Positions 1 through 64,000 of a stretch of DNA of 64,000 nucleotides are shown in pieces. Source of the DNA: a virus; IMG/VR virus record IMGVR_UViG_3300036791_001907, positions 64,001 through 128,000 of that record, one strand, 5' to 3'. The notes below the pieces were generated by a model. That model had not been told where the DNA came from. It did no database searches and saw only the letters and a list, made by a program, of their open reading frames with translations. Both the position numbers and the translations under genes were made by a program. Each line of letters opens with the position of its first letter. The first letter of the stretch is position 1.

Positions 1-275
1 TGATCAACGCCATCCGGGTCACCGTTTACGTGGTGGCGAAGCCCAAGGGGCGGGTCAAGCAGCTGCTGCCGGCCTATGTCCGGCTGAAGAACCCCGCCGG
101 TCGGCGCACCTTCGTCGCAGCGACCATCGCGACGGCAACGCCCCGGCGCGCAGAGACGCTGGCGGAGACCATCATTCGGTATGCACACATGGCGACTCGC
201 GATCGCGCGCTCGGGCTCACCGAGCTGGATCCGCTGTTCGACGTGATTGATAAGTTGAAGAAGCGGTACGGCTGA
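1..275 (+). CDS. 5'-truncated hypothetical protein directly upstream of the pentamer array (possible array-associated accessory protein)
   Basis: Frame is open from the window start (..INAIRVTVYVVAKPKGRVKQLLPAYVRLK..TELDPLFDVIDKLKKRYG*). The stop at 273-275 abuts motif copy 1. The LINAIRV...ELDPLFDVID pattern resembles, from memory, phage proteins found next to such pentamer tracts. Confidence 0.7.
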   Translation, partial: INAIRVTVYVVAKPKGRVKQLLPAYVRLKNPAGRRTFVAATIATATPRRAETLAETIIRYAHMATRDRALGLTELDPLFDVIDKLKKRYG

Positions 276-276
276 T

Positions 277-316
277 GCAGCAGACCGACGGTCGGCGGTA
301 TATCCGGTGGTGACGG
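277..316 (+). repeat. Pseudoknot motif copy 1
   Basis: GCAGCAG-ACCG-ACG-GTCGG-CGGT-ATAT-CCGGT-GGTGACGG. Confidence 0.85.
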
Positions 317-668
317 GAAGGCGGCAGAGATCCGGCTTCGTTCGCTCCGGCGTGCGACGCTGGGGCCCGGCAGCCAAGGACCGGCGTGGCAAGCCGCGTT
401 CTGGCTTGCAGCGTCTAGGTTCGGCCGCAGCGGAGGGCCAGGCCGGGGTAGTGTTCGGCTCCGCAGGTCGAGGCTTGTCCCGGTTCGGCAGCTCGGGTGC
501 GTCGTGCTGCGAATAGGCATCGTGAGGCTGGCTTCGGCAGCGTCAGGCAGCGGCGGAGGGCCTTGTCCGGGTGTGGCATTCGGCGGCTTGGCGTGCCCAG
601 GTGAGCCGAGGCCGTACAGGTTAGGCGGGATGCGCCCGGCACTGCAATGGCCTGCTCCGGCTGGCCGG

Positions 669-711
669 GCAGTAAAGAACCGACGGCCAGCGGTATATCT
701 GGCGGTGACGG
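669..711 (+). repeat. Pseudoknot motif copy 2
   Basis: GCAGTAAAGA-ACCG-ACG-GCCAG-CGGT-ATAT-CTGGC-GGTGACGG. Confidence 0.9.
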
Positions 712-1040
712 CAGTTCAGGAGCGGATGGGACGGCCCAGGCAGGGCTTGTTACGGCCCGCCGGGACTCGTTTCGGCGCCGCCGTATTGGTCTGGCTTCAC
801 ATGCCGTGGCGACGTGAGCCGCGGTCAGCACAGGAGCGGCAGCGATGGTTCGTCTAGTCTACACAAGGCAGGCCCAGGCAGCCGGAGGTATGCCCAGCAG
901 GGCCATGGCCGTACAGGACAGCAGGGGTAGGTAAAGCACGGGCAAGCCGTGCCGGGTCCCGGCAGCGAAGCCGAGTTCCGGTGTGGTGCGCCGTGGTGGC
1001 GTCCGTCACGGCGGGCCATGTCGCGGCTAGTCAAGTCGCG

Positions 1041-1083
1041 GCAGCAAAAAACCTATGGCCACAGGTATATGTGGTGGTGATGG
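1041..1083 (+). repeat. Pseudoknot motif copy 3
   Basis: GCAGCAAAAA-ACCT-ATG-GCCAC-AGGT-ATAT-GTGGT-GGTGATGG. Confidence 0.9.
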
Positions 1084-1624
1084 CAGGCAGGGCAAGCCCT
1101 GTCACGTCGCGGTGCGGCATGTCCCGGCAGCGTAGGCTTGGTCAGATACGCGAAGTCCTGGTACGCCGCGGCCGGCACAGGTTAGCTGCGGCCAGGCAGC
1201 ATAGGCTCGTCCCAGCAAAGGCAGGTCGCGACAGGGCTGGCCGCGGTTCGGCAGCATTGGCTGGGAAAGCCCAGCCCAGGTTCGCCGCGCCACGCAGGGC
1301 TTCGGCGGGGCGGGGCAGTCAAGGATCGGCATGGCGTGTCTAGCCACGGTCCGTCATGGCGAGTCGTGCTGCGGCAGCGGCGGAGAGCCGAGCCGTGGTG
1401 GCAACTGGTGGGCCAAGCTACGTTGTGGCGACGCCGGATAGGTATGGCATGCCCCGGACTGCCATGGCGAGTCATGGCGGGCCATGGCGAGCCGTGGCCG
1501 CGAAGGAGTGGCCGCCCGGCGTTCGTCCGGCGTTGGTTGGTCTAGGTAGGGACGCGTCAGCCGGGGCAGTCATGGTTTGGCGCGGCTTGCCTGGTCGTGC
1601 CACGGCAAGCGATGCCAGGGATGG

Positions 1625-1667
1625 GCAGCAAAAAACCCATGGTCACGGGTATATGTGACGGTGATGG
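1625..1667 (+). repeat. Pseudoknot motif copy 4
   Basis: GCAGCAAAAA-ACCC-ATG-GTCAC-GGGT-ATAT-GTGAC-GGTGATGG. Confidence 0.9.
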
Positions 1668-1936
1668 TGCGGCAGCTCGGCCCTGCCATGATGGGGCATG
1701 TCGAGCCGCGGCCAGCAGCGCAATGGTAGCGCTGGTGTTCCCAAGCTTGGCCTGGGTAAGTCAAGCGCTGGCCAGCCGGGGCAGCGAAGGTGAGGCTAGA
1801 TCTATCGAGCCTAGCGCTGTCATGTGCTGGTGAGCCGGGGTGAGCCTCGGTACGGTATCGCCGCTCTGGCGGCGTTAGTCGTGACATCGAAAGCTGTGGT
1901 ATGCCGAGTCGAGGTCAGACAGCAGAGGAGGTGTGA

Positions 1937-2152
1937 ATGATCGGACCCAAGTGCGAGTGCCGAAAGCCGACCTTTCCGTCTGAAGACGAACAGTCCTGGC
2001 TGTGCATGAACCCGGAGTGTGCGGGCTTCCAGCAGGTCTACTGCGAGTTGACGCCGGCAGACCTGGCGCTCATCGCCAAGCTGAAGGCGCTGGCCAATGG
2101 CCACTGGCAGCGTGTTGCAAAAACCCGAAAACTCCGCGGTACCAGGAAGTGA
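1937..2152 (+). CDS. Small Cys-rich hypothetical protein inserted inside the array
   Basis: Strong RBS (AGGAGGTG) before the ATG; CxC...CxxxxC; pentamer periodicity is absent over this interval. Confidence 0.65.
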   Translation: MIGPKCECRKPTFPSEDEQSWLCMNPECAGFQQVYCELTPADLALIAKLKALANGHWQRVAKTRKLRGTRK

Positions 2153-2225
2153 TGAACGGTTCGGCAGCCGCGGTGAGGTGCGACCGGGTTCGTCCAGCGA
2201 TGGCGGACCTTGGTGTGGCATCACA

Positions 2226-2265
2226 GCAGTAAACCTATGGCCACAGGTATAAGTGGCGGTGATGG
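2226..2265 (+). repeat. Pseudoknot motif copy 5
   Basis: GCAGTAA-ACCT-ATG-GCCAC-AGGT-ATAA-GTGGC-GGTGATGG. Confidence 0.9.
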
Positions 2266-2729
2266 AATGGCAGCATCGGACGGGCTCGGACGGGCCATGA
2301 CGGGCCGGGTTAGCTGTGCCGCGTCAAGGCAGTACTGGCTAGGTTTTTCAGGGCATGCTCTGGTGCGCCTGGTCACGGCCGTCTAGGTGAGGAGTCGCGT
2401 GCAGCGGCTTGCCACGGCCAGTTCTGTCGAGGCAAGCCGAGGCCGTCAAGGTGCGGCCAGGCAAGTAATGCAGGGATCGGGCTGGCTATGGTCCGGCCGC
2501 AATGGCAAGGTTAGTTGCGGCTGGTACCGGCGGGGCGAGCCCTGCTGTGGTATGGCCGTAACGGTAGTCCGCGGAGCGCCATGGACGGCCCCGCTCAGGC
2601 TGGCCAAGGTCGGCCGAGGCAGTCTTGCAAGGGATCGTCCAGCCTGGTTGTGCCATGGCCAGGCAGGGGAGCAGAGGTGTGTTCTGGCACCCTGTGATCT
2701 GGCCGGCCAAGTCACGGCAAGGCCGGGCA

Positions 2730-2769
2730 GCAGTAAACCCATGGTCGCGGGTATATGCGACGGTGATGG
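2730..2769 (+). repeat. Pseudoknot motif copy 6
   Basis: GCAGTAA-ACCC-ATG-GTCGC-GGGT-ATAT-GCGAC-GGTGATGG. Confidence 0.9.
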
Positions 2770-3122
2770 AAGGGCAGCCGTGGACAGCAGGGTTATGATG
2801 CGCTGCGCAAGGGCTGGTCCTGGCAGGCCAAGGATCGGCAGGAGAGCACAGGTCCGGTCTGCATAGTAGTGGCGAGACCTACCATGTCGAGCCGGGTTTC
2901 GGCAGCAATGCGAAGGTGAGCCTTGCCGGGGCGGCCGTAGCTGTGGCAGTGTAGTCGAGTCGTGGCAAGCCTAGTCCGGCATAGTTGGGCTCTGGTCCGG
3001 TCCGGCAGCAGAAGTGTGTCTTGGTCCGCCGCGTCGCGACGCGGTGGGATCCGGCAGTAATGGTGCGGCTAGTCATGGCGCCGCGAGCCGCGCTGTGTCA
3101 TGTCATGATCTGGCTAGGCCGG

Positions 3123-3165
3123 ACAGCAAAAAACCGATGGCCAGCGGTATATCTGGTGGTGACGG
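3123..3165 (+). repeat. Pseudoknot motif copy 7
   Basis: ACAGCAAAAA-ACCG-ATG-GCCAG-CGGT-ATAT-CTGGT-GGTGACGG. Confidence 0.9.
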
Positions 3166-3474
3166 GAAGCATCGGCAGCGACGGCAAGCCGTGGTGTGGT
3201 ATGCCCGGCTCCGCCAAGCTACGGCAGCAGTGGGCAGGCTGGGCAGGTTTTGCTCCGTCGTGTCGAGTGTTGGTAAGGCAGCCATGGTGTGGCCCGGCGC
3301 GTCATGTCGCGTCGTCCTTTGCGCCGGCATGGCGTGGCCGCTGTGGCAAGACACCCTTAGTCATGATGGGGCCGGGCGGGCACCTGTTTGCTGCGCCGAG
3401 TCGTGGCAGTGACGCAGTGGTGTGTTGTGCCCCGGCCTGCCCCGGCGAGTCCTGTCATCGTGGGCAGCGCTGAG

Positions 3475-3517
3475 GCAGCAAAAAACCCATGGCCACGGGT
3501 ATATGTGGCGGTGATGG
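3475..3517 (+). repeat. Pseudoknot motif copy 8
   Basis: GCAGCAAAAA-ACCC-ATG-GCCAC-GGGT-ATAT-GTGGC-GGTGATGG. Confidence 0.9.
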
Positions 3518-3840
3518 ACAGCCCCGCGCTGGCCGGCTTTGGTCAGCCATGCAGAGCTGCGGCAGCAGAGGTGAGGCGTGACCAGCACAGCCGGGGTACG
3601 GTTCGCTGTGCCCTGGTTAGGCAGGTGGGTCATGGTTCGCGATGGCGCGTTGAGCCTTGCCATGGTGAGGCAGCAATGGATCGGCGGGCTGTGGCACGGC
3701 AAGCCTGGGTCGGATCCGCTGCGGCAGCGGAGGTGCGGAACGCCATGGACCGGCAGGGTGGGCCAGGGTGGGCCGAGCCACGGCAGCACGGGTGTGCCGT
3801 GTCCGGCCTAGTCAAGGACGGATGAGCCGCGCACTGTGGA

Positions 3841-3870
3841 AGGGGGCGTGGTCTTCGGGCCACGCCCCCT
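3841..3870 (+). terminator. Hairpin closing the array (cUUCGg tetraloop), between convergent units
   Basis: AGGGGGCGTGGTC-TTCG-GGCCACGCCCCCT; 13-bp stem with one G.U on the + strand; no long U tract. Confidence 0.65.
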
Positions 3871-3872
3871 CC

Positions 3873-4079
3873 TTATACCTTCACGCCGGCGAGCAACTCG
3901 AAGACCCCGAATGCCTTACACAAAAAGATGATCAGAACCAGGGCCAGCAGACCATAAGCGAGGTGAATACACCACCGCGGGTAAGCCAGCCTCGATCCCA
4001 GCTGCTGATCGGCGAAGGCGACCAGCGCGCAGGCGATGATGAACGCCAGAACGGCCAGCAAAACGCCGAGCAAACTCAC
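3873..4079 (-). CDS. Small two-TM membrane protein (holin-like size)
   Basis: Two hydrophobic segments; start overlaps the stop of the upstream gene. Confidence 0.6.
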   Translation of the reverse strand: MSLLGVLLAVLAFIIACALVAFADQQLGSRLAYPRWCIHLAYGLLALVLIIFLCKAFGVFELLAGVKV

Positions 4080-5251
4080 GGTGCACCTCCCTGACGATGA
4101 GTCGCGGCCAGGGCCCGCAGATCCTCACGAGTGAACCCCGTCCGGACGCCAGCTTCCTTGACGAAGGGACGAATGGACCGATCCGCGCACAGTGTATCGA
4201 AGATCCGGGCATCGCCCAGTGGCAGCGTCGGAATGATCTCAGCCATCTTGGTCGCATCAACATGGATGCCATCGCTGTCGATGGCGTTGGCCAGCTCATC
4301 ACCCATGTAACTTCGCACGTCACGAATTCGCAACCGGCCCAGGTCATCGCGGTTGTAGACCGAGCCGCTGGTCGTCGAGACGTGCTGGTCGGCCAGCGCC
4401 GAGGCCACCTTCCGTGTGATCCTGAAAAGCAGGTCCTCGGCCCGCGGCACGGCGGCGGAATATTCACGAATGCGCAGCATCCGGTCGAGCTGATCGATGA
4501 CCTCGGCAGTCTTGATCAGCCGGTCAGGCGCGCGGGACTTGGCCGGATCCTTGGTGATCATGTCGGCCATCCTCTCCAGCTCGCCGGCGAGATCAGGATC
4601 CCGGGCGCGCGCGATCTTGGCGCGATCGCGAACCAGCTGCGCCGCCTCGCTTGCCGAGCAACCGCCGAAGCCGGCCATCCGTTCCAATGGTTCGTCCAGG
4701 CTGCCGAGCGCAGCCCCGTACCGGGCGGCCTTCTGGAGGATCGCCCGCGCCATCTTCAAACGGTCCGGGAAGGTGAACTCATCTCGCCATTTGTGGATGT
4801 ATTCGGCGGCGGCCTTGACCTCGAGCGCATTCCGCAGCGGCAGCTGCCGCTCATTCCCCTGGATCCAGGCAAAGTCCGAGTCAGGCAGCTTCGCCAGGTC
4901 ATCATGGGCCATCGCCGCGGCCTTCTCGCGCAGCGCATCGGCCTGGGACTCGATCCCCCAGAAGCGGGCGGCTTCCGTGAGCCGGCCCTCGATCTCCGCA
5001 GCCTCGCGCTGCGGCAGTCCGGCTTTCTTGTCGACGAAGAACGCTGCTGACAGCCATGTCGCAGCTTTTGTATGCATGGGATAGCGGCGGTGCCGCTGGT
5101 CGGCAAACAGATGCGGCAGGGTTGACTCTGGCCCACAGAGCTGTTCGACGCTAGCCTCTTTAACAAAGGCTGGTGCCTCGAAGAGCTGGACCAGTCGGTA
5201 TGTTTCCTGACCGCCAAGGTCGGTCGTCTGATCGAGGATCGGTTGTGGCAC
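4076..5251 (-). CDS. Phage hypothetical protein with two DUF6582-like motifs (possible head assembly/scaffold protein)
   Basis: GTG at 5251 with AAGGAGG RBS; internal repeats LPHLFAD..RRYPMHTKAA and LPDSDFAW..RQLPLRNALEVKAA. Confidence 0.6.
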   Translation of the reverse strand: MPQPILDQTTDLGGQETYRLVQLFEAPAFVKEASVEQLCGPESTLPHLFADQRHRRYPMHTKAATWLSAAFFVDKKAGLPQREAAEIEGRLTEAARFWGIESQADALREKAAAMAHDDLAKLPDSDFAWIQGNERQLPLRNALEVKAAAEYIHKWRDEFTFPDRLKMARAILQKAARYGAALGSLDEPLERMAGFGGCSASEAAQLVRDRAKIARARDPDLAGELERMADMITKDPAKSRAPDRLIKTAEVIDQLDRMLRIREYSAAVPRAEDLLFRITRKVASALADQHVSTTSGSVYNRDDLGRLRIRDVRSYMGDELANAIDSDGIHVDATKMAEIIPTLPLGDARIFDTLCADRSIRPFVKEAGVRTGFTREDLRALAATHRQGGAP

Positions 5252-7971
5252 AGCTTCCCTCCTTGAATGCGTTTCTGCCCTGGACGAGCGTCCTGCCGGT
5301 ACTCGGCGTGGAGGTCCACGGCGCGGCATTACCGGCCACGGTGCGCTGCCCATTGTGCCAGCGCCAGGCGCTTGGAGTCTACAAGGACCCTTCACGCCGT
5401 GGCGAGTGGTACCATTGTAGCGGTTGCAGCTTCGCGGGCGATGGGGTCGAGCTGACGGCGGCCGTCGGCACGATCTCGATCGGCAGCGCGATCCTCAAGC
5501 TGGCCGCGCGCGGATTGCCCATCCCACCCATCTTGCTGGAGCCTGAGCGGCTCGACGTCTACACCAAGCGGGTCGACGCCCAGCGGCAGGCACAGGTCTT
5601 CTGGGACGCCGCCCGCGCCTCGACGGCCGATACCGGCAACACCGGCCCGGCGCAGCGCAAGCTGGGCATTGCCCCCGGCGCCATGCATGCCCCGGAATGG
5701 CCGCGGCGGGGCGGCCGGTTCGTGGGCCATTGCCGCGTCCCCGAGATCGAGGCGCTGCTGCGGTCCTACGTGCTGAACTACCGGCGCAAGCAGGGCAAGC
5801 ACAACATTGGCGGCGTGGGTTGGAATCCCCTGTTCGTCGGTCCCGGCTGGCGCGATCTTCTGGTCATCGCCTATCAGGACGTGCTCGGCCGGATCTCGGG
5901 CTTCCTGCTGATCGGCCGCGAGGCGCGCTGGCCCGAGGACTTCGTCTTCGCTCCCGCCCGGCACCGCAGGGATGGCCGGGTGTGGACTACCGGCGTGACG
6001 ATGCTCGAGACGGCGCTGCCCCTGCATCGCGAGTTCGCCGACACGATCTTCGTGATCGATGATCCGGTGCTGGCCGTGCGGCTTCAGCTCCGCCATCTGG
6101 CGGCCTCGGATACGCCGCTGCCCGTGGCGGGCGCCTGGGGCAGGCCGGAGGCCAAGTCGATCTGGCCCTGCCTGCCGCGGCGGAACCTGGTCCACTGGTC
6201 GCCCGAGCCCGATGGCCGGCTGATCGCCCGCGCCCGGGCATCGGGCGGGCGGGTCGCCCTGACTCCGGCCGGGACGGCCGTTAGCGGGCACCTGGAGCGA
6301 TCCAGGCCGATCCAGGCCTTGCGGGGCATGCTGACCGCCGCGCGGCCCTGGGACGCGGCCCTGGAGGCCCTCCTGGCCAGGCTGGCGCCCGCCAAGGCCG
6401 AGGAGCTGGTGCTGGGACTGAAGCTCCAGCCCGATGAGACGGCGGGCTTCCTGCGGACCTGCGCCGACGATACCCGGGCGCGGCTGTCGGCCTTGCTCGC
6501 GGACGCGGGCAAGCCCCGGGGGGTGACCATCAGCGGCAAGACGGTCGTCGAGTCCGGCGGCGCCTGGCGGGTCGCCAAGAGTGGTGAGCTTGTCTGTGAC
6601 GCCGTCCTGAGGATCGCCCAGGTGATCCGCGCGGCCAACGGGGGCGTCTCCTACCGGGGCTCGATCGAGTACCGCGGCCAGTCACTCCCCTTCTGGGCTC
6701 CCGACACCGAGATCGAGAAGGATCCCCTGCGCTGGCTCCGGACCAAGGTGGGCCAGGCCGGACTGGGCGAGGTTCTCATTGGCAGTATTTACTGGTCCAA
6801 GCACCTGCTCACGATCGCCCAGCAGCTGGAACCGCCGCGGTCGGTTCGCGGTCTCGACGCTGTGGGCTGGGATGACGACCGCAACGCGTTTGCCCTGCCC
6901 CGGTTCCTGCTCCGCGGCAATGGCGACGTCGCAGTCCCGGACTATGTCGTGCCACCGGAGGCCGTATTGCCCGCCGCCGGCCTGGCGCCGCCCGAGGGGC
7001 TGGCGCCCGGCGCGCGGGTGGCCCTGGCCTGGGGCGACGAGGCCAACGAGCTGTTCTGGGCGGTGGCGACCTGCCTGCTCACCGATATTCTGGCGCCGGC
7101 CTTGGGGCTACAGCGGACGTCGACCGCCCTGGTCGGCGTGGGCGCCATCGCGGCGGGCCAGGCAACGGCGCGCGCCTTCGGCTGCCTGGAGGTACCCGTG
7201 GGCTATGACTCTGCGCAGCAGGTCGCCGCCGAGACCCGGCGGTTGCTGGGCGCTGGGCACCGCTGGCCGCTCCTGGCCCGCCGCCGCGACAACGAGACCA
7301 CCCGAACGATCCATGTCAAGAGTCTGAGCATGCTGCCGCCAGGGATGATCGCTGCGGTCGGCCAGTGGCCGGCTGCGGTGCTGTCGCTCTCCGGCGGCTG
7401 GCACGTGGTCACCTGCGACCACACCGTGAACACGGAGCGGATCCGCGAGCACGGCGCCGCGATCCTGACGAACTATCTCAAGGATCTCTGCGCGCGGCGG
7501 CTGAGCCTGGAGCCCGAGGGCAACCTGCTCGATGCGGTTCACGCCGACCTGGTCGCCTGGTACGGGCGGGCGCAGGCCACGCCGCGGCCGGTCGAACGGG
7601 CCCGCCAGCATCTCAGTGCCGATGATCCGGCGGCGCGCGGCGATCGGTTCGGCCGGATGGTGGCCCGGCTGATCGCCGCCGGCGATCTGCATCTGACCAC
7701 GCCGACCGCCAATGCCCAGCACGCCATCATTCTGCTCGGCAATGACCAGGTCCATATTCCCAAGTGGGAGTTCATCGAAGGCGTCGCGAAGAAGCGCACG
7801 CCTGTGCTGGACGTTGACGCGCTCTCCGCGCAGCTACGCACTTCGCAGGTTCTGCTCGCGGAGCGGGACCAGGACTACGTGGCCGGCTGGATCGTCTCGG
7901 AGCGCTGGCTGCGCCAGCGCATGGACGACCTCCGGCGTGAGGATCAACCCGGCGTCAGTCTTGTCAAGTAG
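5245..7971 (+). CDS. Large protein with N-terminal primase-type Zn finger (degenerate primase/DUF927-like)
   Basis: VRCPLC...WYHCSGCSFAGDG; later VGWDD..AFALP; GTG at 5245 after GAGGA; no intact TOPRIM or Walker A seen. Confidence 0.55.
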   Translation: MAQLPSLNAFLPWTSVLPVLGVEVHGAALPATVRCPLCQRQALGVYKDPSRRGEWYHCSGCSFAGDGVELTAAVGTISIGSAILKLAARGLPIPPILLEPERLDVYTKRVDAQRQAQVFWDAARASTADTGNTGPAQRKLGIAPGAMHAPEWPRRGGRFVGHCRVPEIEALLRSYVLNYRRKQGKHNIGGVGWNPLFVGPGWRDLLVIAYQDVLGRISGFLLIGREARWPEDFVFAPARHRRDGRVWTTGVTMLETALPLHREFADTIFVIDDPVLAVRLQLRHLAASDTPLPVAGAWGRPEAKSIWPCLPRRNLVHWSPEPDGRLIARARASGGRVALTPAGTAVSGHLERSRPIQALRGMLTAARPWDAALEALLARLAPAKAEELVLGLKLQPDETAGFLRTCADDTRARLSALLADAGKPRGVTISGKTVVESGGAWRVAKSGELVCDAVLRIAQVIRAANGGVSYRGSIEYRGQSLPFWAPDTEIEKDPLRWLRTKVGQAGLGEVLIGSIYWSKHLLTIAQQLEPPRSVRGLDAVGWDDDRNAFALPRFLLRGNGDVAVPDYVVPPEAVLPAAGLAPPEGLAPGARVALAWGDEANELFWAVATCLLTDILAPALGLQRTSTALVGVGAIAAGQATARAFGCLEVPVGYDSAQQVAAETRRLLGAGHRWPLLARRRDNETTRTIHVKSLSMLPPGMIAAVGQWPAAVLSLSGGWHVVTCDHTVNTERIREHGAAILTNYLKDLCARRLSLEPEGNLLDAVHADLVAWYGRAQATPRPVERARQHLSADDPAARGDRFGRMVARLIAAGDLHLTTPTANAQHAIILLGNDQVHIPKWEFIEGVAKKRTPVLDVDALSAQLRTSQVLLAERDQDYVAGWIVSERWLRQRMDDLRREDQPGVSLVK

Positions 7972-7982
7972 GAGGTTCCCTG

Positions 7983-8219
7983 ATGGCTGTCAGTGCACGT
8001 ACCACCAAGTTCACCGGCCCCCGCGCCGCGTCCGCCGACGATGACGACTACGACGATGGCAACATCGACATCGACGGCGACGAGGACGACCTCGATCTTG
8101 AGGATGCGGATGATGATCTTGACGACGAGGACGACGACAGCCTCGATGACGAGGACGAAGACGACGGCGACGATGACGTTGCCGATCCCGCCGAGGACCC
8201 CGCCGAGGAAGTGGTCTAG
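7983..8219 (+). CDS. Small extremely acidic protein
   Basis: GGAGG RBS; short basic N-terminus followed by ~60 aa dominated by Asp/Glu. Confidence 0.7.
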   Translation: MAVSARTTKFTGPRAASADDDDYDDGNIDIDGDEDDLDLEDADDDLDDEDDDSLDDEDEDDGDDDVADPAEDPAEEVV

Positions 8220-8220
8220 G

Positions 8221-8237
8221 CGTTACGCAGCATAACG
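8221..8237. promoter_or_regulatory. 17-bp palindromic site, copy A
   Basis: CGTTACGCAGCATAACG immediately after a stop codon. Confidence 0.6.
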
Positions 8238-8252
8238 AACTGGAGGCGAACC

Positions 8253-8354
8253 CATGTCGTGCAGACTCCGCTGACAGCACCTTGGCATCGGACTGCGTGA
8301 CATGATAGCTATCCGGGGGCGGTCTGCTGATCACAGGCCTTCCCCCCGGATAGC
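8253..8354 (+). other. Two adjacent hairpins in a convergent intergenic region (terminator or small structured RNA)
   Basis: CATGTCGTGCAG/CTGCGTGACATG (8253-8304, G.U pairs on + strand) and GCTATCCGGGGG/CCCCCGGATAGC (8308-8354). Confidence 0.5.
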
Positions 8355-8395
8355 GCAACCCAATTCTGCCCGCGCGCTGGCTGTTGGCGCGGCCG

Positions 8396-10321
8396 TTATG
8401 GCGTGCTGAAGTAGCCGCGCTCGGCGCGCGCATCCTCGTCGGTCCAGCCGATCTCGGCGTTGCCGGCGGCGCGCACCTGCTCCGGCGTGAGCCGGTAGCC
8501 GGCGCCGGCGGCGAAGTTGGGCCAGGCGTCGTTGGCGTGCCAGAGGGTGGCGCAGCCCAGGTTCACGGCCTGGGCGAAGTCGTCGGTGAAGCCGGTGGCG
8601 CGCTTGATCAGGTAGATGTCACCTGCATGGGTGCCCGGTCGCTTCTCGTCGACTAAGGCCAGGAAGTCCTCGATCAGGCCCGCCACGCCGTCGTACTTGA
8701 AGAACCGGATCAGCTTCAGCTTGATCGACGAGGTCACGTAGATCAGGCTGCGGGTCTTGTCCAGCGAGTGCCGCGTCCGCTGGTGCTGGGGCGTGGCCGG
8801 GTGAAAGGTCATCAGCGAGTGCGTCGCCGACCGGACATACTGAATGGGCATGATCCGGGAGATCGGCACGCCGGCCTGGGTCAGGAATGTCTCCCTGAGA
8901 ATTCCCGCCCCGGTGTAGTCATGCGCAACGAGGTCGGGCTGGAACAGCTGGAAGTAGTGGAAGATCTCCTCGGCCTCATGAATGTGTTCGTGTGGGTTCA
9001 GAAGGCGGCGGCCCCAGAGCACGTCGATCCGGCCGTCGGTGCGCAGTCCGAGCAGGGCCACCACCGTGAACGACACGCCATCTTCACCGCCGCCGCCCCA
9101 GTCGATCCCCAGCACGGTCATCCGGTAGTTGCGCAGCCGCGCCATGACTTCCGGCCGCGGGTCCAGGGGGCGGTTCTCCCAGGGCAGCTCGGCCGCTTCC
9201 TGGAGGTCGGGCAAGGTGACCAGCTGGTTGCCCGTGGCCGACGACTCTCCCAGAACTTCATTGATAAACACATGCGGCGCCGTGTTGGCGGCGCCGTCGC
9301 GCTTCAGGAGCAGCTCGGCCCACTTCTTGCGCACCGCATAGTGCAGGGGCATGATCGGCTGGGGCACGTGCAGCCCCAGCCGCTCCCACCGCCGCTCCGG
9401 GTGGCGGTGCACCCAGCGGCCGTAGCGGGGATTGATCGGCTTCCGGCAGCGATGGCAGATGGTCCCCGGGCTGGCCTCGGAGATGTCGTCGTGCAGCGGA
9501 CCGAGCATTGCCTCCAGGTGGAACTCGAGGCTGGCGATGTTCCAGGCGCCGCAGCTGAAGCAGGGGGTGAACCACTCACCCCGGCTCGACCGCATCCATT
9601 CCCCGTGAATAAAGTTGTCCAGCGTCTTGGGGGTGCCGGTGACCTGGGTGATCCCGTACTCCTTCGAGGCCGACATGGTTTCCCGGATGATCGGGATATG
9701 ATCGGGGTCCATGTCCTGCGCTTCGTCGATCCCCACCTTCCCGGCCGGAATGCCGCGGACGCGGTCGACGTCCAGCAGTGCGAATGAGAAGAACATCCGG
9801 CTGCCGTTGTGGAACGTGCGCAGGAGCACGTTGCCGGTGGTCTCGGTGGAGACCCAGAGGTCACGGACCGGCGACTGCTTGATGAAGGCGCCTACATATT
9901 CCGTGGAGAACCGGCGGATCTGCTCGTAGCGGGGGGTCACAAACAGGGTCGAGAAGTGGGGGATCGCATTGGCCAGGGCCACGCCGTGGCTGGCCATCGA
10001 CGTCGACTTCGAGACCTGCCGCCCGGTGATCATCACCACATTGGTGGGCATCCGCACCCGGAAGAGCGGACTGAACGGGAAGTAGTCGTGGAGGCTGTAG
10101 GGCTTACCGTTCAGGTTGAACAGCAGCGGCAGGAGCGGCTCGAGCGTCTGGACCGAGCCCAGTTCGCAGAGCTTGCGGACCGAGATGATCCGGTCGACGT
10201 CCGAGATCGCGCGGCCTTCCTGCTCGGCCCGTTCCAGGTCGGCCAGGATCGCGCCGGTCTCCTTGAGCCGGCGCTCGGCGAGCAACTGATCCTTGCCTGG
10301 TGTCTTGAGCGCAACGGACAT
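8396..10321 (-). CDS. terL: Terminase large subunit (gpA-like)
   Basis: Walker A-like ITGRQVSKST, Walker B VGIDEAQD, motif III VTGTPKT, CxxC pairs, nuclease motif LGIDWGGG and C-terminal DDFAQA; GGAGG RBS. Confidence 0.88.
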   Translation of the reverse strand: MSVALKTPGKDQLLAERRLKETGAILADLERAEQEGRAISDVDRIISVRKLCELGSVQTLEPLLPLLFNLNGKPYSLHDYFPFSPLFRVRMPTNVVMITGRQVSKSTSMASHGVALANAIPHFSTLFVTPRYEQIRRFSTEYVGAFIKQSPVRDLWVSTETTGNVLLRTFHNGSRMFFSFALLDVDRVRGIPAGKVGIDEAQDMDPDHIPIIRETMSASKEYGITQVTGTPKTLDNFIHGEWMRSSRGEWFTPCFSCGAWNIASLEFHLEAMLGPLHDDISEASPGTICHRCRKPINPRYGRWVHRHPERRWERLGLHVPQPIMPLHYAVRKKWAELLLKRDGAANTAPHVFINEVLGESSATGNQLVTLPDLQEAAELPWENRPLDPRPEVMARLRNYRMTVLGIDWGGGGEDGVSFTVVALLGLRTDGRIDVLWGRRLLNPHEHIHEAEEIFHYFQLFQPDLVAHDYTGAGILRETFLTQAGVPISRIMPIQYVRSATHSLMTFHPATPQHQRTRHSLDKTRSLIYVTSSIKLKLIRFFKYDGVAGLIEDFLALVDEKRPGTHAGDIYLIKRATGFTDDFAQAVNLGCATLWHANDAWPNFAAGAGYRLTPEQVRAAGNAEIGWTDEDARAERGYFSTP

Positions 10322-10424
10322 CGTGTTCCTCCATGAACGGCGCTGTGCGCCCGGAGCCACGGGTCCGATCCTACAATGGCGTGTGTGGCCAATACAATGT
10401 CAGCAACCAACTTAGGAGCGATCC

Positions 10425-10979
10425 ATGGAGCGACCCACACTCAAACGCGGCCTCGATCCGGCCGTCGTACTCTGGAACCCCAAGTACGTCCATAACCTGG
10501 CCGGCGCCATCCGGGCGGCCTCATGCTTCGGCGTTCCCCAGGTCTGGTGGACCGGCCGCCGGCTCGATGATGCGCTGTACTCGGTCGACCGGCTCCCCCG
10601 CGAGGAGCGGATGAAGGGTTATCGCGACGTCGCCTGGGGTCATACCTTCAGGCCGCTTGATCACTTCGACCGGGTAACCCCGGTGGCCGTGGAGAAGCGG
10701 GACCGGGCCGAATGTCTTACCGACTTCATCCACCCCGAGCGGGCCGTGTATCTTTTTGGCCCTGAGGACGGCTCGCTCCCCAAGGGACTGCTCCATGCCT
10801 GTCACCGCTTCGTCTGGATCCCCAGCGAGCAGTGCCTGAACCTGGCGGCCGCGGTCAATGTCGTCCTCTGTCACCGCCGGATCAGCCGCCAGCTTGCGGG
10901 TCTGGAGCCGCGGATCACCCTGGCCGAGACCCGCGGCTACGCCTCCACCATTGATGTCGCTGGCTGGGACGGCCGCTAG
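10425..10979 (+). CDS. SpoU/TrmH-family (SPOUT) RNA methyltransferase
   Basis: NPKYVHNLAGAIRAASCFG, YLFGPEDGSL, CLNLAAAVNVVL. Confidence 0.88.
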   Translation: MERPTLKRGLDPAVVLWNPKYVHNLAGAIRAASCFGVPQVWWTGRRLDDALYSVDRLPREERMKGYRDVAWGHTFRPLDHFDRVTPVAVEKRDRAECLTDFIHPERAVYLFGPEDGSLPKGLLHACHRFVWIPSEQCLNLAAAVNVVLCHRRISRQLAGLEPRITLAETRGYASTIDVAGWDGR

Positions 10980-11011
10980 GCCGCCACCAAACCTGCGGGA
11001 GGATAGACGCA

Positions 11012-11182
11012 ATGAAAACGGATCGACGGATGCTCCGCGGCGTGATCGAACGGGTCCGCGCCGCCGTGCCGAATGTGACCCGTGAGCGCCTGGCCGACAA
11101 GTTGCAGGAGCACTTCGATGCTGCCACCATTGCGGTCGAGCTGGACCTGGCCTTCGGCCCGCCCTGCGGACGGAAAGGGTGA
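11012..11182 (+). CDS. Small hypothetical protein (56 aa, not in the ORF track)
   Basis: GGAGG RBS, ATG 11012, MKTDRRMLRGVIERVRAAVPNVTRERLADKL... Confidence 0.55.
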   Translation: MKTDRRMLRGVIERVRAAVPNVTRERLADKLQEHFDAATIAVELDLAFGPPCGRKG

Positions 11183-11259
11183 GATCGCCTGTATGGCCAG
11201 CTGGCCGCCGGCGGTCTGCCGGGTTACATCGAATATCTCGAGGCAATTCGCCGGAGGAC

Positions 11260-11466
11260 ATGATGGCCAAGCCGAGGACCTACAAGGTCGCCGTCTACTG
11301 GCGCGACGACGAGCGGATCTGGCACCACCACGGCACCTGGGAGGGTGAGGCGAACAGTCCGGCCGACGCCAGGACGCGGGCGCTCAATGCGCTCGAGGAC
11401 GAGCGCATCGAAAGCTGGAAGGCCGAGATCATCGGCAGCAAACCAACCGGGAGTCCCAAGTCATGA
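11260..11466 (+). CDS. Hypothetical protein
   Basis: GGAGG RBS; translationally coupled to the next gene. Confidence 0.6.
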   Translation: MMAKPRTYKVAVYWRDDERIWHHHGTWEGEANSPADARTRALNALEDERIESWKAEIIGSKPTGSPKS

Positions 11467-11804
11467 GTGAGGACAACATGGTCATCTTTGATCAGCGCAC
11501 CGGTACCGTGGTGGCCGATCCCCTGTGGGCCCCTTCGGTCCATGCCGGTCGTATTCTCCCCGACGGCCGCTGTCTACGGCTCATGGCGATGACCTACGGC
11601 AAGGTCCGGCTGACCCTCTCGGCGTCGCTGGACGCGTACGACTATCTCGACGGCTGGTGATACGACGGCATTCCCGCCGCGGTCGCGGCGCTCAACACCT
11701 GGGATCCGGCTGTGGATCCCGAGCCTTCAGGCTGGTACCGCAACCCCCTCTCGGGCCGCCGTCGGCCCGACGGCGACGCGTCCCGGGAATACGTGTGCTA
11801 CTAG
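11463..11804 (+). CDS. Probable selenoprotein (in-frame UGA at 11658-11660)
   Basis: Frame continues YLDGW*YDGIPAAVAALNTWDPAVDPEPSGWYRNPLSGRRRPDGDASREYVCY to TAG 11802-11804; SECIS-like hairpin just downstream of the UGA. Confidence 0.7.
11675..11690 (+). promoter_or_regulatory. Bacterial SECIS-like hairpin
   Basis: CGCCGC-GGTC-GCGGCG; apical loop GGUC starts 20 nt after the UGA. Confidence 0.65.
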
Positions 11805-11840
11805 GTGTCAGACATCGAAACCGAACCCGCGAGGTCAGCA

Positions 11841-12269
11841 ATGTCCAATACCGTGCGCACGACCATTTCGGTCCCACGGGCGCTCAAGGCACGGATGGAT
11901 GCCTATGAGCCGCCCATCAACTGGTCGGCGGTCGCCTGCCGCGCCTTCGAGGCGATCATCGGCATCGATGGTCCGCCCGGTTCCGATGCCGACATGACGA
12001 TCATCGAGCCGCATCCAGACGGCCATGGGGTTCGCCTGCTCGACCACGAGGATACGACTGAACTCCGGCGCAACATCGACGCTGGCCGGATCGTGGCGAT
12101 CTATGCCGGTGCCGTGGGCGACAACGTAGCTTTCGTACTCTGCACCAGTGCCGCATCGCTGCGCCAGTTCTTCGATGCTGCCATTGAAGCCGATTGCACT
12201 TACACGATCGAGGGTTGGAGCCGCGAGCCGTTGACTCTGAAGCCAGGCCAGCCCCACAATGACGCCTGA
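11841..12269 (+). CDS. Ribbon-helix-helix domain protein
   Basis: N-terminal RTTISVPRALKARMD...INWSAVACRAFE. Confidence 0.6.
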   Translation: MSNTVRTTISVPRALKARMDAYEPPINWSAVACRAFEAIIGIDGPPGSDADMTIIEPHPDGHGVRLLDHEDTTELRRNIDAGRIVAIYAGAVGDNVAFVLCTSAASLRQFFDAAIEADCTYTIEGWSREPLTLKPGQPHNDA

Positions 12270-12284
12270 CCGCGGAGACTGATC

Positions 12285-12524
12285 ATGGGATACCCCACAA
12301 CGCGATCGGCAGCGCTGTACCTTGAACGGGTGGGGATCTTCCCCACCCTGAGGCAGCCGGTGCCGTCGGCCTCGCCGGACTTGAACCCGATCCATTCCTA
12401 CCCGCTCGTGCCGCCGCCCCATCCCTGGCCGTTCCTGATCCAGTACATCAATGGGTGTCCAGCGCCTGATCGTGGCCAGAGCGATATCTGGCCGTGGGGC
12501 GAGGCCGGCGAGCTGCCGCCATGA
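12285..12524 (+). CDS. Hypothetical protein
   Basis: Fits operon packing. Confidence 0.5.
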   Translation: MGYPTTRSAALYLERVGIFPTLRQPVPSASPDLNPIHSYPLVPPPHPWPFLIQYINGCPAPDRGQSDIWPWGEAGELPP

Positions 12525-12898
12525 CCGGATCCGACCTGTTGCTCAACGTCGTGCTGCTCCCGCTGGCCACCGGAGCGGTCGTGGACATCTGGCTCAACGG
12601 CGCGCTCTTCGCCGGCTGGCGGGCCCGGATCGAGGCCCGGGAAAACAGGCTCTCCGAGTTCCTGGGCTGTAGCCTCTGCCTGAACTATCAGGTGCCCATC
12701 TGGCTCACGCTGGGCTGCTGGGCGCTGCCCATGTACGTCCCCCACTGGGCGGCGCTGGTTCTCCGTGGCATCCTGATCGCACTGGCCACAGGCCGGCTGG
12801 CGTGGCTGATCAACGCCTGGCTCGGCCCCGACTACGGCTACGACCGGGAGAGTCACGACCATGACGACGACGACGACGACGACGAAAAAGACGCTTGA
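12521..12898 (+). CDS. DUF1360-like membrane protein
   Basis: TM segments, LSEFLGCSLCLNY motif, acidic tail. Confidence 0.6.
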   Translation: MTGSDLLLNVVLLPLATGAVVDIWLNGALFAGWRARIEARENRLSEFLGCSLCLNYQVPIWLTLGCWALPMYVPHWAALVLRGILIALATGRLAWLINAWLGPDYGYDRESHDHDDDDDDDEKDA

Positions 12899-13259
12899 CA
12901 TCGCGATCCGCGAGCGCGTCGAGGCCGAGGCCCGGGCGATCATGGCCGATCACCCCGAGGTCGAGGCCATCGGCGTGATGTTCCTGTCCAAGTACTTAAC
13001 CGGCATCCTGTCGGCCATGATCGTCAACGCCGACGGCAAGCCGCTCCGGCCCGATCAGAACGTGCGGCTCTTTGAAGTCTGGGTGCGGGTCGGGATGCAG
13101 CTGATGGCCAACAGCCAGCGCGACGTCCAGTTCCTCGACCAGATGCTCGCCGACTATGCCAGGAGGTTTGTCGATGCCAAGACGGCGGCGGAAGCGGGCC
13201 AGCAGCAACGGGCAGGACCGCCTGGAGCTGATGGACAGCATCGAGACGCTGAGCCTTGA
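12861..13259 (+). CDS. Hypothetical protein
   Basis: ORF in operon. Confidence 0.55.
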   Translation: MTTTTTTTKKTLDIAIRERVEAEARAIMADHPEVEAIGVMFLSKYLTGILSAMIVNADGKPLRPDQNVRLFEVWVRVGMQLMANSQRDVQFLDQMLADYARRFVDAKTAAEAGQQQRAGPPGADGQHRDAEP

Positions 13260-13827
13260 TGAGATGGTGGCGGAGGCCGGCATCCCCGCGACCTGGGACG
13301 TCCTGATCGTCGGCGACGGCGCCGGCTGCTGGTGGGACCGGCCCTGCGGCTGGGGCTGCACCCTCTTTGATCATGCCCTGGGCCGCAGACGGGCCTTCTA
13401 CGGCGGCCTGTCGACCGGCTCGATCGCCATCGCCGAACTGATGCCGGCCGTGCACGCGATGCTCTGGTACGCCGAGTTCCACGGCCACGACCGCAAGCTT
13501 CAGCTGGGTCGCGGCACGCTCAACGTGCACGTGCTCACGGACAATGAGCCGACCGTCTGGCACTGGAAATGCCTGGCCGCAGGCGGTCAGCGCGCCCAGA
13601 AGCTGCGCCGGAAGCGGCCGCTCTGGAATATCATGCTCCAGCTCGAACGTGCCGGCTACAGTTTCCATTTCCACTGGACCGCGCGGCTGGCTGTGGGCCA
13701 GAACCAGCTCGCCGATGAAGTCGCCGGCAGGGCCCGCGACGCGATCGCCACATTCCAGCTGAAACCCCGTGACGGGGTCGCGCGCGATCTCGATAACGAG
13801 ATCTACAGGGTCAACCCAAGTACGTGA
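13174..13827 (+). CDS. Ribonuclease HI-like protein
   Basis: VLIVGDGAG..GWG, IAEL, VHVLTDNE, FHW, NQLADEVA (D-E-D-D tetrad); start uncertain. Confidence 0.75.
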   Translation: MPRRRRKRASSNGQDRLELMDSIETLSLDEMVAEAGIPATWDVLIVGDGAGCWWDRPCGWGCTLFDHALGRRRAFYGGLSTGSIAIAELMPAVHAMLWYAEFHGHDRKLQLGRGTLNVHVLTDNEPTVWHWKCLAAGGQRAQKLRRKRPLWNIMLQLERAGYSFHFHWTARLAVGQNQLADEVAGRARDAIATFQLKPRDGVARDLDNEIYRVNPST

Positions 13828-14147
13828 TGTTGCTAATGGTTATGGCATGATCGCCAGATCGCGGCGAGGCGCGGGTTGGCTCGGTCGCCCGTGCTCGCTA
13901 GGATGAAACCCGCACGACCGCCAGCGATCGGGGAAGGCAACCCAGTGGGCCACGCCGGCGGTTTCGTGTCACGGAGTCCCAGGTTTCGCACGGAGGTGTG
14001 ACCATGGTCGGGCGGCCCTCGCATGCCAGCGGTCCCGCGGGACCGGCAGATGCCGCCTGAACCGATGCACTTCACCAGCCGCTCCGCCGTGGAGCCGGCC
14101 CTGGAGAGACTCCGTTTTTTCTCCCGGCGATCCCGAGGAACCAGACG

Positions 14148-17870
<3,723 letters not shown>

Positions 17871-18015
17871 CACCGTGTCCAGCCCCGTTCCGGCCGTCGC
17901 CCCCATTCCGGGGCGCCGGCCCCGGCGCGCGCTAACGGGCCGGGCGAAAACCTGTCATATACCAGTGGATAGCGTCCCGTACGGGGTCGTTGTCCGGTTT
18001 CGCATGGAGGTCAAG

Positions 18016-18537
18016 ATGAGCGAGCAACCAACCAAGGGCGTGCCCAACCTGCTGGTCCAGATCACAGGTGACACGGCACTCTACGAGGCCGACAGCGACA
18101 TGAACGTCGTCCTGATCAACTGGGACCGCCTGGCGGACGACGACACGACCAGGGGCACGCTGTGCGAGGTCTGGAAGGAGATCTGGACCCTGCCCGAAGC
18201 GATGCGGGAGGGCCCGCTGTGCGACCTGATCGACATGGTGGAAGAGCGGTTCCCGATCATGGCCGAGTTCTGCCCCGAATGGTGGGATAATGACTACGCG
18301 GTGCCGGCCGGCCCGCCGGTCCCATTCGATGCCACCGCGGCCATCCTCCGGATGGGTCCCGACGCGGTCGATAGCATGCAGGATAATGCCCTTCCTACGG
18401 ATCGCCTGGCTGATGATCTGCCGGCGCGACAAGCCCATGACGGGCCGTTCGAGGTCAAGGTCCGGCAGGCTGCGCTCGAGTTTCTTGCAGCCGACCTGAA
18501 TGAGGCCGCCGACAATGAGCGCTCCGGAACCGCCTGA
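18016..18537 (+). CDS. Hypothetical protein
   Basis: GGAGG RBS, ATG 18016. Confidence 0.6.
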   Translation: MSEQPTKGVPNLLVQITGDTALYEADSDMNVVLINWDRLADDDTTRGTLCEVWKEIWTLPEAMREGPLCDLIDMVEERFPIMAEFCPEWWDNDYAVPAGPPVPFDATAAILRMGPDAVDSMQDNALPTDRLADDLPARQAHDGPFEVKVRQAALEFLAADLNEAADNERSGTA

Positions 18538-18820
18538 ACTGCCCGACGACTACGACGGCACGCTCTACCGGGTGGTCTTCGTCGAGGACGGCGAGCGCAC
18601 GATCGTGAACGTTCTGCTGCCAGGGCTGACCGCAGCCGTGAATGCCATGCGCCGCGCCATGATGGCGCTGCTGACGGCCCGGATCGGCCATCTCATCGGG
18701 CCCCAGACGCCCTACGAGGGCCAGGCGGATGTCTTCGGCAAACAGGTGCGGCTCTACCTGCCTGATGGTCCTGTGGACTTCCTGATCGAGGAGAGCGACG
18801 ACGATGCAATGGACCCCTGA
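18515..18820 (+). CDS. Hypothetical protein
   Basis: Operon packing. Confidence 0.55.
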   Translation: MSAPEPPELPDDYDGTLYRVVFVEDGERTIVNVLLPGLTAAVNAMRRAMMALLTARIGHLIGPQTPYEGQADVFGKQVRLYLPDGPVDFLIEESDDDAMDP

Positions 18821-19043
18821 GAAGCTCAAAGAACGGGTCGCGGCGCTGCCTGAGGACGTGCGGACCACGATCATCTGCGACGTCGCCTGGAGCTTCTTTG
18901 GCGATCTCGATGACGATGGCGAGGAGTACATCGACACCGGCCGCAGGCCCGACAGCCCGGACCTGACTGCGGCGGTCGACTATCTCCGCGAGGAGCTAAC
19001 CAAGATGCGATCCGAGGAGGCTAACAATGACGACGCAGTTTGA
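18804..19043 (+). CDS. Hypothetical protein
   Basis: Operon packing, RBS. Confidence 0.55.
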   Translation: MQWTPEKLKERVAALPEDVRTTIICDVAWSFFGDLDDDGEEYIDTGRRPDSPDLTAAVDYLREELTKMRSEEANNDDAV

Positions 19044-19272
19044 TCCCCTGGGTTCCCACTACGCGATGCATGGCGGCGACGCCGGAACCATGGTGCCGCT
19101 CTCCCGGGTACTGATCGAGACGGCCTTTATCCTGATCCCCGACGTCACCCTTGAGGTGGCCGTCACAAAGCTCCTGACGCTGGCGCGCAAGCTCGACGTC
19201 CCGGTCGATGACGGCTGGCTGGAGAACTGGTGTCGGGAGCTGTGCACCGAGGTCTGGCAGATGACCGCCTGA
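19027..19272 (+). CDS. Hypothetical protein
   Basis: GGAGG RBS. Confidence 0.55.
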   Translation: MTTQFDPLGSHYAMHGGDAGTMVPLSRVLIETAFILIPDVTLEVAVTKLLTLARKLDVPVDDGWLENWCRELCTEVWQMTA

Positions 19273-19289
19273 TCAAGGAGAACAATCCC

Positions 19290-19586
19290 ATGTCCATCGA
19301 CCTGTACAGCTACCAGGCGTGCCTGGGCACGCTGGTGATCGACTGGGCCAACCGCACGTTCACGCTCGCGGGCATGGACGGCGACGGCGGCGAGGAGATG
19401 ACCGTCGCCGATGTCCAGGCAACCTTCGCGGCGCATGCCAACAACGACGACATCGAGGTCTCGGCGCTCGTCTTCTGGCCCGAGAACGAGCAGCTCTGCG
19501 CTCATGATGAAGGCAGCTTCGCCAACGAGCTGGAGCACGACCGCGAGATCAAGGGCGACGACGAGGAGGACGGATGCGAGACGTGA
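19290..19586 (+). CDS. Hypothetical acidic protein
   Basis: AAGGAG RBS. Confidence 0.55.
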   Translation: MSIDLYSYQACLGTLVIDWANRTFTLAGMDGDGGEEMTVADVQATFAAHANNDDIEVSALVFWPENEQLCAHDEGSFANELEHDREIKGDDEEDGCET

Positions 19587-19822
19587 AGCTGCCCGACGGC
19601 ACTTGGGTCACGACCGCGCTGTTCGCCGGGGCGGCGACGGCGCAGGCGCAGTGCCCGGACGATACGTGCGCGTGGGAGGACAACGGCCCGATCATGGGCG
19701 AGGGGCCGGTGCCGGTCCAGCTCCAGCGGTGCCCCCGCTGCGGCTGGGTCCGCGGCCGCTACCTGGGCAACCCCCACCCCGAAGCTGGAAGCGACGAGCC
19801 ACTGGACTACAACCTGATCTGA
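19574..19822 (+). CDS. Small Zn-ribbon protein
   Basis: CPxxxC...CPRCG. Confidence 0.55.
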   Translation: MRDVKLPDGTWVTTALFAGAATAQAQCPDDTCAWEDNGPIMGEGPVPVQLQRCPRCGWVRGRYLGNPHPEAGSDEPLDYNLI

Positions 19823-20001
19823 ACCACAGAAAGGCAGGAGCAAGGATATGGTGGAAGCCGACGACGCCGATGGGAAGCTACCCGACGTTGGTGGTGTGAT
19901 CGCTGACGGCAAGCACCACGGGACGTTCTGTGGCTCCTGCCGCACAGAGCTCAGTTCTTACGAGGTCCGTTAGGCGTACGGTTCAGACAGGGAGAATCTT
20001 G

Positions 20002-20757
20002 ATGAGTAAGCTTTCGCAGAATGTCTGGATGGTCGACAACCTCAACCCCAATTCCCGGGATCCCGATGACGATGGAGCCGACGAGGGCTTCGATATCTCC
20101 GTGTACGACAGTCTGCTCGATGCCGACCAGGAGGCCAGGCGCATCGCCGGTTGCAGTCGATCGTCCCTGGCAACATCGGACTATCTGGTTTACCGCGGAC
20201 ACGATGGCGCGATCAGTGTCCTCGTTCACAGGGTTCCTCGCGAGGTGGCCAGTGCGCAGTGGCCCGAACTTGCGATCCCGACTGTCGACTATCCGGTGAC
20301 CGAGGAGGATCTCGCACTGATCAGGAAGCGTACCTGCAAACGCGTGCAGCGGCAGATCGCGGCCATCAACCTGCAAACCACCGCGATCGTGCAGCTGAGG
20401 GACAAGGTAATGGCACTGGCGGTACTGGCGATGCTGGCAGGAGAACCCGACCCGATCCGCCGTCCGCCCGTAAAAGGGGCTCGGGTTCAGTTCGCCTATC
20501 TCATTGCCCGCGGCCCGAACAAGGGACGGTTTGCCGCGGTGTTCAAGTGTCCGCAGCCCGGAGGATACCAGCTCGTCACTGGTCCCGAACGCTCATTCTC
20601 GGGTGGTTCGGGGCTGAAGCTGGACCATCGGACGGTCTATGGCAACTACACGACGCTGGCTGCGGCCATGGACGGTCTGGAGGCCCTGTTCGCCGATCAG
20701 CTCAGCGACCATCTCCGGCAGCTTCTGGCCACGGACTGCGCCACGCTCCGCTCCTGA
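20002..20757 (+). CDS. Hypothetical protein
   Basis: GGGAG RBS, long ORF. Confidence 0.6.
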   Translation: MSKLSQNVWMVDNLNPNSRDPDDDGADEGFDISVYDSLLDADQEARRIAGCSRSSLATSDYLVYRGHDGAISVLVHRVPREVASAQWPELAIPTVDYPVTEEDLALIRKRTCKRVQRQIAAINLQTTAIVQLRDKVMALAVLAMLAGEPDPIRRPPVKGARVQFAYLIARGPNKGRFAAVFKCPQPGGYQLVTGPERSFSGGSGLKLDHRTVYGNYTTLAAAMDGLEALFADQLSDHLRQLLATDCATLRS

Positions 20758-20774
20758 CCTTGAGGAGGATCCCA

Positions 20775-21041
20775 ATGCCAGATCCTGAACTGCGCGCGGT
20801 CATCGTGCTGGGCAAGGATCACCTGAAGTGCCCTTACTGCGGCATCGCGGGGCTCGACAACTTTTACTACGTGGAAACCGCCTCGACCATGCGGGAGCTG
20901 ATCAGTCTGACGGATCAGTTGCTGCTGATCCGGTCGCATTACGCCGTGGCCGATGAGAGTACCGACAATCCCCGGCTGGGATGCAAGAGCTGCGACAAGG
21001 ACTGCGCGCTCCCGCCCGATCTCGAACTGGAATGGGAGTGA
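20775..21041 (+). CDS. Zn-ribbon protein
   Basis: CPYCG...CKSC; GGAGG RBS. Confidence 0.6.
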   Translation: MPDPELRAVIVLGKDHLKCPYCGIAGLDNFYYVETASTMRELISLTDQLLLIRSHYAVADESTDNPRLGCKSCDKDCALPPDLELEWE

Positions 21042-21043
21042 TC

Positions 21044-21313
21044 ATGGCCACGACCACCCTGGGACCGGACGGCCTGCTGGTCGAGGTGCGCGACGAAAGC
21101 GATGGCGACAACCGGGCGCCGCCCCGCACCTTCAAGGTGGCGCAGGATGCCTACGGCATCTTCGTCGAGGACGTTCAGAGCGGCCACCACGTGGTGCTGG
21201 AGATCTTCGATGGCCAGTTGAGCGCCCTGGTCTTCGACCGCGATCAGGAGGAGCCGGTGGTGAACCACAAGTTCACGCTCCCGCCCGCGGAAGACCAGCA
21301 CGGCGCCCCTTGA
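21044..21313 (+). CDS. Hypothetical protein
   Basis: Operon packing. Confidence 0.6.
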   Translation: MATTTLGPDGLLVEVRDESDGDNRAPPRTFKVAQDAYGIFVEDVQSGHHVVLEIFDGQLSALVFDRDQEEPVVNHKFTLPPAEDQHGAP

Positions 21314-21317
21314 TGTG

Positions 21318-21550
21318 ATCCGATGGCCACCGGAATATGTGGCGGTGACGGCAGCGCAGGAGAGGACAGCCGTGGCAAGCCGAGCCCGCTCGCGGCAGGG
21401 CAGGCCAAGGCGGGCCTTGGCAGCAAAGGCGGGGCGTGGACGGACGCGTTATGCTAGGATGAGCCTCGCGCAGGCAGGACCGCCGAGGATGGTTGAGGCT
21501 TGATCTATCAGGGCACGCCCAGCCAAGTCAGGGCAGGACGCCAGTCGTAC
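21318..21550 (+). ncRNA. Orphan array unit: pseudoknot motif copy 9 plus GGY-NN tract
   Basis: A-TCCG-ATG-GCCAC-CGGA-ATAT-GTGGC-GGTGACGG, then CA-GGA GA-GGA CA-GCC GT-GGC AA-GCC ... GC-GGC AG-GGC AG-GCC AA-GGC GG-GCC TT-GGC. Confidence 0.75.
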
Positions 21551-21633
21551 TGGTCGGGACCCTACCGCCGGACCCGGCGGTGGGCCTGACACCCGGGGAT
21601 CCTGGGACACCTCTTGCCCCCAGGATCCCAGGT

Positions 21634-21683
21634 GGGCCGGTCTCTGGAACGAGACGTCGTTCCGGGGGCCGGTCCGTTTTCTT
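21634..21683 (+). terminator. Intrinsic terminator
   Basis: 18-bp stem GGCCGGTCTCTGGAACGA/TCGTTCCGGGGGCCGGTC (G.U pairs on + strand) followed by TTTTCTT. Confidence 0.7.
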
Positions 21684-22635
21684 ACGGGTCAAGCCACCCC
21701 CCTTCACTGCCGAAGGGATCGCGGGCGTGCATCAGTCCCAGGGCCAGCAGCTGATCGGGTCCGGTATAGCAGGTCGAATAGTCCGGGTGGAAGAAGGATC
21801 GGCTCGGAGTCTGCTCGAGCATCAGTTCCATGGAGCGGTATTCCCGGGCGTCGCCGAAGTGCTCGCCGCGGATGATCTCCTCCCGCGCCCGCGGCACCGC
21901 GTCATCAAAATGTTTGCAATGTAGGAGCGCTCCCCGCATTGGCGCCAACGTCACCGGGACCTTCAGGCCGTGCGCGCCGCAGTCGAACGCCTGGCCCGGC
22001 TGCCAGCGCACCAGCGGCAGCTTGCTGCCGGCCGGCGCGTCGCGGCCGAGCCCATCGAAGACGCGGGTCCGCGCGCCCCCCAGGATCATGCGGTGCGGAA
22101 ACGCCGGGATCGTGATCCAGCGATAGTGCTTGCGGTCGAAGAAGGGGGTTGCGGACAGGAACGGTTCGCCGCGAACATAGCCCACGCTGCCGAACGGCCG
22201 GTCGGAATAGCAGTCAGTGAGCACACAGAAGAGCGCACGGGCCTGGGCGCGGTCGAGTTCCCCGGTCAGGTCCTGGATCGGCTTGCCGGCGCTGCCGGGC
22301 CAGACCAGCAGCTCGTCGGCATCGGCGATCAAGACCCAGCATTCCGGACAGTGTGTGTTCAGGACCGGGTTGACCCAGTCCATGCCGAAGTGGGCGGGCC
22401 CGTAGCGGTCTTGGGTCTCGAACAGGCTGACGTCAGGCCGGTCCTCGAGAAACTCGTGGGTGCCGTCGCTGGAGCCATTGTCGATCAGCAGGAACCGATC
22501 GAACCCGAGCGCCCGATAATACATCAGGAAAAAGGGGAGGCGCAAGGTCTCGTTCCGGACCACGGAAACGACGACGTGATCGGTCGGCCGGATATCATCC
22601 GGCGGCCGTGTGGACGCGGCAAGTGTAACCGGCAT
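21682..22635 (-). CDS. Glycosyltransferase family 2-like protein
   Basis: VVRNE..LPFFL.YY..LGFDRFLLIDNGSSDGT, WVLIADADE, LLHCK; GGAGG RBS. Confidence 0.85.
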   Translation of the reverse strand: MPVTLAASTRPPDDIRPTDHVVVSVVRNETLRLPFFLMYYRALGFDRFLLIDNGSSDGTHEFLEDRPDVSLFETQDRYGPAHFGMDWVNPVLNTHCPECWVLIADADELLVWPGSAGKPIQDLTGELDRAQARALFCVLTDCYSDRPFGSVGYVRGEPFLSATPFFDRKHYRWITIPAFPHRMILGGARTRVFDGLGRDAPAGSKLPLVRWQPGQAFDCGAHGLKVPVTLAPMRGALLHCKHFDDAVPRAREEIIRGEHFGDAREYRSMELMLEQTPSRSFFHPDYSTCYTGPDQLLALGLMHARDPFGSEGGWLDP

Positions 22636-22693
22636 GAAGGCCTCCCAGGTCCCGTTAGTGTTGCCCATCACGCACCAAGAGGAACGATGCCAG

Positions 22694-23098
22694 ATGATCC
22701 ACGATCCCGCCAGACTCCGGTTCGCACTGAAGTGCCTCAAGCTGGCTCGCGATGAGATGAAGGCGCACGGCCGCACCTTCATGACGCCGCGCCAGAACCT
22801 GTTCGACATCGCCGTGCAGTACGGCGGCAACATCGCGCTGACCCGCCAGGAGATCATGGCCGCCGCCCGGATGTTAAGATCGCGGCACGCCGCTGCGGCC
22901 AGCAAACGAAAGTACCGATCGACCGGGACCGGCGCCGAGGGCCCGTTCGCCATCGAGGTCGAGGCCGTCAGCCCGGCCGATGCATTCGTTGAGGTGTCCC
23001 TGAACGTGCGCGGGGAGACGGCCGTCGACACGCTGTTGGATCTGGCCACCGGCCAGGATGTGCTCGACGACATCGACCCTGATGACCCTGTGCTTTAG
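22694..23098 (+). CDS. Hypothetical protein
   Basis: ORF with RBS. Confidence 0.55.
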   Translation: MIHDPARLRFALKCLKLARDEMKAHGRTFMTPRQNLFDIAVQYGGNIALTRQEIMAAARMLRSRHAAAASKRKYRSTGTGAEGPFAIEVEAVSPADAFVEVSLNVRGETAVDTLLDLATGQDVLDDIDPDDPVL

Positions 23099-23115
23099 CG
23101 TTACGCAGCGTAACG
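23099..23115. promoter_or_regulatory. 17-bp palindromic site, copy B
   Basis: CGTTACGC-A-GCGTAACG, perfect inverted repeat. Confidence 0.7.
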
Positions 23116-23129
23116 ACCCGGAGGCAACA

Positions 23130-23450
23130 ATGCCCCTTTTCGACGTGACGGTCACAGTGACCCTGGCCGACGGCCACAGCTTCGAGGACGCCGAGATCGA
23201 CGCGCGCGACGATCTCGGCGACCACAACTACCACATCGAGGACACCTCACCACAGGCGGCCGAGGCGCTGGCGCTCGACCTGTTTCACGGCACGGTGGCG
23301 ATCGGCGCGCTCGAGGCCGTGGAGATCGACGTCAAGGTTCAGGAGGCGCGCCCGGGATCCCCGGAGACCTACCTCGACAGCGCGGCGGTCATCAAGACCA
23401 TCCGGGACCGGTGGCACCAAGACCGCGACCAGAACCTGGAGGAGCCATGA
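23130..23450 (+). CDS. Hypothetical protein
   Basis: GGAGG RBS. Confidence 0.55.
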   Translation: MPLFDVTVTVTLADGHSFEDAEIDARDDLGDHNYHIEDTSPQAAEALALDLFHGTVAIGALEAVEIDVKVQEARPGSPETYLDSAAVIKTIRDRWHQDRDQNLEEP

Positions 23451-23644
23451 TCGACAATGATGCGCGCACCAGGCGCTATGGTCTCAGCCTCGGCGACGAG
23501 GTCGACTTCCGCTGGAACGGCGCGCGGCTTCGAGGCACGGTGATACGGCTGACACTCACCAAGGCCGTGATCAAGACCGCAGCTGCTGACTCGAAGACAG
23601 TTCTCTATCGACAGGTCGAACAGTCGAACCGGTATCCCACCTGA
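23447..23644 (+). CDS. Small SH3/KOW-like hypothetical protein
   Basis: LSLGDEVDF..GTVIRL pattern. Confidence 0.5.
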   Translation: MIDNDARTRRYGLSLGDEVDFRWNGARLRGTVIRLTLTKAVIKTAAADSKTVLYRQVEQSNRYPT

Positions 23645-23649
23645 CGGGC

Positions 23650-24190
23650 TCCTCGACGGTGTGATGGGTCCGGAGGCGCCTCGAACAGGGAAGAAAAGCA
23701 AGAAAAAAGACCCTGTAAGGGAATGCCGGACGAAACTCGAAGATGGTGTAGGTGCAGCGGACGCCATCGAGGCGTAGCCAGGGCTTCGCCTGGCCGGCGT
23801 ATAGGTTGTTGGCGCCCCTAGTTGCGCATGGTGTCCAGGCGCGCGCTTATGTTACTCGTTCTTGGAAAGAGGGAGTCGCGGAGCGGCGACCCTTTCCAAG
23901 AATTTACTCCCTTCGGAGGAGTTACTAGCAAAAAGATATGGGCTAGGAACTTGACACCCGAGCTTCCCATTTTTATACTCTACAAGCTCAGGCGCCGCAA
24001 CAAGTTGCGCACACTTTGTCGAGTGTCCATGATCCATGTCCTTGATGGCATTATCAGCGCATAACTCAATATACAGCCTCGAGTTGCGTATGATTGCCGC
24101 AGAGGGTGTACTCCAGTGTGTATATCTTTCCGATGAACTTTCCACCCGCAATTGAGGTTTTTCGCGCCCCGAGGAGGCCTTCTTTTGAGT
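23650..24190. other. AT-richer non-coding region (candidate origin or promoter region)
   Basis: Marked drop in GC; AGTTGCG recurs near 23820, 24003 and 24082. Confidence 0.4.
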
Positions 24191-25333
24191 GTTGAAAGTC
24201 TGGACGGCGAGTCCCCCCGCGATGGTTCGAGGTTCCGGAAGCCGCCCCACTGCGGCTACCGGGTCTCGGCGGTGCCGAAGCGCTATGTCGACCAGGTTCA
24301 GCTCTCTGCGGTGCTGCGGCCGGCCTACGGCCGGCTGGCGACCGAGGCCGACATCATCGACGCCACGGCCTGGGCGCTGTACCACTGGCGGCGCAGGGCC
24401 ACACAGCTGGCCTCGGCGGGCTGGGGGCCATTGGGGATCGTCGGCAGAAAGTCGCGGCTGCCGAACGCCATGAGCTGTCCGGTGGCGTTCGTCATGACCT
24501 ATGACGGCAAGGCGGGCCGCAGGCCCTGCAAGTTCCGGCAGATCTGTCCATTCTGTTGGGCGCGTGAAGTGCGGCGGCACTGGCTGAAGATCGATGCAGC
24601 CTTCTTCCCGGTTGTGACCAGGAAGCGCCGTGTCCGGGTGGTCGATACGGACTCAGATATGGCAAAGTCGAAGTCCTTTACACGTAGTGTAAAGGACGTC
24701 GAAACCGGCGTCAAGAGCCCCTATGATCTGGTGCGCCGGGTCTTTACTTTTCGGGTGCCAAGGAGCCTGGCATACCCTGTGGGCGGTGCGCGGATCGTGC
24801 TGGAAGATGATGTCGGCCGGATGCTGGATAAGGTGAAGGTCATCGCTGACGAATGTGATGGTCGAGTCCAGACGGTGAAACAGGTCGTCATCAAGCGTAG
24901 TGGTCTGCTTGCTTATCTGGATAGCCGGATCCGCGGTCGTCCTGACTCCCGGTTCCATCGCCTCCACGAGTGTCGCAAGCTGCTGGAGTCTGCCGGACCC
25001 GGCGGCGGTATGCTCGAGGTCGTTTCCTTTCGTCACGTCGACGATCCGGCCTATCCCTGTGAGGTCCAGGTTCACCAGCTGATCCTGGCTGCCGACGGCA
25101 CCAAGGTGCCCAAGCAGATGCACGAGCTGTCCGCGCCCGAGTCGCGGCGGCACATCGTCATCTCCAAGCCCGGCCGCCGCGTCGTGACGGCGGCGGTGGC
25201 GCGGGCTCTACGCTATCCCCAGGGCCTCATCGATCCCAAGGTGCCGATCGAGGACGTCATTGCCTATCTGGAGGCGCGGCGCGGCCGCCGCCTCGTCGCG
25301 AGTTTTGGTTGTTTTCGCAACCAGAAAACCTGA
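24152..25333 (+). CDS. Hypothetical protein with Zn motif, possibly HUH/Rep-like
   Basis: SCP...RPCKFRQICPFCWAR, EVQVHQLIL, ALRYP; start uncertain. Confidence 0.5.
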   Translation: MRFFAPRGGLLLSVESLDGESPRDGSRFRKPPHCGYRVSAVPKRYVDQVQLSAVLRPAYGRLATEADIIDATAWALYHWRRRATQLASAGWGPLGIVGRKSRLPNAMSCPVAFVMTYDGKAGRRPCKFRQICPFCWAREVRRHWLKIDAAFFPVVTRKRRVRVVDTDSDMAKSKSFTRSVKDVETGVKSPYDLVRRVFTFRVPRSLAYPVGGARIVLEDDVGRMLDKVKVIADECDGRVQTVKQVVIKRSGLLAYLDSRIRGRPDSRFHRLHECRKLLESAGPGGGMLEVVSFRHVDDPAYPCEVQVHQLILAADGTKVPKQMHELSAPESRRHIVISKPGRRVVTAAVARALRYPQGLIDPKVPIEDVIAYLEARRGRRLVASFGCFRNQKT

Positions 25334-25345
25334 GAGGAGGATCCC

Positions 25346-25801
25346 ATGTCTATCGGACCGTGGCGACCAGACCGTGGTACCAGGAGTGACAAACCCGCCG
25401 ACCACGGAACTCCCGCTGAGGAGACACCTCAGCAGCGAACCCGGAAGATCCTTGATATGCTGGCCCCGGACCAGACCTGCAACCGCTGCCAGAAGCCGGC
25501 CGCGCGCCATGAGATCACCCCGCTGGGGGCCGTGGTCTGTCTCGAGCTGCCCCGCTATGGCGGCCTGACGCCCTGGCACAGCCACGGCTTCATGACCAAG
25601 GACGGTCTGCATTACCTGTCGCTCATGGAGCAGATCGGCGCTCTGGCCGGAATGCTCGAAGAACGGGGCCTGGTCGAAGGTCACGATGTGATCCTGGAGC
25701 GGATCGTCGCGCTTCAGCTCTGGATGAACCTGCTCAGGCCGGGCGGCTCAATGGGCGCCGGGGCCGTGATCACGATCCCCCGGCCCCCGGAGCTGGGGTG
25801 A
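25346..25801 (+). CDS. Hypothetical protein
   Basis: GGAGG RBS; CxxC. Confidence 0.55.
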   Translation: MSIGPWRPDRGTRSDKPADHGTPAEETPQQRTRKILDMLAPDQTCNRCQKPAARHEITPLGAVVCLELPRYGGLTPWHSHGFMTKDGLHYLSLMEQIGALAGMLEERGLVEGHDVILERIVALQLWMNLLRPGGSMGAGAVITIPRPPELG

Positions 25802-26073
25802 TGATCCTCGATGCCAGGCACATCGAAAACGCCAGAGGTTACACGATCCTGGATGCCGCGACCGGCCGTTGTCTTGACAAGGAGCACATCTTCTACGCCG
25901 ACAGCGATCTGGGGTTTTACAGGCGCTACCTCACGGACGAGCAGAACAACACGTACTGGTGGGACCGCCGCACCCGGCAGAAGGCCACGATGGATACTCC
26001 CGACCGGTTCCGGGAGGTCGCCTGGACGACCGTGCGGCGGTCGATCGCCATCTTCAAGAAGGAGTCCTCGTGA
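25798..26073 (+). CDS. Hypothetical protein
   Basis: Coupled ORF. Confidence 0.55.
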   Translation: MMILDARHIENARGYTILDAATGRCLDKEHIFYADSDLGFYRRYLTDEQNNTYWWDRRTRQKATMDTPDRFREVAWTTVRRSIAIFKKESS

Positions 26074-26435
26074 TGGCTACACTGCCTGATCCGCCCAGGC
26101 TCTTCATGGCCGTCGTGCCGATGGTCCTGGGCGTCGACACGCTGGCCTGGGCGCCGATCACGCTGGCGGCCAGCCGTGCCGGCTGCTGGGACCACACCCT
26201 GGAGTGGGCCGGTGAGGCGCGCGACCGTGCCGCCATGTTCGATGATCTGTTCGCGCGCTGCCCACGCGGCGCGCCGTCGGCGATCACGCGGAGTCTGGGC
26301 CTGTGGGCCAGCTACAAACCCGAGGCGCCGCGGTCGGCGCGGATCGCCTGGCTCAAGCGACACGGCTGCCGCGTGGTGGCCGGTCAGTTCATCATCGAGA
26401 CAGGAGCAAACCATGAAGAAGTCTTACAGTCGTGA
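26073..26435 (+). CDS. Hypothetical protein
   Basis: Coupled ORF. Confidence 0.5.
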   Translation: MATLPDPPRLFMAVVPMVLGVDTLAWAPITLAASRAGCWDHTLEWAGEARDRAAMFDDLFARCPRGAPSAITRSLGLWASYKPEAPRSARIAWLKRHGCRVVAGQFIIETGANHEEVLQS

Positions 26436-27057
26436 GCAGACCCTGGCGCTGCGTTCCACCAAGGTGCCAGCGCTCGCGGTCATCGAAAAGGCCGTTGGCA
26501 TGAAGGCCCGCGCCTGGCGGAACCGCTGTCATGAGGTTGCCTGTGCGATGCTCGAGAAGAAGTTGGTTGTGGGCGTCGAGCGCTATGGCCATTACTATGG
26601 TCCCGTGGCGCGGCGACATCCGCAGTATGACCGGCCGTTCCAGCGGCACGGCTGGATCGAGACCCCCCGCGGCCTGGTCATCGACCCCACGCGGTGGGCC
26701 TTCGAGCTGGTCGCGCCTTATGTGTATCATGGTCCCGGTGATGACTATGATGCCGGCGGCCAGCGCGCGCGGGCCTCACGGCTCGGGCCCTATCCGCCGC
26801 GATCGCCGGACGCGGAATTCATCTCGTTCGACGTTGACGGCGCGGCGCTATTACGGCTCCGCGAGCTGACCGGCGGCCAGGATGCCGACTTCAGTTTGGA
26901 TCAGATCTTTTGGTTGGCCAACTTGCCGCTGGAGCGCTGGGGCCGGCATGCGGCGGCGATCTACGCGGCGCTGGCCCAGGCCGGGCACAAGGCGGCGATC
27001 CCGATCGACCTGTGGCGGATGGCCATGGATCGGCCGGTAGCGTCACATTTACCATGA
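26413..27057 (+). CDS. Hypothetical protein with papain/transglutaminase-like C-H-D pattern
   Basis: NRCHEVA...HGWIE...VIDPT. Confidence 0.5.
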   Translation: MKKSYSREQTLALRSTKVPALAVIEKAVGMKARAWRNRCHEVACAMLEKKLVVGVERYGHYYGPVARRHPQYDRPFQRHGWIETPRGLVIDPTRWAFELVAPYVYHGPGDDYDAGGQRARASRLGPYPPRSPDAEFISFDVDGAALLRLRELTGGQDADFSLDQIFWLANLPLERWGRHAAAIYAALAQAGHKAAIPIDLWRMAMDRPVASHLP

Positions 27058-27066
27058 AAGGTTGCC

Positions 27067-27357
27067 ATGGAGATCGGCGGCTACGACACGATCTACGAGA
27101 CAGCCGAGCCCACGCGGCTGCTGCTGGCCATCATGATCGCCCTGGGCTGGTCGGCGCCGGTCACCGAGTGGATCAATGACAGGGAGCTGTTCTTCTATCG
27201 CGACCAGGCGGCCAGGGACGCCTGGGATCGCGACGTCGGGCCCGACGAGACCATGGTCTACTTCATCGTCGATCCCGGCAGGCTCACCGTCGTCAGCGAC
27301 GAGGTGCTCACGGCCGCGATCCGGGTGCGGTTCCTGTCGTTTCTCGTCCCGTCGTGA
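27067..27357 (+). CDS. Hypothetical protein
   Basis: ORF in operon. Confidence 0.55.
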   Translation: MEIGGYDTIYETAEPTRLLLAIMIALGWSAPVTEWINDRELFFYRDQAARDAWDRDVGPDETMVYFIVDPGRLTVVSDEVLTAAIRVRFLSFLVPS

Positions 27358-27386
27358 AAACCTGTCATTCAGCACAGGAGGGTTCC

Positions 27387-29195
27387 ATGCCAGCGCTCAA
27401 AGGCTTCGAGGTTCAGACTCATTCACTCGGCAAAGGCCGGGAGATCGACGTCCTCCACCATCCCGACCACAGCCTGTTTCTCTGGGTGCCGGCGCAGCAG
27501 GTCGCCGAGCACAGCAACTGGAGCCGGCGGCGCACCGGCGAACACAGCACCAGCGACATCGGCAAGGATCTCGACCCGATGTACCGGATGCGGGTGGAAG
27601 ATCCGCACAAGCTGTACTCACGGTCGCGAGTCAAGAGCACGACGCTCTTCAACGTCGAGGGCCTGATCCAGAAGACGTTCCACACGCGTAAGCAAGGTTA
27701 TCTGGAGTTCTGTCACGACTTCATCGCGCAGGTGCTGCCGGCGTACGAGGCGTTTGCCGCGCATTACGCCGAGCTGGTCTTGATCTGGCGCGACGCGATC
27801 GATGGCGCCGTCACGGGACAGTACCTCCGCGAGGACAGCTTCACGCAGGCGCTGGCGCTCTGCGCCGACCGCTGCGCGGTCCGGCCCGCTGCCAGGCCGA
27901 TCCTGATCCTCGGTACGCTGACCCTCGACGGGGTGCTCTCCAACTGGGCGAAGACCACGCTTGATCCCATCCCGGTCGCCAGCGCGGCGACGGTGCTCAC
28001 GTTCCCGGTGGCCCAGCTGCATGCAGCCAACAAACGCGCGCAGGCGTACTGGGACCAGCATTCCGACGGTCCGGCCATGACCTTTCATCTGGCACTCGCC
28101 TATCCGGACGGCGCGATCTCCCTGCCCGACGGCACACTGGTCGCCGGACCGAGCGTGGCGGCGGCCTCGGAGCCGCCACCCGAGACCGAACCGGCCGTCG
28201 ATCGCCCTCTGCCCGGGCTGCCTGCGGGCTTCAACGGGCATCCGTGCCCGACTTACGGATCGTACGAAGATCCTGAGTGGATCGGACTTTACGTCTGCGA
28301 CGCCCTGGGGATCGTCGACCATCACGATGCCCTGAGCCGAGTTCCCGCCGAGGAGAAGGGTAGGGTTATCGCCCCCACCCAAGTGTCCTCCCGTGGCCGC
28401 AAGACCCAGAGCTACGTCACGATCAAGGAGGCAGGCCTCTACCGTTTGATCAGCGAGAGCCACAAACCTGAGGCCGAAGCATTCAAGAACTGGCTTTATC
28501 GCGAGGTCTTGCCGGCGATCCGCCGCTACGGTTACTACGCGCAGCCAGGCGCGCAGCCTGGTCCCACGGCCGAGGAACTGCGCGCGGCCCTCCGCACGAT
28601 CGTCAGGGAGGAGCTGGCGGCGGCCGTCGGCAGGATCATCCCGACGCAGGTCGGCGCGGCCCAGGTGGCGGCGCTGGTCGAGCCCCTGGTCGCGGCCGCC
28701 GAGCGGCTGGCCGAGAGCAATGTCATTCACCAGCAACAGCTCACGCTCATGGGCCAGACGATCGAGCTGATCCTGCCCAGCAAGGAGCTGTTCCTGCCGG
28801 CCAAGGACTACGTCGAGATGGACGGTGTGGCCGATGCCCTGAAACGCGCGCCCCGGCTGGCGGCGCCGGCGCTCGAGATGGACCATTGCCCCGACTACGG
28901 CAAGGCGTCCCTGTTCATGAAGCGGCTCTGCCGCGCCGAGAACAAGAAGGTCGCCGCCAACGCCGTCGCGCGGATCATCGCCAGGGACGCCGGCCAGCCG
29001 CTGCCGCCCCTGTACATCCCCGAATTCCGGATGCGGAAGATCGAGCGCGAGCACGCCAAGGTGCTCATGTTCAACCCGGCCTGCTGGGCCTTCTGCAAGC
29101 AGACGTTCCTGCCTGCGGATACTCCGACCCTGCTCTTCCCCGGCCCGCGGGCCGAGGCGGCGCCGGGTGCTCGCGACCAGGCCGGTGAGGTCTGA
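27387..29195 (+). CDS. BRO-N domain (antirepressor-like) protein
   Basis: VCDALGI...IKEAGLYRLISESHKPEAEAFKNWLYREVLPAIRRYGYY; a second degenerate BRO-like segment near the N-terminus. Confidence 0.85.
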   Translation: MPALKGFEVQTHSLGKGREIDVLHHPDHSLFLWVPAQQVAEHSNWSRRRTGEHSTSDIGKDLDPMYRMRVEDPHKLYSRSRVKSTTLFNVEGLIQKTFHTRKQGYLEFCHDFIAQVLPAYEAFAAHYAELVLIWRDAIDGAVTGQYLREDSFTQALALCADRCAVRPAARPILILGTLTLDGVLSNWAKTTLDPIPVASAATVLTFPVAQLHAANKRAQAYWDQHSDGPAMTFHLALAYPDGAISLPDGTLVAGPSVAAASEPPPETEPAVDRPLPGLPAGFNGHPCPTYGSYEDPEWIGLYVCDALGIVDHHDALSRVPAEEKGRVIAPTQVSSRGRKTQSYVTIKEAGLYRLISESHKPEAEAFKNWLYREVLPAIRRYGYYAQPGAQPGPTAEELRAALRTIVREELAAAVGRIIPTQVGAAQVAALVEPLVAAAERLAESNVIHQQQLTLMGQTIELILPSKELFLPAKDYVEMDGVADALKRAPRLAAPALEMDHCPDYGKASLFMKRLCRAENKKVAANAVARIIARDAGQPLPPLYIPEFRMRKIEREHAKVLMFNPACWAFCKQTFLPADTPTLLFPGPRAEAAPGARDQAGEV

Positions 29196-29210
29196 TCCGG
29201 GGAAGATCCC

Positions 29211-30002
29211 ATGACCAACTCGATGTTCGATCTTGTTGAGATCCCGTTCTACGGTGACTCGATCGAGGCTGCCCGCAACACCCAGGACGGCAGCTTCTAC
29301 GTCTCGATCCGCCGGGTCTGCGACAACCTCGGCATTGGTTTCAGTGCCCAGCTCGAGAAGCTCAAGGGCTACCACTGGGCAACTGTGGCGCTGATCGACA
29401 TGGTTGCGCAAGATGAGAAACGGCGGGAACTTGCGGTCTTGCCGCTGGCCCAGGTGCCGGGCTGGCTGACCCACATCAACCCTGACAAGGTCGGCGGTGG
29501 GGATGAGCTGGTCGAGAAGCTCAAACGGTACCAGGTCGAGGCCGTCGACGTGCTCTACAGGCACTTCATCGCAGCGCAGTCGGCGCCGCAGGACCCGATC
29601 GTGGCCTTGTCGCAGTCGGTGATCGCGACGCGGCAGGCCCAGCTGGCGATCGAGAGCCGCGTTGACGGCATCCAGGAGCAAGTCGGCAACATGGTCGAGC
29701 TGCAACGGGCGGCGCTCGGCACCTTCTTCAACGTCCCCCGCGCCACGGAGCCGCCGGCGCCGCTGACGACCAGGAAGAAGATCAGCATGATCGTGCGGAG
29801 CTTCATCGCGGCCCACAGCATCAACCCCGACGGCGACGAGTACAAGGATATGTTTAATAACATCTACTGGCAGTTCAAGTACCGGTACGGCTTCGACGCT
29901 ACCGTGCGGGCCAAGAACGCCGGGATCTCCAAGCTCGAAGCGATCGAGCGGGCGGGTCTGATCGAGGAACTCTACAAGCTGGTGTCTGAGCTGTGCTCGT
30001 AG
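29211..30002 (+). CDS. P22 antirepressor N-terminal domain protein
   Basis: IPFYGD..YVSIRRVCDNLGI..AQLEKL...GWL..INP.KV..KL..YQ.EA..VLY..F. Confidence 0.8.
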   Translation: MTNSMFDLVEIPFYGDSIEAARNTQDGSFYVSIRRVCDNLGIGFSAQLEKLKGYHWATVALIDMVAQDEKRRELAVLPLAQVPGWLTHINPDKVGGGDELVEKLKRYQVEAVDVLYRHFIAAQSAPQDPIVALSQSVIATRQAQLAIESRVDGIQEQVGNMVELQRAALGTFFNVPRATEPPAPLTTRKKISMIVRSFIAAHSINPDGDEYKDMFNNIYWQFKYRYGFDATVRAKNAGISKLEAIERAGLIEELYKLVSELCS

Positions 30003-30035
30003 GCGGGAACGCGTGGTTGAACCAGGAGGCGACAT

Positions 30036-30527
30036 GTGAGCAACCGATACAAGCTGGGGCTGAAGTGTCGCGACTGCGGCGCCTATCGCTATGCCAGCCG
30101 CCAGGAGCTGGGTCGGTCGGCGCGGGTGCGCTGCCTGCGGTGCGGCGGGCCCATGGAACTTTCCGGGGCTGGGGGCGAGAAGATGGCCGACTCCCAGGAC
30201 GTCGTCAACGAGCAGCGGCTCCGGTTCGAGCGGCTGCGGGAAGGGCACGAGTTCTGGCAAGGCCAGACGGCCCAGGAAGGCATGATGACGGCCCAGGACA
30301 AGCTCCGTGCCGAGCACGGCACGCCCGAGGAGTTCCAGAACGCGACGTGGGAAGAATATTACGACTGCAAGATCACGGCCGACGAGGCCGTGGCGGCGAT
30401 CACCCGGTATCGCAGGGCGTGGACCACTGCCGGTGACACGGCAAACCAGGACACATTGTGCGCCGATCACCATGATCAGGGATCTGGCAGCGATCGTGCT
30501 GACGACCATTCGACGCAGGAGAGCTGA
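30036..30527 (+). CDS. Zn-finger hypothetical protein
   Basis: CRDCG...CLRCGG. Confidence 0.6.
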   Translation: MSNRYKLGLKCRDCGAYRYASRQELGRSARVRCLRCGGPMELSGAGGEKMADSQDVVNEQRLRFERLREGHEFWQGQTAQEGMMTAQDKLRAEHGTPEEFQNATWEEYYDCKITADEAVAAITRYRRAWTTAGDTANQDTLCADHHDQGSGSDRADDHSTQES

Positions 30528-30531
30528 CGCC

Positions 30532-30786
30532 ATGGCGATTGAGAAAAAACCGCAGCCACTTCAGGTGTTCGGCACGCCGGGGCCAGGCACGGCCCCGGTG
30601 ATCTTTCATGCCATGACCGCCTGCGACTGCGGCTGTGGCCGCCCCGCCCGGTTCCTGTTCTGCATCGGCCAGGATACGGTCGCGATCGCGGATCCGAAGG
30701 CGATCCGGGCGCTGATCACCGAAATGGAGGCGGGCTACGCACTACTCTGGGGACCCCAGGAGACTCGTGATGCCAACCCTGGCTGA
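30532..30786 (+). CDS. Hypothetical protein
   Basis: AGGAG RBS. Confidence 0.5.
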   Translation: MAIEKKPQPLQVFGTPGPGTAPVIFHAMTACDCGCGRPARFLFCIGQDTVAIADPKAIRALITEMEAGYALLWGPQETRDANPG

Positions 30787-31165
30787 ACTCCGCACCAGGC
30801 ACGGCACGCTCGAGGAGTTCGAGCGTGCCGTCTGGGCGGCGCATGCGCAGCTCTTTGTAACCACTGACGAGGCTGTGGCGGGGATTGCCAAGTATCGCGC
30901 GGAATGGATCGCCGCCGGTGGGACCGTGCCGCAACCCTACGGGCCCCACATCGACGCGCTGTCGCTCGCGATCCTGTTTCATTTTCACTACGAGCGGCTC
31001 GCGCCCCAGTACGGTTACGAAACCCGGGAGGGGACGCGGAAGTTCGATCCCAACAGTCCCAACGGCAAGCTCATGGTTGCGACCTGCGGCGCGGTCCTGG
31101 ATGCGTTGTCCAGTTTGCCGTCGCCGGATCCAGAGGCCAAGGAGTCACACGATGCCGGATCATGA
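30770..31165 (+). CDS. Hypothetical protein
   Basis: Shares an HGTxEEF module with 30036-30527. Confidence 0.55.
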   Translation: MPTLAELRTRHGTLEEFERAVWAAHAQLFVTTDEAVAGIAKYRAEWIAAGGTVPQPYGPHIDALSLAILFHFHYERLAPQYGYETREGTRKFDPNSPNGKLMVATCGAVLDALSSLPSPDPEAKESHDAGS

Positions 31166-31562
31166 TCTGCCGGCAGGATGGCACCCAGCCATTCCGGTCG
31201 ACTATCTGAACCCGGGCAGCAGGGTCGGCAAGGTCTATGCCGCGATCGCGGATGGCCCGCCGCTGCGGGTGCGGGAGCAGGCCTGGGGCTCGGACTCCGG
31301 CGATACCCAGATCGTCATCGAGCTGGAGAACTTCGTGGGCGTGGCCAGCAGCGAGCTGATCGACCAGCTCCGGTTACCGGAGCTGCGGGCGGAGCCCGTG
31401 CTCCGGCTGGCCTTGCACCCGACAGGGGCGCGCAAGCTCTGCCTGCACTTGCTCACGGCCCTGGCGGGCACCGGTGACCGGGTGGCCGGTCTGGCGCACG
31501 AGAAGACGATCGAGGCCATGAACGAGATCGGACGGCAAAGACAAGGAGATGTCGATGGATGA
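31152..31562 (+). CDS. Hypothetical protein
   Basis: AAGGAG RBS. Confidence 0.55.
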   Translation: MPDHDLPAGWHPAIPVDYLNPGSRVGKVYAAIADGPPLRVREQAWGSDSGDTQIVIELENFVGVASSELIDQLRLPELRAEPVLRLALHPTGARKLCLHLLTALAGTGDRVAGLAHEKTIEAMNEIGRQRQGDVDG

Positions 31563-31908
31563 GGATCTGTTCAATGAGATCACGCGGCGGTCCAGGCGGG
31601 CCCATCAGGTGCGACCTGATGTGCCCGCCGAGGATATGCTCTTCACCATTGCGGGCGACGAGCGCGTCGAGACCATTCCGGAGGTCAATGCCTCCAAGGA
31701 GCCGTTGTTTTTCGTTTGCATGCGCACGGCGACACTGAAGGCCGCTGACGTGTTTCCCGGCTCAACGCGGGTTCATTGCAACCGCTGTCAGAGCGAGGTC
31801 TGGATCAGTCCGGCGACCAAGATGACCTATGACCGGATCCCCAAGGCCGAGATCGTTTGCGCCGACTGTTTGGGGCTCATGATCGCGGCCGAGGAGGACG
31901 CGTCGTGA
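31549..31908 (+). CDS. Zn-binding hypothetical protein
   Basis: CNRC...CADC. Confidence 0.55.
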   Translation: MSMDEDLFNEITRRSRRAHQVRPDVPAEDMLFTIAGDERVETIPEVNASKEPLFFVCMRTATLKAADVFPGSTRVHCNRCQSEVWISPATKMTYDRIPKAEIVCADCLGLMIAAEEDAS

Positions 31909-32132
31909 GCCAGCGGCGACCGTTTACCTGTGCCATCTGCAAGGGCGACTTCACCACGGAGCGATCCCTGGAAGAAGTCCTTGCCGAAACCCGTGAGGTC
32001 TTTGGATCCGTGCCCGCTGAGGCCGATCGCGCCGCAGTCTGTGATGACTGTTACGACCAGTTCATGGCCTGGTTCAATGCACTGGGCCCGGAGGAGCGGG
32101 CCGAAATGGAACGAAAGGAGCATGGCGCATGA
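31905..32132 (+). CDS. Zn-binding hypothetical protein
   Basis: FTCAICKG...VCDDCY. Confidence 0.55.
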   Translation: MSQRRPFTCAICKGDFTTERSLEEVLAETREVFGSVPAEADRAAVCDDCYDQFMAWFNALGPEERAEMERKEHGA

Positions 32133-32485
32133 AGGCCGAGGACCTGATCCCATTTGATCCCGCGGTCGTCCCCTGGGCGACGACCCCCAGCGACTGGGCG
32201 CTCTGCCTCGTCCCCGAACCGGAGTGCCGGGTCTGGGTCGAGCACTCACTCATCCGCGCCATGCTCGAGGCCGATGGTCTCAATACAGACGACATCGCGA
32301 ACATTCATGGGACATTCACCGCGATCGGCGGCAAGGTTGCCGCGGCGTTCGATCGCCCGGAGCATGCCTTGCCTCCGAATAAGGTCCGGATGATCCGGTT
32401 CGCGGGTAACATGGTCGCGATGCGCGTAGGCCGCTTCGGTGATGATCTCTTTGTTTTCCTTCCCCGTCCGGAGTTCGAGTCGTGA
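32129..32485 (+). CDS. Hypothetical protein
   Basis: Coupled ORF. Confidence 0.55.
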   Translation: MKAEDLIPFDPAVVPWATTPSDWALCLVPEPECRVWVEHSLIRAMLEADGLNTDDIANIHGTFTAIGGKVAAAFDRPEHALPPNKVRMIRFAGNMVAMRVGRFGDDLFVFLPRPEFES

Positions 32486-32778
32486 ACCGGATCCGTCCCC
32501 ACATGCCGGGCTTCATGGACTTCGAGCCTGAGCCGGCGGCCGAATTCGAGACCCTCGATGAGCTGCGCGCGGTGCCGTTCGTCCGTCGCTGGGTCGAGGA
32601 CCCGCAGTTCCGCCGGCTTTCGCTCGCCGGTCCGCACGGCGATGAATACCTGCTCATGGCCGAGATGGCCGACGCCAGCCACTGGGTGATCGGCTACCTG
32701 CGTGAGCCCGTGGCGCTACCCCAGTTCGTGTCCCGGAGCACACTTGCGCCCCACGAGGCAAAGCCCAATGAGCCGTGA
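32482..32778 (+). CDS. Hypothetical protein
   Basis: Coupled ORF. Confidence 0.55.
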   Translation: MNRIRPHMPGFMDFEPEPAAEFETLDELRAVPFVRRWVEDPQFRRLSLAGPHGDEYLLMAEMADASHWVIGYLREPVALPQFVSRSTLAPHEAKPNEP

Positions 32779-33022
32779 AAAGTTCGATGAGAACTGCGAA
32801 GGCTGCCGGCCTGTCCTGATTGGCGAGAACGGGCCCCTGCCCGTTGATAGTCCCGAGGTGCAGGCGATCCGCGCCGTCTTCGAGCAACAACCCCTGGAAG
32901 TGAAGAAGGCCTGGCACGCCTTCACCTGTCTGAATTCGCGCCAGCCGCACGATCTCGATCAGGTCGCGCTCTTCATGGAGGCGATGAAGACCGCACTGCT
33001 CAAGCTTCATCCTGGCCAGTAG
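32768..33022 (+). CDS. Hypothetical protein
   Basis: Coupled ORF. Confidence 0.5.
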   Translation: MSREKFDENCEGCRPVLIGENGPLPVDSPEVQAIRAVFEQQPLEVKKAWHAFTCLNSRQPHDLDQVALFMEAMKTALLKLHPGQ

Positions 33023-33025
33023 GAG

Positions 33026-33271
33026 GTGCCAATGGCCTGTATGGTTTTGCTGGGTGCCGAGGGCTGCTCGGAGCTGAAAGACGCACCCTATGTTCGCGAT
33101 GCGACGTCGGATGAATACGCGGCCTGGAAGGCCCGGTTCCCTAAAGTTGACATGGTTGTGGCTAACAGGCCCTACTTCCTGATGGTCGTCGATGTCGACC
33201 ATCCTGAATGCTCCAAGGTGGTCGCGGACCGCGCGCGGTCCGTGGTCCGGACGATCCGACTCACCGACTGA
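33026..33271 (+). CDS. Hypothetical protein
   Basis: GGAGG RBS; start uncertain. Confidence 0.5.
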   Translation: MPMACMVLLGAEGCSELKDAPYVRDATSDEYAAWKARFPKVDMVVANRPYFLMVVDVDHPECSKVVADRARSVVRTIRLTD

Positions 33272-33284
33272 AAGGAGCCGTGCG

Positions 33285-33557
33285 ATGGCACGGATCGAGC
33301 TGGAGTTCGAGGAGGTCAACCTCCGCAACGAGGAGTCGGGGCTTGTCCAGCGTGGGGTCCGCGCCATCTGCCCGGAGTGCGGTGAGACCGAGGAGTCCTA
33401 CGGCACGGGCGCCAAGAGCCGGATGCGCTGTCTGATGCGGCTCAAGGAGAACTGCTCCGAGACAGATTCTGCCACGGGGCGGAGTCACTACTACGTGGAC
33501 CCGGACGCCGACGGCCGGCTGCCTGATCCGGTCGTCAAACCCTGGTGGGAGAAGTAG
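33285..33557 (+). CDS. Zn-binding hypothetical protein
   Basis: AAGGAG RBS; CPECG...RC..L..NC. Confidence 0.55.
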   Translation: MARIELEFEEVNLRNEESGLVQRGVRAICPECGETEESYGTGAKSRMRCLMRLKENCSETDSATGRSHYYVDPDADGRLPDPVVKPWWEK

Positions 33558-33561
33558 GAAC

Positions 33562-33999
33562 ATGCCGCGACGAGAGATGACAGCCGGCCTCTTGCCCGGG
33601 CCGGTGTGGCTGATCGTGCGCCCTGACTACCCGAACAACGAGCCGCTCCACGCGCTGGGGCCGATCCGTACCCTGGAGAAGCTCCGGGGCGTGTACGAGG
33701 GCATTCACTGGGCCGGGCGCAGCAACACCATCGTCGATGTTGTCACCATCCTGCCCGAGAAGTGCACCGAGGTTCATGTCGATGCGTTCTCTGGTTTCTA
33801 CTTCGGGCCGCTGGAGGCGGTGACCTTCGAGCAGCGGCTCATGGCGGTCCTCTGGTACGACTTCGACACGGGCCGCTGGGACGCGGAGAAGGAGTGGAAC
33901 GCGGACCGCTGGCAGGACGTTGGCCAGCTGCTCGCACAGTTTGGGATCAAGTTCCCGGGTGAGAACACGATCAAGCCCACCTGGGAGGACCCTGGATGA
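33562..33999 (+). CDS. Hypothetical protein
   Basis: ORF in operon. Confidence 0.5.
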   Translation: MPRREMTAGLLPGPVWLIVRPDYPNNEPLHALGPIRTLEKLRGVYEGIHWAGRSNTIVDVVTILPEKCTEVHVDAFSGFYFGPLEAVTFEQRLMAVLWYDFDTGRWDAEKEWNADRWQDVGQLLAQFGIKFPGENTIKPTWEDPG

Positions 34000-34175
34000 G
34001 GAGGCGTGATGCACTCAAGCTACACAACGGCGATGAGGTACGACTCAAGGCGACGGGTGAAGTCTGCACCGTCTATCGGTCTTACCGCCGCGAGAATGAT
34101 CCGCGGGCGATCGTGGTCGAGATCCAGTCGCCCACCCAGGGCTTTCTGGTCGTCGACAGTGCCGCCCTTTCCTGA
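33996..34175 (+). CDS. Small hypothetical protein (59 aa, not in the ORF track)
   Basis: ATGA overlap with the previous stop, GGAGG RBS; MRRRDALKLHNGDEVRLKATGEVCTV... Confidence 0.6.
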   Translation: MRRRDALKLHNGDEVRLKATGEVCTVYRSYRRENDPRAIVVEIQSPTQGFLVVDSAALS

Positions 34176-34203
34176 ACGGCCGGCGCGGCCGTCTGAGCGG
34201 TTT

Positions 34204-34677
34204 GTGGTCATTGACTTCAGGCAGCCGCTTTCGGTCCTTGACTGCATGCGGCGGCGCGTGTGGCAACAGCAACAACAGCAGCGGACGCTTCGTATTCCCC
34301 CGCCGTTCGGCCCCGGGGAACCTCATCACATGTTTCTCAACATGAGTCAATTCACCATGAGCGAGACCGATGGCCGGCAGTCGCGACGGCGGCGGTTTTC
34401 CGGCTGCGTGTACCTCAGCTTCGAGCAGACCGAGATGGCGATCCGGGCCGAGTGGATCAACGAGTGGCTCGACCAGGGTGGGACGGTCCTGGGCAAGCTG
34501 GCTCGCGATGACCAGGCCCCATACGCCCTGATCGCCGAGGCGCTGGAACCGTACGTTGATACCATTCTCTGTGAGATGGCCGATGGTACGCGGCAGCGGA
34601 TCTACGGCTACAAGCACGAGCCGGCCGGCTGGCCAGCTTCCAGGGAGTTTCGGCTATGGCCATCGTTCGTGATCTGA
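34204..34677 (+). CDS. Hypothetical protein
   Basis: 3' part of ORF 34006-34677; start uncertain. Confidence 0.45.
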   Translation: MVIDFRQPLSVLDCMRRRVWQQQQQQRTLRIPPPFGPGEPHHMFLNMSQFTMSETDGRQSRRRRFSGCVYLSFEQTEMAIRAEWINEWLDQGGTVLGKLARDDQAPYALIAEALEPYVDTILCEMADGTRQRIYGYKHEPAGWPASREFRLWPSFVI

Positions 34678-34967
34678 CCCAGCACCTGCTCGAATGCCTG
34701 GCGCTCGATGTCTGGCCGCGGCTCGCGGCGATCGTGGACTTCGGCATCGACACGCAGGAGCACCTGGGCGCGCTCCAGTACGCCTGGAAGCACGGCCGTA
34801 CGCCTGAGGAGTTCGACGCGGCGCTCGGTGATGGCGCCAAGCTAACCGCGCTGTGCGCGGTGCCGGGACAGCCGTATCAGGTGAAGTTCGCGACCTCCTG
34901 GGACCGGATTGGCCCCGAGGATGCGTTCATGGACGACGATGATGACGATGACGACGAACTGGAGTGA
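34656..34967 (+). CDS. Hypothetical protein with acidic tail
   Basis: ORF in operon. Confidence 0.55.
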   Translation: MAIVRDLTQHLLECLALDVWPRLAAIVDFGIDTQEHLGALQYAWKHGRTPEEFDAALGDGAKLTALCAVPGQPYQVKFATSWDRIGPEDAFMDDDDDDDDELE

Positions 34968-34969
34968 TC

Positions 34970-35248
34970 ATGAGCAAACCACCGATCGACTGGAAGCATT
35001 ACATCGAGCATCAGGGGCTGACGTGCCCCTATTGCGGCAGCGTGGACCTCGAAGGCGGGTCCTTCAATGCTGATGGGGGTTACGCCCGGTGTTCCGTCAC
35101 CTGCTGCGGCTGCGGTCGCTGCTGGGATGACGTTTATCGGCTCGTGGATGTCGACAACAAACCCGAGGAGGATCCCGATGGTCAAGAAGAAAGCTCTTAC
35201 CAAGACCCAGACCCCGACGATCCAGGCCCCCGCGGCCAGGTCGGTTGA
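34970..35248 (+). CDS. Zn-ribbon protein
   Basis: CPYCGS...CxxCG..W.D.Y. Confidence 0.6.
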   Translation: MSKPPIDWKHYIEHQGLTCPYCGSVDLEGGSFNADGGYARCSVTCCGCGRCWDDVYRLVDVDNKPEEDPDGQEESSYQDPDPDDPGPRGQVG

Positions 35249-35463
35249 GAGTACTCTCGTGGGCCGCACGATCGTGGAGGTCCGCCCCATGCGGCCCGAC
35301 GAGCTGAAGACCGAGGGCTGGGCGCTGGGTGTGCACGCAGCACCGGTTGTCCTGGTGCTGGACGACAGCACCCCGGATCTATCCCTCCCGCGATCCGGAA
35401 GGCAACGGTCCCGGTGCCCGCTTCGGTATCGACGCGCAGGGCGCCGGCTTCATGCTGGGCTAG
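35178..35463 (+). pseudogene. Frameshifted small gene (extra base in CCCC run at 35371-35374)
   Basis: LVGRTIVEVRPM..E...EGW..VLVLDDST continues in the +1 frame as RIYPSRDPEGNGPGARFG...* at 35461-35463. Confidence 0.6.
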
Positions 35464-35471
35464 GCGATGTA

Positions 35472-35504
35472 CGGACCGGCGGGGGCGGCGCCCTCGCCGG
35501 TCCG
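35472..35504. terminator. GC hairpin ending the small-gene operon
   Basis: CGGACCGGCGGGGG-CGGCG-CCCTCGCCGGTCCG. Confidence 0.5.
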
Positions 35505-35548
35505 GGGCCGATCTTTTATGATCGAGTCCCGTGATTGGGAGTCATAGC

Positions 35549-36520
35549 ATGCCAACGGCCAATACCCTGGATCGTGATGACGACGATACCGCGGCGCTGG
35601 CCAGGCGGCGGCGCGCGGGCGATCGGGTGATCACCAATGGCGTCGTCGGTTACTACGATGGCAGGTCGCTGCTGATCGTTCCGTGCGATGAGGCGGAGAC
35701 CGCAACCGCGTCAGATCCGCTACCACGCAGGGCGTCCCGAGCCCGGGTGCCCGTTTCCCTGACCCAGCGGAGGATGTGCATGGTTACGCAGAAAGTCAGC
35801 ACCTGGGATCTGCTCCAGAACCACCCGGTTGCCGGTACGCTTGATGCCGAGGCCAGGCTCGCGCTGGTGTGCGAGTATCTCGACCTGGTCGACGAACTCG
35901 AGGGGATGTCCCTGACCGACTTCGTCACGGCGTACTTTACCGCCGAGGCGGTGGCGCCGGATGCCGAAGCTGCGGCGCCGGACCGGAACGGGGAGGCCGA
36001 CGCCGACGACGGCGACGGATCCAAGGGTGATCCCCGGCCGACGACCATGGTCGGCCTGCGGGTCGTCTACCGGTTCCCCGGCCGCAATGTCCTTTCGGAT
36101 GCGACAGGCGTCACTCGCGACTCGGGCGGCACCGTCGCGTTCACCGACGTGGACGAGGAGGTCTGGTCCAACATCGCCAGGGACAAGGTCTACCCGATCG
36201 ACCCCGCCAACTACCGCGAGCTCCACATCACCAAGCGCGAGGCCAAGGAGATCAACGGCTGGCTGGCCGGCACGCCCGCCAAGGACCAGCCGGAGAATGG
36301 TCTGCTGCGGAGCCTGTTCGTCGAGTTCCCCGAGTCCCCCGAGTTCACCGAGCGAATTGCGTTCGCGATCGTCAACGGCAAGAAACCCTATGTCGATCGG
36401 TTCGTGCAGCTGCCGGACAACGGCTTCGAGGACGACCAGAAGCCCACCACCCGGCTCTTCGGCGAGCATTGTTTTCGGGTCCGCAGCGTGGACTACGTCG
36501 TCAAGGTGGTGAGTCCCTGA
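35549..36520 (+). CDS. Hypothetical protein (alternative start 35780)
   Basis: Long ORF; internal GGAGG RBS before 35780. Confidence 0.55.
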   Translation: MPTANTLDRDDDDTAALARRRRAGDRVITNGVVGYYDGRSLLIVPCDEAETATASDPLPRRASRARVPVSLTQRRMCMVTQKVSTWDLLQNHPVAGTLDAEARLALVCEYLDLVDELEGMSLTDFVTAYFTAEAVAPDAEAAAPDRNGEADADDGDGSKGDPRPTTMVGLRVVYRFPGRNVLSDATGVTRDSGGTVAFTDVDEEVWSNIARDKVYPIDPANYRELHITKREAKEINGWLAGTPAKDQPENGLLRSLFVEFPESPEFTERIAFAIVNGKKPYVDRFVQLPDNGFEDDQKPTTRLFGEHCFRVRSVDYVVKVVSP

Positions 36521-37197
36521 TCGTTACGCAGCGTATCCGCGGACTGCCGGTGGCGGCGGAGCTTCGGCGCGATGAACGCAGTGGCGGCCGCCGTCACAGG
36601 CAATTCGACATACGCGGCGATCCGTGCCACCGTGTCGTCCGGGTTGTCGATGGCCCGGTCGTAGTCGATCCAGAGCGCCGGGGGGATACCGTGGGATTCC
36701 AGCTCGTCGAGCGTGATCAGCCGGCGGCGGGAATACTCCCGGATGATCAGGGCACATTCCGCCGGTGAGAAGTAGCGGCGCGCGGCGCCCAAGCTCGTGA
36801 TCATCGTGTCCGTATCACGATCGGTCACGATCACCCGGACGGGATGGTTCACCGTGGCTGCGAAGTGCGCGGCGTAGTAGCAAAGCTCCGGATCTTTAAC
36901 ACCCCAGCAGGGGCGTTGTTCGCAGGCCCGGATCAGCCGGATGTACCGCAGCATGTCGGTCGGCTCCGGCGTGCATTCCCAGGGGGGCAGTCGGAGCCGG
37001 GCACGCACCGGCCGTCGCTCGTAATGCCGCGACCAGGAGCGATGCAGGCAGCGGAACCGGATGTCCTCGAAGTAGCCCAGCGGATTGGCGGCGTCGGGAG
37101 ACCGGGACGGCCCCATGTCGACGCCCAGATGATGGAGAATGCCGGCCACCATGCTCGAACCGCTCCGCGGCACCGGCAGCACCAGGACACATAGCAA
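36493..37197 (-). CDS. Sulfotransferase family protein
   Basis: PAPS-binding VLVLPVPRSGSSMV, NPLGYFED, WGVKDP, YDRAIDNP. Confidence 0.8.
   Translation of the reverse strand: MLCVLVLPVPRSGSSMVAGILHHLGVDMGPSRSPDAANPLGYFEDIRFRCLHRSWSRHYERRPVRARLRLPPWECTPEPTDMLRYIRLIRACEQRPCWGVKDPELCYYAAHFAATVNHPVRVIVTDRDTDTMITSLGAARRYFSPAECALIIREYSRRRLITLDELESHGIPPALWIDYDRAIDNPDDTVARIAAYVELPVTAAATAFIAPKLRRHRQSADTLRNDQGLTTLTT
36522..36538. promoter_or_regulatory. 17-bp palindromic site, copy C (degenerate)
   Basis: CGTTACGCAGCGTATCC after stop 36520. Confidence 0.5.
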
Positions 37198-37198
37198 C

Positions 37199-37210
37199 GG
37201 AGGATCCTCC
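37199..37210. promoter_or_regulatory. Palindromic bidirectional Shine-Dalgarno
   Basis: GGAGGATCCTCC; GGAGG lies 8 nt before ATG 37212 (+) and 8 nt before TTG 37197 (-). Confidence 0.6.
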
Positions 37211-37211
37211 C

Positions 37212-38090
37212 ATGAGGCATGCGGTCTTCACGATCGTCCAGGACGAGCCGGTCTTCTTCCCGCTCTGGTACCGGTACTATAGCCGGCACTACAAGCCGCA
37301 GAATATCTACGTGCTCTACCATCCCCTCTTCGAGGAAGAGTCGGGCGGCGAGCCGACGTGGCTCAAGGTGCCACTTTTCAATGATCCGAATACCCGGACC
37401 TTCCGCGATATGAACATCGTGCGGGTCTTCCGCGAGAAGTCGTTCGACCATACCTGGCTCCGCGCGCAGGTCGAGCAGTTCGCGGCGTTCCTGCTCGGCT
37501 CCCATGATACGGTGACATTCACCGAGGTCGATGAGATCCTGGCGCTGGATCCGTACAGGGTCAATGATGGCAGTCTGATGCGATGGCTCGCCATTTGGTG
37601 TCGCCAGCGCCGACCCGCGGTCCGTGCCACGGGGTACGAGGTTGTGCACCAATTCGATGACGAGCCCGATCTGGATCTCGACGAGATCCAGTACAAGGCC
37701 GGCCGGGTGCTCAGAGACCGGGGGTGGTGGTACCCCTCGGAGATCTACTCCAAGACCCTGATCTGGACCGCGCCGCCGCAGTGGGACAATGGGTTTCACG
37801 AAGCCTTTATCCCTGACGGCGCCGGCGCCGTGATGCCTCTGGTGTTGGGCCGGGAGCCTGAGCTGCTCCTTCTGCACCTGCACAAGGTCGACTATTGCGT
37901 TGCCGCGGCGCGGCTGCGGCGGACCGCGGCACGGGACTGGAACAAGCCGGACACGCGGGATCGGGTCGGCATCCAGAACCGGTTCACGAGCGAAGCGCAG
38001 CTCAAGAATTGGTGGTACAAGAGTATCGATCATCCGGCAGCCAATGCGCCGCTGGTCCAGATCCCGGACGATATCCGGTCCATCATCTGA
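37212..38090 (+). CDS. Glycosyltransferase family 2-like protein
   Basis: AVFTIVQDE..FFPLW.RYY, FTEVDEIL, YSKTLI, LLLLHLH. Confidence 0.7.
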   Translation: MRHAVFTIVQDEPVFFPLWYRYYSRHYKPQNIYVLYHPLFEEESGGEPTWLKVPLFNDPNTRTFRDMNIVRVFREKSFDHTWLRAQVEQFAAFLLGSHDTVTFTEVDEILALDPYRVNDGSLMRWLAIWCRQRRPAVRATGYEVVHQFDDEPDLDLDEIQYKAGRVLRDRGWWYPSEIYSKTLIWTAPPQWDNGFHEAFIPDGAGAVMPLVLGREPELLLLHLHKVDYCVAAARLRRTAARDWNKPDTRDRVGIQNRFTSEAQLKNWWYKSIDHPAANAPLVQIPDDIRSII

Positions 38091-38101
38091 AGGAGGATCC
38101 C

Positions 38102-39277
38102 GTGGTCGATGTCGCCATGGTTGTCGCGTCCAACCGCGAGGCCGAGTTCAGAGCGTTTTTCGATGCCTGGCACGGCGAGAAGGGGTTTCCCTGGGACGTC
38201 ACGATCCTGGTCCAGGACGGCGGCGGCGAGCCGTTCCAGCCTGATGACGAGGACGATGATGACTACGGCCAGCGCTATCGCTGGCAGAACCTGGTCCGGC
38301 ACGACTGGGGATCGATCGTCGTCGACAGCGGGATGGTGATGCCCGACTGGCTGTCCCGCCGCGACTCGGGCATCAAGGCGTGGGGCTTCCTGGACGCCGT
38401 GCTCCGCCATAAGGCCGACGTCGTTATCACGCTCGATGACGACTGCTTTCCCTGTCCGCTGGCGGCCGATCCCAGCTGGCGCCGCAAGGGCGTGGAACAC
38501 GCCCAGCTGATCGAGGCGGCGCGGGCTGACTTTGTCGGTCAGCACGTGGATGCGCTCCACTATACACGCCGGTGGTCCACCTCGGTCCCCGGCTTCACAT
38601 CCCGGGGGATGCCCTATGGCACGCTGGCCGATGGCCAGCGGCAGCCGCGCGCCGGCGACAACTCCCTGGGCGCGCTGCCGGTCGCGCTCAACATGGGCGT
38701 CTGGGGCGTGATCCCGGACCGTGACGCGGTTCACGAGCTGACCAACTGGACGGAGGAGGGCTATTACAAGCCCTGGAAGCCGCAGAAGAATGTCTACCAG
38801 CATTCGCGGGTCATGAGCCCGCAGCAGTACTGGCCGCTCTGCGGCATGAACCTGGCCTTTCGCCGCGAGATCGCGCCGCTGCTCTACCTTCCCCGCATGG
38901 GCGAGGGAGTGCCGTTCCGCCGGTTCGACGATATCTGGTGCGGCGTGATCGCCCAGAAGTGCCTGCGCCATCTGGGTATGGCCTGTACCGTGGGTGGGCC
39001 GATCATCAACCACATGCGGGCGTCGCAGCCCATGGATAACCTGGTGCGGGAGGCGCCCGGGATCCGCGCCAACGAGGAGTTCTGGAGGCTGATCGACCGG
39101 ATCGAACTCTGGCCCGTCGACCAGACGCCGCTGCGCTGCATGAGCCATATCGGCAATGCGCTCGCGGAGGATTGCACGGGGATCAAGGACGAGCAGCTGC
39201 GCGCGTACATGCCGCAGCTCGGCGGCTGGATCCAGCAGTGGTGTAACCTGTTCAGGAAAGCGGGGTGGGAACCTTGA
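38102..39277 (+). CDS. RGP / UDP-arabinopyranose mutase-like (GT75) protein
   Basis: DS..KAWGF, ITLDDDCFP, RGMPY, GVWGVIPDRDA, PLCGMNLAFRRE, RFDDIWCG..AQKCL.HLG. Confidence 0.82.
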   Translation: MVDVAMVVASNREAEFRAFFDAWHGEKGFPWDVTILVQDGGGEPFQPDDEDDDDYGQRYRWQNLVRHDWGSIVVDSGMVMPDWLSRRDSGIKAWGFLDAVLRHKADVVITLDDDCFPCPLAADPSWRRKGVEHAQLIEAARADFVGQHVDALHYTRRWSTSVPGFTSRGMPYGTLADGQRQPRAGDNSLGALPVALNMGVWGVIPDRDAVHELTNWTEEGYYKPWKPQKNVYQHSRVMSPQQYWPLCGMNLAFRREIAPLLYLPRMGEGVPFRRFDDIWCGVIAQKCLRHLGMACTVGGPIINHMRASQPMDNLVREAPGIRANEEFWRLIDRIELWPVDQTPLRCMSHIGNALAEDCTGIKDEQLRAYMPQLGGWIQQWCNLFRKAGWEP

Positions 39278-39290
39278 GAGGAGGAAGGCC

Positions 39291-39467
39291 ATGCACAGGA
39301 TCAAGCCCAAGGTCAAGCCCGAGATTGATCCCAAGGACAGGCCCATCGAGACCTGCCTGGGCTGTGGCCGGCCGACCAAGTTGCTCTACTGCGACAGCTG
39401 CGCGCCGCCGCCGCTGCTCCGGCAGACCAGCCGGCGGAGCAAGGGCGGGAAGGAAAGCGAGTCATGA
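39291..39467 (+). CDS. Small Zn-finger protein
   Basis: CLGCG...YCDSC; GGAGG RBS. Confidence 0.5.
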   Translation: MHRIKPKVKPEIDPKDRPIETCLGCGRPTKLLYCDSCAPPPLLRQTSRRSKGGKESES

Positions 39468-40279
39468 ATGTTGAGACCTTGATCGTCTTCGCGACCAACC
39501 GGCGGGGTATCATCAAGGATCAGGTCGAGGCCATTCGCTGGGCGCACAGTCGGCCCTGCGCGATCGTCTGCGTCGATGACACACTTGAACGCGACGATCC
39601 CCTGATCCGCCGCGATGGCAACTTCTTCCGCATCCCCTCGCAGCTTCCCGGCCGCCGAAACCTGTCGGGGTTCAAGAACAACGAGGGGATCCAGTTCGCC
39701 CTGGCCAATAGCATCGACTTCCGGTATGTGCTCTGTCTCGACGACGATGCCCTGCCGATCGGCCGCGGCCTCGACGAGTGGGCCCTCGGGCGGATGGATG
39801 CCACCGCGATCGATCTTCTGGGCGTCAAGGACCGGATGAACTACCAGAACTACTGGCCGCAGGTGCCGCAGCTCCTGGGCCGCTGGCTGCCCGAGGCCCG
39901 GGAGGTGGCCGCCGCCATCGACCTGAGTCCGGAGACGGTCTTCTACGCGATCAACTGGATGTCGCGCGGATTGGTCGATACGCTGGCGGAGCACAACCTG
40001 CTGGTGCCCGACGGCTGCGCCGGCTGGCCGCTCTGGCCCGATACCTACACATCCTGGGTGACGCAGCTCATGGGCGGCTATCAGGTCACCTGGGGTCACA
40101 TGGATGACCCGAAGCCGCCCGTCTACGGCAACCATCGCAACCACATGAGGTTCGCGCCGAGCCCGACGATCCTGCGGGATGACTTTTTGATCTACCATCC
40201 CATCCGCCACGTCACGATGAATGACGAGCAGAGCCTGCGCGAGCATTATGCGGCGCGACGCCAGCGTGATCAGGGCTGA
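39464..40279 (+). CDS. GT-A fold glycosyltransferase-like protein
   Basis: VCVDD, YVLCLDDDAL (DxD), IYHPIR. Confidence 0.6.
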   Translation: MNVETLIVFATNRRGIIKDQVEAIRWAHSRPCAIVCVDDTLERDDPLIRRDGNFFRIPSQLPGRRNLSGFKNNEGIQFALANSIDFRYVLCLDDDALPIGRGLDEWALGRMDATAIDLLGVKDRMNYQNYWPQVPQLLGRWLPEAREVAAAIDLSPETVFYAINWMSRGLVDTLAEHNLLVPDGCAGWPLWPDTYTSWVTQLMGGYQVTWGHMDDPKPPVYGNHRNHMRFAPSPTILRDDFLIYHPIRHVTMNDEQSLREHYAARRQRDQG

Positions 40280-40473
40280 CGGGTTTCGCGAAGGGCCTGT
40301 TCCTGGGTTTCCCCGAGGCGGATTCGCGTGAGGACTTCTTCCCGGTGGACGGGGATCTCACGAGGTGCCTCGATACCGATCCTGGCCTTGTCGCCTCGGA
40401 CCTGGACGAGGGTGAGAACAATGTCATCGTTGATGACGATCTTTTCGCCGATCTTTCGCGTCAGCACCAACAT
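40270..40473 (-). CDS. csrA: Carbon storage regulator CsrA
   Basis: MLVLTRKIGEKIVINDDI...RIGIEAPREIPVHREEV. Confidence 0.95.
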   Translation of the reverse strand: MLVLTRKIGEKIVINDDIVLTLVQVRGDKARIGIEAPREIPVHREEVLTRIRLGETQEQALRETRQP

Positions 40474-50068: not shown

Positions 50069-51192
50069 TCACGCCCGGTGGTCCTCTCTGTCCTGGGCTC
50101 TACGATCTGCTTCACCGCGCGTTCGGCGAGATCGTCATCGCCAACGAGGGGGAGGAGGTGGTCATCGCTGGCCAGCACTGGAATGCCACCGACGGCCGGA
50201 CCGAATGGGATATCATCCAGCCGGGGGAATACTACCGGGTGAACTGTCCATACTGCGGCGATGGCCGCAAGCGGCTCTGGTTTCACTACTGCTATGGTTC
50301 CCTGGACGGCAATGGGCGGATCATCAACTGGCTCGTGAACTGCTACAACGACGGCTGCCTGTCGGGGCATGACCGCCGCGCCATCGAGAACCGCCAGGAC
50401 CTGGAGATCCGCCTGTTCAACGCCGAGATGAGCGCCGGAGAGCGCGACCAGCTATTGACGACCCGGCCCGGGAACCGCGGCGACAACGGGCCGCTCACGG
50501 AAGTCATGATGCCGGGCAAAGTCATCACGCTGGACAAGCTATCCAGCAGTCACGAGGCGGTCCAGTACATCGAGGACCGGGGCTACGACGCGGCCAGGCT
50601 GGGCCGCAAGTATGGCCTGTGCTACTGTCGCCGCGCGTTCGAGTTCTCCCAGGTCCAGGGGCGGCTGATCATTCCGATCACGATGGATGGCCTTTTGGTC
50701 GGCTGGCAGGGCCGCTACATCGGCGAGCTGAACTGGAGCGCCTGCGGAGTCCGGAAGTACTACAACCTGCCCGGAATGAAGAAGCGCAAGATGCTTTATA
50801 ACTGGGACCGGGCGTCCCAGGGCCGGATCCTGGTTGTGGTCGAGGGCGTCACCGGCGTCTGGACCGTGGGCGACGCGGCGACGGCGCTTCTGGGCAAGTC
50901 GATCACCGCGCACCAGATGGACAAGCTGGCGCGGCTGCCGCACGTCGACGGCCCGCCCCGCTGTCTGGTGCTCATGCTCGACCCGGATGCCGACCAGGAC
51001 TACAGGGAGCGGCGGCGGCTGGACCTGGCCTGGAGCAGCCTCACGAACAACTACCTGAAGACCGGCGGCGCGGCGGTGCGCGTCCACCTGCCGGCGGGGA
51101 AGGATCCCGGGAACTTCGACCACGCGACGATCTGGGATCTGATCTATGCGGCCGGCGACGGGATGGGGGTTGATGTCGCCAGCTTCGCCTGA
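50065..51192 (+). CDS. DnaG-type DNA primase
   Basis: CPYCGD...NCYN.GC, RLIIPI, GWQGR, KYYN, VVEG, DPDAD, KDPG. Confidence 0.85.
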   Translation: MITPGGPLCPGLYDLLHRAFGEIVIANEGEEVVIAGQHWNATDGRTEWDIIQPGEYYRVNCPYCGDGRKRLWFHYCYGSLDGNGRIINWLVNCYNDGCLSGHDRRAIENRQDLEIRLFNAEMSAGERDQLLTTRPGNRGDNGPLTEVMMPGKVITLDKLSSSHEAVQYIEDRGYDAARLGRKYGLCYCRRAFEFSQVQGRLIIPITMDGLLVGWQGRYIGELNWSACGVRKYYNLPGMKKRKMLYNWDRASQGRILVVVEGVTGVWTVGDAATALLGKSITAHQMDKLARLPHVDGPPRCLVLMLDPDADQDYRERRRLDLAWSSLTNNYLKTGGAAVRVHLPAGKDPGNFDHATIWDLIYAAGDGMGVDVASFA

Positions 51193-51245
51193 TAGCAACC
51201 CCCTTTCCCGCGCATGCCTATCGCTGGCTGACAAGGGAGAAATGC

Positions 51246-54200
51246 ATGTCTGAACCTACCGCGGAACAACCCACGGCCTTCAAGACGATCACCCAGCTGC
51301 CACGCGAGCAGCGCTGGGAGCATTACGGCAAGAAGTTCCTGGTGCCGCTCGATCATCCGAACATCCCGCCCGCCGGTCCCGACTTCGCGCGCACCGTGCA
51401 CGATCTGATCGGCGCCAAGGTTGCGCCCAAGATGCCGCGCGATGATCTGGGCACGATCGGCGTGGACTATCTCTACCGCCATGCGCTCTACCGGCGCAAG
51501 TGGGAGCTTCAGGTCAACTTCAAGGGCCAGCTCCGGCAGGCGGAATTCCTGCCGGGCGGGCTCTGGACGTTGCCGCCCGTCTTCGACATCAAGAACAGCT
51601 CGGTGGACACCCACGATCATGAGTGGGCCGGTTACGCGCCGGTTGGTGGTCCGCGGAAGCTGGCCGCAGTCATGGTCGTCGGCAAGCATCCGGGCGCCGA
51701 GGAGCTGTTTTACAAGCAGAACTTCATCGGGCCGGCGTCGGCGGATCTGCACCGGGCACTCCGCGAGATCGGGGTGCCGCCGGAGGTGCGGCACAACTGG
51801 TACGTGACCAATGCGGTCAAGCACAACCGGCTTGATCCCACATCGGGGAACATGCAGCAGGCGTGGCTCAAGAACTGCGCGCCGCTGCTCTGGCAGGAGA
51901 TCCTCCTGGTCCGGCCCCGGTTCATCGTCTGCCTCGGTACCGAGGCGATCAAGGCCGTGCTGGGCAAGGGCTTCACGGTCACCAACATGACTGGCCGCGT
52001 GATCGAGAAGATGCTCAGAGTGCCGCCGGCCGCCGCCGGCACGCAGGCCGACTTCGAGAACCTGGACGACTATTTCGAGCACAAGATCCTGATCATGGGT
52101 CTGCCCCACCCGGCCTACATCTTTCGGGTGCCGGAGGCTTACCCTGATCTGGTCTCGGGCCTCACCAAGTTCCTCGAGCTGGTCGGCGGCGATCGGCCGC
52201 GCGACGTCGAGGAGGACCGCAAGCATGCGGCCTACCATGCCCAGTTTCCCCTGGCCAAGGCGATCGACAACATCCTCGAGAAGGCCCACCACGAATGGAA
52301 GTTTGATATCGACGGCGATCTCCCGGTCGCCTGGGACGCCGAGTGGCATGGCCGGCAGCCTGCGGATGCCGGGGCCTACCTGCGCACCATCCAGTTCGCC
52401 GTCGGGGAGAAGTACGACGAGGCACCCAAGAAGGCGACCTCCGTGGTCCTGACCGAGAAGGGCGGAGGTACGGGCTGGTTCCACTCCCGCGAGGAGGTTG
52501 CCGGCGAGCTGCGCCGTCTGGTCGAGGGCCGCCATCGCAACGACAAGATGCCGCTGGTCAGGACCCGCCATGGCGGCCACTTCTTCAAGGCCGACATCCC
52601 CTGGATCGATATGTTCCTGGGGATCAACTTCCGCCCGCTCTGGACGACCCTGCGGCCGCGGCGGGAAAAGTCGGAGGAGGAGCCGGAAGGCGAACCAAAG
52701 GTCCAGCGGTTCGACGGCGTGGAATTTCGCAAGCAGCTCGCCGCCTACAAGGAGGAGGAGCGGAAGGCCACGGATGATGACCGAGCGCCACAGTGGTCGG
52801 CACCGGATCCTGCGGACAGGTCCTTCATTCGGGGGCATGAGCCCTGGGAGCTGACCCGCTACATGGGCGGCTTCGACACCTGCTACATGGCACACGCGGT
52901 CTTCGAGGCCGCGGAGAGCTTCGGCCTGGAGTCGCTGGCGCTGCGCTGGACGACGTGCCCGCGCTGGAGCACCGACATCGAGCAGGCCAAGATCCGGATC
53001 GCCAAGGAAATGGGGATCAAGCTCCGTGATCTGATCGGCTACGGCGACATTCCCGATCACGAGATCCTGCCCTACGCCTGCTACGACGCCGACGCGACGC
53101 TTCGCCTCTTCTGGAAGTTCAACTTCGCGCGGGCGCCCCGTGAGGGGGAGGGGTTCCTCGATCACGATGTCCACCATCAGAATTCCCGTGAGGCGTTCTG
53201 GCGGACGATGCTCGCCGGGCTGGCATTCCTGGAGATGGAGGAGACCGGCGTGGCGGTCGATGTCGACCGCGGCAAGGAGCTGATCAAGGTCTTCGAGCTG
53301 GTCAAGGAGCGCCTGACCACATCGCTTCGCGACGATCTGGGCTGGCCGGCGTTCAACCCCAACTCAGCGCCCCAGGTGCGGGCGTGGCTCTTCGGCGAGG
53401 AGTACAGCGGCGCGATCGACAAGAAGACCGGCAAGGGCCGGCCGCTCATGCCGCGGAAGGACATGTCCCTCGGCAAGGTGCCCATCAAGACCACGGGCAA
53501 GCCGCCCAAGGCGTGGGAGCAGGTCCAGTACAAGGACGCCAAGCTGTATACGCCGGCCGTGGACAAGGAGGTGCTGGGGATCTACGCCTGGGAGGATCCC
53601 CGGATCAAGAAGTTGCGGGACATCCGGTATGTTCGCCAGGTGCTCCAGTCGGTGCTCCGTCCCCCCAAGGTCGGCGAGGCCGTTGTCCCTGATGGTGACG
53701 GCGGCATTGTCTACGATGAACTCGACGAGTTCGATGGCGGCTTCCTGAGTTATGTCAGCCCGCGCGACGGCCGGGTACGGAGCCGGTTCGCGCCCGTGGA
53801 GACCCGGCGCTGCTCGTCGGCCGGTCCCAACCTCCAGAACCTGGCCAAGCGCCGGGAGGATGACTACGGACGGATCCTCGGGCACTACGACGACGAGGGC
53901 AAGCTCAAGGGGGACTACCTGGACATCCTGGGCGGGCCGCTCTATCGCGACCCGATCCGCTCGATCGTGACGGCGGACCTCTGGGACGGCGTGCCCACGG
54001 TCCTGATGGAGTTCGACATCGTCTCGGCCGAGATCGCCGCCCTGGCCTGGGAGTCGGGCGATCCGCAGATGATCGCGGACGTCACCCGGGCCATGCTCGA
54101 TGAGGATGATCCCAAGTTCCTGGATATCCACGGCGCCACCGCCGTGGAGGCGTTCAAGCTCAGCTGCGCGCCGACCAAGAAGGGCCTCAAGTCGATCGGC

Positions 54201-54896
54201 AAGCCGGGCCTGCGGGTGGCCGCCAAGAACGTGCGGTTCGGCGTGCCCTACGGCCGCAGCGCCGAGGCACTGGCGCGGCAGTGCCGCGAGGAGGGTGCGG
54301 ACGTCTCGGTGCGGGACTGTCAGCGGCTGATCATCAACTATCACAAGCGCTACCCGCTGGCCAGCCATTTCCTGGACGCGTGCGAGGCGATCCCGGCTGC
54401 CGACAAACCGTTCATGGTCGGGGCATTCGGCGGGATGCGCCGGTTCCAGCGAGTCGACGACCGGTCGGTCCTGGCCGACCAGGGTCGCTCGGCCAAGAAC
54501 TACCCCATTCAGAACCTGGTGGCCGACGCCATCCTCCTGGGCATGTACAACCTGCTCCAGGTCCGCGCCGAGATGGGGCTCGAGAACGCGTTTCAGATCG
54601 TGCTCCAGATCCACGACGCCATCATGCTGCGGGTCAAGGTCCCGTACATCGCGACCGTCCGCGACGAGGTCATTCCGGTGGCGCTGAAGGAGCGGGTGCC
54701 GATCATGCCACGAACCCTCAAGGGCACTCCGTTCTCTGAGGTGAAGAAGGAAGAGCCGGAGCGCGGCTATCTCCATCTGGACAAACCCTACCGGTTCAAG
54801 GTGGACTGTTCAGTGTTCCTGAACTGGGGACAGGCGATCGATCCCGTGCACGGTCGGTCGCTGGGGATCCCCGAACAGTATCTCGGCAGCAAGTGA
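51246..54896 (+). CDS. polA: Family A DNA polymerase with N-terminal uracil-DNA-glycosylase-like domain and 3'-5' exonuclease (SPO1-type)
   Basis: VGKHPGAEE..FIG, YVTNAVKH, PHPAY; WDAEW, FDT, YACYDA; PNLQN, DIVSAE, KNVRFGVPYG, NYPIQ, QIHDA. Confidence 0.92.
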   Translation: MSEPTAEQPTAFKTITQLPREQRWEHYGKKFLVPLDHPNIPPAGPDFARTVHDLIGAKVAPKMPRDDLGTIGVDYLYRHALYRRKWELQVNFKGQLRQAEFLPGGLWTLPPVFDIKNSSVDTHDHEWAGYAPVGGPRKLAAVMVVGKHPGAEELFYKQNFIGPASADLHRALREIGVPPEVRHNWYVTNAVKHNRLDPTSGNMQQAWLKNCAPLLWQEILLVRPRFIVCLGTEAIKAVLGKGFTVTNMTGRVIEKMLRVPPAAAGTQADFENLDDYFEHKILIMGLPHPAYIFRVPEAYPDLVSGLTKFLELVGGDRPRDVEEDRKHAAYHAQFPLAKAIDNILEKAHHEWKFDIDGDLPVAWDAEWHGRQPADAGAYLRTIQFAVGEKYDEAPKKATSVVLTEKGGGTGWFHSREEVAGELRRLVEGRHRNDKMPLVRTRHGGHFFKADIPWIDMFLGINFRPLWTTLRPRREKSEEEPEGEPKVQRFDGVEFRKQLAAYKEEERKATDDDRAPQWSAPDPADRSFIRGHEPWELTRYMGGFDTCYMAHAVFEAAESFGLESLALRWTTCPRWSTDIEQAKIRIAKEMGIKLRDLIGYGDIPDHEILPYACYDADATLRLFWKFNFARAPREGEGFLDHDVHHQNSREAFWRTMLAGLAFLEMEETGVAVDVDRGKELIKVFELVKERLTTSLRDDLGWPAFNPNSAPQVRAWLFGEEYSGAIDKKTGKGRPLMPRKDMSLGKVPIKTTGKPPKAWEQVQYKDAKLYTPAVDKEVLGIYAWEDPRIKKLRDIRYVRQVLQSVLRPPKVGEAVVPDGDGGIVYDELDEFDGGFLSYVSPRDGRVRSRFAPVETRRCSSAGPNLQNLAKRREDDYGRILGHYDDEGKLKGDYLDILGGPLYRDPIRSIVTADLWDGVPTVLMEFDIVSAEIAALAWESGDPQMIADVTRAMLDEDDPKFLDIHGATAVEAFKLSCAPTKKGLKSIGKPGLRVAAKNVRFGVPYGRSAEALARQCREEGADVSVRDCQRLIINYHKRYPLASHFLDACEAIPAADKPFMVGAFGGMRRFQRVDDRSVLADQGRSAKNYPIQNLVADAILLGMYNLLQVRAEMGLENAFQIVLQIHDAIMLRVKVPYIATVRDEVIPVALKERVPIMPRTLKGTPFSEVKKEEPERGYLHLDKPYRFKVDCSVFLNWGQAIDPVHGRSLGIPEQYLGSK

Positions 54897-54911
54897 CGAC
54901 AGGACGGAGCC

Positions 54912-55991
54912 GTGGCGAAGAAGGGCCTGATCATCGTGCCCAAGCCAGGCGATCTGCTGGCGGCCTTGGCGGGCAAACCCACGCGCGCCGAGGTCGCCGA
55001 CTATTACTCCGGTCCTGTCATGTCGGAGGCCGAGTTCAAGAACGAGATGCTGGCCTCGTGGCCCGCTGAGCCAGCCGTCCCGCCGAAGCCAATGGAGTCT
55101 TCCGTCCAGAAAGCCATGGACGCAGTCAATGACTTCACCCGGCTCAAGATGCGAGAGGACGGGTTCTACAAGAAGATCATGCCGCCCCTGACGGTCAGCA
55201 AGAATGAACTGGGCCCACAGGTCGGCGATCAGGTAACGATAGGAGTGGATCTGGCTTCAGGGCACCCGGGCGGTCATGCCATGACCGTCATGGACGTGTC
55301 GGATAATACAGTGCTCTTGCAGAATGGCTGGAGCGTATCCGTTCCGTCCGAGGGTCTCAAGGAGACTCCAGCGGGCGCCGAGAACCCCATCCTGTTCTCC
55401 GATCCCAAGTTCATCGGCAAGTCGTTCGCTGTCGATGATACGACCGCCTACGTCAAGAAGGAGTCGCATCTCCTTGAGTTCTTCGCTTATGAGACCGTGG
55501 GCGCGGCAATTGGCGATGCCGGCGCCATCGCGGAGGGCGAATGGGACGAGGACGACGACGACGACGACGACGAGGAGACCAGTGTGGATATTGCCTTCTG
55601 GTACTACCGGTCAACGGTCCTGATCTACTCCGTGCGGCGGGTGAGTGATAACTTCTTCTACGACTTCGCCACCAAGCGGTTCTCGCTGATGCCGGTCAGT
55701 CCCCGCGCCGGCATGCCCGTGGCCGAGCCCGTCCGACCGGGTTATCTCTACAGCACCCGCCTGTCGGGCAAGCTCGATGACGGCGAGTACATCGTCACCT
55801 ATCGCGACACCCAGGCCGGTGACGTGGTCATCGGCATCATGGCCCTGTTCATGGAGAATGGCGCGCAGCAGCAGGCGCCGGTCGCAGGGCTGGAGAACAC
55901 GCCCGTCGAGGAAGGCTTGCCCGTGCCGGAAGGCATGTTCCGCCGGGCGGGACAGCGGGTGCGGCCGGTCGATACCGGCGCATCGGAGTAG
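54912..55991 (+). CDS. Mosaic hypothetical protein with capsid-protein-like segments
   Basis: AVNDFTRLKMREDGFYKKIMPPL and PKFIGKSF..DDTTAYVKKE..LLEFFAYETVG. Confidence 0.55.
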   Translation: MAKKGLIIVPKPGDLLAALAGKPTRAEVADYYSGPVMSEAEFKNEMLASWPAEPAVPPKPMESSVQKAMDAVNDFTRLKMREDGFYKKIMPPLTVSKNELGPQVGDQVTIGVDLASGHPGGHAMTVMDVSDNTVLLQNGWSVSVPSEGLKETPAGAENPILFSDPKFIGKSFAVDDTTAYVKKESHLLEFFAYETVGAAIGDAGAIAEGEWDEDDDDDDDEETSVDIAFWYYRSTVLIYSVRRVSDNFFYDFATKRFSLMPVSPRAGMPVAEPVRPGYLYSTRLSGKLDDGEYIVTYRDTQAGDVVIGIMALFMENGAQQQAPVAGLENTPVEEGLPVPEGMFRRAGQRVRPVDTGASE

Positions 55992-56128
55992 TCCAACAGA
56001 TCCCGTTACAGCGGGCCACGGATGGTGCTTGCCGGAGCCCGGCGAGCCTGCTAGGATGCGCATGCTCGACTTGATCGGGCAGCTAAAACTGTGATCTGTG
56101 AATGGGAATGTGCGACAGGAGAAGTGAC

Positions 56129-57883
56129 ATGACTCGCGCCCAACAGGGCGATGAGGCGCCCGAGCGTTCGTACGTCTCGTCCATGTTCGACGACGACAGC
56201 CGGTACAGCGGCAACCTGTTCGTCGATACCGACCTCGTGACGCCGATGAAGTCCCTCTGGCAGGTGCCAGGGACGAGGCTCAAGCAATTCGACTCGGTCC
56301 TGCGGATCTTGCCCGGCAAGCGCAATGACGGTCGCTGGTCGGCGTTCCGCACCAACCCCGGCAAGGGGCAATTCGGCCGCTGGATCTACTCGGCCTGGGC
56401 GGCCCGTTCGATCGGCGATCCCGCGGTGACGTTCTTCCTCTGCTCCGATGCCGACGTGCAGGATCACAACTACGATCCCCGCCAGCATCCGGTCTACATC
56501 CTCTACAACGCCATTTACTACGCGGTGGAAGAGGTCAACAAGCACGTCAAACCGCACTGGGCGCCGATGGTCACCTCGAAACAGCGCAAGGTGATCAAGA
56601 AGCCGGGACCGATGTTCCTGGTGCAGTGCCTGGTGTACGGCCGCGGCGACAAGATCTACGACCCGCCGATGGGCACGGAAGAGGGGGAGAAGGTCGTCTG
56701 CTTCGATCTGGCCTCGGACGGCGGCAAGACGTTGCGGGCGCTCCTGGATCAGCGCAAGAGCCGCGACGAGCTGCCCGAGTCGGATGAGGCCGTGAACTTC
56801 GCCGACTACTACAAGTACGGCGACATCACCGCCTTCGACGGCGGCAAGTTCGTGCAGCTGTTCCCGGCCGGTCAGAACCCCAACCGCGACGGTCCTGGTC
56901 CGGCGGCGCAGGGGCCACGGCGGTCGCTTTCCAAGGCTGCGGTGGCCGAGAGCCGCACCCGCGCCCAGCAGGCGATCGACAGCGATCGTGACAAGATCGG
57001 CTACGAGGTCGCCATCCTCGATGAGTACCAGGGCTGGGAACCCAGCATCGCACCGGATCTCGCCGAGGCACTCGCGGCCAAGATCTACCCGTGGCCCGAG
57101 CTCATCAAGGTGCCGGATCACAAGATGGCGGCCAGCTACCTCTGGAGCCGGATGCGGTTCGGCGGCGAGCTGAAGCTCGATGTCCTGCTCTACGCCTGGC
57201 GGGATCATCCTGACTGGCTGCCCCCCAAGGACTCCGACGTCTGGTCCGAATGGGTCAACCGGCGGCAGATCGCCCCGCGCGGCTACGATCCCGACGCGGG
57301 CGAGGAGGACGAGGATGATCAGCCGGCGGCAGCGCCGCAGGAAGATGCTGATCGCCGTCCCCGCCGCCGCGCCGGTGATGCCGCCGAGCGCGCTGATGAT
57401 CTACCGCGGCGCCGCGCCGGTGATGCGGCCGAACGCACCGAACCGGCGCCCGCCGCACCGGCTCCGGATGATGAGGAGCCGCCGCCGCAGCGCGGGTCGC
57501 GGATGGTCGAGCGGCAGCAGACGACCAGCCCGCCGCCCACCAGCCCGCCGGCCACGACCGATCAGGAGCAGCCCCTGCGGGGGCGCGTGAGCCGGAGCCG
57601 GCCGAAGCCGGCCCAGGTGGAGGATACCACGGTTGCCGCGGACGCGATCGCCGGCGCGCGGGCCGCGCCGGATCCGGCGGCCAATGCCACGGCCTTCCGG
57701 CCCAGCAAGGCCGCGGCGGCAGCGGTTGCCGATAACGACGGCGAGGATCGACCCGCCACCAAAACGGCCGGCGGGTTCGCCGCGCCTCCGCCATCCGCAG
57801 CGGCGCCGCCGGTAGGGACCGGCAAGCGCGATCCCAAGGAGATCCTGGCGGCGGCGCGGGCCAGTTTCACCCGCACCAAGTAA
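56129..57883 (+). CDS. Possible ssDNA-binding/recombination protein with long disordered C-terminus
   Basis: VLRILP motif, aromatic-rich N-domain, position between polA and recA; RRRAGDAAER occurs twice. Confidence 0.5.
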   Translation: MTRAQQGDEAPERSYVSSMFDDDSRYSGNLFVDTDLVTPMKSLWQVPGTRLKQFDSVLRILPGKRNDGRWSAFRTNPGKGQFGRWIYSAWAARSIGDPAVTFFLCSDADVQDHNYDPRQHPVYILYNAIYYAVEEVNKHVKPHWAPMVTSKQRKVIKKPGPMFLVQCLVYGRGDKIYDPPMGTEEGEKVVCFDLASDGGKTLRALLDQRKSRDELPESDEAVNFADYYKYGDITAFDGGKFVQLFPAGQNPNRDGPGPAAQGPRRSLSKAAVAESRTRAQQAIDSDRDKIGYEVAILDEYQGWEPSIAPDLAEALAAKIYPWPELIKVPDHKMAASYLWSRMRFGGELKLDVLLYAWRDHPDWLPPKDSDVWSEWVNRRQIAPRGYDPDAGEEDEDDQPAAAPQEDADRRPRRRAGDAAERADDLPRRRAGDAAERTEPAPAAPAPDDEEPPPQRGSRMVERQQTTSPPPTSPPATTDQEQPLRGRVSRSRPKPAQVEDTTVAADAIAGARAAPDPAANATAFRPSKAAAAAVADNDGEDRPATKTAGGFAAPPPSAAAPPVGTGKRDPKEILAAARASFTRTK

Positions 57884-57899
57884 CAGGACGCGGCATCCG

Positions 57900-57925
57900 G
57901 CGGGCAGATCAGCTGATCTGCCCGC
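57900..57925. promoter_or_regulatory. Perfect 26-bp palindrome upstream of recA
   Basis: GCGGGCAGATCAGCTGATCTGCCCGC. Confidence 0.6.
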
Positions 57926-57946
57926 GTCTGCGCAGGGGAGGTTCTC

Positions 57947-59500
57947 ATGACCAGGAAGGGGTTCCGGAAGGGACCCAGCAAGGGTGCCGCGGCGAGTAAC
58001 GGTCAACCCACAGCGAAACCGGCGGCGAAACCTCGTACCAGGAAAGCAGCGGGCGGCAAGCCCAAGTTCAAGCCGCCGCCGAAGGTCAAGGCCGGTGACG
58101 CGGCCCGCGCCGGTTTGAAGATCTATCACGAGAGCGTCAAGGAGCTCGGCCACGAGGTGGCCTCGGACGCGGCCTGGACAGCACAGGTCGCGGTGCACCA
58201 GCGGGATAACGACCGCAAGGATCTGATCGTGGCGGGCGAGGCCCGCAAGCTGGTGGTGGGGATCCCGCTGCCCAGCCTGGCGCTCATGCACCTGTTCCAG
58301 TCGAACGTGCTGCCGGTGGGCCGGATCTACCAGATCACCGGCGAGGAGGGCTCCTCCAAGTCCAGCTTTCTTGCGGAGATGATGCGCTGGGTGCTGATCT
58401 ACTCCGGCTACGCGATGGTCTTCGAGGTCGAGGGCAAGGACATCGCCGAGCTGCGCGAGGCGATCTGGGAGTACAACTCCACCTGGCTCAATGTCCGCAG
58501 CCTGATCGATCCCTGCGACTCGCTGAACCACTGGATGCGGAACCTGGGCAAGGAGATCGGCGAGGTCACTCGCTACAACGAGGGCTACGGCGGCTCACCC
58601 GGTATTGGCTGGCGCAACCCCTACATCTTCGGGGTCGACGCCTTCACGTCGGCGGGGGCCGACGAGACGATCGTCAAGATCGGCAAGGAGGGCGCTCCGG
58701 GCCGGAGCCACCCGATCGAGGCCAACCTGATCGCCCAGTACAGCCGCACCTGGACCGACAAGCTCCGCGGCACCTCGATCATCGTTGCCGGCACCAACCA
58801 CCTGAAGCCCAAGCGGGATGACCAGGGCAATGAGATCTCGCACTCGCCGGGCGGCAAGGCGCTGAAGTTCATGGAGTCGGTCGAGATCCAGATGCGGCGG
58901 CTGGGCAAGTACAAGGAGGCCGCCAAGTCCGGGGTCTGGCTCTGGATCGAGACGATGAAGAGTTCGATCGGCGAGCGGCTGAAGTCGGTGCGGGTCGCCA
59001 TGGTCTGGGACTGGCGGTATCACGACGATGTCGCCGACTGGCGGCAGCATGCCTACTTCGACTGGCACACGGCGACCCTGGATACGCTGCTCCAGTACGA
59101 GGCCGACAAGGACTCGAAGAAGACCTGGAACGCGATCAACGACATCGTCGATATCAACGCGGTGGCGCAGGGGCGCTACTGGTCTTACCGGCTGGGGATC
59201 CCTAAAGAAAAGCCGGTGCGGCGTCATGAATTCGGCCGGGCCCTGGACTACGATCGCGGGGTTTGCCGCGAGCTGTTCCCGATCCTGGGTATCACCCGGC
59301 GGCCGGTGTTCCGGCCGGGCGAACGGCTCGTGGACACCATCGTGATGGCCTCGGCGAAGACCGATGCCGAGCTGCCCGACTACTATGCCGAGTACGACGC
59401 GAACCTGAATGACTTCGCCGATGTCACGGAGAACCTGCATCGGGGCCGGACGGCGCGGCCCAAGGACGCGCCGGTCGCGGAGGAAGACGACGACGCATGA
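57947..59500 (+). CDS. recA: RecA/UvsX-like recombinase
   Basis: PVGRIYQITGEEGSSKS, FEVE, FGVDA, TNH, SPGGKALKF. Confidence 0.85.
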   Translation: MTRKGFRKGPSKGAAASNGQPTAKPAAKPRTRKAAGGKPKFKPPPKVKAGDAARAGLKIYHESVKELGHEVASDAAWTAQVAVHQRDNDRKDLIVAGEARKLVVGIPLPSLALMHLFQSNVLPVGRIYQITGEEGSSKSSFLAEMMRWVLIYSGYAMVFEVEGKDIAELREAIWEYNSTWLNVRSLIDPCDSLNHWMRNLGKEIGEVTRYNEGYGGSPGIGWRNPYIFGVDAFTSAGADETIVKIGKEGAPGRSHPIEANLIAQYSRTWTDKLRGTSIIVAGTNHLKPKRDDQGNEISHSPGGKALKFMESVEIQMRRLGKYKEAAKSGVWLWIETMKSSIGERLKSVRVAMVWDWRYHDDVADWRQHAYFDWHTATLDTLLQYEADKDSKKTWNAINDIVDINAVAQGRYWSYRLGIPKEKPVRRHEFGRALDYDRGVCRELFPILGITRRPVFRPGERLVDTIVMASAKTDAELPDYYAEYDANLNDFADVTENLHRGRTARPKDAPVAEEDDDA

Positions 59501-60141
59501 GCTATGATCAGCGCGAGGAAGATGAGCTGTGGCGCGCCGCGGCGCGCGAGGGTGCGGCCCAGGCCGCCGGCGTGGCGCTGGAGGCCTACGAACGATCGGT
59601 GATCGCGCACATCCTCAAGGTGGGCGAGATTGCCAACGGGATGTCGCAGCTCCGTGCCCGGGCGCGCGAGGAGCTGGGAGAGCCGACGGTCAGCCTGCGG
59701 CTGTTCAATGCGCACACCGACTTCCCGCTCCGGCTGGTCGCGGCTAAGCTGAGGCTCGTCGGGATGCCCATGGGGGATGTCTTCAAGCGGCCCACGGCCA
59801 CGCCCATTCATCGGGCTTACGCGGAGGCCGTGCTGGAATACCCGGACGAGCAGGCGCTCGTGCTGGTGTTCCGGTGGCGGGGCTACGGCGAGCGCATGGT
59901 CCTGCACACGCTGCCCCGGGAATTCGGCGAGCCGGGCCAGGCCAGCCGGACCAAGCTGATCTACGCGGTGGGACGGCCGAAGCTGCCGCCGATGATCTAC
60001 ACGATCGAGGACATGGACGGCCTGCTGGCGGCGATCGGCTGGACGCAGCCCAATGAACAACACGCTGTACATCGATCCCGAAACCGTGGTGTACGCCGAG
60101 GGCGAGGAGGCCGCGCTGGCGGCCCGGCTGGTCGCCACTGA
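59497..60141 (+). CDS. Hypothetical protein
   Basis: Coupled to recA. Confidence 0.55.
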   Translation: MSYDQREEDELWRAAAREGAAQAAGVALEAYERSVIAHILKVGEIANGMSQLRARAREELGEPTVSLRLFNAHTDFPLRLVAAKLRLVGMPMGDVFKRPTATPIHRAYAEAVLEYPDEQALVLVFRWRGYGERMVLHTLPREFGEPGQASRTKLIYAVGRPKLPPMIYTIEDMDGLLAAIGWTQPNEQHAVHRSRNRGVRRGRGGRAGGPAGRH

Positions 60142-61198
60142 TCGGGTCACGCAGACGCCCTACGTGGGCGCGCTGGCGCAGCTCCAGCTCAACCATGAGG
60201 GGCAACTCCCGGGCGGGTATCGCTACACCTCGACCGCCTTCAAGCAGGTCTGTGGGCTGGCCTGCCCGGGACTGCACCAGGCCGTTGTTGACCTCTCAGG
60301 GATCCGCCGCACCTCGATGCAGCCGCGGTGCGACTACTCCTTTGCCGATGCCATCGAGATCTTCAACCGGGCGCTACGGATCCGCTACCAGGAGCGGTTC
60401 GATGGCAAGGTGCGGCTGATCAAGGATGTGAACCAGCGTCTGGTTGAAGGAGTTATGGGTCCGAAGTATAATTACCTCGAGAACCGTACCCTTTACGACA
60501 TCGCGAAGGACGCCATGGCGACGAGCCCGGCGCGGGTGCGGTTCCTGGAGGCACTCCTGGAAGGCCGTCGACTCTTGCTCCGCTTCGTTCACGATCGTCC
60601 GCTCTTCGCCGTCGATACCCATCCCGGGGCCGACGGCGAACGCTTCTCCGGAGGCTACCACATCTCGAATTCCGAGATCGGCGGCGAGGCCAGCGTGCGG
60701 GTGACGACGCTGCTCTACCGGCATCGCGCGGCGACGACGTCGCTGGGGCCGTTTCCGGGGCGCCGGCCGCTGGCACACATCGGCAAGGACTTCGCCAAGA
60801 AGCTGAACCGGGTCTTCGCCGGCGCCATGGCCGTTCATCAGGACGGCAAGCTGCTGGCGCAGCGTGTGCGGCAGCTGATGGCGCTACCGCTTGAACTGGG
60901 GCACGACGAGGAGCAGCGCGAGGAACGGCTGGATGATCTCTCTCTGCTATTGCACCGGCAGAATATTCCACGAGGTCTGGCCAGGCGGATCATCCTGGCT
61001 ACGATAAGCTATGGCAGCGATCCGTCAGGGCCGTTGCCGCGCGCACCTGAGCGACTGCGACGAGGCCGAACCTGGTTTGATCTTTACAGCACACTCACGC
61101 GCGAGTCGCGCGGTCTTGATATGACCGTGATGGAGGCCGTCGAGCAGGCGGCCTTTCAGATCCTGCTCGGTCGAGTACGGGACAAGGGGATCAACTGA
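60053..61198 (+). CDS. DUF932-like protein
   Basis: GVMGPKYNYLEN, GYHISNSEIG. Confidence 0.55.
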   Translation: MNNTLYIDPETVVYAEGEEAALAARLVATDRVTQTPYVGALAQLQLNHEGQLPGGYRYTSTAFKQVCGLACPGLHQAVVDLSGIRRTSMQPRCDYSFADAIEIFNRALRIRYQERFDGKVRLIKDVNQRLVEGVMGPKYNYLENRTLYDIAKDAMATSPARVRFLEALLEGRRLLLRFVHDRPLFAVDTHPGADGERFSGGYHISNSEIGGEASVRVTTLLYRHRAATTSLGPFPGRRPLAHIGKDFAKKLNRVFAGAMAVHQDGKLLAQRVRQLMALPLELGHDEEQREERLDDLSLLLHRQNIPRGLARRIILATISYGSDPSGPLPRAPERLRRGRTWFDLYSTLTRESRGLDMTVMEAVEQAAFQILLGRVRDKGIN

Positions 61199-62157
61199 TG
61201 GCAGTTGCAACGCAGAAGCAGGGACGTTCACGCACGAAAAAGGAACCGGTGACACCGACCCGCGATCAGGTGATCGCGATGGTCCTGGAGCTGGGCGGCG
61301 AGCCCGAGCGGAAGCGCTACGAGAAGATCGAGGGTCTCGAGAAGACTCATGCCCGCGACGATGTTCTCCACCACTGGAAGGTGGGAAGCATTCTGGGCGA
61401 GAGTTTCCAGGAGCACGACGAGGAGACCATCCGCGTCTATTCGATCGGCCTTCAGCGCAAGGCGCAGACGCTGCGGCTCTCCGTGCGGCTGGCCGAGCTG
61501 TATTCCGAGCCCCAGGTCCGCGAGCTGCTCCAGGCGGCATCGACCGCGGGCCATGAGCTGAACTGGGGCCATTTCCGCCAGCTGCTTCACGAGGGGCTGA
61601 CGGAGGCGCAGCGGGCCGACCTGGTGCGGCGGGTCACCAAGAACCGCTGGGGCTACCGCGAGTTGCAGGACAAGATCACGGCCATGCTGGGCGGCAAGAA
61701 GTCGCAGGGGGGCCGCAAGCCCGGCAAGACGAAGTACCGGACCTACGCCGGGGCTCTGAGCGCCATGAAGCTGCGCTCGCAGGCGTGGCTGGCGCTGGAG
61801 GAGGACTGGATCATCCAGGTCAAGGATCTGGTGCTCAAGCTCGGCGAGGACGAGAAGCTCACGCCGGAATTCGTCGCGACCACCAAGGCCGCCGCAGCGC
61901 AGCTCCGGAGCGTGGCCAACAAGGCCCAGCGCGATGCCGAGGAGGCCGAGGCCATTGCCGCCGAGGTGGACAAGGCCCTGGGCCATCCCGAGCTGACGCC
62001 GGAAGCGCCGGCGGCGACGGTGCCCACGACCAACGGCGCCCCCAAGCACAATGGTGTCCCCAGGACCAGGACCAAGGCCAAGGCCAAGGCCAAGACCGCG
62101 CCCGGCAAGCCCGGCAAGCGCATCCGGCTTGCCAAGCACCCGAAGATGACCGGATGA
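61198..62157 (+). CDS. DNA-binding protein with YhcG/DUF1016 N-terminal-like region
   Basis: HWKVG...LNWGHFRQLL..R......NRWGYREL; Lys-rich tail. Confidence 0.5.
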   Translation: MAVATQKQGRSRTKKEPVTPTRDQVIAMVLELGGEPERKRYEKIEGLEKTHARDDVLHHWKVGSILGESFQEHDEETIRVYSIGLQRKAQTLRLSVRLAELYSEPQVRELLQAASTAGHELNWGHFRQLLHEGLTEAQRADLVRRVTKNRWGYRELQDKITAMLGGKKSQGGRKPGKTKYRTYAGALSAMKLRSQAWLALEEDWIIQVKDLVLKLGEDEKLTPEFVATTKAAAAQLRSVANKAQRDAEEAEAIAAEVDKALGHPELTPEAPAATVPTTNGAPKHNGVPRTRTKAKAKAKTAPGKPGKRIRLAKHPKMTG

Positions 62158-62208
62158 TGGTGCGGGCACGCGGTGCTGACTAACCATCCAGGTCCAGGGA
62201 TTGCTGCA

Positions 62209-62598
62209 ATGCGGGGTGTCGAGGTCACCAACCAGTGGGCCGATCTCGAGATGTATGCCCAGCAGGGTCGCGACCCGGTCGGCATCATTTCCCGGGGAGC
62301 GCAGGAAGAATGGCAAATAGCGAAGGGCCCGATCAAGTTCGACCGGCCGATGGAGTGGTGGTCGGTTCGGGACGGCGACGCGGTCTACGTGCCGCTGGTC
62401 CCGTATCTGGTGTCGACAGTGCCGGAGGAGGCATTCGCCTATCTCCTGGAGATCGGGGTCATGGCCGGGATCCAGGTCAACATGACGCGGGGTCCGATCC
62501 GGCGGATCCACCTGATCCGGGGCAAGCCGGCGGAGGATCTCCGGCCGGAGACCAACGCATTCCGCTGCTGGGTGGGTCTGGCGATCCGCATCAAGTAG
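62209..62598 (+). CDS. Hypothetical protein
   Basis: ORF in operon; start uncertain. Confidence 0.5.
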   Translation: MRGVEVTNQWADLEMYAQQGRDPVGIISRGAQEEWQIAKGPIKFDRPMEWWSVRDGDAVYVPLVPYLVSTVPEEAFAYLLEIGVMAGIQVNMTRGPIRRIHLIRGKPAEDLRPETNAFRCWVGLAIRIK

Positions 62599-62606
62599 GC
62601 GAGGAC

Positions 62607-63026
62607 CTGGCGGAGCGGATCCTCGAAGAGTTGCCGCCGCGGGGTACCTTCGGCGAGCTGCTCGCCAGGCTGAACAAGGACATGGCCCAGCTCAACGCGC
62701 ACTACGATAACAGTCGGTGGCTCGCCGACATGGGCGCGGCCCTGGAGGACATCACCGTCGACCAGATGGTGCTCACCCTCGACGTTGCCGGCCGGCGGTT
62801 CCGGATCGATCCCGAGAAGCTGCTGGGAGTCCATCATCTCGGTCAGATTGCCGAGTTTCTCCAGGCCGAGGAGACAACGACCGGCATGGACAAGATCATC
62901 GCGGTTGCGGAGAGTGTCCGCGCGATCTACGACATGACCTTCCCGCGGGACGGTGCGATCGAACCGGAGAGCGGCGATGCGGGTCAAGTTTTGCAACCGG
63001 TGCAATCGGTCCCGGCCGGCCAGTAG
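62607..63026 (+). CDS. Hypothetical protein
   Basis: 3' part of ORF 62235-63026; start uncertain. Confidence 0.4.
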   Translation: MAERILEELPPRGTFGELLARLNKDMAQLNAHYDNSRWLADMGAALEDITVDQMVLTLDVAGRRFRIDPEKLLGVHHLGQIAEFLQAEETTTGMDKIIAVAESVRAIYDMTFPRDGAIEPESGDAGQVLQPVQSVPAGQ

Positions 63027-63073
63027 TCTCTGGTGCACCTGCGGCTGCCCCGAATATCGCTGGGAGGGGCCGC

Positions 63074-63937
63074 ATGGCGCGAGCAACGGCCTACAACTTC
63101 AAACAGATCGAGGCGCTTCAGAAGAAGATCGTGACCAGTCCGGAGATGTGGCCGCATTACAACGCGGTGCTGACGGGCGAAAGCTTCGCCGACCTGGTGG
63201 GAACCGTCGGCCGGCTGCTGGAAGGTAGCGTCGCTCCTCGCGTGCTCGAGGAAAGCTGCATCACGCTCCTGGGCAAGGAGCTGACCAGGCGGCGGCTGAA
63301 TGCTTTCGCGCTGCGGATCGCCGCCAACATCAAGCGGTTGCGCCAGGGCGACGTGATCTTGCCCTGGACCCGCCAGGCCGATGAAGAGTGGGCGCCGCTC
63401 GAGGTCATGCGGTGCTGGCCGGGCCGCAACCGCAAGGGGGACGCGGGGAGCTACTTTCAGTTCCTGGTGCTGGCCGGCACCCCTGTCGGGTTCAGTCTGG
63501 TCCGGTTCTGGACCCAGCGTCAGTACAGCTATATCGGGTTCGAGCTGGGCTTCTCGGGCAGGAAGAAGCGGCCGCTGCTGCATCCCGCCTACATGGTGCG
63601 GCTGCGGTTCTCGGCCCTGTTCGAGCCCCGGCTGTCGACCGAGCGTCCCGGTTTCCACAAGGTGCGGCTCCCGCCTGGTCTGGCGCGGTACAACGAGCCG
63701 CTGATGGTGGACCGGTTCTTCCGGGAACCTGGCTGCAAGCCCCGGGGCTACGCGCATGCCTGCCACGTCTGCTGGCTGGGCTTCGGCAGCTGTCCGCTGG
63801 CCGTGCACCCGCTCGACTATGAACAGCACATTTGCGATCACTGCGGCGATCCGAAAGCATGGCACGATCCGGCTGAGCCCATGGACATGTGCGTCAGCTG
63901 TGCCACCAAGATCCGGCTCAAACCCAAGGAGGCCTGA
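63074..63937 (+). CDS. Hypothetical protein with C-terminal Cys clusters
   Basis: GGAGG RBS; CHVC, CDHC, CVSC. Confidence 0.6.
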   Translation: MARATAYNFKQIEALQKKIVTSPEMWPHYNAVLTGESFADLVGTVGRLLEGSVAPRVLEESCITLLGKELTRRRLNAFALRIAANIKRLRQGDVILPWTRQADEEWAPLEVMRCWPGRNRKGDAGSYFQFLVLAGTPVGFSLVRFWTQRQYSYIGFELGFSGRKKRPLLHPAYMVRLRFSALFEPRLSTERPGFHKVRLPPGLARYNEPLMVDRFFREPGCKPRGYAHACHVCWLGFGSCPLAVHPLDYEQHICDHCGDPKAWHDPAEPMDMCVSCATKIRLKPKEA

Positions 63938-64000
63938 TCGGCGTTAGGAGCGTACCGCTATGAGCGTTTCGGCGTATTCTTGTTTGCTCCTGGGCGTCGA

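What the first reader, a model, noticed from the sequence alone, without database searches (positions are those of the whole stretch)
277..3870. 3.6-kb array of GGY-NN pentamer tracts: candidate programmable guide-RNA array with a gapped code (VIPR-like)
Seen in sequence: the region has no credible long ORF and shows 5-nt periodicity, with a semi-conserved triplet (GGC/GGT, degenerate GCC/GTC/CGC) alternating with a freely varying dinucleotide. Runs of about 8-13 pentamers are delimited by GGCAG and grouped into 350-600 nt blocks by a conserved motif. The array closes with a UUCG hairpin. The variable positions differ in every unit, so this is not a simple microsatellite. From memory, this matches the recently reported phage VIPR systems (RAMP/Cas7-like protein plus GGY/NN RNAs that read DNA non-contiguously); that recollection needs verifying. 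Inference: dozens of guides are encoded here. If each NN pairs with 2 of every 3 target bases (376-425 reads AAn CCn GTn AAn GCn CTn TTn GCn TAn TCn), targeting could tolerate third-position codon changes.
Basis: partly seen in the sequence, partly recalled or inferred. Interest (0 to 1): 0.95.

Follow-up and report, generated by a model that had tools for sequence, protein, structure and literature searches.

The report
Giant phage VIPR guide-RNA array
The 3.6-kb stretch with a five-base rhythm is a real guide-RNA array of the VIPR system, a CRISPR-related, phage-borne RNA-guided DNA silencer described in 2026; with about 50 guides it is unusually large, but it is a new example of a known kind.

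Summary
Observation confirmed and first reading supported. Window 277-3870 has strong 5-nt periodicity (z about 10) and no coding signal. It parses into about 49 units of 8-16 pentamers (G-B-Y scaffold plus a free NN). Most units end in a truncated GGCA/GGCC followed by G, the 1-nt "staggered" grammar published for VIPR arrays. The units form eight blocks, each led by a conserved motif that I show to be an H-type pseudoknot with compensatory changes. A strong UUCG hairpin closes the array.

Just upstream of the window lie 12 more guides, a 303-aa Cas7-fold gene that matches SUSP1 Vipr (profile E 1e-13, Z 10.6 to Csm3) and a candidate accessory gene.

NN usage matches sense codon positions 1-2 (r 0.76). 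One guide (788-841) spells LLIVDEAHHA, helicase motif II. All three of its exact gapped matches in viral contigs lie in frame on that motif. Five other guides gave no exact match, so natural targets and host remain unknown. No RNA data exist.

Verdict: a new, very large member of the VIPR kind. It has a pseudoknot at the head of each multi-guide block and a degenerate second scaffold base. This scan has already noted this locus from overlapping windows, and VIPR arrays in at least 125 other genomes.

The parts
1..275 (+). 3' part of the candidate vipr-accessory (vap) gene (P0001, 177 aa; L001 9742-10275). It follows vipr (P0005, L001 8755-9666, which is window -1245 to -334).
   Evidence: Translation. 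Coding-like GC3 of 0.84. No Pfam family; PHROG 15946 of unknown function. The nearest atlas clusters are viral hypothetical proteins.
273..325 (+). Leader 1. The H-type pseudoknot core is at 284-308. It is followed by GGUGAY, a short stub and a GGCA|G boundary.
   Evidence: Row m1 of alignment A3. Pseudoknot pairs counted.
329..668 (+). Guide block 1: 6 units of 9-13 pentamers.
   Evidence: Parses.
668..720 (+). Leader 2 (pseudoknot core 679-703).
714..1043 (+). Guide block 2: 6 units. It includes guide 20 at 788-841, whose NN string CT TT AT GT GA GA GC CA CA GC reads L[FL][IM]V[DE][DE]A[HQ][HQ]A.
   Evidence: Three exact 1-nt-skip matches in viral contigs, all in frame on LLIVDEAHHA of ResIII/DEAD helicase genes.
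1040..1092 (+). Leader 3 (pseudoknot core 1051-1075).
1086..1627 (+). Guide block 3: about 11 units, some short or degenerate.
1624..1676 (+). Leader 4 (pseudoknot core 1635-1659).
1675..1922 (+). Guide block 4: 4 units.
1937..2152 (+). Small gene inside the array (P0004, 71 aa, four Cys; GAGGAGG ribosome-binding site 7 nt upstream). It is an orphan of unknown role.
   Evidence: GC1,2,3 of 0.56, 0.49, 0.76 is coding-like. No family and no homologue.
2167..2226 (+). One guide unit directly after the small gene, with no leader of its own.
2222..2274 (+). Leader 5 (pseudoknot core 2233-2257).
2273..2730 (+). Guide block 5: 8 units.
2726..2778 (+). Leader 6 (pseudoknot core 2737-2761).
2777..3120 (+). 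Guide block 6: 6 units.
3122..3174 (+). Leader 7 (pseudoknot core 3133-3157). Over about 50 nt it is nearly identical to the leader just upstream of vipr, after which the guides differ.
3178..3477 (+). Guide block 7: 5 units.
3474..3526 (+). Leader 8 (pseudoknot core 3485-3509).
3516..3835 (+). Guide block 8: 6 units.
3838..3872 (.). G+C-rich hairpin with a UUCG loop that closes the array. It is a likely terminator, placed between the array and the convergent minus-strand genes.
   Evidence: MFE of -32.1 kcal/mol. Sequence.

Best explanation
Window 277-3870 is the main vrRNA array of a VIPR system carried by a large uncultured soil phage.

Shown:
- The neighbouring gene is a Vipr-family, Cas7-fold RAMP.
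- The array is plus-strand, non-coding and 5-nt periodic. A conserved G-B-Y scaffold alternates with a free NN.
- About 49 units of 8-16 pentamers are separated by a one-base register slip (GGCA|G). This is the published staggered architecture.
- Each of the eight blocks opens with a co-varying H-type pseudoknot.

Inferred from the published SUSP1 and P. fulva work:
- The array is transcribed with vipr and vap.
- One Vipr protomer binds each scaffold triplet, so that a filament presents the NN bases.
- The NN bases pair with double-stranded DNA at two of every three positions, skipping the codon wobble base.
- Binding silences transcription of rival mobile elements.

My own inference:
- The register slip ends each filament and marks the processing site.
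- The pseudoknot caps or nucleates each multi-guide block at its 5' end.
- At least some guides are aimed at conserved protein motifs, so that one guide covers many rivals.
For: Periodicity and genome-wide uniqueness.

Grammar: 65 units and 655 pentamers; 51 units end in GGCA or GGCC followed by G; the modal length is 12 pentamers.

Non-coding: the array's ORFs have flat GC1=GC2=GC3 of about 0.65, against GC3 of 0.84-0.89 in real genes. There is no lag-3 signal.

Effector:
- P0005 against PDB 36pp SUSP1 Vipr gives E 7e-4. The clade profile gives 1.6e-5 and the 144-sequence family profile 1e-13, with the alignment running through the GxGDWR G-loop.
- The AlphaFold model has pLDDT 89.8.
- All top structural matches are Cas7/Csm3: Foldseek probability 1.0 and VIA-align Z 10.6 over residues 18-211.
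- The family has 2806 representatives.

Phage context: terminase, DNA polymerase and ribonucleotide reductase; the record is a virus record.

Leader pseudoknot: 11 copies, all in this locus and all on the plus strand. All 99 cells are paired, 4 of 9 pairs show compensatory changes, and 0 of 500 shuffles reach the observed score. The G-U pairs fit the plus strand only.

Code:
- NN usage correlates with sense codon positions 1-2 at r 0.76 and with their antisense at 0.00.
- Guide 20 has 3 exact hits, all in frame on helicase motif II.
- The phage's own helicase reads LFLGDEGHEL at that site.
- Upstream guide 12 matches the phage's own vipr codons in frame at 19 of 22 letters.

Published definition of the system.
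Against: There is no direct evidence of transcription, processing or Vipr binding.

Only one of six guides scanned had exact matches in the collections, and I chose that guide after seeing that it spelled a known motif.

The second scaffold base is nearly free, unlike canonical GGY.

The pseudoknot sits 5' of the multi-guide blocks, whereas in SUSP1 it caps the 3' end of each guide.

The accessory gene has no recognisable family.

DNA of close relatives could not be fetched, so neither the array nor the pseudoknot is tested across genomes. The pseudoknot's co-variation rests on paralogous copies within one genome.

The published preprint states that staggered arrays were not among the architectures confirmed by small-RNA sequencing.
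Confidence: 0.88

Rival explanations
1. It is the same VIPR machinery, but the guides are aimed mainly at host genes, especially anti-phage defence genes such as restriction and defence helicases, rather than at rival phages or satellites. On this view the array is an RNA-guided anti-defence arsenal.
For: Guide 20 spells motif II of the ResIII/DEAD superfamily, a motif shared by restriction and defence helicases. Earlier notes of this scan on other genomes report guides that spell motifs of restriction or defence genes (not checked here).
Against: All three exact matches of guide 20 lie on viral contigs. The natural targets published for type II VIPR are satellites and prophages. The one bacterial-genome scan, with guide 30, found nothing. 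The host is unknown, so its genome could not be searched.
Confidence: 0.25
2. The array is not cut into separate vrRNAs. Each block is one long RNA on which the one-base register slips merely interrupt the Vipr filament, so that several guide filaments sit on one molecule headed by the pseudoknot.
For: No tail, ribozyme or other known processing element separates the units; the Rfam scan at E up to 10 found none. The only recurring structured element heads whole blocks. Staggered arrays were not confirmed by small-RNA sequencing in the preprint.
Against: The legend of Fig. S18 in the preprint speaks of individual processed vrRNAs with 1-nt overlapping ends. The invariant GGCA|G or GGCC|G at unit ends looks like a cleavage motif.
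Confidence: 0.25
3. The stretch is a decayed or selfish tandem repeat with no RNA-guide function, or it encodes a repetitive protein.
For: Stop-free frames of up to 162 codons exist in the array. No expression data are available.
Against: There is no lag-3 signal and GC1-3 is flat. The variable positions differ in every unit, while the scaffold and the unit ends are kept. A co-varying pseudoknot heads each block. The array lies beside a Vipr gene. The same grammar lies beside the Vipr homologue of a cultured mycobacteriophage.
Confidence: 0.03

Closest known systems
VIPR systems with staggered vrRNA arrays (bioRxiv 10.64898/2026.04.26.720920, main text and Fig. S18 legend)
   Same: A Vipr RAMP gene plus a second small gene in a phage. 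Pentamer repeats with a conserved triplet and a free NN. Units of 9-16 repeats. The end of one unit overlaps the start of the next by one base. No CRISPR repeats and no ribozymes.
   Different: The scale differs: about 49 guides here and about 61 in the locus, against a handful per locus in the described systems. The second scaffold base is nearly free (G-B-Y). A pseudoknot leader heads each block of 4-11 guides. Small genes are interspersed in the arrays. Whether the published staggered examples have such leaders could not be checked, because the figure is not held.
Type II VIPR of Escherichia phage SUSP1 (same preprint; structures in 10.64898/2026.04.26.720927, PDB 36pp)
   Same: The effector is homologous (family profile E 1e-13), and the G-loop GxGDWR is conserved. 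Guides use the GGY/NN principle. A small RNA pseudoknot is associated with the guides. The guide code is in frame with codons.
   Different: SUSP1 has four separate vrRNAs of about 100 nt, each with its own 3' pseudoknot tail; here the pseudoknot is 5' of multi-guide blocks and single guides have no tail. SUSP1 Vipr is 202 aa; P0005 is 303 aa, with a C-terminal extension of about 90 aa shared only by its close clade.
Cluster F mycobacteriophages (Cheoctovirus, e.g. Donkeykong gp48-gp49)
   Same: gp49 is a homologue of P0005 at about 30% identity. The stretch annotated as CDS gp48 is a run of GGC-NN pentamers in about 6 units of 9-12 that end in GGCA|G, the same stagger grammar.
   Different: It is a small array with a canonical GGC scaffold and no GGUAUAU-type leader. 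It lies in the immunity region of a 59-kb temperate phage. It is not described as VIPR in any paper I could search.
Class 1 CRISPR-Cas Cas7/Csm3 backbone filaments with crRNA
   Same: The RAMP fold is shared (Z 10.6 to Csm3). One protomer binds per short RNA segment, and pairing is interrupted periodically.
   Different: There are no CRISPR repeats or spacers, no other cas genes in the locus and no adaptation module. The period is 5 nt with 2 read bases instead of 6 nt with 5. The target is double-stranded DNA, read with a skipped base.

Membership tests
VIPR system | An adjacent Vipr protein: a minimal RAMP (RRM core, G-loop, thumb) homologous to the described Vipr proteins. | tested here: met
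   P0005 (L001 8755-9666) lies 0.6 kb upstream of the array. Its family profile matches PDB 36pp SUSP1 Vipr at E 1e-13, through the G-loop. The model has pLDDT 89.8. It aligns to Csm3 with Z 10.6, rmsd 3.8-4.1 A, over about 154 residues.
VIPR system | vrRNA: tandem pentamers with a conserved GGY (or related) triplet and hypervariable NN, at least 4 and typically 9-16 per guide. | tested here: met
   655 pentamers were parsed. Position 1 is G in 95%, position 3 is Y in 82%, and positions 4-5 are near uniform. Units have 8-16 pentamers, with a mode of 12. Position 2 is degenerate (G 42%), so the consensus is a related one, not strict GGY.
VIPR system | A viral or proviral genome and a minimal locus without a CRISPR array. 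| tested here: met
   Phage hallmark genes are present and the record is a virus record. Direct repeats in 1-4200 are only the 49-nt leader at 352-598-nt spacing. No CRISPR RNA family matched. The rest of the genome was not screened for cas genes.
VIPR system | A vap accessory gene of one of the six described families next to vipr. | tested here: inconclusive
   A 177-aa gene follows vipr. It has no Pfam family and matches PHROG 15946 of unknown function. Its atlas neighbours are viral hypothetical proteins. The vap families are not available as sequences.
VIPR system | Guides match natural targets by the rule of NN plus one skipped base, with the skipped base on the codon wobble position. | tested here: inconclusive
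   Guide 20 has 3 exact in-frame hits on helicase motif II. Guide 12 matches vipr in frame at 19 of 22 letters. NN usage correlates with codon positions 1-2 at r 0.76. However, five other guides have no exact hit, and the phage's own genome shows no excess over shuffled guides for any skip length.
VIPR system | vrRNAs are expressed, processed and co-purify with Vipr. | not testable with these tools
   Only the source DNA run holds the sequence, and no RNA run is listed.
Staggered vrRNA array (Fig. S18 architecture) | Successive vrRNAs share one base, and the end of one marks the start of the next. | tested here: met
   An unconstrained phase HMM resets the register by -1 after a 4-nt GGCA or GGCC at most unit ends. 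51 of 65 units end this way.
Type II (SUSP1-like) vrRNA | Each guide carries an invariant 3' tail with a pseudoknot. | tested here: not met
   Single guides have no tail. The 11 pseudoknots each precede a run of guides, and three of them follow a protein gene with no guide before them.
Ribozyme-interspersed vrRNA array | Hammerhead ribozymes lie between guides. | tested here: not met
   The Rfam scan of 1-4200 at E up to 10 shows no hammerhead or other ribozyme family.
CRISPR array | Direct repeats of about 25-40 nt alternate with spacers of similar length. | tested here: not met
   No such repeats were found. The period is 5 nt.

The most novel reading that the evidence does not exclude
This locus may represent an undescribed way of organising VIPR guides. 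Multi-guide blocks are each headed by a 5' pseudoknot. Guide boundaries are set only by a one-base register slip, with no tail or ribozyme. The scaffold needs only G..Y. The roughly 60 guides may be written against conserved protein motifs such as the DEAH box, giving broad-spectrum silencing of rival phages or of host defence helicases. That would make it the largest natural non-CRISPR guide arsenal so far, and a template for compact multiplexed guide arrays.
Probability: 0.3. Interest if true: 0.7.

Novelty: new member of a known kind. Interest (0 to 1): 0.55.

Why it matters
VIPR was described only in 2026, and its staggered arrays have not been confirmed experimentally. This locus is a very large natural example, with about 49 guides in one 3.6-kb transcription unit and about 61 in the whole locus. 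It has clean unit boundaries and a co-varying leader pseudoknot. It can therefore show three things: how many guides can be packed without repeats or ribozymes, what defines guide ends, and whether guides are aimed at conserved protein motifs. The same boundary grammar in cultured cluster F mycobacteriophages offers a tractable system in which to test these points.

Tried and rejected
Related loci:
- The search for related loci with the clade alignment found no relative in viral, metagenome or genome contigs.
- The leader motif scanned in viral contigs gave only single chance hits.

Guide pattern scans:
- Exact 1-nt-skip scans gave 0 hits in viral contigs for guide 12, guide 24, guide 35, guide 62 and guide 33. 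Guide 30 gave 0 hits in genome contigs.
- Guide 12 in metagenome contigs gave 4 hits. All lie in low-GC DNA with stops, so they are chance.
- The other guides do not converge on the three helicase contigs.

Other searches:
- The phage's own genome shows no excess of gapped matches over shuffled guides at skip 0, 1, 2 or 3.
- No RNA holder is listed among public runs.
- The single-sequence fold of P0005 was useless, with pLDDT 33.
- No sigma-70-type promoter was found in the arrays.

Rejected readings:
- A simple hairpin for the leader, because the pseudoknot explains a perfectly co-varying extra pair.
- A hammerhead or other Rfam ribozyme in the leader.
- The leader as a -10 promoter box, because it co-varies as RNA.
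Full report
**Observation.**
The region is strongly 5-nt periodic. Base identity at lag 5 is 0.364 against 0.282 in shuffles (z 10.7), with equal peaks at lags 10 to 30 and none at lag 3. Coding parts of the same window show lag 3 instead.

In the whole 161,481-bp genome (the window is bases 64001-128000), strong 5-nt periodicity occurs in two places only. One is genome 61001-62900. The other is 64201-68100, which is window 201-4100.

Stop-free frames inside the array have flat GC1=GC2=GC3 of about 0.65. Real genes of this phage have GC3 of 0.84-0.89. The array is therefore not coding.

**Anatomy.**
An unconstrained phase HMM and a unit parser give the same picture.
- In the window, 53 runs were parsed, 49 of them with 8-16 pentamers (mode 12).
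- The two arrays upstream of the window hold 12 more.
- Over 655 pentamers, position 1 is G in 95% and position 3 is a pyrimidine in 82%. Position 2 is G 42, C 35, T 18 and A 5%. Positions 4-5 are near uniform.
- 51 of 65 units end in a truncated GGCA or GGCC followed by G, which shifts the register by one base.

The units form eight blocks. Each block opens with a conserved leader (8 copies spaced 352-598 nt). Three more copies head the upstream arrays. The genome holds no other copy, and all 11 are on the plus strand.

The leader folds as an H-type pseudoknot. S1 is ACCN paired with NGGU. S2 is 5 bp. L1 is AYG and L3 is AUAU.
- All 99 cells of the 9 pairs form standard pairs.
- Four pairs show compensatory changes. 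One is an S1 pair that occurs as G-C, C-G and U-A.
- No shuffle out of 500, and no slid register, comes close.
- Its G-U pairs fit the plus strand only.

After the knot come GGUGAY, 0-2 stub pentamers and the first GGCA|G. A 12-bp G+C hairpin with a UUCG loop (-32 kcal/mol) closes the array at 3838-3872.

A small gene (1937-2152, 71 aa, four Cys, GAGGAGG ribosome-binding site, coding-like GC3) interrupts the array. It has no homologue.

**Surroundings.**
Fetching the DNA upstream of the window (L001) shows this order: array, two small genes, array, a 303-aa gene (P0005), a 177-aa gene (P0001, which ends at window 275), then the main array.

P0005 is a Vipr homologue.
- It matches PDB 36pp, "SUSP1 Vipr protein", at E 7e-4 alone, 1.6e-5 as a clade profile and 1e-13 as a 144-sequence family profile. 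The alignment runs through the G-loop GxGDWR.
- Its AlphaFold model has pLDDT 89.8.
- All top structural matches are Cas7-type RAMPs: Foldseek probability 1.0 and VIA-align Z 10.6 to Csm3 over residues 18-211.
- The family is large, with 2806 representatives at E up to 1e-3. Only the closest clade shares the C-terminal extension of about 90 aa.

The genome is a phage, with terminase, DNA polymerase, ribonucleotide reductase and helicases. It has no close cultured relative.

**What is known.**
VIPR is described in four 2026 preprints. The published system has these features:
- a Vipr RAMP, usually one vap gene, and vrRNAs of 9-16 GGY/NN repeats;
- targets read as NN plus one skipped base, usually the codon wobble position, on either strand;
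- transcriptional silencing of rival mobile elements;
- seven types, including "staggered arrays" whose vrRNAs overlap by one base, and ribozyme-interspersed arrays.

The present array fits the staggered architecture. It lacks ribozymes (Rfam). It does not fit the type II layout, in which each guide has its own 3' pseudoknot tail.

**Tests of the code.**
- The 16 NN dinucleotide frequencies correlate at r 0.76 with sense codon positions 1-2 of the phage's own genes, and at 0.00 with their antisense. This is as expected if most guides copy coding strands and skip the wobble base.
- The phage's own genome shows no excess of gapped matches over order-shuffled guides at any skip length, in line with the published absence of self-targeting.
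- The exception is upstream guide 12, outside the finding. It matches the phage's own vipr in frame (codons TISNAFPQKI) at 19 of 22 letters.
- Decoding all guides showed that guide 20 (788-841) spells L[FL][IM]V[DE][DE]A[HQ][HQ]A. Its exact pattern has three matches in viral contigs. All are in frame on LLIVDEAHHA, motif II of ResIII/DEAD helicase genes.
- The phage's own distant homologue reads LFLGDEGHEL at that site, and the genome has no match.
- Guide 20 was chosen after its motif was seen, so the result is supportive rather than decisive. Five other guides gave no exact hit.

**Mechanism.**
Shown: the anatomy, the effector family and the pseudoknot.

Inferred from the published systems: co-transcription, one protomer per scaffold triplet, gapped pairing with DNA, and silencing.

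My inference: the register slip ends each filament and marks the cut, and the pseudoknot caps or nucleates each block. A rival is that blocks stay uncut. Another rival is that the targets are host defence genes.

**Limits.**
The pseudoknot therefore rests on paralogues in one genome, and the host and natural targets stay unknown.

**Comparison and verdict.**
The scan already holds notes on this locus and on VIPR arrays in at least 125 other genomes.

The nearest cultured relatives are cluster F mycobacteriophages. In Donkeykong, the stretch annotated as CDS gp48 is a GGC-NN array of about 6 units ending in GGCA|G, next to the Vipr homologue gp49.

Verdict: a genuine, very large VIPR array and a new member of a known kind. 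The leader pseudoknots, the relaxed scaffold and the motif-directed guide are its points of interest.

Noticed in passing
It is conserved at 45-87% identity in related large phage contigs. Its family profile aligns collinearly with the Vipr family, including the C-terminal G-rich loop (hhalign probability 79%, E 1.6e-5). It has no PDB or PHROG match and no pentamer array beside it. It may be a second, very divergent RAMP-like gene in the replication module.
   Followed up: partly
L002 1950-2315 (Mycobacterium phage Donkeykong NC_051648.1, about 36876-37241): The stretch annotated as CDS gp48 ('hypothetical protein') has flat GC1-3. It is a run of GGC-NN pentamers in about 6 units of 9-12 ending in GGCA|G, directly upstream of gp49, a homologue of this phage's Vipr at about 30% identity. 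Cluster F mycobacteriophages thus seem to carry a staggered VIPR array that is mis-annotated as a gene. No searchable paper links VIPR and mycobacteriophages.
   Followed up: partly
L001 8574-8628 (guide) and L001 8854-8885 (target in vipr); both upstream of the window: The guide just upstream of vipr matches the phage's own vipr coding sequence in frame (TISNAFPQKI) at 19 of 22 read letters. The misses are a TCG versus AG serine codon and the last dinucleotide.
   Followed up: partly
window 3133-3180 and L001 8529-8575: Leader 7 of the main array and the leader just upstream of vipr are nearly identical (one mismatch in about 50 nt) through the stub and the first pentamer. After that the guides are unrelated. 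This looks like block duplication followed by guide replacement, a hint at how arrays grow.
   Followed up: no
window 1937-2152; L001 7707-7928 and 7941-8207: Small genes with good ribosome-binding sites sit between guide blocks. Two are Cys-rich, zinc-ribbon-like proteins (P0004, P0002) that are not similar to each other, and one (P0003) has no family. P0004 has no homologue in 5.8 billion proteins. Their role in the system, if any, is unknown.
   Followed up: partly
window 1635-1659 and 3485-3509, minus strand: Read on the minus strand, helix S1 of leaders 4 and 8 plus the A6 run looks like an intrinsic terminator (hairpin then a T run). It might stop antisense transcription coming from the convergent genes downstream of the array. 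Only the leaders with the A6 run show this.
   Followed up: no
whole genome G000: IMG/VR classes the record as a provirus, 78% complete. The Vipr protein's cluster lists a longest contig of 227,700 bp, longer than the 161-kb record. Host flanks may therefore exist in the parent contig and could name the host.
   Followed up: no

What the first reader, a model, noticed from the sequence alone, without database searches (positions are those of the whole stretch)
277..3517. Nine copies of a ~40-nt motif with covariation defining an H-type pseudoknot
Consensus GCAG(C/T)A(n)-ACCN-AYG-S2-N'GGT-ATAT-S2'-GGTGAYGG. Stem 1 covaries: ACCT/AGGT, ACCC/GGGT, ACCG/CGGT, TCCG/CGGA. Stem 2 covaries: GCCAC/GTGGC, GTCAC/GTGAC, GTCGC/GCGAC, GCCAG/CTGGC, GTCGG/CCGGT. 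The stems interleave (S1-S2-S1'-S2'), which defines a pseudoknot. All non-Watson-Crick pairs are G.U on the + strand, fixing the + strand as the folded molecule. I do not recognise it as a known riboswitch or ribozyme. Inference: it is a processing, end-protection (exonuclease-block) or protein-loading handle for the pentamer RNAs. The invariant GUGAYGG tail resembles box C (RUGAUGA), which is notable given the Nop-domain gene in the same genome.
Basis: partly seen in the sequence, partly recalled or inferred. Interest (0 to 1): 0.9.

Follow-up and report, generated by a model that had tools for sequence, protein, structure and literature searches.

The report
Head pseudoknot of phage VIPR guide arrays
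The repeated 40-base motif is a real RNA pseudoknot. It is the fixed structured module of a phage VIPR guide-RNA array, a CRISPR-like system first described in 2026, but here it opens each run of guides instead of capping the end of each single guide.

Summary
The motif occurs 12 times in the 161-kb virus record, always on the + strand: 8 copies in window 273-3518, one at 21319-21352, and 3 upstream of the window. In 55 distinct copies from this phage and nine related metagenome contigs, both interleaved stems pair in all but one case. Seven of the nine pairs change on both sides, and the non-Watson-Crick pairs are G.U only on the + strand.

No Rfam family matches. The setting explains the motif. 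It lies in a staggered VIPR array of G-N-Y-N-N pentamer guides that end in GGCAG. Next to the array is a RAMP protein whose family profile hits the solved SUSP1 Vipr (E 1e-5).

VIPR guides of the SUSP1 clade carry a 3' pseudoknot tail, so a pseudoknot module is known in kind. This one is a different sequence family and sits differently. It follows the stop codon of the preceding gene by 2-15 nt (13 cases), recurs once per roughly 5-8 guides, and never closes a tract. In two relatives it lies 5' of a single guide that ends in a terminator.

The box C / Nop idea fails.

Its role as a loading or boundary handle is inferred, not shown. Earlier notes of this scan had already flagged this stretch.

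The parts
273..317 (+). Pseudoknot copy c1. It starts 8 nt after the stop codon (273-275) of the vipr partner gene and opens the main array.
   Evidence: R1 hit of 56 bits; gap to the stop codon measured.
668..712 (+). Pseudoknot copy c2
1040..1084 (+). Pseudoknot copy c3 (S1 ACCU/AGGU)
1624..1668 (+). Pseudoknot copy c4 (S1 ACCC/GGGU; S2 pair 2 is U:A)
2222..2266 (+). Pseudoknot copy c5. It lies one guide unit after the small zinc-ribbon ORF.
2726..2770 (+). Pseudoknot copy c6
3122..3166 (+). Pseudoknot copy c7. It shares its 3' flank with the upstream copy B, which points to cassette duplication.
3474..3518 (+). Pseudoknot copy c8, the last in the array. About 320 nt of guides follow it with no further pseudoknot.
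21319..21352 (+). Pseudoknot copy c12 (S1 UCCG/CGGA). It starts 5 nt after the stop of ORF 20981-21313 and opens a separate short guide tract that runs to about 21540 and ends in terminator-like hairpins.
277..3835 (+). Staggered VIPR guide array. The units are G-N-Y-N-N pentamers ending in GGCAG, and the last G of GGCAG is the first G of the next unit. The tract is G-rich, shows no codon bias, and has 53 GGCAG on the + strand against 3 on the - strand.
3836..3876 (+). Strong GC hairpin that ends the array and faces the convergent - strand genes. Probably a terminator.
   Evidence: Read from the sequence; ORF layout.
1..275 (+). 3' end of the conserved 177-aa partner gene that follows vipr. 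The vipr gene itself lies upstream of the window at record positions 62754-63666.
1937..2152 (+). 71-aa Cys-rich ORF with a ribosome-binding site, embedded in the array

Best explanation
The motif is a compact H-type RNA pseudoknot. It has S1 of 4 bp, L1 of 3 nt, S2 of 5 bp directly abutting S1', L3 of 4 nt containing an invariant UA, and then an invariant GGUGNNGG. It is transcribed on the + strand as part of a phage VIPR locus, which consists of a Vipr RAMP protein, a conserved partner protein and long staggered arrays of pentamer-coded guide RNAs.

The pseudoknot is the fixed structured module of these arrays. It corresponds to the 3' pseudoknot tail of SUSP1 vrRNAs, but here it is a head module. 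It folds first as each untranslated guide tract leaves the polymerase, directly behind the stop codon of the preceding gene. It recurs every 300-600 nt, that is every 5-8 guides, in long arrays.

Shown: the fold, the strand, the family, the VIPR context and the leading position.

Inferred: it gives each tract a defined, nuclease-resistant 5' boundary, and it gives Vipr a loading and register point. In this reading the conserved GGUGA and GG after S2' act as the first protein-bound repeat, from which protomers fill the pentamers downstream.
For: Fold and strand: (323/324 cells paired, 7/9 pairs compensatory, G.U only on the + strand).

Family beyond this genome: 47 more copies on contigs that carry Vipr homologs of 50-60% identity, or on short soil contigs.

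VIPR context:
- The pentamer phase shows G at 93% of position 1, Y at 80% of position 3, and free positions 4-5. Half of the GGCAG spacings are 4 mod 5, which is a 1-nt stagger. This matches the 'staggered arrays' of bioRxiv 10.64898/2026.04.26.720920.
- The profile of the adjacent 303-aa protein hits PDB 36pp_D, 'SUSP1 Vipr protein', at E 1.2e-5.
- Its model matches Csm3, Cas7-11 and Cmr RAMPs.
- It has 2816 relatives, mostly of about 200-240 aa.
- One guide matches its own vipr gene at 9 of 10 dinucleotides under the 1-nt-skip rule; shuffled guides reach 8 once in 200.

Leading position:
- In 13 cases over 6 genomes or contigs, the pseudoknot starts 2-15 nt after an ORF stop codon.
- Arrays end with 200-340 nt of guides and a hairpin or the next gene, never with a pseudoknot.
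- In L028 and L033 the order is stop codon, pseudoknot, one guide of about 13 pentamers, a canonical intrinsic terminator, then vipr.

A recognised handle: the 3' flank and the UA of L3 are invariant, while the 5' linker varies in length and sequence.
Against: Every internal copy is also 3' of a guide, so a 3' role cannot be excluded for those copies.

A GGCAG anchor lies between the pseudoknot and the first guide. If anchors are cleavage sites, the pseudoknot would be cut away from the guides it is supposed to lead.

In SUSP1 the pseudoknot is at the 3' end (cryo-EM, bioRxiv 10.64898/2026.04.26.720927), so a 5' loading role would need the opposite geometry.

A nested alternative (ACC with the GGU of the tail) is nearly as well paired, because those bases hardly vary. 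It loses only on 8 mismatches against 1.
Confidence: 0.55

Rival explanations
1. A 3' cap, as in SUSP1. Each pseudoknot would protect what lies upstream of it (the preceding guide, or the preceding gene's mRNA) from 3'-to-5' exonucleases once the array is cut. The terminator would do the same job for the last segment.
For: [quoted passage not shown] Internal copies follow a well-formed guide that runs in phase into GGCAG. The copies after ORFs could stabilise those mRNAs.
Against: Tracts that end before a gene or terminator never end in a pseudoknot. In L028 and L033 the single guide lies 3' of the pseudoknot and ends in a terminator. There is one pseudoknot per 5-8 guides rather than one per guide. 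The conserved flank is the 3' one.
Confidence: 0.2
2. A processing element. It would be either a very small self-cleaving ribozyme or the recognition site of a host or phage RNase that cuts the precursor into segments. This would be the functional counterpart of the hammerhead ribozymes that intersperse type I and V VIPR arrays.
For: Published arrays use hammerheads between guide segments. The motif has invariant unpaired bases and stands exactly at gene-to-array junctions, where a cut is needed. An A-rich single-stranded linker precedes it in a 65% GC genome.
Against: No known ribozyme family matches. Nine base pairs and about 34 nt are less than any known natural self-cleaver has (from my own knowledge). 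No cleavage data exist. L1 varies freely.
Confidence: 0.12
3. An insulator for transcription of long untranslated RNA. The fold would block Rho, or ribosomes that scan or start inside the array, and so is placed wherever translation stops.
For: It sits directly after stop codons and recurs along 3.6 kb of untranslated RNA. The array is G-rich and C-poor.
Against: This does not explain the invariant GGUGNNGG tail or the UA of L3, nor the co-occurrence with one Vipr clade only; a more distant relative has a different leader at the same place. No known anti-Rho element looks like this (from my own knowledge).
Confidence: 0.06
4. A box C/D-like K-turn handle for a Nop-domain protein, or a DNA-level site such as a promoter or protein-binding site.
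For: GUGAUGG resembles RUGAUGA in some copies.
Against: The GA is not conserved across the family and there is no box D. No Pfam Nop domain occurs in the record, and there are no C/D hits at the motif. Compensatory changes and strand-specific G.U pairs argue against a duplex-DNA site.
Confidence: 0.03

Closest known systems
3' pseudoknot tail of type II VIPR vrRNAs (Escherichia phage SUSP1 clade; bioRxiv 10.64898/2026.04.26.720920, .720927, 2026.10.15.759431)
   Same: Both are compact H-type pseudoknots with a 4-bp S1 that covaries. Both are the invariant structured part of pentamer-coded guide RNAs next to a Vipr gene. Both lie on the same strand as the GGY/NN repeats.
   Different: There is no sequence or model likeness: R1 scores at most 6.9 bits on the SUSP1 locus. 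S2 is 5 bp here against 6-7 bp there. L3 is 4 nt here against 7-9 A-rich nt there. Here the pseudoknot leads tracts, occurs once per 5-8 guides, and is followed by GGUGNNGG. In SUSP1 it directly follows the last pentamer of every guide and ends the RNA.
Staggered vrRNA arrays and hammerhead-interspersed vrRNA arrays (same preprint, figs S18, S19)
   Same: The guides abut with a 1-nt overlap, as described for staggered arrays. A structured RNA element punctuates the array, as the hammerheads do in type I and V arrays.
   Different: The punctuating element here is a 34-nt pseudoknot, not a hammerhead; there is no Rfam hit. The text I could read does not mention pseudoknots in staggered arrays, and the figures are not held.
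CRISPR repeat handles (Cas6 hairpin, Cas5-bound 5' handle)
   Same: Both are an invariant element flanking variable guide sequence and read by RAMP-family proteins. This is the analogy drawn by the VIPR authors.
   Different: There is no spacer-repeat alternation, there is one module per several guides, and the element is a pseudoknot rather than a hairpin.

Membership tests
VIPR system | A Vipr protein (minimal RAMP) encoded beside the non-coding tracts | tested here: met
   The profile of 9 homologs hits PDB 36pp_D 'SUSP1 Vipr protein' at E 1.2e-5. Foldseek top hits are almost all Csm3/Csm5, Cas7-11 or Cmr. There are 2816 relatives, mostly 200-240 aa, aligned to residues 1-215.
VIPR system | vrRNA made of tandem pentamers with a fixed GGY (or related) part and variable NN | tested here: met
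   In 33 in-phase units, position 1 is G in 93%, position 3 is C/T in 80%, and positions 4-5 are near uniform. Position 2 is G in only 49%, so the consensus is G-N-Y, a 'related consensus' in the preprint's terms.
VIPR system | NN dinucleotides match targets with one skipped base (1-nt skip rule) | tested here: inconclusive
   One guide matches its own vipr gene at 9/10 dinucleotides, with the skipped base at the wobble position; shuffles reach 8 once in 200. The other 28 guides have no match above shuffles in the sequence held here. Public collections were not scanned for targets.
VIPR system | vrRNAs are expressed, processed and bound by Vipr | not testable with these tools
Staggered vrRNA array | Adjacent guides overlap by 1 nt, so the end of one marks the start of the next | tested here: met
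   36 of 72 GGCAG-to-GGCAG spacings are 4 mod 5. With the last G shared, 33 units parse in phase.
SUSP1-type vrRNA 3' pseudoknot tail | H-type pseudoknot supported by compensatory changes | tested here: met
SUSP1-type vrRNA 3' pseudoknot tail | Sits directly 3' of the last pentamer of each guide and ends the RNA (one per guide) | tested here: not met
   It leads tracts after stop codons. There is one per 5-8 guides. It is absent from tract ends. It lies 5' of the single guide in L028 and L033.
SUSP1-type vrRNA 3' pseudoknot tail | Sequence likeness to the SUSP1 tail consensus | tested here: not met
   R1 with filters off scores at most 6.9 bits on the SUSP1 VIPR locus, and not at the tails.
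Box C/D RNA (K-turn, Nop56/58-bound) | Box C RUGAUGA with invariant GA, a box D CUGA partner, and a Nop-domain protein | tested here: not met
   The tail is GGUGNNGG, with the GA replaced (GG, GC, AA, GU) in 9 of 55 distinct copies. There are no C/D hits at the motif. PF01798 is absent from the record while the control genomes are positive.
Any Rfam riboswitch or ribozyme, including hammerhead | Match to a curated covariance model | tested here: not met
   There are 0 matches at gathering score over 64 kb. At E up to 10 over window 1-4200, no match lies at a motif copy; the sole overlapping hit is a weak minus-strand chance match (Hrs13, E 8.5).

The most novel reading that the evidence does not exclude
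The pseudoknot, with its invariant UA loop and GGUGNNGG tail, is an undescribed minimal self-processing or RNase-directing element. It would cut long staggered VIPR precursors at gene-array junctions and every few guides. That would make it a new, very small class of RNA-processing motif standing where other VIPR types use hammerheads.
Probability: 0.1. Interest if true: 0.8.

Novelty: new variant of a known kind. Interest (0 to 1): 0.5.

Why it matters
VIPR was described only in 2026, and only the E. coli and Pseudomonas type II systems have been studied at the bench. This locus shows a high-GC soil phage lineage with more than 50 guides in one 3.6-kb staggered array. Its structured module has moved from the 3' end of each guide to the head of each tract.

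If the head pseudoknot loads or registers Vipr, filament assembly can start from the opposite end of the guide to the 3' end that carries the pseudoknot in SUSP1. It would also mean that one handle can serve several guides, which bears on how multi-guide arrays could be engineered. The 55 natural variants amount to a ready-made compensatory-mutation series for testing this.

Tried and rejected
Searches that found nothing or only chance hits:
- Rfam at gathering and at permissive thresholds: nothing at the motif.
- blastn of window 1-4200 against 50,697 phage records: no match.
- Exact pattern scans of IMG/VR: no match.
- The GTDB genome scan gave two hits in Lachnospiraceae MAGs. The one I read (L019) is not in a guide array, and R1 scores neither locus at E up to 1, so I take both as chance.
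- The search for related loci with the long ORF form of Vipr: no relatives.
- Relatives cannot be drawn for a virus record.
- The supplement text of the VIPR preprint gives only legends and does not name the type with staggered arrays.

Readings I considered and rejected:
- A minus-strand intrinsic terminator. The consensus scan flags copies c4 and c8 on the - strand. Only four copies have the A-run, and the G.U pairs become C.A mismatches on that strand.
- Alternative nested helices. ACC with tail GGU gives 8 mismatches, and positions 2-4 with 31-33 give 16 mismatches, against 1 for S1.
- A -1 frameshift site (A6C followed by a pseudoknot). The region is non-coding and most copies lack the slippery run.

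Inconclusive:
- The partner protein has a good model (pLDDT 83) but no significant PDB match. The weak hits to winged-helix replication initiators have E values of 0.4-2.
- The 28 guides searched against the phage's own genome and two relatives gave nothing above shuffles.
- The single guide of L028 and the first six pentamers of the L033 guide, searched likewise, found no target.
- More distant Vipr relatives (L035-L038) lack the motif.
Full report
**The observation.** Window 268-3517 holds eight copies of a motif of about 45 nt, spaced 352-598 nt apart. A pattern search and a covariance model built from ten copies (R1) find twelve copies in the whole 161-kb virus record, all on the + strand. 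These are the eight above, three upstream of the window (record 61279, 62210, 62518), and one at window 21319-21352.

**The core.** It reads S1 (4 nt), L1 (3 nt), S2 (5 nt), S1' (4 nt), L3 (4 nt), S2' (5 nt) and then GGUGAYGG.
- On ten copies, all 90 pair cells are standard pairs and four pairs change on both sides. No shuffle out of 500 reaches the covariation score, and sliding the 3' partners by 1-3 columns drops pairing to 28-47%.
- No Rfam family matches.

**The family outside this genome.** A degenerate pattern scan of metagenome contigs found four short soil contigs with several copies each. Homologs of the neighbouring protein (44-60% identity) lie on contigs that I fetched.
- L027 has 10 copies, L028 6, L033 10, L034 6 and L030 5. 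All are on the strand of the genes.
- On 36 sequences, 323 of 324 cells pair and 7 of 9 pairs are compensatory.
- On 55 distinct sequences, S1 pair 1 is A:U 48, C:G 5, U:A 1 and G:G 1. S1 pair 4 is G:C 49, C:G 4 and U:A 2.
- Every S2 pair has two to five pair types, and S2 pair 1 is G.U in 25 copies. That fixes the + strand as the folded one.
- Two nested alternatives that RNAfold prefers have 8 and 16 mismatches, against one for S1. These are ACC with the GGU of the tail, and positions 2-4 with 31-33.
- The pseudoknot is therefore the best-supported fold. Because ACC and GGU hardly vary, a conformer switch is not excluded.

**What surrounds it.**
- Window 277-3835 has no codon-position GC bias apart from one small ORF.
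- The tract is G-rich (1383 G against 963 C) and holds 53 GGCAG on the + strand against 3 on the - strand.
- GGCAG spacings cluster at 49 and 59, and half of them are 4 mod 5.
- If the last G of GGCAG is read as the first base of the next unit, 33 units parse into pentamers. In these, position 1 is G (93%), position 3 is a pyrimidine (80%), and positions 4-5 are free.

Earlier first-stage notes on this genome named this pattern VIPR-like, which led me to the literature. VIPR systems consist of a minimal RAMP protein, Vipr, and vrRNAs of alternating GGY/NN pentamers. The NN dinucleotides read DNA with one skipped base. Seven types are described, with array forms that include staggered arrays whose guides overlap by 1 nt and arrays interspersed with hammerhead ribozymes. 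In the SUSP1 clade each vrRNA ends in a 3' pseudoknot tail (bioRxiv 10.64898/2026.04.26.720920). Cryo-EM shows that pseudoknot capping the 3' end (10.64898/2026.04.26.720927).

**Is this a VIPR locus?**
- The 303-aa protein encoded at record 62754-63666 has a family profile that hits PDB 36pp_D, 'SUSP1 Vipr protein', at E 1.2e-5.
- Its model (pLDDT 63) finds almost only CRISPR RAMPs (Csm3/Csm5, Cas7-11, Cmr), with weak TM-scores of 0.25-0.49.
- An exhaustive profile search gives 2816 relatives. Most are 200-240 aa and align to residues 1-215, so this clade is a Vipr core plus a C-terminal extension of about 90 aa.
- The guide that follows copy B matches the locus's own vipr gene at 9 of 10 dinucleotides, with the skipped base on the wobble position. 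Shuffled guides reach 8 only once in 200. This confirms the notes. The vipr genes of two relatives match at only 7 of 10.
- The other guides have no match in the sequence I hold.

I conclude that the locus is a VIPR system with a staggered array. Expression and binding remain untested.

**Where the pseudoknot stands.** A pseudoknot unit carries no guide. It consists of the shared G, a 3-7 nt A-rich linker, the pseudoknot, GGUGAY, zero to two pentamers and the next GGCAG.
- In 13 cases over six genomes or contigs, S1 starts 2-15 nt after the stop codon of the gene that precedes a guide tract. One of these ORFs is of uncertain coding status.
- No tract ends in a pseudoknot. The main array ends with about 320 nt of guides and a GC hairpin. 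The tract at 21319 ends in hairpins. The arrays of L027 and L028 end with four or five more anchors.
- In L028 and L033 the stretch between the upstream gene and vipr reads: stop codon, pseudoknot, GGUGAAGGCAG in L028 (GGCGGAGG, without a GGCAG anchor, in L033), one guide of about 13 pentamers, a canonical intrinsic terminator, vipr start.
- There is one pseudoknot per roughly 5-8 guides.
- The 3' flank and the UA of L3 are invariant, while the 5' linker and L1 vary.

Together this makes the element a head module of tracts, not a tail on every guide.

**Mechanism.** The fold, the strand, the family, the VIPR context and the leading position are shown. The role is inferred.
- My preferred reading is a co-transcriptionally folding 5' boundary. 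It would protect the tract after separation from the upstream mRNA and give Vipr a loading and register point on the adjacent GGUGA/GG.
- A 3'-cap role as in SUSP1, a processing role analogous to the hammerheads, and an anti-Rho or anti-ribosome insulator remain possible.
- A GGCAG anchor between the pseudoknot and the first guide is a difficulty for the head-handle reading, if anchors are cut.

**Comparison with the known.** I read the four SUSP1 tails in the record KT454805.2. They are H-type pseudoknots with a covarying 4-bp S1, a 6-7 bp S2 and a 7-9 nt A-rich L3, placed directly after the last pentamer. R1 does not detect them. The two modules are alike in kind and differ in sequence, dimensions, position and number per guide.

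The box C idea fails. The GA of the tail is not conserved, there is no box D, and Pfam Nop finds nothing in the record while its control genomes are positive.

More distant Vipr relatives (L035-L038) lack the motif. L036 has a GGCCGG anchor and a different repeated leader at the same post-stop position.

**Verdict.** The system is already published, and the head pseudoknot is a new variant within it.

Noticed in passing
record 62570-62628, upstream of the window (L002 1529-1590); target at record 62854-62883: [quoted passage not shown] The one mismatch falls on the Ser codon. The vipr genes of two relatives match only 7 of 10. This could be autoregulation, or a guide aimed at near kin.
   Followed up: partly
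window 1937-2152, and record 61941-62207 (L001 2139-2405): Two small Cys-rich (zinc-ribbon-like) ORFs sit inside the guide tracts. One has a weak Pfam Zn_Ribbon_1 hit below the cut-off. Their role in the system is unknown.
   Followed up: no
window 21317-21690: A fourth, short guide tract lies 17 kb from the main array. It starts with a pseudoknot 5 nt after the stop of a 110-aa ORF, has three or more well-formed guides, and ends in terminator-like hairpins.
   Followed up: partly
record 62754-63666 (Vipr), residues about 216-303: This clade's Vipr carries a C-terminal extension of about 90 aa: a Lys-rich linker plus a conserved end. Most of the 2816 relatives (200-240 aa) lack it. It may be the part that reads the head pseudoknot.
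   Followed up: no
L036 800-1830 and 3940-4600: A more distant Vipr relative (324 aa) has arrays with a GGCCGG anchor instead of GGCAG. A different repeated leader motif of about 45 nt (a hairpin plus GCAGCGGUCAYGG) stands at the same post-stop position. So a structured leader seems general while its sequence differs from clade to clade.
   Followed up: no
window 3122-3200 and record 62518-62600: Copies c7 and B share about 25 nt of downstream flank before their guides diverge. This suggests that arrays grow by duplication of pseudoknot-led cassettes.
   Followed up: no
window 1-275 and homologs in L027, L028, L030, L033, L034: The conserved 177-190 aa partner gene after vipr folds confidently (pLDDT 83) but has no significant PDB match, only weak winged-helix Rep-like rows. 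In three relatives (L027, L028, L033) its C-terminus ends in YCK, and in every locus its stop is followed within 2-11 nt by a pseudoknot.
   Followed up: partly

Follow-up and report, generated by a model that had tools for sequence, protein, structure and literature searches.

The closest described counterparts of the locus analysed here are the bacterial selenoprotein genes whose SECIS element lies within the open reading frame, with Escherichia coli fdhF as the prototype, in which, as at this locus, a UGA codon stands at the position of the homologs' cysteine and a stem-loop follows downstream within the coding sequence. The E. coli fdhF SECIS is a 17-nt element that starts 11 nt after the UGA, with a bulged U17 and with G23 and U24 in its loop (PMC8659212), and the broader bacterial consensus comprises an upper stem of 4–16 bp, an apical loop of 3–9 nt with a G in the first two loop positions, a UGA-to-loop distance of 16–37 nt and a minimum free energy (MFE) of −7.5 kcal/mol or lower (PMC13188914). 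BSepDB catalogues 111 bacterial selenoprotein families (PMC13326102), and among viruses a 2021 review of recoding covers only the poxvirus selenoproteins (PMC8310308), namely the glutathione peroxidase homologs of molluscum contagiosum and fowlpox viruses (PMC8310308). The words phage and virus are absent from both a 2026 review of the prokaryotic selenoproteome and the BSepDB paper (PMC13188914, PMC13326102). An earlier, sequence-only reading of the present DNA had remarked that phage selenoproteins are rarely described, and the literature that we searched indeed contains no description of a phage or bacteriophage selenoprotein. In the A1 protein of phage Q-beta, an in-frame UGA is read through in a fraction of translation events with insertion of tryptophan, and the extension forms an added domain.

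The gene in question is carried by a 161-kb IMG/VR record (IMGVR_UViG_3300036791_001907) that is classed as a provirus and represents a large uncultured soil phage of 65% G+C; the window, i.e. the whole stretch of DNA that was analysed, covers 64,000 nt of it. The parent contig is 227.7 kb long, with roughly 66 kb of DNA flanking the record. As listed, the open reading frame (ORF) from ATG 11463 encodes 65 amino acids and ends at TGA 11658–11660, with the frame past this codon open for 47 further codons up to TAG 11802–11804 and a junction peptide of D-G-W-*-Y. Reading the TGA as selenocysteine (U) yields a 113-residue product. We hold with good confidence that positions 11463–11804 encode a 113-aa phage protein with selenocysteine at residue 66, a reading in which selenium incorporation, SelB binding and host competence are inferred, and that the UGA at 11658–11660 is almost certainly decoded. 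The features on which the argument rests are as follows.

11463–11804, plus strand: proposed recoded gene of 113 codons plus TAG, with the UGA as codon 66 (from the ORF list and from homologs that align across both halves).
11658–11660, plus strand: in-frame UGA, the proposed selenocysteine codon U66 (aligned with the TGC or TGT cysteine codon of most homologs).
11675–11690, plus strand: SECIS-like hairpin, with a stem of 11675–11680 and 11685–11690 and a GGUC loop at 11681–11684 (from energy, consensus fit and covariation).
11661–11801, plus strand: 47 C-terminal codons, whose translation requires decoding of the UGA (from codon-position divergence and the family motif).
11802–11804, plus strand: true stop codon TAG (from the reading of the ORF).

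The gene starts in a tight arrangement with its neighbours. The sequence GGGAG at 11449–11453, located 9 nt 5′ of ATG 11463, is likely its ribosome-binding site, and the start codon shares bases with the TGA at 11464–11466 (ATGA) that terminates the upstream gene, so that TGA serves as a normal stop here. The next listed ORF begins at GTG 11805; ATG 11841, preceded by GAGG at a distance of 7 nt, is more likely to be the start of that gene and agrees with a 142-aa gene call. The layout proposed from the letters alone, with its TGA at 11658–11660, 47 further codons and the next listed ORF at 11805, is thus borne out by the ORF listing. On the other side, the large terminase gene (8396–10360, minus strand) lies beside the run of small genes, and a gene resembling SpoU-family RNA methyltransferases (10425–10979; Pfam PF00588, E = 2e-12) sits between the two. 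Farther downstream, GAC/ACG triplet repeats at 12850–12900 encode poly-Asp at the end of ORF 12494–12898 and, in another frame, the initial poly-Thr stretch of ORF 12861–13259, which overlaps it.

Gene callers terminate the gene at the TGA, and this is the simplest argument for taking the codon as a true stop, which would leave either a truncated 65-aa protein or a pseudogene with a decaying downstream part, as might be the case if the phage had moved to a host unable to insert selenocysteine. Such a reading is helped by the fact that the signal within this single genome does not exceed chance (see below) and that the selenocysteine competence of the host is not established. We nevertheless consider it very unlikely. 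A stop at 11660 would create a gap of 180 nt before ATG 11841, unusual among the tightly packed small genes of the operon; the 47 downstream codons are intact and carry the most conserved motif of the whole family, EPxGWxRxPxxGRRRPxGD..EY; the hairpin behind the UGA is perfect, with 6/6 pairs and a GGUC loop; and the domain predicted by structural modelling would be cut in the middle. A separate Logan assembly (SRR11833939), possibly from the same sample, carries a gene call for the identical 65-aa truncated product, and the TGA is therefore not peculiar to one assembler.

Most of what speaks for decoding comes from relatives of the protein. Among isolate phages, tblastn retrieved Caulobacter jumbo phages and Sinorhizobium phage Phosso, with alignments that span the junction and show DRWCY or DRYCF at the UGA position; Cys-form genes of the culturable Caulobacter Bertelyvirus were among the matches. 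The family motif that the sequence-only reading had put forward is real: phage homologs read DRWCY or DRYCF, followed by EPxGWxRHPxxGRRR. Protein and locus searches added approximately 55 more family loci, and a family profile matches 1,603 clusters in a library of 1.84 billion proteins, the homologs being mostly phage proteins of about 90–130 amino acids. No family in Pfam, NCBIfam or PHROGs corresponds to the window protein or to the 44 aligned TGA-type members taken together. At the aligned codon, TGC or TGT is found in 39 of the 42 non-TGA loci scored, and cysteine occupies the position in about 110 of 149 best representatives; it is therefore cysteine and not tryptophan that homologs have opposite the UGA, the outcome on which the selenoprotein proposal had been made to depend. 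Sampling with a pattern blind to the key codon yielded four further members with an in-frame stop, in every case a TGA at the cysteine codon and in every case with a hairpin at equal distance.

The position tolerates other residues as well. A sister clade has Asp or Glu in place of the selenocysteine or cysteine, and rare members have Trp, Gly or Arg, which indicates that the family does not universally require a redox centre at this residue. Individual members whose codon is TGG (Trp), GGA (Gly) or CGA (Arg), each one step away from TGA, retain a perfect 6-bp GGUC hairpin (L320, 301–618; L321, 153–464; L322, 301–627) and, judged by codon and hairpin alone, look like recent escapes from the UGA state that still carry a relic SECIS. 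A tree of 226 members separates a nearly all-cysteine half from one with a mixture of U, C, D and E, and its well-supported branches require the U state to have changed at least twice; the tree is poorly resolved because only 97 columns are usable.

We then quantified the occurrence of TGA at this and at neighbouring codons with a series of matched scans of IMG/VR, in which one codon at a time was varied within an otherwise constant pattern (W-X-[Y/F], a 45–66-nt gap and a [D/E]P..GW.R[N/H]P block). TGA at the cysteine codon was matched in 45 contigs and TGY in 72, i.e. about 4 in 10 IMG/VR family members use UGA under the matched motif. Conversely, no contig had TGA at the adjacent conserved Trp codon, where it would be a single transition from TGG, and none had it at the Trp codon of GW. 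This contrast weighs directly against a true stop, as nonsense decay should strike other codons too, and the count is 0 TGA codons at conserved Trp positions against 45 here. With the same TGA pattern, a metagenome scan found at least 120 further contigs, mostly from soil and groundwater, and 117 distinct TGA-type sequences were assembled in total among the matches listed. One metagenome-assembled genome (MAG) also carries a TGA-type copy (L057). An isolated nonsense mutation had been named in advance as a finding that would undo the proposal; in view of the recurrence in 45 IMG/VR and at least 120 metagenome contigs, the TGA is anything but isolated.

The same counts bear on the two most trivial explanations, a sequencing or assembly error and a genome-wide reassignment of TGA (code 4 or 25), which have nothing in their favour beyond the bare in-frame TGA and which we regard as effectively refuted, with a residual likelihood that is practically negligible. 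The second, separate assembly has the same TGA, as do more than 100 diverged sequences, and TGA terminates not only the upstream gene but also the family genes themselves, being the final stop in 29/46 of them and in 42/69 of a second set. Since the same genes terminate in TGA, the codon is not reassigned, and one TGA per gene is decoded. The sequence-only reading had argued against genome-wide recoding from the use of TGA as a normal stop by other genes, and the terminators of the family genes agree with this.

Sequence evolution behind the UGA follows the pattern of a translated frame. The conserved C-terminal motif is in frame after the TGA in all 47 sequences of the first set, and mean pairwise divergence downstream amounts to 0.27, 0.21 and 0.64 at codon positions 1, 2 and 3 (46 TGA-type genes), so that third positions diverge about 2.5 times as much as first and second ones. 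The other two frames are interrupted by a stop in 34 and 36 of 47 TGA-type sequences. As deduced from these substitution patterns, the region downstream of the UGA is under coding selection, and the part after the TGA, whose lack of conservation would have counted against a selenoprotein, is conserved as protein. A random nonsense mutation or pseudogene was rejected on the combined grounds of the downstream constraint, the absence of TGA at conserved Trp codons and a linked hairpin specific to TGA forms.

In the window itself, that hairpin consists of a 5′ arm CGCCGC, a GGTC loop and a 3′ arm GCGGCG at 11675–11690. The perfect hairpin with fitting spacing that had been pointed out in the sequence-only reading is accordingly present, and with 6 bp, a GGUC loop, a distance of 20 nt after the UGA and an energy of −10.8 kcal/mol it meets all four limits of the bacterial SECIS consensus. 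The likeness to E. coli fdhF that had been invoked alongside it stands only in part. The GGUC loop does match and is the only feature shared; the stem found here has no bulge and starts 14 nt after the UGA, and its G-U lies at nt 25–26, which places the loop 2 nt farther from the UGA than G23/U24. A strict E. coli fdhF-type SECIS was therefore discarded as a description of the element, given the missing bulged U and the shift of 2–3 nt, and a transcription terminator was discarded because no U-tract follows the hairpin.

Taken on its own, this single sequence would not suffice. Across the six frames of the 161-kb record, 850 TGAs are flanked by a comparable open frame, and hairpins of this kind follow 0.2% of positions, so that approximately 1.8 coincidences are expected and one was seen; the combination of hairpin and open frame in this genome is thus within chance, and the case rests on comparative evidence. 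The scan of the whole record returned no second UGA-plus-hairpin candidate besides the 11463–11804 gene. The MFE fold of the 71-nt region 11650–11720 is unremarkable (z = −1.08) and leaves the hairpin out, and an Rfam E-value scan of 11000–12300 gave no SECIS family and just two chance-level hits. A further perfect hairpin of 8 bp is located within the coding sequence at 11701–11720, 10 nt past the SECIS-like one (the GGGAUCCG / GCUG / UGGAUCCC region).

The comparative evidence at the RNA level is considerably stronger. In a gapless alignment of 47 TGA-type sequences, numbered from the U of the UGA, a 6-bp helix forms between nt 18–23 and nt 28–33, with 87.9% of the helix cells paired. The first pair of synonymous third-codon positions is CG in 13 sequences, GC in 13, UA in 5, UG in 4, AU in 3 and GU in 2, the second is GC in 18, CG in 11 and AU in 3 with others in the remainder, and every one of the six standard pair types is represented at these third-codon positions. 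Covariation reaches a score of 0.465 as compared with 0.217 for shuffles, 0 of 500 of which reach it, and with at most 0.19 for slid partners. The loop reads GGUC in most TGA forms and AGUU in a minority, so that its flanking bases co-vary as well, around a G-U at nt 25–26 that is found in 106/117 TGA forms. Two registers of the hairpin occur at one and the same place in the TGA-type genes (L200–L279 and L073–L117; alignment columns 25–39): a main one, GCN-GCG-GUC-GCN-GCN, with an NGUN tetraloop, and a rarer one, GCC-GUG-CGC (GCN-GUG-CGN), with a GUG loop of 3 or 5 nt, which explains most of the exceptions.

The element, moreover, distinguishes the two forms of the gene. TGA forms have 5.28 of 6 pairs and matched Cys forms 2.8 to 3.05 of 6 (p = 3e-11 and 3e-12, the latter values of 3.05 and 3e-12 coming from a comparison set of n = 65); no Cys form has a GGUC loop, and the folds of Cys forms are weaker. 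A strict bacterial SECIS filter is passed by 86/117 TGA forms as opposed to 8/65 Cys forms (p = 5e-16), which leaves about a quarter of the TGA forms failing it, with a spacing of 20 nt in 77 of those that pass. The compensatory changes in TGA forms and the absence of the element from Cys forms show that the hairpin is selected at the RNA level and is specific to the former, in line with the conservation that the sequence-only reading would have required of it. In the hairpin region UGA forms encode AAVAA or AAVVA and Cys forms an xAKAA-like peptide, and the alignments indicate that it is the RNA-level constraint that dictates the peptide sequence there.

A UGA at the relatives' cysteine position and a co-varying hairpin in more than 100 relatives make a selenium-containing protein the most likely outcome. 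The proposal of a phage-encoded selenoprotein thus draws support from the cysteine alignment, the downstream conservation, the recurrence of the TGA and the covariation of the hairpin, with selenium incorporation itself remaining an inference.

The conserved downstream frame and the conserved hairpin would be explained equally well by a programmed UGA read-through without selenocysteine, in which a near-cognate Trp or Cys tRNA or a suppressor tRNA decodes the codon, the hairpin acting merely by slowing the ribosome or by obstructing release factor 2. The RNA phage Q-beta is an established case of leaky UGA read-through, and two database relatives have Trp (TGG) with the hairpin intact. Several observations nonetheless render this explanation unlikely, if still the one to be kept most in mind. 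The homologs overwhelmingly have Cys, not Trp; the loop is conserved together with the stem, above all in its G-U at nt 25–26, and conservation of loop sequence and not of the stem alone points to a sequence-specific binder such as SelB; and the loop matches that of a bona fide fdhA SECIS in one linked genome. As to a suppressor, a search with the tRNA-Sec model left 34/46 TGA-type phage records without any tRNA-like match whatsoever, and no tRNA with a UCA anticodon was present in the five tRNA loci scanned.

Under the preferred reading, that of selenocysteine insertion, the phage would provide cis signals only, i.e. the UGA and the SECIS, and would depend on a selenocysteine-competent host for selA, selB, selC and selD. 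During infection, host SelB carrying Sec-tRNA(Sec) would bind the hairpin at 11675–11690, with the G-U exposed in the GGUC loop, and would thereby deliver selenocysteine to the ribosome paused at UGA 11658–11660, allowing translation to proceed to TAG 11802–11804; ribosomes that fail to recode would release a 65-aa fragment devoid of half of the domain. We detected no selA, selB, selD, tRNA-Sec or indeed any tRNA gene in the 161-kb record, and neither a tRNA-Sec above the gathering score nor selD in 43–46 TGA-type phage records. The best sub-threshold matches to the tRNA-Sec model proved, where checked, to be tRNA-Tyr, tRNA-Ser and tRNA-Cys genes, i.e. ordinary long-arm tRNAs.

A link to a host is available in one case. 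The TGA-type copy L057 lies in the Planctomycetota MAG, which has selA (488 bits), selB (363 bits) and tRNA-Sec (71 bits) and whose own fdhA gene (L326; G001:C59, minus strand, about 1159–3195) contains an in-frame TGA in the context CAAT*HAP, followed 18 nt downstream by a 7-bp hairpin with a GGUCU loop and with G-U at nt 23–24, as in E. coli fdhF. Apart from those for a tape measure protein and a DNA methylase, the genes of the 81-kb contig with L057 (G001:C42 1–80000; L124–L127) are unknowns, and no recognisable bacterial genes were found among them. Judged from this content, the contig may represent not an integrated prophage but the genome of a phage that was binned with its host. As the contig looks entirely viral, the link to a Planctomycetota host, the only one available, depends on binning and is weak. 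No family members were found in 400 other Planctomycetota genomes. Among the hosts of Cys-type prophages selB is present in 2/4, and no clean host correlation emerges from five genomes. For the window phage, host inference was unsuccessful, the isolate relatives of its terminase being only about 28% identical and from unrelated hosts, and the ends of the record bear no recognisable bacterial genes.

The cis signals alone cannot tell selenocysteine from cysteine delivered by the same route, with a tRNA(Sec)-like tRNA that carries Cys, and cysteine is the common residue of the family. Such tRNAs have been described in some bacteria. We assign this SelB- and SECIS-dependent cysteine insertion only a very slight chance of being correct, smaller than that of a true stop, for this route is seldom encountered in nature, none of the phage records searched yielded an above-threshold match to the tRNA-Sec model, and selA, whose product synthesises Sec-tRNA, is present in the linked genome.

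Returning to the protein with selenocysteine at residue 66, an AlphaFold model derived from 44 TGA-type relatives predicts one compact domain (pLDDT 83, pTM 0.76) formed by a small beta sheet, then one helix and then a basic C-terminal segment. U66 is placed at the end of strand 63–68, just before helix 69–79, and the Sec/Cys residue adjoins an invariant Trp. No fold match to the model rose above noise, be it by Foldseek against PDB and BFVD or by VIA-align against approximately 48,000 chains (best Z 4.9). A profile search of the PDB gave weak matches only, to five sequences of two MBT-repeat proteins (MBTD1 and L3MBTL2; E = 0.1–2), which cover profile positions 9–50, the strands that end in DDxWC, and may reflect either a distant relationship with Tudor/MBT-like barrels or a coincidental motif. 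Genomic context is similarly mute: across 89 loci there is no informative synteny among conserved neighbours, just a recurring small uncharacterised protein in 11 loci. That Sec, Cys, Asp and Glu alternate at a single position is suggestive of a nucleophile or of a residue that binds a ligand, and our best guess is that residue 66 is the reactive nucleophile or ligand-binding residue of an accessory protein, rather than part of a classical two-cysteine redox motif.

Extending the argument from the single gene to its relatives, we propose that soil and groundwater phages harbour a large, phage-specific selenoprotein family, in which selenocysteine is built into an accessory protein by means of borrowed host SelB machinery; we consider this probable, with slightly less confidence than we attach to the gene itself. 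If true, the more than 100 UGA-bearing members would show phages exploiting the recoding machinery of their hosts and would offer a new selenoprotein fold for biochemistry. The UGA form would mark phages that are restricted to selenocysteine-competent hosts and thus provide a clue to host range from sequence alone, and the UGA could serve as a switch, with full-length protein made only when the selenium pathway of the host is active. The family also exposes a blind spot in annotation, as gene callers truncate such genes and the database holds the 65-aa fragment, and the peptide difference between its UGA forms (AAVAA) and its Cys forms (xAKAA) is a visible trace of RNA-level constraints shaping a protein.

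Set against the systems described so far, the family behaves in part like a bacterial one: as in many bacterial selenoprotein families, Sec and Cys forms are interleaved on the family tree. Unlike bacterial selenoprotein genes, its carriers are phages in which no selA, selB, selC or selD was found, and the family itself is absent from Pfam, NCBIfam and PHROGs. The Q-beta A1 gene shares an in-frame phage UGA; here the UGA lies in the middle of a domain, at a position aligned with Cys, and a SelB-type hairpin comes after it. In Q-beta, by comparison, the residue inserted is Trp. Poxvirus selenoproteins are likewise virus-encoded and rely wholly on the selenocysteine machinery of the host, and the fowlpox SECIS is also located in the coding region (PMC8310308). 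They differ in that they belong to eukaryotic viruses with a eukaryotic type of SECIS and stem from cell-captured genes of known function, whereas the present family looks phage-specific. The mechanism is thus a known one, and what is new is its carrier, the bacteriophages, together with a large protein family.
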